Source: a virus (taxonomy: Duplodnaviria; Heunggongvirae; Uroviricota; Caudoviricetes). From it: a stretch of DNA of 14,243 nucleotides. Within the stretch, counting starts at the first letter, position 1. Every line of letters starts with the position of its first letter. This document shows, one piece after another, positions 1 through 14,243 of this stretch. Where the stretch lies: the IMG/VR virus record IMGVR_UViG_2698536676_000001, one strand, 5' to 3'. The notes beneath the pieces were generated by a model. The model was not told where the DNA came from and did not search any database. It was given only the letters and a program-made list of their open reading frames with translations. The position numbers and the translations under genes are program-made.

Positions 1-65
1 AAAGTCGAATCTACAGACACTTCCGGCCTGCCAGTAACGTTTCCCGAACAACCAGAATGAGAGAA

Positions 66-93
66 GGCCCGCTATCGGGCCTTAATTTTTACT
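66..93 (+). terminator. Rho-independent terminator-like hairpin (GGCCCG-CTAT-CGGGCC) followed by T-rich tract; sits at a probable boundary between lambda-derived DNA and unrelated DNA
   Basis: Perfect 6-bp GC stem with 4-nt loop at 66-81, then TTAATTTTTACT on the plus strand; on the minus strand the same hairpin directly follows the TAA stop of the 826-aa ORF. A plus-strand reading frame ends at TGA 58-60 just upstream. Confidence 0.4.
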
Positions 94-2562
94 CTGGTTT
101 TTGTGGCCATTCAGGATTTGCCGTATCCACACGGCTGACCAGAACACTGTAGCGTTACGGGCCATGTCATACACTGCCTTCATCATCTGTGGACCTGGCA
201 GACCATTCGTACCGTCGTTCTGAATCACCACGTGATTGTTCTGATTAAAATTAATGCCTTCCGCCCGCCGCATCTGCGCCGGACTTCCGGCACCGCCCAC
301 ATAACCACCTTCCGCATAGCCGCGCATCAGCCGGTAGAGATTTCCCACGCCAATCCGGCTGGTTGCCTCCTTCGTGAAGACAAATTCACCACGGTGAACA
401 ATCCCCGCTGGCTCATATTTGCCGCCAGTTCCCGTAAATCCCCCGGTCGCAAAATGGAATTTTGCCGCAGCAGCCTGAATGGCTGTACCGCCTGACACTG
501 ATGCGCCACCACCGGCAGCACCGCCAATGGCGCTGCCGATACTCCCGACAATTCCCACCATTGCCTGCTTAAGCAGAATTTCTGTCATCATGGACAGCAC
601 GGAACGGGTGAAGCTGCGCCAGTTCTGCTCACTGCCGGTCAGCATCGCCGCCATATTCTGTGCAATACCATCAAAGGTCTGCGTGGCAGCACTTTTAACC
701 TGCGACATACTGTCCGTGGCGCTCTCTTTCCACTCACTCCAGCCTGACCTGAGGCCTGCCATCCAGCTCCCGCGAAGCTGGTCTTCAGCTGCCCAGGTCT
801 TTTTCTGCTCTGACATGACGTTATTCAGCGCCAGAGGATTATCGCCATACTGTTCCTTCAGGCGCTGTTCCGTGGCTTCCCTCGCTGCCTGCCGGTCAGT
901 CAGCCCCCGGTTTTTCGCATCAATGGCGGCCCGTTTTGCCCGTTGCTGCTGTGCGAATTTATCCGCCTGCTGTGCCAGCGCGTTCAGGTGTTCCTGATAG
1001 GTGACCTTGTCGCCAAGTGCAGCCAGCTGGCGTTTGTACTCCAGCGTCTCATCTTTATGCGCCAGCAGGGATTTCTCCTGTGCAGACAGCTGGCGACGTT
1101 GCGCCGCCTCCTCCAGTACCGCGAACTGACTCTCCGCCTTCCACAAATCCCGGCGCTGCTGGCTGATTTTTTCATTCGCTCCACTATGCTGCTCAAGCAT
1201 TTTTAGTTCAGCTTGTAACGCAAGAAGAGCTGCATGTGCTCGATCTTCCTGACGCTCTCCCGCAGCGGACTGCTTCGGCTTTTTCAGCGTCGCTTCATAG
1301 TCCTTTTTCGCCGCCGCCATCAGCGTGTTGTAATCTGCCTGCAGGATTTTCCCGTCTTTCAGTGCCTTGTTCAGTTCTTCCTGACGAGCGGTATATTTCT
1401 CCAGCGGCGTCTGCAGGCGTTCGTAAGCCTTCTGCGCCTCTTCGGTATATTTCAGCCGTGATGCCTCAGACTCGGCCCAGTCCTTTGCTGCCATCTCTCT
1501 GGCCTTTTCAAGATCGGCCTGCAACGTGGCGGCTGAAAGCCCAAGTTGCGCATTCGCTCTGTCCTCCCATGCTCCCCGGAGATTGGCAAGAAATGCTGAG
1601 GTTTTACCGCGCCGGTGGCTCCGGCTCTGATACCACTGCCATTTTTTGTCCGCCTCATCAAAAGCCTTTTCTGCTTTCTCCAGCATTCCCTGGGCAGTGT
1701 CCGGGCGACCAATATCCAGCACCGCATCCCACATGGATTTGAATGCCCGTGCTGTCCTGTCTGCCCAGGTCTCCAGCGTGCCCATGTTCTCTTTCAGGCG
1801 GAGGGTCTGGTCATCAAACCCTTTCGTTGCGGCCTCGTTCGCCGCCTGCAATGCCCCGGCTTCATCTCCGGAACGCTGCAACTGAGCAACATACGCAATC
1901 TGCTCCGCCGTCACGTTATGGAACTGACGTGCCATCGCTGTCAGTCCCGACGTCGGGTCTGTGGTCAGCTTCCCGAAGGCTTCAGCGACCTTGTCCACCT
2001 CCACGCCGGATGCAGAGGAGAAACGCGCCACACTCTGGCTGATCGCCTCAAACTGCTCACCACCACGCACACCGGCATTCACCAGCGCCGTCAGTGACTC
2101 GCTGGTCTGGTTAAACGTCAGCCCTGCCGCCTGCCCGGCTCTGGACAGGACCAGCATACGATCTGCCGTCAGTCCCGCCTGATTGCCGGAAAGGACCAGC
2201 GTTTTGTTGAAATCGGACAGGGTTGAGTTGCCCTGATACCAGGCATACGCCAGCGCACCGGTCGCCACCGCCAGCGAGGTGGCCCCCACCATCGGCAGGG
2301 TGATCGCACCGGCAAGCCCCCTGAACATGGGGATCATCCCGCCGAAGGAGTCCTTCACCTGACCACCCTGTTGCAGCAGGATCAGCCACGGACTTTGCCC
2401 GCCTGCAAGCTGCGTGGCCACGTCAGTGAACTGTGCAGGCAGCATACGCATGGCGGCTTTATACTGTCCGACGGAAATGGCCATTGCGGCGGCACCGGGC
2501 ACCGCCGTTCTGCTGATACGGCTGAGGTTTTCAACGGCCTGCTCAAGACCTTTTATGGCCAT
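82..2562 (-). CDS. H: Tail tape measure protein, chimeric: N-terminal ~29 aa of lambda tail completion protein Z fused in frame to lambda H (tape measure) from about H residue 47; C-terminal ~24 aa appear unrelated to H
   Basis: 826-aa ORF. N-terminus MAIKGLEQAVENLSRIS.TAVPGAAAMAI matches the remembered start of lambda gpZ; from ISVGQYKAAMRMLPAQFTDVATQLAGGQSPWLILLQQGG onward it follows lambda gpH (coiled-coil middle, Gly-rich hydrophobic segment, FATGGFTGTGG motif). GGGGGA Shine-Dalgarno 5 nt upstream of ATG; 11-nt gap to FII as for lambda FII-Z. Confidence 0.85.
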   Translation of the reverse strand: MAIKGLEQAVENLSRISRTAVPGAAAMAISVGQYKAAMRMLPAQFTDVATQLAGGQSPWLILLQQGGQVKDSFGGMIPMFRGLAGAITLPMVGATSLAVATGALAYAWYQGNSTLSDFNKTLVLSGNQAGLTADRMLVLSRAGQAAGLTFNQTSESLTALVNAGVRGGEQFEAISQSVARFSSASGVEVDKVAEAFGKLTTDPTSGLTAMARQFHNVTAEQIAYVAQLQRSGDEAGALQAANEAATKGFDDQTLRLKENMGTLETWADRTARAFKSMWDAVLDIGRPDTAQGMLEKAEKAFDEADKKWQWYQSRSHRRGKTSAFLANLRGAWEDRANAQLGLSAATLQADLEKAREMAAKDWAESEASRLKYTEEAQKAYERLQTPLEKYTARQEELNKALKDGKILQADYNTLMAAAKKDYEATLKKPKQSAAGERQEDRAHAALLALQAELKMLEQHSGANEKISQQRRDLWKAESQFAVLEEAAQRRQLSAQEKSLLAHKDETLEYKRQLAALGDKVTYQEHLNALAQQADKFAQQQRAKRAAIDAKNRGLTDRQAAREATEQRLKEQYGDNPLALNNVMSEQKKTWAAEDQLRGSWMAGLRSGWSEWKESATDSMSQVKSAATQTFDGIAQNMAAMLTGSEQNWRSFTRSVLSMMTEILLKQAMVGIVGSIGSAIGGAAGGGASVSGGTAIQAAAAKFHFATGGFTGTGGKYEPAGIVHRGEFVFTKEATSRIGVGNLYRLMRGYAEGGYVGGAGSPAQMRRAEGINFNQNNHVVIQNDGTNGLPGPQMMKAVYDMARNATVFWSAVWIRQILNGHKNQSKN

Positions 2563-2573
2563 ACATCCCCCTT

Positions 2574-2927
2574 TCAGCGGCGACGGTTAACGGCAGGCGG
2601 TACGCCCCGCCCAAGCCAGAGATGACAGCTTCCGCCATCATCCGGCGAAATCCGGTCTATCCAGAAGTTTTCCTCACCGATGGTCAGCGTGTCGCCGCGC
2701 CGCAGCTGCCGCACATCATCAGTCCGGACAAACAGGGACGGGCTGGAGCCTTCAACGCGCACGCCCTGTCCGGCATAGCTGATATTTTCAGGGTCATCAA
2801 AAACACCACGTATCACAGCACCGGACTGCTCACCGGATGTCATGGTGGCTGACGTTCCCATGTACCCGCGTATCGTTTCATCGGCGCAGGCAATGGCAGC
2901 ATCGAACAGGTTATCGAAATCAGCCAC
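2574..2927 (-). CDS. FII: Head-tail joining protein FII (lambda gpFII-like)
   Basis: 117-aa ORF MADFDNLFDAAIA.ADETIRGYMGTSAT... matching remembered lambda gpFII in sequence and length; position after FI as in lambda. Confidence 0.9.
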   Translation of the reverse strand: MADFDNLFDAAIACADETIRGYMGTSATMTSGEQSGAVIRGVFDDPENISYAGQGVRVEGSSPSLFVRTDDVRQLRRGDTLTIGEENFWIDRISPDDGGSCHLWLGRGVPPAVNRRR

Positions 2928-2938
2928 AGCGCCTCCCG

Positions 2939-3334
2939 TTATTGCATTCTGGCCAGGCCACGTTCTGTCATTTCGGCTGCCACACCGGCAGAGACACGAA
3001 ACGCCGTTCCCGGCAGCACAAATGCCACAGGTTCATCCCGCGTGGCGTGAAGTGCATCGGTATGCAGCGTCACCAGTGCCACAACCGTGACCAGAGCAGC
3101 CGTATCAGTCACGGTATCCGTCTGTGCTGATACCACCTCATTTTCATGTCCGGTCAGCGAATTTTCCGGGCTGACAGACGTGTCCTGACCGGCTGCGTCA
3201 TCCGTGTCATCAAGCTCCTCTTCCAGCTCTGCCACACGGAGCGCCAGTTCTTCTTTCGTCCCCGTCAGGCTGACATCACGGTTCAGTTGCTCACCCAGCG
3301 ACCGGAGACGGGCAATCAGTTCATCTTTCGTCAT
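2939..3334 (-). CDS. FI: DNA packaging / head assembly protein FI (lambda gpFI-like)
   Basis: ORF track gives 144 aa, but the start is placed at internal MTKDELIARLRSLGEQLNRDVSLTGTKEELALRVAEL (131 aa), preceded by GGAGG 5 nt upstream; 41-nt gap from E stop as in lambda. Confidence 0.88.
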   Translation of the reverse strand: MTKDELIARLRSLGEQLNRDVSLTGTKEELALRVAELEEELDDTDDAAGQDTSVSPENSLTGHENEVVSAQTDTVTDTAALVTVVALVTLHTDALHATRDEPVAFVLPGTAFRVSAGVAAEMTERGLARMQ

Positions 3335-3375
3335 GGACTCCTCCACAGAGAGACAATGGCCCCGAAGGGCCATGA

Positions 3376-4401
3376 TTACGCCAGTTGAACGGACACGAAC
3401 TCATCAGGATCAGCCAGCAGCATCAGCGGTGCTGACTGAATCATGGTGAACTCTCGCGCCGGATCGCCGGATGTCTTCCAGTTTTTCGGATAACGGGGAG
3501 ACGCATTAATACCCTCACTCAATGCATCCGCATCCTGAATACAGCCATAGGTGCGCAGACCGCGTGCATGAGTGTTCCCCAGCACCATCGTGTTGTCCGG
3601 CAGGAAGTTCTTTTTGACGCCGTTTTCCACGTACTGTCCGGAATACACGACGATGGCCACATCGCCATACATTCCCTTATAAGACACCGCTTTGCCCAGG
3701 TCTTTTACCGCTGTCTCCAGTTCGGAATGAGAGCCGCGACGGGTATCCAGCTTCTCCCTGACGGCTTTGAAGGAACGGAACAGCGCCCAGCCTTTCGGGT
3801 CAAACACGATGATATTCACCACGCCGCTGGCGTTCAGCGCGTAGGCTTCGATATCGTCGGTCGGGTCATACGTGGACTTGTCACGCTTGCTCCACTCCGT
3901 GCCGCCGGACTGCGTGATGTTGTTCGCCGCACTGCGGCCCATATCCACCTCGACCGGATCGAAGGCTTCACCGGTCATGGTGTATTTGCCCTTGAGCACG
4001 GCAGAAACGGCCTGCATCTCTTCGACCTGAGCAATGGCCTGCTCTTCGTCACGCATGTTCTGCATGATGATGCGACGGCGGCGGTAAGCCGGGTCCGCCA
4101 GATTCTGTGGATCTTCATCCGGCAGGCGACGCAGGGTCATCTGCGGATTCACCTCATGCTTCGGCTTGACATATCCCGGCGTAAATTCGGAGGTGGAGCC
4201 GCCACGGGAGCGGATAACCTCACCGGAAACAATCGGCGAAACGTACAGCGCCATATTTACCAATCCCGGAATTTGTGAGAGATAGACTTTCTCCGTGGTG
4301 AAGGGATAGCTTTCACGGAAAAAGAGACGCAGAAACAGCGGATCAAACTTAAATTTCTGCTCATTTGCCGCCAGCAGCTGGGCGGTTGTGTACATCGACA
4401 T
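3376..4401 (-). CDS. E: Major capsid protein E (lambda gpE-like, HK97 fold)
   Basis: Start placed at MSMYTTAQLLAANEQKFKFDPLFLRLFF... giving 341 aa, the lambda gpE length; near-identical to remembered lambda gpE along its length. The upstream 9 codons of the 350-aa ORF are regarded as non-coding. Confidence 0.95.
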   Translation of the reverse strand: MSMYTTAQLLAANEQKFKFDPLFLRLFFRESYPFTTEKVYLSQIPGLVNMALYVSPIVSGEVIRSRGGSTSEFTPGYVKPKHEVNPQMTLRRLPDEDPQNLADPAYRRRRIIMQNMRDEEQAIAQVEEMQAVSAVLKGKYTMTGEAFDPVEVDMGRSAANNITQSGGTEWSKRDKSTYDPTDDIEAYALNASGVVNIIVFDPKGWALFRSFKAVREKLDTRRGSHSELETAVKDLGKAVSYKGMYGDVAIVVYSGQYVENGVKKNFLPDNTMVLGNTHARGLRTYGCIQDADALSEGINASPRYPKNWKTSGDPAREFTMIQSAPLMLLADPDEFVSVQLA

Positions 4402-4413
4402 AAAAAAATCCCG

Positions 4414-4435
4414 TAAAAAAAGCCGCACAGGCGGC
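4414..4435 (-). terminator. Hairpin plus U-tract in the D-E intergenic region (terminator-like or attenuator / mRNA-stabilising structure)
   Basis: Minus strand reads GCCGC-CTGT-GCGGC followed by TTTTTTT, 55-nt intergenic space as in lambda. Function not inferable from sequence; E must still be expressed, so full termination is unlikely. Confidence 0.3.
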
Positions 4436-4456
4436 CTTTAGTGATGAAGGGTAAGG

Positions 4457-4789
4457 TTAAACGATGCTGATTGCCGTTCCGGCAAACGCGGTCCGTTTTT
4501 TCGTCTCATCGCTGGCAGCCTCCGGCCAGAGCACATCCTCATAACGGAACGTGCCGGACTTGTAGAACGTCAGCGTGGTGCTGGTCTGGTCAGCAGCAAC
4601 CGCAAGAATGCCAACGGCAGCACCGTCGGTGGTGCCATCCCACGCAACCAGCTTACGGGTGGAGGTATCCGGCATCAGCGGGGTCATTGCAGGCGCTTTC
4701 GCACTCAATCCGCCGGGCGCGGTTGCGGTATGAGCCGGGTCACTGTTGCCCAGCGGCTGGTCATGGGTAAAGGTTTCTTTGCTCGTCAT
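4457..4789 (-). CDS. D: Capsid decoration protein D (lambda gpD-like)
   Basis: Start placed at [37 protein letters not shown]... giving 110 aa (lambda gpD length); matches remembered gpD; 9-nt gap after C stop as in lambda. Confidence 0.95.
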
Positions 4790-4798
4790 AAACATCCC

Positions 4799-5404
4799 TT
4801 ACACTGGTGTGTTCAGCAAATCGTTAACGGCATCAGATGCCGGGTTACCTGCAGCCAGCGGTGCCGGTGCCCCCTGCATCAGACGATCCAGCGCAGTGTC
4901 ACTGCGCGCCTGTGCACTCTGTGGTGCTGCGGCCAGAATGCGGCGGGCCGTTTCCACGGTCATACCGGGGGTTTCTGCCAGCACGCGTGCCTGTTCTTCG
5001 CGTCCGTGAGCCTCCTCACAGTTGAGGATCCCCATAATGCGGCTGTTTTCTGCCGCAACCGCTGCGGTGATCTGCGCGTTCACGTCCGGCTGCGCCGCGC
5101 TGGCGTTTTCGCCATCCGTCGCTGGCTCCATGCTGGTGATGTCAGCCTGCGAGGCAGTAGCTGAAGCAGTTGTTGATTGAGTCTCTTTGGTCATTCGCCC
5201 TCCTGAGAGACGGGATTTACGTGCATCCAGTGCATCACGCATGACGGTGATCGCATCGGTGCTGTTAACAAGTTCATCAGCCAGTCCGGCATCAATGGCC
5301 TCCTGACCGCTGTACACTGCAGCTTCGGTATCCAGCACAGCCTGCACGGACAGGCCGGTATATGCCGACACCTTCTGCGCAAACATCCGGCGGGTTGCGT
5401 CCAT
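4799..5404 (-). CDS. Nu3: Scaffolding protein Nu3, in-frame internal start within C
   Basis: Internal ATG (MDATRRMFAQKVSAYTG...) yields exactly 201 aa to the C stop, the remembered lambda Nu3 length. Nesting of Nu3 inside the C frame is established for lambda; independent initiation here is inferred. Confidence 0.55.
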   Translation of the reverse strand: MDATRRMFAQKVSAYTGLSVQAVLDTEAAVYSGQEAIDAGLADELVNSTDAITVMRDALDARKSRLSGGRMTKETQSTTASATASQADITSMEPATDGENASAAQPDVNAQITAAVAAENSRIMGILNCEEAHGREEQARVLAETPGMTVETARRILAAAPQSAQARSDTALDRLMQGAPAPLAAGNPASDAVNDLLNTPV

Positions 5405-6098
5405 CCGGGACTGCAGTGTCTCCCGGACGTCATCAGGAAGATGGCTGTAGGGGTTGCCATCCACCTTATGGCTGCCGCTGTAAATCAGCGTGATTTCCAC
5501 CCCCTGTTTCTCCAGCGCAGCACCGTAATTACTGTGAGCCATCATGACGCCGATGGAGCCTGTCCGGGCGGTCTGTGTGACCAGACGCCGGGAGGCGGCG
5601 CTGGCAAGCAGCTGACCTGCACTGCAGTTCATGTCGTTGGCCAGCGCCCATACCGGTTTTATGTCACGCACACGGGCGATGATGTCAGCACAGTCAAATG
5701 CTCCCGCCACCATTCCGCCTGGCGTGTCCATATCCAGCAGAATGCCGTCCACCATCGGGTCGCTGGCAGCCTGTTGCAGACGGGCGATAATGCCGTTGTA
5801 ACCGGTCATCCCCGAATACGGCTTCAGCGCCCGCGTCCGGCTGACCAGCGTGCCGGACACCGGCAGCACGGCGATGCCGTTCATGACCTGATAACTGCGG
5901 GCCTGTCGTGGTCCGTCACCATCACCGGATAACGCCAGCGTCGCGGGTGCCTCTCCGGCTGTCAGGCTGTCGCCGGACACCGCATCCGTCAGGCGGCTGA
6001 TCCCAAGCTGGCCTGCAAGCGCACAAAAGAAAACCCGCGCATAGGCGGGTTCAAGCATCAGCGGCTCATTAAAAGCCATGCTGGCAATATGCGGGAGA

Positions 6099-6118
<20 letters not shown>
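4799..6118 (-). CDS. C: Prohead protease / scaffold protein C (S49 ClpP-like serine peptidase family, lambda gpC-like)
   Basis: GTG start at 6116-6118 preceded by AGGAGGAG, giving 439 aa (VTAELRNLPHIASMAFNEPLMLEPAYARVFF...), the lambda gpC length; start overlaps the 3' end of B by 20 nt as in lambda. The ORF-track extension to 6253 is upstream read-through in the same frame. Confidence 0.9.
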
Positions 6119-9093
<2,975 letters not shown>

Positions 9094-9131
9094 GTCCTCC
9101 TGAAAATTACCTCATGACCAGAAATCAACAC

Positions 9132-10202
9132 TTACCCCCTGAAGCCCGGTGGAATTTCGGTATCCGGTTCAGAAATATGATTCACACAACGCTGGTTGTT
9201 CGTGCCGCTTACCGGGAGCAGCCAGGGGTTTTCAAAATTCCGGTCCGGTCCAAAAAACGTCGTCGCTCGCTGAACAAATTCCGTTCCCGTTTTCCCGGTA
9301 GCCGCAAGGTATCTTGCGTAACGCCTCACGCCATCCAGCATGGCCTCTGGTGACACCCCCTCGCGTAATCTGGCCTTCCAGGCACTGAAAGCGGATTTCT
9401 TCGGGTTTGCCCCAGCACGCAACGGGTATTCCCGCCAGACCTGTTCGAACACATCCGGATAATCCACTCGTCTCACAGGCTGCCCGGTGTTTTCCGTGAC
9501 TACCCGATCGGCTTCCCGCTGAATGGCGGAATCGGCTTCAGGCTGCTGCAGTTGGTGTGATTGCTCCGGCCTTGCGGTCATCACCTGCTGCACAGCGCCC
9601 GAATCGGCTTTCAGCGCATACGCTGAATCGGCTTCCGGTGTCGTGCCTGCTGGCTGACCAAGATTGACGGTCTGAACATCCCCTGCCTGGTTCGTGGCGT
9701 TTTTTACGCCATGGACCATAGTGTTTTGATCTTCTTGATCTGTATCTTTATCTGTATCTTTATCTGTCGTGACTCGTCGTGACATGTGCGTGACATTTCG
9801 TGACGCGCCGTGACAATCGCCATTTTGTTCCCGCTTTCTTTCCCTCTCTCGCTGCGCCCTCTTGCGCTCTGCAGGAGATTTTGCGGTTTGCGAAATATTG
9901 CCGTTGTCCTCTTTAAGCACCTGGCGTTTTTCCCATCCAGTGATTAAATCACCATCAAGTACCCGCCCCTGCATCGTCTGCAAAATTGAATCAATTACCT
10001 CTTCTGTCACGTCGAGCGCACTTGCCAAATCTTCTGTCGTGACATCAATGTGACCTCGCGTGACATTTCGTGACGCGCTCACCAGGAGGTGGATATACAC
10101 TGCCATCACTGTTGCAATTGACTGCCCTGACACCCTGGCAATTGTTCGCCACTTAGGGTCATTTGGCATGTCATGCCATAATCTGAGCCAGGCGTTAGCC
10201 AT
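9132..10202 (-). CDS. Phage replication initiation / replisome organiser-like protein (Rac/e14 type), with internal iteron-encoded linker
   Basis: 356 aa from ATG at 10202 (GAGGTG Shine-Dalgarno; the track's 10208 is a GTG two codons upstream). N-terminal region MANAWLRLWHDMPNDPKWRTIARVSGQSIATV... looks like a DNA-binding domain; low-complexity acidic linker (DKDTDKDTDQED); position directly downstream of cro and ydaT-like genes. Family assignment is from gene context and memory, not a search. Confidence 0.6.
   Translation of the reverse strand: MANAWLRLWHDMPNDPKWRTIARVSGQSIATVMAVYIHLLVSASRNVTRGHIDVTTEDLASALDVTEEVIDSILQTMQGRVLDGDLITGWEKRQVLKEDNGNISQTAKSPAERKRAQRERERKREQNGDCHGASRNVTHMSRRVTTDKDTDKDTDQEDQNTMVHGVKNATNQAGDVQTVNLGQPAGTTPEADSAYALKADSGAVQQVMTARPEQSHQLQQPEADSAIQREADRVVTENTGQPVRRVDYPDVFEQVWREYPLRAGANPKKSAFSAWKARLREGVSPEAMLDGVRRYARYLAATGKTGTEFVQRATTFFGPDRNFENPWLLPVSGTNNQRCVNHISEPDTEIPPGFRG
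9739..9815. repeat. Iteron-like array 1: 2.5 tandem copies of 12-bp TCTGTATCTTTA followed by five CGTGAC repeats at 10-11 bp spacing
   Basis: Direct reading: tandem unit at 9739-9750 and 9751-9762 with a partial third copy; CGTGAC at 9768, 9778, 9789, 9799, 9809. Lies inside the replication gene. Confidence 0.6.
10038..10078. repeat. Iteron-like array 2: four (C/T)GTGAC repeats at 10-11 bp spacing, sharing an exact 21-bp segment GCGTGACATTTCGTGACGCGC with array 1
   Basis: CGTGAC at 10038, 10059, 10069 and TGTGAC at 10049; the 21-mer at 10058-10078 is identical to 9788-9808. Confidence 0.6.
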
Positions 10203-10273
10203 ACTCACCTCTTCTGATACCGAATCTTTTTACTCACGAGTTGCCGGAAGTGATTCGATATGGCTATTATCAC

Positions 10274-10699
10274 TCAATGCACTGCCACAGCATTTCCTGC
10301 CGGGCCACCACGGTTCATCTGATTGAAACCGGCGATTGCCACTGCGACAAAATCATCAGCGTCTCTCACCAGTCGCTCCCGCGTCTCCACCAGCTCCCGA
10401 AAATAAGCTGAACTGTGGCTGCGCATTCTGGCCACCAGCAAAGGTGGCATTGCCTTTTCGATCGCTGGTAACAACGCCTGAATTTTTTCAACTGCATCAG
10501 GGGTGTCTTTCTCTATCCAGCGGAAAATTTTCTGGGTATTGCGAGCCAGGGCTTCCGGATGGCTGTCGTCATACAGTTCTGGGAACGTCATACCCAACTC
10601 AAAATAAGCCTGGGTTATTCCAGCTGCTGGAACTTTTTCGCCATCAGGACGCGCCCAGGCATTCATCGCCATGCGGATGTGTTCATGCTTGATTTTCAT
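10274..10699 (-). CDS. YdaT-like prophage regulatory protein (CII-position protein of Rac-type immunity regions)
   Basis: 141 aa, begins MKIKHEHI and ends ...AVAVH, resembling remembered Rac YdaT termini; start codon overlaps the stop of the upstream cro-like gene (ATGA), implying translational coupling. Confidence 0.6.
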   Translation of the reverse strand: MKIKHEHIRMAMNAWARPDGEKVPAAGITQAYFELGMTFPELYDDSHPEALARNTQKIFRWIEKDTPDAVEKIQALLPAIEKAMPPLLVARMRSHSSAYFRELVETRERLVRDADDFVAVAIAGFNQMNRGGPAGNAVAVH

Positions 10700-10926
10700 G
10701 AATCCCCCCCTTGGTTAGAAGGCGGATTATGATCAGAACCGGGAATGACAACCGTCGGTATGTGTAACTCATATTTGAGCGCCCCGGCAGTGACTGCCTG
10801 AATTAGCAACGCCCATTTCCACGGAACCTCTTCCCCCCACATGCTGACTGTGGTTTTTGACGTTCCTAGAGCTGCGGCTGTTTTAACAACTCCGCCAAAA
10901 TAGCCTAATACTTCTGATTTTTTCAT
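10696..10926 (-). CDS. Cro/YdaS-like HTH DNA-binding protein (lytic-side repressor)
   Basis: Start placed at internal MKKSEVLGYFGGVVKTAAALGTSKTTVSMW (76 aa) because GGAG lies 8 nt upstream; helix-turn-helix signature; divergent from the CI-like gene across an operator-containing intergenic region. Confidence 0.65.
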   Translation of the reverse strand: MKKSEVLGYFGGVVKTAAALGTSKTTVSMWGEEVPWKWALLIQAVTAGALKYELHIPTVVIPGSDHNPPSNQGGDS

Positions 10927-11017
10927 GAGTCGCTCCATAAAACTGAACGCCAAAAGTTTAATAATCAAAACCAAAGAAAGTCAAGAAACAAAACCATCTG
11001 TGTTTTAAAATCAAAAC
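10927..11017. promoter_or_regulatory. Divergent immunity control region (OR-like): two 18-bp operator-like sites plus candidate PR-like and PRM-like promoters
   Basis: Related sites AGTTTAATAATCAAAACC (10955-10972) and TGTTTTAAAATCAAAACA (11001-11018), each TGTTTT-N6-AAAACA-like and 15/18 identical. Minus-strand TTGACT -35 at 10979-10984 with a -10 overlapping site 1 (cro side). Plus-strand TAAAAT -10 at 11006-11011, immediately before the cI-like ATG (repressor side). Confidence 0.45.
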
Positions 11018-11656
11018 ATGAGCAAGCAAACAATATCTGAACGCATAACCCAACGTATGCATGCGCTAAACCTGAAAGGCAAAGACCTTGTCAATGCCAC
11101 TGGCGCATCAAAAGGCTCCGTAAGTCAATGGATGAACGGTGGAGGAGCGCCGTCCTCGCGTTACATAAGTTCACTGGCAAAGATATTGAAAGTAAACGAA
11201 AATTGGCTTCTTAATGGAGGAGAGTTAAATACAGGTGATTCGCTTGATCTATCTTTACCGCCGATAAAAACGGTTCCGCTACTATCACTTCAGCAGGCAG
11301 CAAGCTGGAGTGATTATATGAAAAATTCCTCAATAACCTCTTGTGTGCAGCTTGTCGGAGAAATCCCGGCCAATACCTTTGCAGTTGTTCTAGAGAGTGA
11401 CAGTATGTCAACATCTGGTGGGGGAGTTTCCATCCCAAATGGTTCAACAGTTTTTGTTGATCCCGATCGAACCGTACAACCAGGAAATATTGTCCTTGCC
11501 TTACCCAAAGGGACCACAACACCTGTCATTCGTAAACTGGAGATAGAAGGGCCGGATATTCTTTTAGTCCCCACGAATCCTCGCTACCCTTCAATTATGC
11601 TGGATGATCTATCTTGCATATTGGGCGTATGCTTTAAAATTCAACAAGATATTTAA
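11018..11656 (+). CDS. CI-like prophage repressor, HTH (XRE) N-terminal domain plus S24 LexA-like peptidase C-terminal domain
   Basis: 212 aa; HTH in ATGASKGSVSQWMNGGGAPSSRYISSLAKIL; S24 signature with Ser in LESDSMS and Lys in VIRKLEIEG; divergent from the cro-like gene; no Shine-Dalgarno upstream. Confidence 0.85.
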   Translation: MSKQTISERITQRMHALNLKGKDLVNATGASKGSVSQWMNGGGAPSSRYISSLAKILKVNENWLLNGGELNTGDSLDLSLPPIKTVPLLSLQQAASWSDYMKNSSITSCVQLVGEIPANTFAVVLESDSMSTSGGGVSIPNGSTVFVDPDRTVQPGNIVLALPKGTTTPVIRKLEIEGPDILLVPTNPRYPSIMLDDLSCILGVCFKIQQDI

Positions 11657-11722
11657 CCAACCTCATCTATTTGATTAACTGTATGCCATCGTGGTGATGG
11701 CTTAACAGCTGCCTGCTTAAAA

Positions 11723-11769
11723 TGTTTTGATAAAAAAACATTGACCTGTAAAGTTCATTTTTCTAAACT
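11723..11769 (+). promoter_or_regulatory. PL-like promoter with adjacent operator-like site driving the downstream ydfA-dicF-dicB operon
   Basis: TGTTTTGATAAAAAAACA (11723-11740, same TGTTTT-N6-AAAACA outline as the OR sites) directly abuts a TTGACC -35 (11741-11746), 17-bp spacer, TAAACT -10 (11764-11769). Confidence 0.4.
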
Positions 11770-11948
11770 TCATTCATTCCCTCACTCCACCCCACAGAAT
11801 GCAGGGCAATACTTCGAGTTACCCGGCAGTGGTCAGGGGTTAAGTAGCCAGCCCGAGGCGTAAGAACATGACGGCAGGGTTCAACTTTAATAACTATGCA
11901 GCAGGTTTTTGTTCCGCTACCCCGGCGTTAAGGGGAAATGAGGTCAAC

Positions 11949-12101
11949 ATGGATACTATCGATCTTGGCAACAACGAATCTCTGGTGTGCGGCGTGTTTC
12001 CCAACCAGGACGGCACGTTCACCGCGATGACGTATACCAAAAGCAAAACGTTTAAAACCGAAGCTGGCGCGCATCGCTGGTTAGCAAGAAACTCTGACTG
12101 A
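11949..12101 (+). CDS. ydfA: YdfA-like small protein (first gene of dicBF-type operon), function unknown
   Basis: 50 aa from ATG 11949 (GAGG 6 nt upstream): MDTIDLGNNESLVCGVFPNQDGTFTAMTYTKSKTFKTEAGAHRWLARNSD, resembling remembered Qin YdfA. A longer 77-aa form from 11868 is possible but has a weaker ribosome-binding site. Confidence 0.55.
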   Translation: MDTIDLGNNESLVCGVFPNQDGTFTAMTYTKSKTFKTEAGAHRWLARNSD

Positions 12102-12112
12102 TGAGGTTGACG

Positions 12113-12751
12113 ATGGAATTTAAAGATTTACCTACTTCAATCCAGGAGATTGCAGCACACACACTTCGTCATCGTCTGAACGAACTTGCATTGGAATCGG
12201 TAACGAAAAAAGACACTGATAATATGGCTCGTAATGTGCGCGATGCGTTTACCGGATTGTATTTCTGTGCGTCTGTAAATAAACACGACTCAGATAGTGT
12301 GGCAAATAAAATTGCAGAAACGACAGCGCAAAACATCAATACGAAACCAACGGAAGAAGAAATTGATCAGTTTGCTCATGATGCTGGTTTAAAAAACAAG
12401 AAAGAAAAATCGCCATATGCGGGGAACATGTTTGTTTATGACAATCTCATCAGAATTCGTGGCGAAATTCCGGCGGAATACCTGGCAAGAGTCCATCAGG
12501 CATTGCTTAAAAATCTGGAAACAGAATTATTTGATGGCAACACTAACGGTTTCTTCATGGTATCAGGCCTTGAGAAAGACTGGGATGCAGAAAAACGCTG
12601 GAATGTTGCCACATGGTTATTCAGTAACAGAGCCGCTGCCCTGGAAGCTTCGGCATGTATTTGCGGCCTGTTCTTAACAGACCACAAATATAATCTGGAT
12701 GTGTACAGTTATATTTACGCTGAACACGGTCCGCTCTGGATTGACTGGTAA
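12113..12751 (+). CDS. Uncharacterised 212-aa protein in the early operon; no recognisable catalytic or transmembrane motifs
   Basis: ORF track 12101-12751; start preferred at MEFKDLPTS (ATG 12113, GAGG 6 nt upstream). The alternative ATG at 12101 overlaps the ydfA-like stop (TGATG). AT-rich codon usage distinct from the lambda head block. Confidence 0.6.
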   Translation: MEFKDLPTSIQEIAAHTLRHRLNELALESVTKKDTDNMARNVRDAFTGLYFCASVNKHDSDSVANKIAETTAQNINTKPTEEEIDQFAHDAGLKNKKEKSPYAGNMFVYDNLIRIRGEIPAEYLARVHQALLKNLETELFDGNTNGFFMVSGLEKDWDAEKRWNVATWLFSNRAAALEASACICGLFLTDHKYNLDVYSYIYAEHGPLWIDW

Positions 12752-12961
12752 TTATAAGGAAACACCAGCAGGGCCGAGGCGACCAACTGAACGATTAAAA
12801 TCAATAATGCCATTATAAAGGACATTATTTAATTTATCGTCGAATGCTGATTCTGTGAGCCTCAACTCTGAATGAGTTTTTAATAACCCTGATTGCCTGA
12901 GTTGATTTACCAGGCATTCAATCTGTTTTTCAATAAGCGGATTTCTTTTTTTGTTTGGCAT
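12752..12961 (-). CDS. Possible convergent small protein (69 aa), hypothetical
   Basis: Minus-strand ORF MPNKKRNPLIEKQIECLVNQLRQSGLLK... with GGAGG 6 nt upstream of the ATG at 12961; its stop abuts the stop of the 212-aa gene. Could be a spurious ORF in AT-rich DNA. Confidence 0.3.
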   Translation of the reverse strand: MPNKKRNPLIEKQIECLVNQLRQSGLLKTHSELRLTESAFDDKLNNVLYNGIIDFNRSVGRLGPAGVSL

Positions 12962-13296
12962 TTTATCCTCCATTGAGGTTCTGGGTTAAAAATGGAGACC
13001 AACACGCTGCCACGTGTGGTCGTGCGCCGGACACGGATAAGAATCCGGTACTGACAGTTTACTGAAAGGATATATCCCTGAAAAGCCAGGGCATAACGCG
13101 AAAGCGCACGGCGAAGTTCGTCTCACTGTACGGTGTCGTTAAATTTAATTCGACCGTGCGCTTCCGGTTGTGGCACTCCGCGAAATGGCGCGGCGGTAAG
13201 TATGGCGGGGTTATTCCTCCCCCATTGAGACACCGGGTTGCCAGGTTGACCATACGCTTAAGTGACAACCCCGCTGCAACGCCCTCTGTTATCAAT

Positions 13297-13349
13297 TTTC
13301 TGGTGACGTTTGGTGGTATCAGTTTTACTCCGTGACTGCTCTGCTGCCC
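13297..13349 (+). ncRNA. dicF: DicF small RNA homologue (antisense regulator of ftsZ and other mRNAs)
   Basis: TTTCTGGTGACGTTTGGTGGTATCAGTTTTACTCCGTGACTGCTCTGCTGCCC followed by TTTTT matches the remembered 53-nt DicF of Qin, with two substitutions in the terminal stem that keep pairing as G-U wobbles. Confidence 0.75.
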
Positions 13350-13359
13350 TTTTTAAAGT

Positions 13360-13505
13360 GAATTTTGTGATGCGGTGAATGCGGCTGAGCGCACGCGGAA
13401 CAGTTAAAACCAAAAACAGTGTTATGGATGGGTTCTCTGTATCCGGCGTTAATTGTTAACTGGTTAACGTCACCTGGAGGCACCAGGCACCGCATCACAA
13501 AATTC
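13360..13505 (+). promoter_or_regulatory. Long inverted repeat: perfect 18-bp arms (13360-13377, 13488-13505) flanking 110 bp; probable RNase III processing stem between dicF and dicB
   Basis: GAATTTTGTGATGCGGTG and its exact reverse complement CACCGCATCACAAAATTC; the interior holds a GTTAAC-TG-GTTAAC palindrome. Lies between the DicF terminator and the dicB ribosome-binding site. Confidence 0.6.
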
Positions 13506-13523
13506 ATTGTTGAGGGTGCGATA

Positions 13524-13712
13524 ATGAAAACGTTATTACCAAACGTTAATACGTCTGAAGGTTGTTTTGAAATTGGTGTCACTATCAGTAACCCAGTATT
13601 TACTGAAGATGCCATTAACAAGAGGAAACAAGAACGGGAGCTATTGGATAAAATATGCATTGTTTCAATGCTGGCCCGTTTACGCCTGATGCAAAAAGGA
13701 TGCTGGCAATGA
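13524..13712 (+). CDS. dicB: Cell division inhibitor DicB (MinC-activating)
   Basis: 62 aa MKTLLPNVNTSEGCFEIGVTISNPVFTEDAINKRKQERELLDKICIVSMLARLRLMQKGCWQ matching remembered Qin DicB; GAGGG 7 nt upstream of ATG. Confidence 0.85.
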   Translation: MKTLLPNVNTSEGCFEIGVTISNPVFTEDAINKRKQERELLDKICIVSMLARLRLMQKGCWQ

Positions 13713-13912
13713 ATACTACATTTGCACTTGTTCTGACGGTTTTTCTTGTTTCCGGTGAACCGGTTGACATGGTTACTGGCGTATACGGCTCAATGAAAGA
13801 ATGCATGGTTGCCGCAGTGGAACAGAAAATTCCCGGTAACTGTTATCCGGTCGATAAAGTTATTCACATGGATAATAACGAAATCCCGGCAGGACTTAAA
13901 ACAGCACCGTAA
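13709..13912 (+). CDS. ydfD: YdfD-like small membrane protein (reported lysis-inducing protein in Qin)
   Basis: 67 aa from ATG 13709, overlapping the dicB stop as ATGA: MNTTFALVLTVFLVSGEPVD...; hydrophobic N-terminal segment; resembles remembered YdfD. Confidence 0.6.
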   Translation: MNTTFALVLTVFLVSGEPVDMVTGVYGSMKECMVAAVEQKIPGNCYPVDKVIHMDNNEIPAGLKTAP

Positions 13913-13992
13913 TTAATATCCGGTTTCATTTTTATATGCCAGCAATGGCAGGGATTTGTTCACCCTTAAATCTGTAATGAGGTTAAAACAAA

Positions 13993-14243
13993 ATGAGTAA
14001 AGTCTTTATTTGCGCCGCTATTCCTGACGAACTGGCAACAAGGGAAGAAGGCGCTGTGGCTGTAGCCACAGCCATTGAAGCTGGCGACGAACGCCGTGCT
14101 CGAGCAAAATTTCACTGGCAATTCCTGGAACATTATCCGGCTGCTCAGGACTGCGCTTATAAATTTATTATCTGCGAGGATAAGCCCGGTATACCCCGCC
14201 CTGCCCTCGATTCCTGGGATGCTGAATATATGCAGGAAAACCG
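13993..14243 (+). CDS. ydfE: YdfE-like protein, 5' part only (ORF runs off the window end)
   Basis: Open frame from ATG 13993 (GAGG upstream) with no stop to the window end: MSKVFICAAIPDELATREEGAVAVATAIEAGDERRARAKFHWQFLEHYPAAQDCAYKF...; resembles the gene following ydfD in Qin. Confidence 0.55.
   Translation, partial: MSKVFICAAIPDELATREEGAVAVATAIEAGDERRARAKFHWQFLEHYPAAQDCAYKFIICEDKPGIPRPALDSWDAEYMQEN

What the first reader, a model, noticed from the sequence alone, without database searches (positions are those of the whole stretch)
82..2573. In-frame Z'-'H gene fusion: tail tube, terminator and chaperone genes are gone and the tape measure is chimeric
The 826-aa ORF starts with the remembered N-terminus of lambda tail completion protein Z, using Z's own ribosome-binding site and the lambda-like 11-nt FII-Z gap. 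After about 29 codons it switches in frame into lambda tape-measure protein H at about H residue 47; the junction codons are AAMAI|SVGQYK at about 2473-2481. A single deletion therefore removed the 3' part of Z, all of U, V, G and T, and the first ~46 codons of H without breaking the frame. The locus cannot make a tail tube, yet it retains a long translatable tape-measure-like protein under a head-gene-type translation signal.
Basis: partly seen in the sequence, partly recalled or inferred. Interest (0 to 1): 0.7.

Follow-up and report, generated by a model that had tools for sequence, protein, structure and literature searches.

The report
Tail-gene deletion scar in dead prophage
The 826-codon reading frame is a real but ordinary leftover of one 2,655-base deletion in a decaying lambda-like prophage; the unexpected part is that its left breakpoint is reused, to the nucleotide, by more than twenty other independent rearrangements.

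Summary
ORF 82-2562 (- strand, 826 aa) is Z codons 1-29, then tape-measure H residues 61-833, then a 24-residue frameshifted tail.

An intact progenitor exists in E. coli ATCC 43896. It differs by 1 base in 6,504 on the left and 0 in 2,324 on the right. It shows that one 2,655-bp (885-codon) deletion removed the rest of Z, all of U, V, G and T, and H codons 1-59/60. The junction is a 3-nt ATT microhomology at window 2476-2478.

The same junction occurs in 6 of 5,426 complete E. coli genomes, where it is annotated as two pseudogenes. The near-identity to the intact parent leaves too few substitutions to test for selection. In this prophage Q, the late-promoter region, the lysis genes, Nu1 and the 5' part of A are also deleted. 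I read the fusion as a recent, probably functionless remnant whose reading frame survived by a one-in-three chance.

Z nt 87-90 is also a one-sided recombination hotspot. At least 20 distinct junctions to different partners share it, and the partner sites share a CYGGNTA motif. The mechanism is unresolved.

The parts
2476..2562 (-). Z' : codons 1-29 (nt 1-87) of the lambda-type tail completion gene Z, with its own ATG
   Evidence: Identical to Z nt 1-87 of the intact prophage L003. Pfam Minor_tail_Z matches residues 3-36.
2563..2573 (-). 11-nt FII-Z spacer carrying the GGGGGA ribosome-binding site
   Evidence: Read directly from the sequence. Identical to the parent.
2476..2478 (-). ATT microhomology at the deletion junction, shared by Z codon 29 and H codon 60
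   Evidence: The left match ends at window 2476 and the right match starts at window 2478.
155..2478 (-). 'H' : tape-measure gene H from codon 60/61 to codon 833
   Evidence: 0 mismatches in 2,324 nt against L003 15160-17483. Pfam TMP_2 and Tape_meas_lam_C match. 92-95% identical to the tape-measure genes of lambda-like phages.
82..156 (-). Second junction (CGTAA|CGCTAC, AA microhomology), then the last 68 nt of a tail-fibre-assembly gene read in the +1 frame. This gives a 24-residue nonsense tail and a TAA stop at 82-84.
   Evidence: Window 156-1 equals the reverse complement of L001 18527-18682.
64..83 (+). G+C-rich hairpin (AAGGCCCGCTATCGGGCCTT) between the convergent tail-fibre-assembly genes. 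The T-run follows it only on the + strand.
   Evidence: Terminator scan.
2574..2927 (-). FII head-tail joining gene, intact, directly upstream of the fusion
   Evidence: Pfam Phage_attach, E = 2e-19. Annotated in L003.
2939..8979 (-). Head genes 'A (3' part only), W, B, C/Nu3, D, E and FI. These are retained and co-oriented with the fusion.
   Evidence: Gene calls with Pfam families on the same contig. 1 mismatch in 6,504 nt against L003.
8978..9091 (-). DUF977' fragment (38 codons) joined out of frame to 'A at 8978/8979. This deletion removed Q, the region where the late promoter would lie, the lysis genes, Nu1 and the 5' part of A.
   Evidence: Junction mapped against L001 and L003. The same junction is annotated in strain E925.

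Best explanation
The ORF is a deletion scar in a defective lambda-like prophage, the one that sits between potC and potB in enterotoxigenic E. coli lineages.

One illegitimate recombination event joined Z nt 87 to H nt 178 through a 3-nt ATT microhomology. It excised 2,655 bp: the 3' part of Z, all of U, V, G and T, and H codons 1-59/60. Because 2,655 is a multiple of three, Z's start codon and ribosome-binding site now head a protein made of Z1-29 and H61-833. A later, separate deletion at H codon 833 replaced the last 22 residues with 24 out-of-frame residues.

Shown directly:
- the two junctions and the existence of an intact parent;
- the order of events, since contigs exist that carry the Z'-'H junction with an intact H 3' end;
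- the loss of every tail-tube, terminator and chaperone gene.

Inferred:
- The product has no function. It lacks the H N-terminus and C-terminus, it has no tube or chaperones to work with, and the late-promoter region and Q are deleted.
- It can be transcribed only by read-through from the early pR-like operon, and only when the CI-like repressor is inactivated.
- The frame is preserved by chance (one in three) and by youth.

The left breakpoint was not random. Z nt 87-90 is a recurrent, one-sided breakpoint used by at least 20 independent rearrangements, so the event was probably channelled by a local property of that sequence. What that property is remains unresolved.
For: Intact parent: ATCC 43896 matches window 155-8979 in two pieces that are 2,655 bp further apart. 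It differs by 1 mismatch in 6,504 nt and 0 in 2,324 nt.

Junctions: the Z-H junction and its microhomology are mapped. The 3' junction is mapped. Contigs L011, L014, L015 and L020 carry the Z'-'H junction with an intact H 3' end.

Distribution: the junction is found in only 6 of 5,426 complete genomes, all E-numbered human isolates (two with recorded origin, from Nepal and Bangladesh). NCBI's pipeline annotates it there as two pseudogenes. The exact 826-aa protein is seen on only 2 contigs.

Expression context: Q, the lysis genes, Nu1 and the 5' part of A are deleted upstream.

Hotspot:
- DNA-level junction types A-J have partners H60, H140, lom, Rhs, stf, an e14-like early region, L and stfQ, and they lie in different prophages and chromosomal sites.
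- 13 further protein clusters diverge from Z exactly after residue 29 or 30, against single clusters at residues 51, 71, 96 and 103 and two at residue 75, some of which may be frameshifts.
- The same pattern search at three control positions in Z found no junction.
Against: Nothing contradicts a deletion origin.

Against 'no function':
- The ORF keeps a good ribosome-binding site.
- It lies downstream of a co-oriented early operon with no strong terminator predicted between them, apart from one candidate at 6052-6031.
- No expression data were available.
- Too little divergence has accumulated to test for purifying selection.

Against a simple random microhomology deletion: the left breakpoint recurs with nucleotide precision.
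Confidence: 0.9

Rival explanations
1. The break at Z nt 87/88 was made by a sequence-directed process, such as a nuclease, a recombinase or transposase-like activity, or a structure-dependent template switch. On this view it was not an untargeted microhomology deletion, and the fusion is one product of a specific prophage-breaking mechanism.
For: More than 20 independent junctions share the left breakpoint within 3 nt. No reciprocal junction retaining the right part of Z was found. Outcomes include deletions, inversions and joints to other prophages or to the chromosome.

Twelve parental partner sites share a motif on the discarded side: C at -7 in 10/12, G at -5 in 8/12, G at -4 in 11/12 (P = 2e-6), T at -2 in 11/12 and A at -1 in 12/12. 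The G and C positions are not homologous to Z in that register.

ATGGCCNNTAA occurs only twice in the 23.5-kb parent locus (both strands searched). One copy is at this site. The other is at the H 3' site, where two independent truncations lie 1 nt apart.
Against: No enzyme or known site fits. Hin/Pin crossover sites, the IS5 target, Xer/dif, Chi and common IS ends do not match. The Pin sites were compared directly with the sequence; the other comparisons rest on recalled consensus sequences. The local DNA fold is no more stable than shuffled controls (z = -0.4). A pattern search for further H 3' junction types found none. Part of the ascertainment was position-specific.
Confidence: 0.5
2. The fusion is a selected, functional protein, for example a dominant-negative tape measure that poisons tail assembly of superinfecting lambdoid phages, or a bait for an immune sensor.
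For: The long frame is open and has a good ribosome-binding site. The TMP_2 and Tape_meas_lam_C domains are retained. The ORF is co-oriented with the early operon.
Against: It differs from the intact parent at 1 of 8,828 nt, so openness needs no selection. The carriers found are few and nearly identical: 6 of 5,426 complete genomes, and 2 contigs for the exact protein. Sister strains truncate the C-terminus differently, and one lineage (E925) lacks the region altogether through a C'-'J deletion. Several other junctions at the same hotspot are out of frame.
Confidence: 0.05
3. The junction is an assembly chimera, or the 29 residues are the native N-terminus of a variant tape-measure protein.
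For: The window is a whole short-read contig that ends in a repeated tail-fibre region.
Against: The identical junction is present in six complete chromosomes and several independent assemblies. Only 3 nt of shared sequence lie at the joint, far below any assembler word length. The intact parent shows that the 29 codons belong to Z, which is separated from H by U, V, G and T.
Confidence: 0.01

Closest known systems
Phage lambda tape-measure protein gpH (Pfam TMP_2 + Tape_meas_lam_C)
   Same: 773 residues are collinear with H. They are identical in DNA to the H of the ATCC 43896 prophage and 92-95% identical in DNA to H of lambda-like phages. Both Pfam domains are present.
   Different: It lacks H residues 1-60 and 834-855. 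It carries 29 foreign N-terminal residues and 24 nonsense C-terminal residues. It is not flanked by the G/T chaperone genes or by M.
Phage lambda tail completion protein gpZ (Pfam Minor_tail_Z)
   Same: The start codon, ribosome-binding site, 11-nt spacing from FII and the first 29 codons are those of Z.
   Different: Only 29 of 192 residues remain, so it cannot be a functional Z. The Pfam score (25.0 bits) barely passes the cut-off of 23.9.
Deletion-decayed cryptic lambdoid prophages of E. coli (Qin, DLP12, Rac and the defective prophages of pathogenic lineages)
   Same: Stepwise loss of blocks of genes through short-homology deletions, leaving truncated and fused pseudogenes. The Qin-site and DLP12-site prophages of other strains carry Z' fragments that end at the same nucleotide.
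   Different: In the part of the literature I could search, I found no report of a nucleotide-precise, one-sided breakpoint shared by many independent events.
In-frame internal deletions of lambda H that shorten the tail (Katsura and Hendrix; from my own knowledge, not checked here)
   Same: An in-frame deletion that leaves a shorter but translatable tape measure.
   Different: Those mutants keep the H termini and all other tail genes and still build tails. Here the N-terminus is replaced and no tail tube can be made.

Membership tests
Lambda-type tape-measure protein (gpH) | TMP_2 and Tape_meas_lam_C domains | tested here: met
   Pfam E = 1.4e-69 and 5.3e-21.
Lambda-type tape-measure protein (gpH) | Complete N- and C-termini (855 aa in the parent) | tested here: not met
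   Residues 1-60 and 834-855 are absent.
Lambda-type tape-measure protein (gpH) | Encoded between the G/T chaperone genes and M, within a tail operon that includes the tube gene V | tested here: not met
   U, V, G and T are deleted. M to stf are deleted downstream of window 155.
Tail completion protein gpZ (Minor_tail_Z) | Domain of about 190 residues | tested here: not met
   Only profile positions 1-34 of 190 are matched. 29 of 192 codons are retained.
Prophage pseudogene formed by deletion | An intact collinear progenitor exists, and the difference is a single gap | tested here: met
   ATCC 43896: two collinear blocks, 1 mismatch in 8,828 nt, and a 2,655-bp gap.
Prophage pseudogene formed by deletion | No evidence of selection or of spread beyond one lineage | tested here: inconclusive
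   Found in 6 of 5,426 genomes, all nearly identical. There is too little divergence for a dN/dS test.
Short-homology (microhomology) illegitimate recombination | A few shared bases at the joint and no long repeat | tested here: met
   ATT at the Z-H joint, AA at the H-tfa joint and CA at the DUF977-A joint.
Site-specific inversion systems (Hin/Gin/Cin/Pin) | 26-bp crossover site of the form TTATCNAAAACC-NN-GGTTT..., with exchange at the central dinucleotide | tested here: not met
   The prophage's own sites (TTATCTAAAACCTCGGTTTACAGGAA) do not resemble the Z site, and exchange at those sites would lie 12 nt from the observed joints.

The most novel reading that the evidence does not exclude
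Z nt 87-90 (GCAATGGCCATT^A^AC) of lambda-type prophages is the fixed end of an unrecognised, sequence-directed breakage-and-joining process. The process repeatedly joins the retained head-gene side to targets of the form CYGGNTA^. It produces nested deletions, inversions and inter-prophage joints, and it is a major route by which these prophages lose their tails. The Z'-'H fusion is one of its products.
Probability: 0.35. Interest if true: 0.7.

Novelty: new member of a known kind. Interest (0 to 1): 0.35.

Why it matters
The fusion matters little on its own. It marks this prophage as unable to build a tail, and it shows how recently the decay happened.

The recurrent breakpoint could matter more. 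Prophage decay is usually treated as random deletion filtered by selection. A nucleotide-precise, one-sided hotspot with a partner-site motif would mean that part of the decay is mechanistically channelled.

It would also give a defined 100-bp substrate for studying illegitimate recombination in E. coli. And it would explain why Z' stubs ending at the same base appear in Qin-site, DLP12-site, potC-site and other prophages.

Tried and rejected
- Assembly artefact. Rejected.
- Native tape-measure N-terminus or an alternative gene order. Rejected.
- The DUF977'-'A joint as a second in-frame fusion. Rejected, because the DUF977 frame (GTG at 9091) differs from the A frame.
- K-12 Rac as a carrier of the Z' stub. 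There was no similarity.
- The Pin invertase as the agent. The H 3' joint lies about 370 bp upstream of the left inverted repeat in E54 and E1316, and the crossover sites do not resemble the Z site.
- The 10-mer GGCCATTATC beside one Pin site as a template for the frequent 'TC' after the joint. It is present only in some strains, so I treat it as coincidence.
- IS5 (YTAR target), Xer/dif, Chi, integron core sites, gyrase 4-bp stagger and common IS termini. I compared these from memory and none fits the register.
- Hairpin protection of a 3' end. The 8-bp stem ATGGCCAT(1-8)/(79-86) ends 1-2 nt before the break, but the fold is not unusually stable. The clean TGGCCA-loop-TGGCCA hairpin exists only in other Z alleles.
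- A second hotspot at H codon 833. There are only two junction types, and no more were found.
- Metagenome and species-representative genome scans with a 17-base pattern.
- Full-length Z protein search. It listed only near-full-length relatives and was uninformative for truncations.
- Literature searches. They found nothing on this breakpoint.
Full report
**What is there**

The window is the whole contig JPXL01000174.1 of a draft E. coli assembly. It carries the immunity and early region of a lambdoid prophage, followed on the - strand by a 3' fragment of terminase gene A and then W, B, C/Nu3, D, E, FI and FII. After these comes an 826-codon ORF at 82-2562. The ORF starts 11 nt after the FII stop codon, behind a GGGGGA ribosome-binding site.

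**Checking the fusion**

A search of 5,426 complete E. coli genomes found a virtually identical but intact head-tail region in strain ATCC 43896. There the gene order is FII-Z-U-V-G-T-H-M-L-K-I-J. The window matches it in two collinear blocks, with 1 mismatch in 6,504 nt and 0 in 2,324 nt.

- The left block ends at Z nt 87.
- The right block begins at H nt 178.
- The two blocks overlap in ATT, at window 2476-2478.
- 2,655 bp, or 885 codons, are missing.

The protein is therefore Z1-29 joined to H61-833, with I29 equivalent to H I60. Pfam agrees: a marginal Minor_tail_Z match at the N-terminus, then TMP_2 and Tape_meas_lam_C.

H homology stops at window 155, which is H residue 833. The joint reads CGTAA|CGCTAC. 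After it the ORF runs in the +1 frame through the last 68 nt of a tail-fibre-assembly gene. This adds 24 nonsense residues before a TAA stop at 82-84. Everything from the end of H through M, L, K, I, J, lom and most of the tail-fibre region is gone.

**Distribution and age**

The junction-spanning 100-mer is present in 6 of 5,426 complete genomes: E8, E54, E1316, E1648, E1654 and E1739, all from human hosts. For the two whose records I read, the origins are Nepal and Bangladesh. In these genomes the prophage lies between potC and potB, and NCBI's pipeline annotates the fusion as two pseudogenes.

Five IMG/VR contigs also carry the junction. Four of them still have an intact H 3' end, so the Z-H deletion came first and the C-terminal truncations came later.

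Sister strains have decayed differently:

- E1316 and E54 have a B'-'FII deletion and an H'-'stf joint.
- E925 shares the window's DUF977'-'A joint but has a C'-'J deletion that removed the whole region.

The exact 826-aa protein is on record from two contigs only.

**Likely consequences**

- No tail tube, terminator or chaperone gene remains in this prophage, so it cannot make tails.
- The DUF977'-'A deletion also removed Q, the region where a lambda-type late promoter would lie, the lysis genes, Nu1 and the 5' part of A.
- The head genes and the fusion now lie downstream of, and co-oriented with, the cro/ydaT early operon. That operon is under a CI-like repressor encoded at 11018-11656.
- Consensus scans show only weak terminator candidates in between. 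Read-through after SOS induction is therefore conceivable, but it was not tested.
- With 1 substitution in 8.8 kb relative to the intact parent, the open frame needs no selective explanation. A random deletion has a one-in-three chance of being in frame.

I conclude with about 0.9 confidence that this is a recent, probably functionless remnant.

**The unexpected part: a recurrent breakpoint**

A second, unrelated Z'-'H junction turned up in four German isolates (L002). It has the same left breakpoint, GCAATGGCCATTA|, but it enters H at about nt 420 and is out of frame. Further junctions with the same left end are listed below.

| Source | Partner |
|---|---|
| W21 (DLP12-site prophage) | Rhs gene, antisense |
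| SCZE5 (Qin site) | lom |
| PCP06173 (Qin site) | 3' end of stfQ |
| TW14425 | inverted early region of another prophage |
| IMG/VR contig L017 | gene L |
| IMG/VR contig L012 | stf, inverted |
| Metagenome contig L270 | unidentified |

I then ran controls and less biased samples:

- The same pattern search at Z nt 50/51, 66/67 and 110/111 found no Z-related junction.
- A search for the reciprocal product, with the right part of Z retained, found none.
- In a sample of about 120 IMG/VR loci chosen only for containing the Z start, the only true junctions were at nt 87 and nt 94.
- I searched the first 30 residues against 1.84 billion cluster representatives. This returned 39 clusters.
  - 13 diverge from Z exactly after residue 29 or 30. 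Their partners include G, T, K, L, I, lom, stf and a terminator hairpin.
  - Other positions have single clusters at residues 51, 71, 96 and 103 and two at residue 75, some of which may be frameshifts. The rest are frameshifts and adapter chimeras.

This last sample favours short Z stubs, because longer ones would cluster with full-length Z. It would still have detected breaks anywhere between about residue 20 and residue 60.

**Features of the hotspot**

- Only the left, head-gene side is retained.
- Outcomes include deletions, inversions and joints outside the prophage.
- Two Qin-site variants share the left end but have different right ends. This is consistent with nested events from a determinant that stays on the retained side.
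- Twelve parental partner sites show a motif on the discarded side, C-Y-G-G-N-T-A|: C at -7 in 10/12, G at -5 in 8/12, G at -4 in 11/12 (P = 2e-6), T at -2 in 11/12 and A at -1 in 12/12.
- The TA in that motif is microhomology with Z T87 and A88. The G and C positions are not matched by Z in that register.
- ATGGCCNNTAA occurs only twice in the 23.5-kb parent locus (both strands searched). One copy is at this site and the other is at H codon 833.
- Two independent H truncations lie 1 nt apart at H codon 833. They arose in sublineages that differ by the B'-'FII deletion. No further junction types were found at that second site.

I could not identify the mechanism. Pin/Hin sites, IS5, Xer, Chi, gyrase stagger and IS ends do not fit. 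The Pin sites were compared directly and the rest from memory. The local stem ATGGCCAT(1-8)/(79-86) ends 1-2 nt before the break, but the fold is not unusually stable.

**Verdict**

The interest lies in the recurrent, nucleotide-precise breakpoint it uses. That breakpoint is robustly recurrent, it is unexplained, and I found no mention of it in the literature I could search.

Noticed in passing
window 2473-2478 (Z nt 85-90); loci L002, L008, L009, L012, L013, L017, L088, L151, L270, L392; proteins P0121-P0143: More than 20 independent junctions in different prophages and strains share the left breakpoint at Z nt 87-90. Only the head-gene side is kept, and the partner sites share C-Y-G-G-N-T-A on the discarded side. 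The mechanism is unknown.
   Followed up: partly
window 152-158; L001 16709/16710; L005 11709/11710: The H 3' truncation in the window (CGTAA|CGCTAC, joined to a tfa gene) lies 1 nt from an independent truncation in E54 and E1316 (CGTAAG|CGCC, joined to stf). Both sit on the only other ATGGCCNNTAA in the parent locus.
   Followed up: partly
window 8978-9091: A DUF977'-'A joint with CA microhomology, out of frame, deleted Q, the late-promoter region, the lysis genes, Nu1 and the 5' part of A. The head genes now lie directly downstream of the early operon. The identical joint occurs in strain E925.
   Followed up: yes
window 13298-13349 (+): A full-length DicF small RNA (Rfam RF00039, 66.9 bits) lies in the early-left region. 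In strain E925, whose sequence is identical to this part of the window, a dicB gene is annotated in the region that continues beyond the window's end.
   Followed up: no
L001 17080-20236 versus L005: The tail-fibre segment bounded by 33-bp inverted repeats (Pin-type site TTATC.AA.ACCTCGGTTTACAGGAA) is in opposite orientation in E1316 and E54. It has therefore flipped since these near-identical strains diverged, even though only a 65-residue recombinase fragment is annotated next to it.
   Followed up: partly
window 5158, 6287 and 8978; L001, L004: The pattern of shared deletions does not fit one tree. The window shares DUF977'-'A with E925 and Z'-'H with E1316 and E54. E925 keeps J-lom-stf, and E1316 keeps DUF977 to Q. 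This implies recombination between prophage variants or recurrent identical events.
   Followed up: no
window 11018-11656 (+): A 212-aa CI-like repressor ORF (HTH plus Peptidase_S24) is open in the window. In identical sequence in RefSeq genomes only the C-terminal 112 aa are annotated, as 'LexA family protein'.
   Followed up: no
L003 2448-7080: In ATCC 43896 the otherwise intact progenitor prophage has an IS66-family element (ISCro1) inserted in terminase gene A, so that copy is defective too.
   Followed up: no
L151 14038-14139 and flanks: In TW14425 the Z' stub is joined to an inverted early region of a second prophage. That region is followed by an integrase and by yjjG-rimI-holD, which suggests a large chromosomal inversion with one end at the Z hotspot.
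   Followed up: partly
window 1-156: The contig ends 81 nt after the ORF's stop codon, inside the repeated tail-fibre-assembly region. What follows the H'-tfa joint in this strain is therefore unknown.
   Followed up: no

Follow-up and report, generated by a model that had tools for sequence, protein, structure and literature searches.

A candidate iteron-type replication origin embedded in the initiator gene of a lambdoid prophage family

The DNA analysed here (14,243 nucleotides; hereafter the window) is part of a defective lambdoid Escherichia coli prophage inserted beside potC. Its genes run in the order CI-like repressor, Cro-like protein, CII/YdaT-like protein, replication initiator and, finally, the stub of a DUF977 gene (Table 1). 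A deletion has fused this stub to the middle of the gene for the large terminase gpA (7900–8979), the remaining terminase fragment comprising the GpA_nuclease domain only, and homology to intact prophages ends at about window position 8972–8978. The prophage has lost its lysis genes together with the N-terminal portion of the gpA gene, while the initiator gene and the origin region that we describe below are intact; of the DUF977 and initiator genes, DUF977 alone is truncated.

Two intact relatives were compared with the window in the replication region. Phage Tritos, with a complete 46-kb genome, carries an initiator gene 99.6% identical to that of the window, and an intact prophage of strain 504838, residing at the same potC site, encodes an identical initiator protein (WP_001394176.1). 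In both, the sole gene after the initiator gene is DUF977, and a helicase or loader gene is absent from Tritos (56 annotated genes) as well as from the intact potC-site prophage. Hence, no such partner gene was lost from the window, and the view of the initial annotation that the replication partners had been deleted is not supported. Likewise, its proposal of an origin functioning in trans becomes unnecessary: with the initiator gene intact in the window, the origin would need no supply in trans. Replication partners are found in distant relatives, where record annotations and family scans point to a DnaC-like loader in an Aeromonas phage, a primase-helicase in Pseudomonas phi1 and DnaB in Ralstonia and a cyanophage.

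Table 1. Features of the initiator gene and its surroundings, listed in the direction of transcription of the gene; positions are those of the window.
Feature	Position	Strand	Remarks
Replication-initiator gene, 356 aa, intact	9132–10202	minus	ORF; ATG at 10202
Array A (accessory): four GTCAC(G/A) iterons on the sense strand	10038–10074	minus	gene nt 129–164; spacing 10, 10, 11
Single inverted iteron, TGTCACGTC on the + strand	10003–10011	+	~30 bp past array A in the direction of the gene
Basic helix, codons 111–119 (ERKRAQRER)	9846–9872	minus	candidate iteron-reading element; co-varies with iteron class
Array B (core): five GTCACG iterons on the sense strand	9768–9814	minus	gene nt 389–434; spacing 10, 10, 11, 10; linker codons
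Candidate DNA-unwinding element: A+T-rich, purine-rich on the sense strand, including the 12-bp tandem ACAGATAAAGAT x3 (9733–9767)	9724–9767	minus	begins directly behind the last iteron
Inverted repeat (hairpin) bordering the A+T tract on the side opposite to the iterons	9688–9718		terminator-like scan; 13-pair stem
Last 22 residues of the initiator (..VNHISEPDTEIPPGFRG), similar to the C-terminal tail of DnaT, a primosomal protein of E. coli	9135–9200	minus
Stub of DUF977 gene, first 38 codons	8978–9091	minus	RefSeq annotation of an identical stretch; Pfam DUF977 positions 1–38 of 134

The initiator gene harbors two arrays of a short, regularly spaced repeat. Read on the + strand, array B presents CGTGAC at 9768, 9778, 9789, 9799 and 9809 (spacing of 10, 11, 10 and 10 bp), and array A presents CGTGAC at 10038 and TGTGAC at 10049, followed by CGTGAC again at 10059 and 10069 (spacing of 11, 10 and 10 bp). 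An exact 21-bp block, GCGTGACATTTCGTGACGCGC, is found in both, at 9788–9808 and 10058–10078, that is, 270 bp apart, where the number expected by chance is zero. Beside array B lies a 12-bp tandem, TCTTTATCTGTA, in 2.9 copies (9733–9767), whose minus strand encodes the acidic stretch ...TTDKDTDKDTDQ... (DKDTDKDTD). The initial annotation had described nine (C/T)GTGAC copies in two clusters with 10–11-bp spacing, the shared 21-bp block and the tandem encoding DKDTDKDTD, and all of these lie where it had placed them. Its parallel with lambda, in which the iterons encode the interdomain linker, holds for array B and the 12-bp repeat, but array A instead occupies codons 43–55, which specify the last part of the third helix and the loop after it in the predicted winged-helix N-domain. 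Missing from its list was a tenth, inverted copy, which reads GTCACG on the + strand at 10006–10011; GACGTGAC is kept there in about 19 of 23 homologues of the GTCAC class, and the Val codon at this place is GTG wherever the V-T dipeptide is present. All of the units (5 + 4 + 1) are located inside 9132–10202 with an easily melted A+T-rich tract adjoining them, which is the arrangement expected of an origin within an initiator gene. The origin region contains no DnaA box, a result that is neutral rather than negative for the origin reading. A promoter-like match at 9790–9817 was discarded, being just iterons that resemble TTGACA and not above chance.

To place these repeats in an evolutionary frame, we assembled 79 homologous genes, including that of the window, by searching phage genomes with tblastn and by scanning a single genome for each bacterial species. 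A scan of IMG/VR with the N-domain had returned only 99–100% identical E. coli copies, of no use for divergence tests, and a scan of genome contigs with an alignment was used in its place. The relatives come from prophages of many Proteobacteria, and N-domain identity across the 79 genes is 34–98%. At least three pentamers at 10/11-bp spacing are present at the linker position (array B) in 67 of them; in the other 12 there is no array of at least three exact pentamers. The core itself differs by clade, the versions being GTCAC(G), (C)GAACGC, GTAACGC, GCAACG(C) and (T)GACGC. Thus, the homologues from Aeromonas pAEv1818 and Pseudomonas phi1, at about 70% identity, have both GTCAC arrays at the same gene positions, whereas more distant ones have GAACGC, GTAACG, GCAACG or GACGC arrays at the linker position instead. 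The periodicity is independent of any spacing filter, with core-to-core distances of 10 bp (154 cases) and 11 bp (31) for GTCAC, and 10 bp (71) and 11 bp (9) for AACGC, the remaining distances for both being mostly 20–22 or 30–31 bp. Array A, within the N-domain codons, is present in 35 of the 79 genes; in 33 of these 35, three or more further copies of its pentamer stand at the array B position within that gene, as against 4% for control pairings across classes.

Neither chance nor coding need appears to account for the arrays. The window-wide count of YGTGAC is unremarkable (21 found against 14 expected); it is the clustering and phasing that are unusual. In 2000 codon permutations of the gene no pentamer was chained four or more times at 10/11-bp spacing, as against the observed chains of 5 and 4. 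With the amino-acid sequence held and codons resampled from local usage in 5000 trials, 2.3 ± 1.35 copies of GTCAC are expected in the gene (maximum 8), as against 11 observed, and a phased chain of at least four has P = 4e-4. Beyond the two arrays, there are no further clusters of at least three GTCAC within 24 bp in the window or in the whole Tritos genome. Successive sense-strand GTCACG units translate as A-S-R, V-T, G-H and V-T, so that all three reading frames are used. Within the 23 GTCAC-array homologues, which come from Enterobacterales, Pseudomonas, Bordetella, Aquitalea, Chromobacterium, Gilvimarinus and two phages, the third codon positions in the array A cores have an entropy of 0.10 bit versus 1.37 elsewhere (Mann–Whitney p = 1.9e-5), and the residues between the cores vary. 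In some clades an extra array is expanded or occupies another loop, on which it imposes the same peptide, as in 'LSRNVTVGHV' of Xanthomonadales, in E. albertii with its six copies, and in separate insertions that carry GTAAC or GCAAC cores; this implies that the DNA array drives the peptide and not the reverse. Judged by these codon-level comparisons, the repeats are constrained as DNA rather than as protein.

The DNA next to array B stands out as well. No other 40-mer of the gene is less stable than 9724–9764, and within the 14.2-kb window this segment ranks second in instability (-44.7 kcal/mol versus a mean of -58.6, sd 4.5); GC content drops to 0.33 in the A+T-rich tract. Every clade displays a 30–45-nt purine-rich tract after array B, most often 3 nt past the last core, with a hexamer rhythm of the kind CAGATAAAGATAAAGA..., CAGATACAGATACAGA... 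or TAGAGAAGAGGAGAG...; in the family meta-profile, the A+T excess over the gene mean is +0.17 to +0.24 from 0 to +50 nt past the last iteron and about 0 elsewhere. Since charged linkers are purine-rich for coding reasons, the composition of the tract may be protein-driven in part. The codons for D, K and E in the tract end in A or T at a frequency of 0.67, compared with 0.45 over the remainder of the gene (50 of 62 loci; Wilcoxon p = 3e-8), and AGATAA is read in two frames in these tracts, as GAT-AAA and as ATA-AG(x). Past the tract, 9688–9718 folds as single-stranded DNA with -8.7 kcal/mol (z = -3.3). A hairpin lies 36–85 nt past the last iteron in many homologues, and between +36 and +48 nt the folding-energy meta-profile of the family shows a dip (mean -5.2 kcal/mol, z about -0.8). 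In ori-lambda, too, an inverted repeat lies beyond the A+T-rich tract.

The protein encoded around these elements is composed of a winged-helix N-domain, a basic helix, a linker bearing the candidate origin, a C-terminal domain and a DnaT-like tail. All of its residues (1–356) match positions 1–356 of 356 in phrog_3729, 'replication initiation protein' (E 1.5e-255), and PHROG families annotated as replisome organizer or DnaD-like loader match it with E-values of 1e-5 to 1e-62. Two further models stay below threshold, PF09681 (E 0.08, 13.4 bits versus a cutoff of 23.3; residues 5–122 against 1–118 of 121 profile positions) and TIGR01714 (E 0.009, 16.2 bits versus a cutoff of 49.8), and homology to the replisome organizers is therefore not established. 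The lambda O family (Pfam Phage_rep_O) is not among the Pfam matches at E <= 0.01, nor is it listed at E <= 5. An AlphaFold2 model of residues 1–130, built from a 40-sequence alignment of homologues of 226 aa or shorter, has a pLDDT of 81 and predicts three helices, a loop (46–55), a helix-turn-helix, a wing, a disordered stretch and the basic helix (110–126). The N-domain is thus predicted to be a winged helix, with the DnaD N-terminal domain and the staphylococcal plasmid initiator RepA as the closest low-rmsd matches; a Foldseek comparison of the model with the PDB gave nothing significant, and a profile search of PDB sequences with the N-domain alignment gave no match.

A mutual-information search for specificity residues in the helix-turn-helix instead ranked highest the columns of the loop encoded by array A and of residues 100–109, and this led us to an association with the basic helix. 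Versions of this helix with RKRxQR pair with GTCAC iterons, and those with R[ASVT][KR]x[WYHF]R pair with xAACGC iterons. In clade I (WLRLWHDMP-type), helix and iteron class are distributed 24/1 against 0/16 (p = 1.6e-10), and in clade II (WFRWHHG-type) 13/1 against 0/6 (p = 1.8e-4), the significance of these Fisher tests being inflated by shared ancestry; the two exceptions are the loci L115 and L165. As the helix codons lie just 20–60 nt from array B, the association could stem from linkage. Relatedness and this short distance weaken the statistics, but the pattern is what a cognate pair of protein and site predicts. The co-variation of iteron class with the basic helix in two clades, and the class shared by the two arrays, point indirectly to specific binding of the repeats by the initiator.

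The other end of the protein offers a different kind of clue. A phmmer search of PDB sequences recovered DnaT chains (6aep, 2ru8 and 9zbt; E 1e-3 to 5e-3), aligned end-to-end at both C-termini, and the last ~17 residues are nearly equal, SEPDTEIPPGFRG in the window protein against SEPDSQIPPGFRG in E. coli DnaT. The Aeromonas phage homologue has, by eye from its sequence, a whole region like the DnaT C-terminal domain, and RefSeq calls some variants 'DnaT-like ssDNA-binding domain-containing protein'. The window protein itself matches at the tail only: the NCBIfam DnaT model aligns residues 333–356 with just its last 24 positions (E 0.0014, 18.3 bits versus a cutoff of 201), and we hence rejected membership of the window protein in the DnaT family. 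Considered as a possible substitute for a phage helicase loader, the tail proved to be confined to a few loci and, in a crude tblastn survey for loaders with five reference proteins, showed no clear link with a missing loader gene; the sections of PMC13377028 consulted mention no role for the C-terminal tail of DnaT itself.

Taken together, these observations make it quite probable that the segment from about 9688 to 10078 represents the vegetative (theta-type) replication origin of this prophage family, embedded in its own initiator gene. The comparative evidence thus lends strong support to what was initially annotated as a candidate origin, namely iterons that, together with the A+T-rich 12-bp repeat, lie within the initiator gene. 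The parts are best explained as an origin core formed by array B and the purine-rich A+T tract, a flanking hairpin, and accessory sites in the form of array A and the inverted unit. Briefly, we advance the following plausible mechanism. The N-terminal part of the initiator, namely the DnaD-NTD-like winged helix and the basic helix, would bind the GTCACG units. With units 10–11 bp apart, the bound protomers would be aligned next to each other along one face of the DNA and might form a short filament on array B. The purine-rich A+T tract, about 3 nt past the last unit, would then melt as a result of negative supercoiling and of early rightward transcription, the latter being expected to traverse the initiator gene. 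At the melted tract the host DnaB helicase could be loaded via the C-terminal part of the initiator; as the intact relatives are without helicase or loader genes, such loading would have to use host proteins, and the DnaT-like tail may provide a lead as to how this works. Array A and the inverted unit, which lie 220–270 bp upstream and share the same core, might act in an accessory capacity through looping, cooperative loading or control of initiator levels.

A bolder version of this model, which we entertain as a speculation that is rather unlikely to hold in full, posits a self-sufficient one-protein module unlike that of lambda. Here, the basic helix beside the DnaD-like winged helix would read a 6-bp core, protomers bound at one per helical turn would build up a continuous filament that reaches into a conserved (AGATAA)n-type purine tract and opens it, and the host helicase would be recruited directly without a phage loader, perhaps by mimicry through the DnaT-like tail; the arrays would have spread repeatedly into surface loops of the initiator coding sequence, and switching of iteron class (GTCACG, GAACGC, GCAACG and others) together with helix would generate replication-specificity or incompatibility groups among co-resident prophages.

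Of the alternatives, it is improbable that the arrays are initiator-binding sites with a purely regulatory function (as a transcriptional roadblock or in autorepression or titration, within the initiator gene itself), the true origin being elsewhere. Array A, being missing in more than half of the homologues and placed inside the domain-coding part, is dispensable for the core function and could indeed be regulatory, and inhibitory roles are known for plasmid and lambda iterons (PMC3349717). However, array B is nearly universal, and in every clade the least stable DNA of the gene follows within about 3 nt of it; such a low-stability tract, coupled to a synonymous bias towards A/T, bears the signature of an unwinding element and not of an operator. 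Further, the complete genome of a relative contains no other cluster of the motif. We consider it somewhat less probable again that the repeats are read by a factor other than the initiator, be it the CII/YdaT-like regulator, the DUF977 protein or a host protein. The DUF977 and YdaT-like genes do flank the initiator gene in E. coli, and lambda CII recognises tetramer direct repeats spaced 10 bp apart. Yet, the arrays of 4–6 units exceed a CII-type site; the Aeromonas and Pseudomonas phages inspected keep the arrays where the gene annotated downstream codes for a DnaC-like loader or a primase-helicase, not for DUF977; a single conserved host factor does not explain at least five different cores; and iteron class follows the helix of the initiator itself in two clades.

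The notion that the repeats are a by-product of coding, either of a duplicated peptide (ASRNVT) or of a low-complexity acidic linker with no function at the DNA level, is to our mind highly improbable. It draws on the 21-bp block lying in the same frame in both arrays and encoding ASRNVT twice, and on the 12-bp repeat encoding DKDT repeats, charged linkers being common. Against this, successive cores fall in three frames and AGATAA in two, synonymous positions within the cores are nearly invariant, unlike the residues that separate the cores, the count of GTCAC is far above the protein-fixed expectation, and the same DNA array imposes the same peptide on a different loop in other clades. On the strength of these sequence patterns, the by-product reading is already contradicted.

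While an iteron origin embedded in a gene is of a known kind, the origin has, as far as we could find in the literature, remained undescribed for this initiator family; we found no published description of the GTCACG motif or of an origin of this family. The element is abundant: of 5426 complete E. coli genomes, 2036 (~38%) carry the origin segment, and the initiator gene around it is usually annotated just as 'hypothetical protein' or 'DnaT-like'. The defective prophage studied here retains an intact pair of initiator and origin in the chromosome, which could fire on derepression. The cores differ by clade and the helix varies with them, a pattern suggestive of a simple specificity code, which could in turn predict which prophages compete for, or ignore, each other's initiators.

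A close parallel in layout is lambda. There, and also in the Stx phages 933W and P27, the middle of the initiator gene O houses the origin, in which initiator-binding repeats are followed by an A+T-rich unwinding tract (PMC7466680). The candidate origin shares with it the position in mid initiator gene, the succession of repeats and A+T tract, and the placement in the early rightward operon after cro and cII-like genes. The lambda iterons, however, are 19-bp imperfect inverted repeats, four to six per origin (PMC7466680), whereas the unit in the window family is a 6-bp direct-repeat core recurring every 10–11 bp, with a second array inside the codons of the DNA-binding domain. Further, the window protein has no detectable Pfam match to the lambda O family, its proposed reading element is a basic helix, and the intact relatives in its family have no P-like partner gene. 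As to the initial suggestion that the origin may act as an incompatibility or titration site against related phages, in the lambda precedent (PMC3349717) plasmids were used and oop transcription was also needed.

Similar layouts are known for other initiators. In Bacillus phage SPP1, oriL lies inside gene 38, where the AB boxes bound by G38P adjoin an A+T-rich unwinding element; G38P has no AAA+ domain, and there is a second binding region, oriR (PMC5737612). This resembles the window family in the repeats inside the initiator gene, the A+T tract beside them and the second binding region, and the window protein has weak full-length matches to 'phage replisome organizer N-terminal' models. In contrast, SPP1 encodes its own helicase (G40P) and loader (G39P), and it is in the window that the two repeat clusters are 270 bp apart in one gene. 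The staphylococcal plasmid pSK41, with a Rep of the RepA_N family and its Rep boxes, likewise has an origin embedded in the initiator gene (PMC5703833) and matches the window in this overall layout; it is, however, a Firmicutes plasmid without detectable sequence similarity to the window protein, and the C-terminal domain of its Rep recruits DnaG primase.

Finally, a 2025 survey recognized replication modules of a single gene in phage LLS and 34 of 314 Enterobacteriales lambdoid phages, the replication of which is 'not yet understood' (PMC12315714). In the case of LLS, the protein has been classed as a homologue of lambda O, which the window protein is not, and LLS is absent among the DNA and protein matches to the window. 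Nevertheless, these modules are alike in having a gene for an origin-binding protein without a helicase or loader, a description that fits Tritos and the intact prophage relative; the origin defined here could hence serve as a testable model for lambdoid phages with a single-gene replication module.

The sequence of the iteron core, the short unit repeated in the arrays of the initiator gene and its homologues, co-varies, in two separate protein clades (loci L091–L170), with the basic helix that follows the winged helix of the initiator. Helices of the form RKRxQR pair with GTCAC iterons and those of the form RxKx[W/Y/H/F]R with xAACGC iterons, the exceptions to this pairing being L115 and L165. 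Different clades present inserted or expanded arrays in different N-domain coding loops, in each case of the same iteron class as the array in the linker. These inserted arrays impose their own peptide at each landing site, e.g., SRNVT-GH.

The segment that follows the iterons also displays a conserved organization. Across 66 homologous loci, the region from 0 to +50 nt past the last iteron is not only A+T-rich but also carries a conserved hexamer rhythm (AGATAA/AGATAC/AGAGAA), with a purine-rich sense strand and a commonest start 3 nt past the last core. The initiator could bind this tract in single-stranded form. The inverted repeat beyond it in the window has an equivalent in many homologues, where a G+C-rich hairpin occupies the corresponding place, e.g., CCCCCCTACCCCCC...GGGGGG or TCTCTCTCTCCTGACGGAGAGAGAGA. 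A further repeat in the middle of the gene, (A/G)ATCGGCTT, is arranged as pairs of copies 24 bp apart and encodes EADS/EADR peptide repeats; its count over the whole window is not clearly above chance, being reached in 17 of 200 shuffles.

Features of the initiator gene, its homologues and the surrounding prophage
Feature	Position	Strand	Remark
826-aa ORF	82–2562	-	
Deletion junction	~8972–8980		
DnaT-like tail of the initiator	9135–9200	-	likeness to E. coli DnaT C-terminus
(A/G)ATCGGCTT, four copies	9506, 9530, 9602, 9626 (span 9506–9634)		mid initiator gene
Inverted repeat, 13 pairs	9688–9718		just past A+T tract; z = -3.3
Probable origin segment	9690–10090		
Hexamer-rhythm tract	9724–9767		
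Codons of basic helix after winged helix	9846–9872	-	co-variation with iteron core
Cro-like gene	10683–10974		
Repressor	11018–11656		
Extra or expanded iteron arrays in N-domain codons of homologous loci	gene nt ~75–107 in L142, L146, L148, L150, L152; also L092; L119; L127; L144/L147		

The probable origin segment is widespread: 2036 of 5426 complete E. coli genomes contain it, and a single genome can have as many as four copies; O157:H7 carries a variant of ~85% identity annotated as DnaT-like. The prophage of the window is defective. At the deletion junction, codon 38 of the DUF977 gene is fused to the middle of the large terminase gene gpA, leaving the latter with its nuclease domain alone; the event cost this prophage the nin region, the genes for the Q antiterminator, lysis and the small terminase, and the N-terminal portion of gpA. 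Further, in the 826-aa ORF, residues 3–36 match the minor tail protein Z and the sequence starting at residue 24 matches the tape-measure protein; this double match suggests that a second internal deletion joined gpZ to the tape-measure gene, eliminating the tail-tube genes.

The chromosome NZ_LR883050.1 is 100% identical to the window over 7000–14243. There, the S49 protease gene is truncated and immediately precedes a tail-tip gene that is truncated as well. In contrast, positions 1–7000 of the window encode a full 484-aa protease followed by homologues of D, E, FI and FII; on this comparison, the window thus seems to derive from a different, less deleted prophage copy. In the identical stretch, RefSeq marks the Cro-like gene as frameshifted and annotates no more of the repressor than its C-terminal 112 aa; in the window, the repressor is an uninterrupted ORF of 212 aa, matching a repressor family over residues 2–211.

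Finally, the C-terminus of the initiator may provide a motif on which host proteins for replication restart or helicase loading dock. Its last ~17 residues (SEPDTEIPPGFRG) differ little from the tail that ends DnaT, a primosomal protein of E. coli, and the Aeromonas phage homologue (L003), judging its sequence by eye, apparently possesses an entire region resembling the DnaT C-terminal domain.

Follow-up and report, generated by a model that had tools for sequence, protein, structure and literature searches.

The perfect inverted repeat that lies between the small RNA DicF and the division-inhibitor gene dicB in this prophage sequence is the extended closing helix, P1, of a conserved structured RNA resembling STnc100, and the same element is present before several division-inhibitor genes. 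The window, by which we mean the whole 14,243-nt stretch of DNA that was analysed, carries real and mostly known biology, namely an uncommon allele of DicF together with the duplex at which RNase III probably processes the dicBF transcript, to which we add the assignment of that duplex to a conserved RNA. Both DicF and DicB are textbook examples of prophage-encoded products that block division of the host cell. In the explanation that we consider likely as a whole, the rare DicF allele arose by drift, the spacer that follows it is STnc100-like, and P1 is cut by RNase III, all within a division-inhibition operon.

The stretch around these features would represent the middle of such an operon in a lambdoid prophage, running from a ydfA-like gene through DicF and the structured spacer to dicB (Table 1). 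DicF is found upstream of dicB with prophage genes around them, as in a lambdoid prophage operon, and dicB is in frame with an open reading frame at 13419-13712. DicF itself matches the full Rfam model RF00039 (model positions 1-52) at 13298-13349 on the plus strand with 66.9 bits, where the gathering score is 48; the K-12 DicF scores 76.7 bits on the same model. We also note that the ribosome-binding region of dicB at 13512-13519 reads GAGGGTGC in the window, GAGGACGC in K-12 and GAGGGCGC in other copies.

Table 1. Features of the DicF-dicB region, in window coordinates
Feature	Position	Strand	Basis
Upstream imperfect long hairpin, probable RNase III site for the 5' end of the 190-nt precursor	13088..13177	+	Fold
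DicF small RNA, 53 nt, rare double-U allele	13297..13349	+	RF00039 and alignment to K-12
DicF Rho-independent terminator: stem-loop 13312-13348 and U-tract UUUUU 13350-13354	13312..13354	+	ViennaRNA fold
STnc100-like RNA: P1, P2 (13381-13396), variable P3 (13397-13444), P4 (13445-13471), P5 (13473-13487)	13357..13508	+	Rfam, fold, covariation
P1 5' strand (5' arm of inverted repeat)	13357..13377	+	Repeat search, fold, covariation
P1 3' strand (3' arm of inverted repeat)	13488..13508	+	Repeat search
dicB Shine-Dalgarno GAGGG	13512..13516	+	Sequence; K-12 has GAGGA there
dicB, cell division inhibitor, 62 aa	13524..13712	+	RefSeq on the identical stretch in L002 and L247 (WP_001301390.1)

A repeat search finds two arms of 19 nt, at 13359-13377 and 13488-13506, that are 100% complementary and separated by 110 nt, and the pairs G13358.U13507 and A13357-U13508 extend them to 21 continuous pairs. 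By comparison, when 13100-13700 is shuffled 200 times, perfect inverted repeats reach 13 nt at most. The initial annotation had described a perfect repeat of 18 bp, with up to about 21 pairs when G-U is allowed, flanking 110 bp and placed between DicF and the ribosome-binding site of dicB. The perfection, the extended length, the spacing and the position all agree with our measurements, and the perfect arms prove one pair longer than stated. The Shine-Dalgarno sequence begins 4 nt past the end of P1 at 13508, and the ATG follows at 13524. What that reading missed is that the duplex does not stand by itself but closes a conserved structured RNA.

This assignment rests on agreement among an Rfam alignment, thermodynamic folds and covariation. 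In a permissive Rfam scan, 13361-13501 aligns with the STnc100 model (RF02076) at 39.2 bits and an E-value of 5.5e-7; this score is under the gathering score of 47, and for this reason we call the element STnc100-like and not a member of the family. Similar sub-threshold matches (E 1e-4 to 5e-7) are obtained for the window, the K-12 Qin prophage, Rac-like loci and a phage-plasmid. Copies of the same type score between 34 and 48 bits on RF02076, with a single one (L183, 47.8 bits) reaching the gathering score, and scores of 67-73 bits are obtained for the four stand-alone STnc100 genes that were checked. The fold of 13359-13506 has a predicted energy of -63.7 kcal/mol (z -6.8) and agrees with the Rfam structure, in which a closing helix surrounds four hairpins; the helix, the hairpins and the conserved GGUGAAU and CACCNGGAGGCACCNGGCACC motifs are present by all three lines of evidence.

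The likeness to STnc100 (also PasD) thus consists of a closing helix that runs from GGUGAAU to CACCNGGAGGCACCNGGCACC, four internal hairpins, and occurrence in prophages of Enterobacteriaceae. The differences are equally clear. The first hairpin is GCGGCU..GCGCACGC in the window, whereas STnc100 has CCCCC..GGGG, and the closing helix is 21-22 bp in elements of the window type as against 6-11 bp in STnc100. The window element is also embedded in an early-left operon, whereas STnc100 is a stand-alone RNA of the late region. A consensus scan finds no promoter-like site on the plus strand, a negative result that does not rule out a promoter, and no terminator between 13508 and dicB. In the K-12 operon, no internal promoter was found (PMC10448788). 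Terminators follow the stand-alone STnc100 copies L204 and L206. Our literature search found no paper that describes the dicF-dicB or the kilS-kilR spacer as a relative of STnc100, and this identity of the dicF-dicB spacer appears to be undescribed.

The structure is further supported by the pattern of variation among homologues, which were collected by scanning viral and genome collections for the conserved 3' motif, giving 66 distinct copies that were aligned. The genome-wide pattern scan gave many chance matches in GC-rich genomes, and only those with an upstream GGTGAAT motif were kept; all but one of the retained matches come from named Enterobacterales. RNAalifold recovers P1, P2, P4 and P5 from this alignment, and P3 through its three closing pairs only. 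Across the structure, 98% of cells are paired in the 66 homologues, and both sides have changed in 16 of 40 pairs, compared with 6.1 +/- 1.5 in column shuffles. When the partners are slid by one to three columns, the both-sided changes drop to 3-7 and the pairing falls from 98% to 29-44%. P1 alone has changed on both sides in 11 of its 20 pairs with 97.8% of cells paired. The covariation in the STnc100-like RNA, and in P1 within it, is strong, and we hold with high confidence that P1 functions as an RNA helix.

The distribution of the element extends well beyond the window. Some megablast matches among complete E. coli genomes span only 13346-13508, without DicF or dicB; in Rac-like prophages they lie directly ahead of kilR (L003, L004), and they also occur in a phage-plasmid (L005). 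More generally, in many lambdoid prophages the element follows a DicF-like small RNA and precedes dicB or kilR, both of which encode division inhibitors. We further note that the conserved core of the element also occurs in P1-like phages and phage-plasmids, including phages D6 and P7, L088 and L005 (3001-3121), where it is unannotated, has a closing helix of 8-9 bp and carries unrelated outer arms. The L005 copy has a tRNA-Ser gene on one side and an SPFH-domain gene on the other. The E. coli genome L135 shows the reverse order (about 1429-1585, minus strand), with the KilS-like sequence TGCTGTGTGTAGTCTTGGCGG placed after an element whose closing helix has 9 bp.

This occurrence in different contexts, together with perfect 19-nt inverted repeats at the two ends of a 110-bp segment, could suggest that the repeat works as DNA, either by bounding a miniature mobile element or by serving as a site for protein binding or recombination, since the module occurs upstream of kilR and in P1-like elements without DicF or dicB. 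We consider this very improbable. The flanks AAAG and TTGT show no target-site duplication, the lambdoid copies all share one orientation and one operon position while the other copies were found only in P1-like phage or plasmid genomes, and those P1-like copies keep the inner core with the outer arms replaced. The arms vary by compensatory and G-U-compatible changes, which is the signature of RNA. The mobile-element reading in particular was rejected for its lack of flanking direct repeats, its single lambdoid operon position and orientation, and this RNA-type variation.

Within the RNA reading, the length of P1 depends on context. Before dicB, the helix has 21 contiguous pairs (median); before kilR and two other small ORFs, it consists of 10 pairs, one bulged A and 12 pairs. 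In copies from Citrobacter (L130), Lelliottia (L182) and L213, the helix is again 21-22 bp with an outer half of different sequence. Indeed, all copies before dicB, kilR or the two other ORFs in which the whole helix could be scored have a P1 of 21-22 bp, the few dicB-type loci that scored shorter being ones with contig ends or a mismatch near the helix top. The closing helix of stand-alone STnc100 is 6-11 bp in 19 of 20 copies (the twentieth was mis-scored, as 1), and copies in P1-like phages and plasmids have 8-9 bp. A helix of about two turns whose length survives sequence turnover, and which occurs only in a polycistronic embedding, points to a factor that reads its length. The initial annotation would have been contradicted by absence of the repeat from homologous operons; the helix is instead kept there, at 21-22 bp and with covariation.

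RNase III is a candidate for such a factor. The enzyme accommodates about 22 bp, and the two positions that separate its staggered cuts usually form base pairs, at least one of them G-C (PMC6212723). With 21 continuous pairs, P1 falls within the near-continuous duplex of about 20-22 bp expected of a substrate and would be an RNase III substrate of one enzyme length. A 72-nt DicF made by RNase III is reported for K-12, as the 1990 work of Faubladier et al. is relayed in PMC5069750 (Balasubramanian et al., 2016) and in a 2022 review (PMC9438474). Simple arithmetic on these two secondary accounts, adding 19 nt to the end of the 53-nt form, lets us place the 3' end of this species near 13368, which is midway along the 5' arm of the repeat and 12 pairs above the base of P1. 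A cut at 13368|13369 would leave G13367-C13498 and U13368-A13497 between the two cuts, in keeping with the pair rule for this putative site. The partner cut would fall at 13498|13499 by the rule of a 2-nt 3' overhang (PMC6212723).

The 72-nt DicF relayed by these secondary accounts, with its probable end inside the helix, supports the RNase III reading, which is in this sense already known for K-12. The proposal in the initial annotation that the long duplex is of the kind cleaved by RNase III is supported by this DicF species, by the position of its probable end in the 5' arm, and by the conservation of the helix at 21-22 bp with covariation. Our confidence in cleavage of P1 by RNase III is moderate to high. 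A 2023 study of the operon in J Bacteriol describes RNase III only at an upstream site and the downstream cut goes unmentioned; a 190-nt DicF species needs RNase III according to the same work (PMC10448788). Counting 190 nt back from the 3' end of DicF would place the upstream end at about 13160, on the 3' side of an upstream hairpin. This hairpin has the inverted repeat I4 as its core (13102-13111 and 13154-13163), and the fold of 13085-13180 has an energy of -36.1 kcal/mol (z -2.4).

The order of events that we propose is as follows. Transcripts that read through the DicF terminator would fold into the STnc100-like RNA of about 150 nt closed by the 21-bp P1, and a cut in P1 would yield the 72-nt DicF and separate it from dicB. 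The pair of cuts would release an RNA of about 130 nt (13369-13498) with a 9-bp closing helix, and the dicB mRNA would then start near 13499 with a leader of about 25 nt, which may in turn affect dicB expression. The segment 13369-13498 (130 nt) does fold with a 9-bp closing helix, at -50.3 kcal/mol, and this stem length is that of stand-alone STnc100 RNAs. Our confidence that the inner RNA of about 130 nt is a stable product is moderate to low.

P1 might instead do no more than close a structured leader or small RNA, being left uncut by RNase III here, and it would then insulate or stabilise the 5' region of the dicB mRNA or set access to its ribosome-binding site. The end of the helix just ahead of the Shine-Dalgarno sequence would suit such a role, as would the minimum-free-energy fold of 13297-13530, in which, immediately beyond P1, the 3' half of the DicF terminator is base-paired to the Shine-Dalgarno region. 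The stand-alone STnc100 RNAs are also closed by a helix, so that a closing stem is explicable without a nuclease. The stand-alone copies, however, need only 6-11 bp, and the 21-22 bp are specific to operon-embedded copies and kept through sequence turnover. An RNase III-dependent 3' end of K-12 DicF 19 nt past the terminator is, moreover, published, to the extent that the secondary accounts convey it, and by inspection the Shine-Dalgarno pairing is not conserved in kilR-type copies. An uncut stem is therefore unlikely in our view, and cleavage of P1 by RNase III remains the reading that we prefer. We also considered separately that the 3' half of the DicF terminator (GCUGCCCUU) masks the dicB Shine-Dalgarno sequence through its pairing with 13512-13519; this candidate was set aside, as the pairing appears in one minimum-free-energy fold only and inspection of the kilR-type sequences does not find it conserved.

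Classical intercistronic RNase III sites include those of the phage T7 early mRNA, the lambda N leader and the rRNA processing stems. P1 resembles them in being a duplex of about two turns in a polycistronic phage transcript and, like the rRNA stem, a long-range helix that encloses an RNA freed by the cut. It differs from them in that the window helix encloses a 110-nt STnc100-type domain and in that cleavage is reported only indirectly, through the 72-nt DicF.

The closest known system is the dicBF operon of Qin (DicF, RF00039; Faubladier 1990; Balasubramanian 2016), which has in common with the window the position of DicF upstream of dicB, the terminator fold, the predicted ftsZ pairing, the downstream helix and an upstream RNase III hairpin in an equal relative position. 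The window differs from it in two C-to-U changes of the DicF stem (4.8 kcal/mol weaker), two G-C pairs for G-U in the helix, GAGGG for GAGGA at the Shine-Dalgarno sequence, and other upstream genes. The two helix differences lie at 13373 and 13491, where most copies have only C or U opposite G and all four combinations occur. With two G-U pairs in K-12 where the window has G-C, the two RNase III substrates are not identical.

A second system with the same layout is KilS-kilR of the Rac prophage (kilS b4833; Bar et al. 2021, PMC8175672), in which a small RNA ending CCGCCCUUUUU is followed by AAAG, the structured element and the gene for an FtsZ inhibitor. In MG1655 (L249, 1,418,229-1,418,502, minus strand) KilS ends at a DicF-type terminator, CCGCCCTTTTT, followed by AAAG, an element with a 22-bp closing helix, and kilR. 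This arrangement makes KilS the positional counterpart of DicF. KilS differs in its 5' seed and in the downstream gene, which is kilR and not dicB, and in its helix a bulged A lies beside the pair equivalent to that of the putative 13368|13369 cut of the window. The shared terminator, AAAG and element indicate that DicF-dicB and KilS-kilR are two versions of one cassette.

We further note that the small RNAs 60-70 nt upstream of the element in other copies (L003-L125) have several 5' seeds, including the DicF seed TTTCTGGTGAC, a Rac type GCTGTGTGTAGTC and a third type CCCATGTTGATTACC, and that they have the terminator TTGGCGG...CCGCCCTTTTTAAAG in common. The small RNAs of the DicF and KilS type look like a modular family with swappable seeds. 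We tentatively propose, as an idea that we rate at somewhat less than an even chance, a three-part division-inhibition cassette of lambdoid prophages, in which a small RNA of the DicF or KilS type comes with an STnc100-like RNA and a gene for an FtsZ inhibitor, such as dicB, kilR or others. The helix of 21-22 bp might then serve as an RNase III ruler that excises an STnc100-family RNA of about 130 nt, with a 9-bp stem like that of the stand-alone RNAs, and so uncouples the small RNA from the toxin mRNA.

The DicF of the window is a variant in its own right. Alignment to the DicF of the Qin prophage in a K-12 derivative (NEB5-alpha, L001) gives identity at 51 of 53 positions and exactly two differences, C-to-T at 13314 (nt 18; GGCGG to GGTGG) and C-to-T at 13345 (nt 49; GCCGCC to GCTGCC). 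The variation relative to K-12 suspected in the initial annotation is therefore real. The alignment and the fold likewise show that the changes lie on opposite strands of the terminator stem and turn Watson-Crick pairs into G-U pairs. In the Rfam and ViennaRNA structures, they convert two neighbouring G-C pairs into the wobbles U18.G50 and G19.U49. All four possible alleles give an identical hairpin fold in ViennaRNA, with energies of -15.9 kcal/mol for K-12, -14.0 and -13.7 for the single changes and -11.1 for the window allele; the window hairpin is thus 4.8 kcal/mol weaker than that of K-12, and the single changes weaken it additively.

These two changes are not compensatory, as they had been called, since they fall in separate pairs, each weakens the hairpin and neither repairs the damage done by the other. 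Nor is the argument drawn from them, that the RNA structure is under selection in this element, supported on this evidence: the weakening is additive, C-to-T opposite G is the mildest change that a stem can take, the allele is rare, and pairing with ftsZ is also a possible constraint. About 60% of random transition pairs in the 53-nt DicF would keep the fold, by our estimate. Taken alone, the two C-to-T changes do not support selection on the structure of DicF. Selection on the stem is visible elsewhere in the family, as L009 and L032 have a true compensatory U-A (GGUGG...CCACC) at the pair that is U.G in the window. A link between the DicF stem (U/U in the window) and the repeat (C/C), which are the reverse in K-12, by gene conversion or alternative pairing was ruled out, given that all four repeat haplotypes (C/C, C/T, T/C and T/T) occur with a K-12-type DicF.

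The K-12 allele of DicF represses ftsZ translation and is bound by Hfq (PMC5069750). For the pairing with ftsZ, RNAduplex predicts -39.5 kcal/mol for the window allele and -38.5 kcal/mol for K-12, over ftsZ positions -28 to +25. In this prediction, U18 adds a pair with A+12 of ftsZ and U49 makes a G-U with G-25. Both changed positions are thus predicted to pair with the ftsZ mRNA, so that structure is not the sole possible constraint, and the window allele disrupts neither the hairpin fold nor the predicted pairing with ftsZ. We also observe that nt 10-29 of DicF (13306-13325) are complementary to dicB codons 2-7 (13527-13546), and that the C-to-U at 13314 fills a C.A mismatch. The predicted DicF-dicB duplex is -29.5 kcal/mol in the window, equalled by 8 of 300 shuffles, and -25.0 kcal/mol in K-12, where it is equalled by 50 of 300 shuffles and is not significant. 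The counterpart in Rac, KilS with kilR, shows no complementarity above shuffles. We set aside the idea that DicF acts as an antisense regulator of its own dicB, as the complementarity is moderate for the window allele only and not significant for K-12 or KilS-kilR.

A search of 5,426 complete E. coli genomes for exact 57-mers places the window allele in 24 of 3,923 matching records and the K-12 allele in 3,055 of 3,976. A one-change allele, with U in the 3' arm only, is exact in 18 records and occurs in swine strains (L246). The one-change intermediate (L246) therefore exists, and the double allele is rare. The records with the window allele come largely from human isolates, several of them with diarrhoeal or ETEC strain names, and in the two copies examined (L002 and L247) the prophage adjoins potC. 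Two sequential C-to-U transitions would have produced the adjacent G-U pairs, with the fold and the ftsZ pairing kept and the hairpin weaker.

One could also read the two changes as adaptive tuning, in which a weaker terminator allows more read-through into the spacer and dicB while U18 adds pairs with A+12 of ftsZ and with dicB codons 2-7. The loss of 4.8 kcal/mol in the hairpin, the slightly better predicted ftsZ duplex with its new U18-A pair, and the move of the DicF-dicB duplex from -25.0 to -29.5 kcal/mol (with the 8 of 300 shuffles that equal it) speak for such tuning. These energy differences are small, however, and ignore intramolecular structure, and KilS-kilR lacks complementarity above shuffles. 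The 24 records fall largely in one group of human diarrhoeal isolates, as would be the case for a hitchhiking variant, and the carrier prophage looks rearranged. We judge adaptive tuning to be quite unlikely, a little more so than an uncut P1, and read the window allele as tolerated drift in one prophage lineage and not as a compensatory event. As a rare variant with a weaker terminator, the allele is of minor interest.

The prophage around this operon has features of its own. At 12101-12973, a hypothetical ORF of 212 aa on the plus strand and an ORF of about 70 aa on the opposite strand replace the K-12 ydfB and ydfC, and the latter ORF would be transcribed antisense by an operon of the dicBF type. 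Phage structural genes (tape measure, portal, terminase and capsid) are a few kb away from the region of immunity and replication, and the listed matches include neither lysis genes nor Q. Positions 1-8979 and 8972-14243 of the window match different places in strain ATCC 43896, and 5158-14243 is contiguous and identical in NZ_LR883050.1. The prophage looks rearranged or deleted.

The splitting of the transcript shared by DicF and DicB decides the amount of each. The long-range helix is the probable structural basis for the reported RNase III 3' processing of DicF, and the same helix with its enclosed RNA precedes the Rac prophage gene kilR and, in several genera, further small genes. If it is true that the STnc100-like RNA is released, these operons would make a third regulatory product that nobody has sought.
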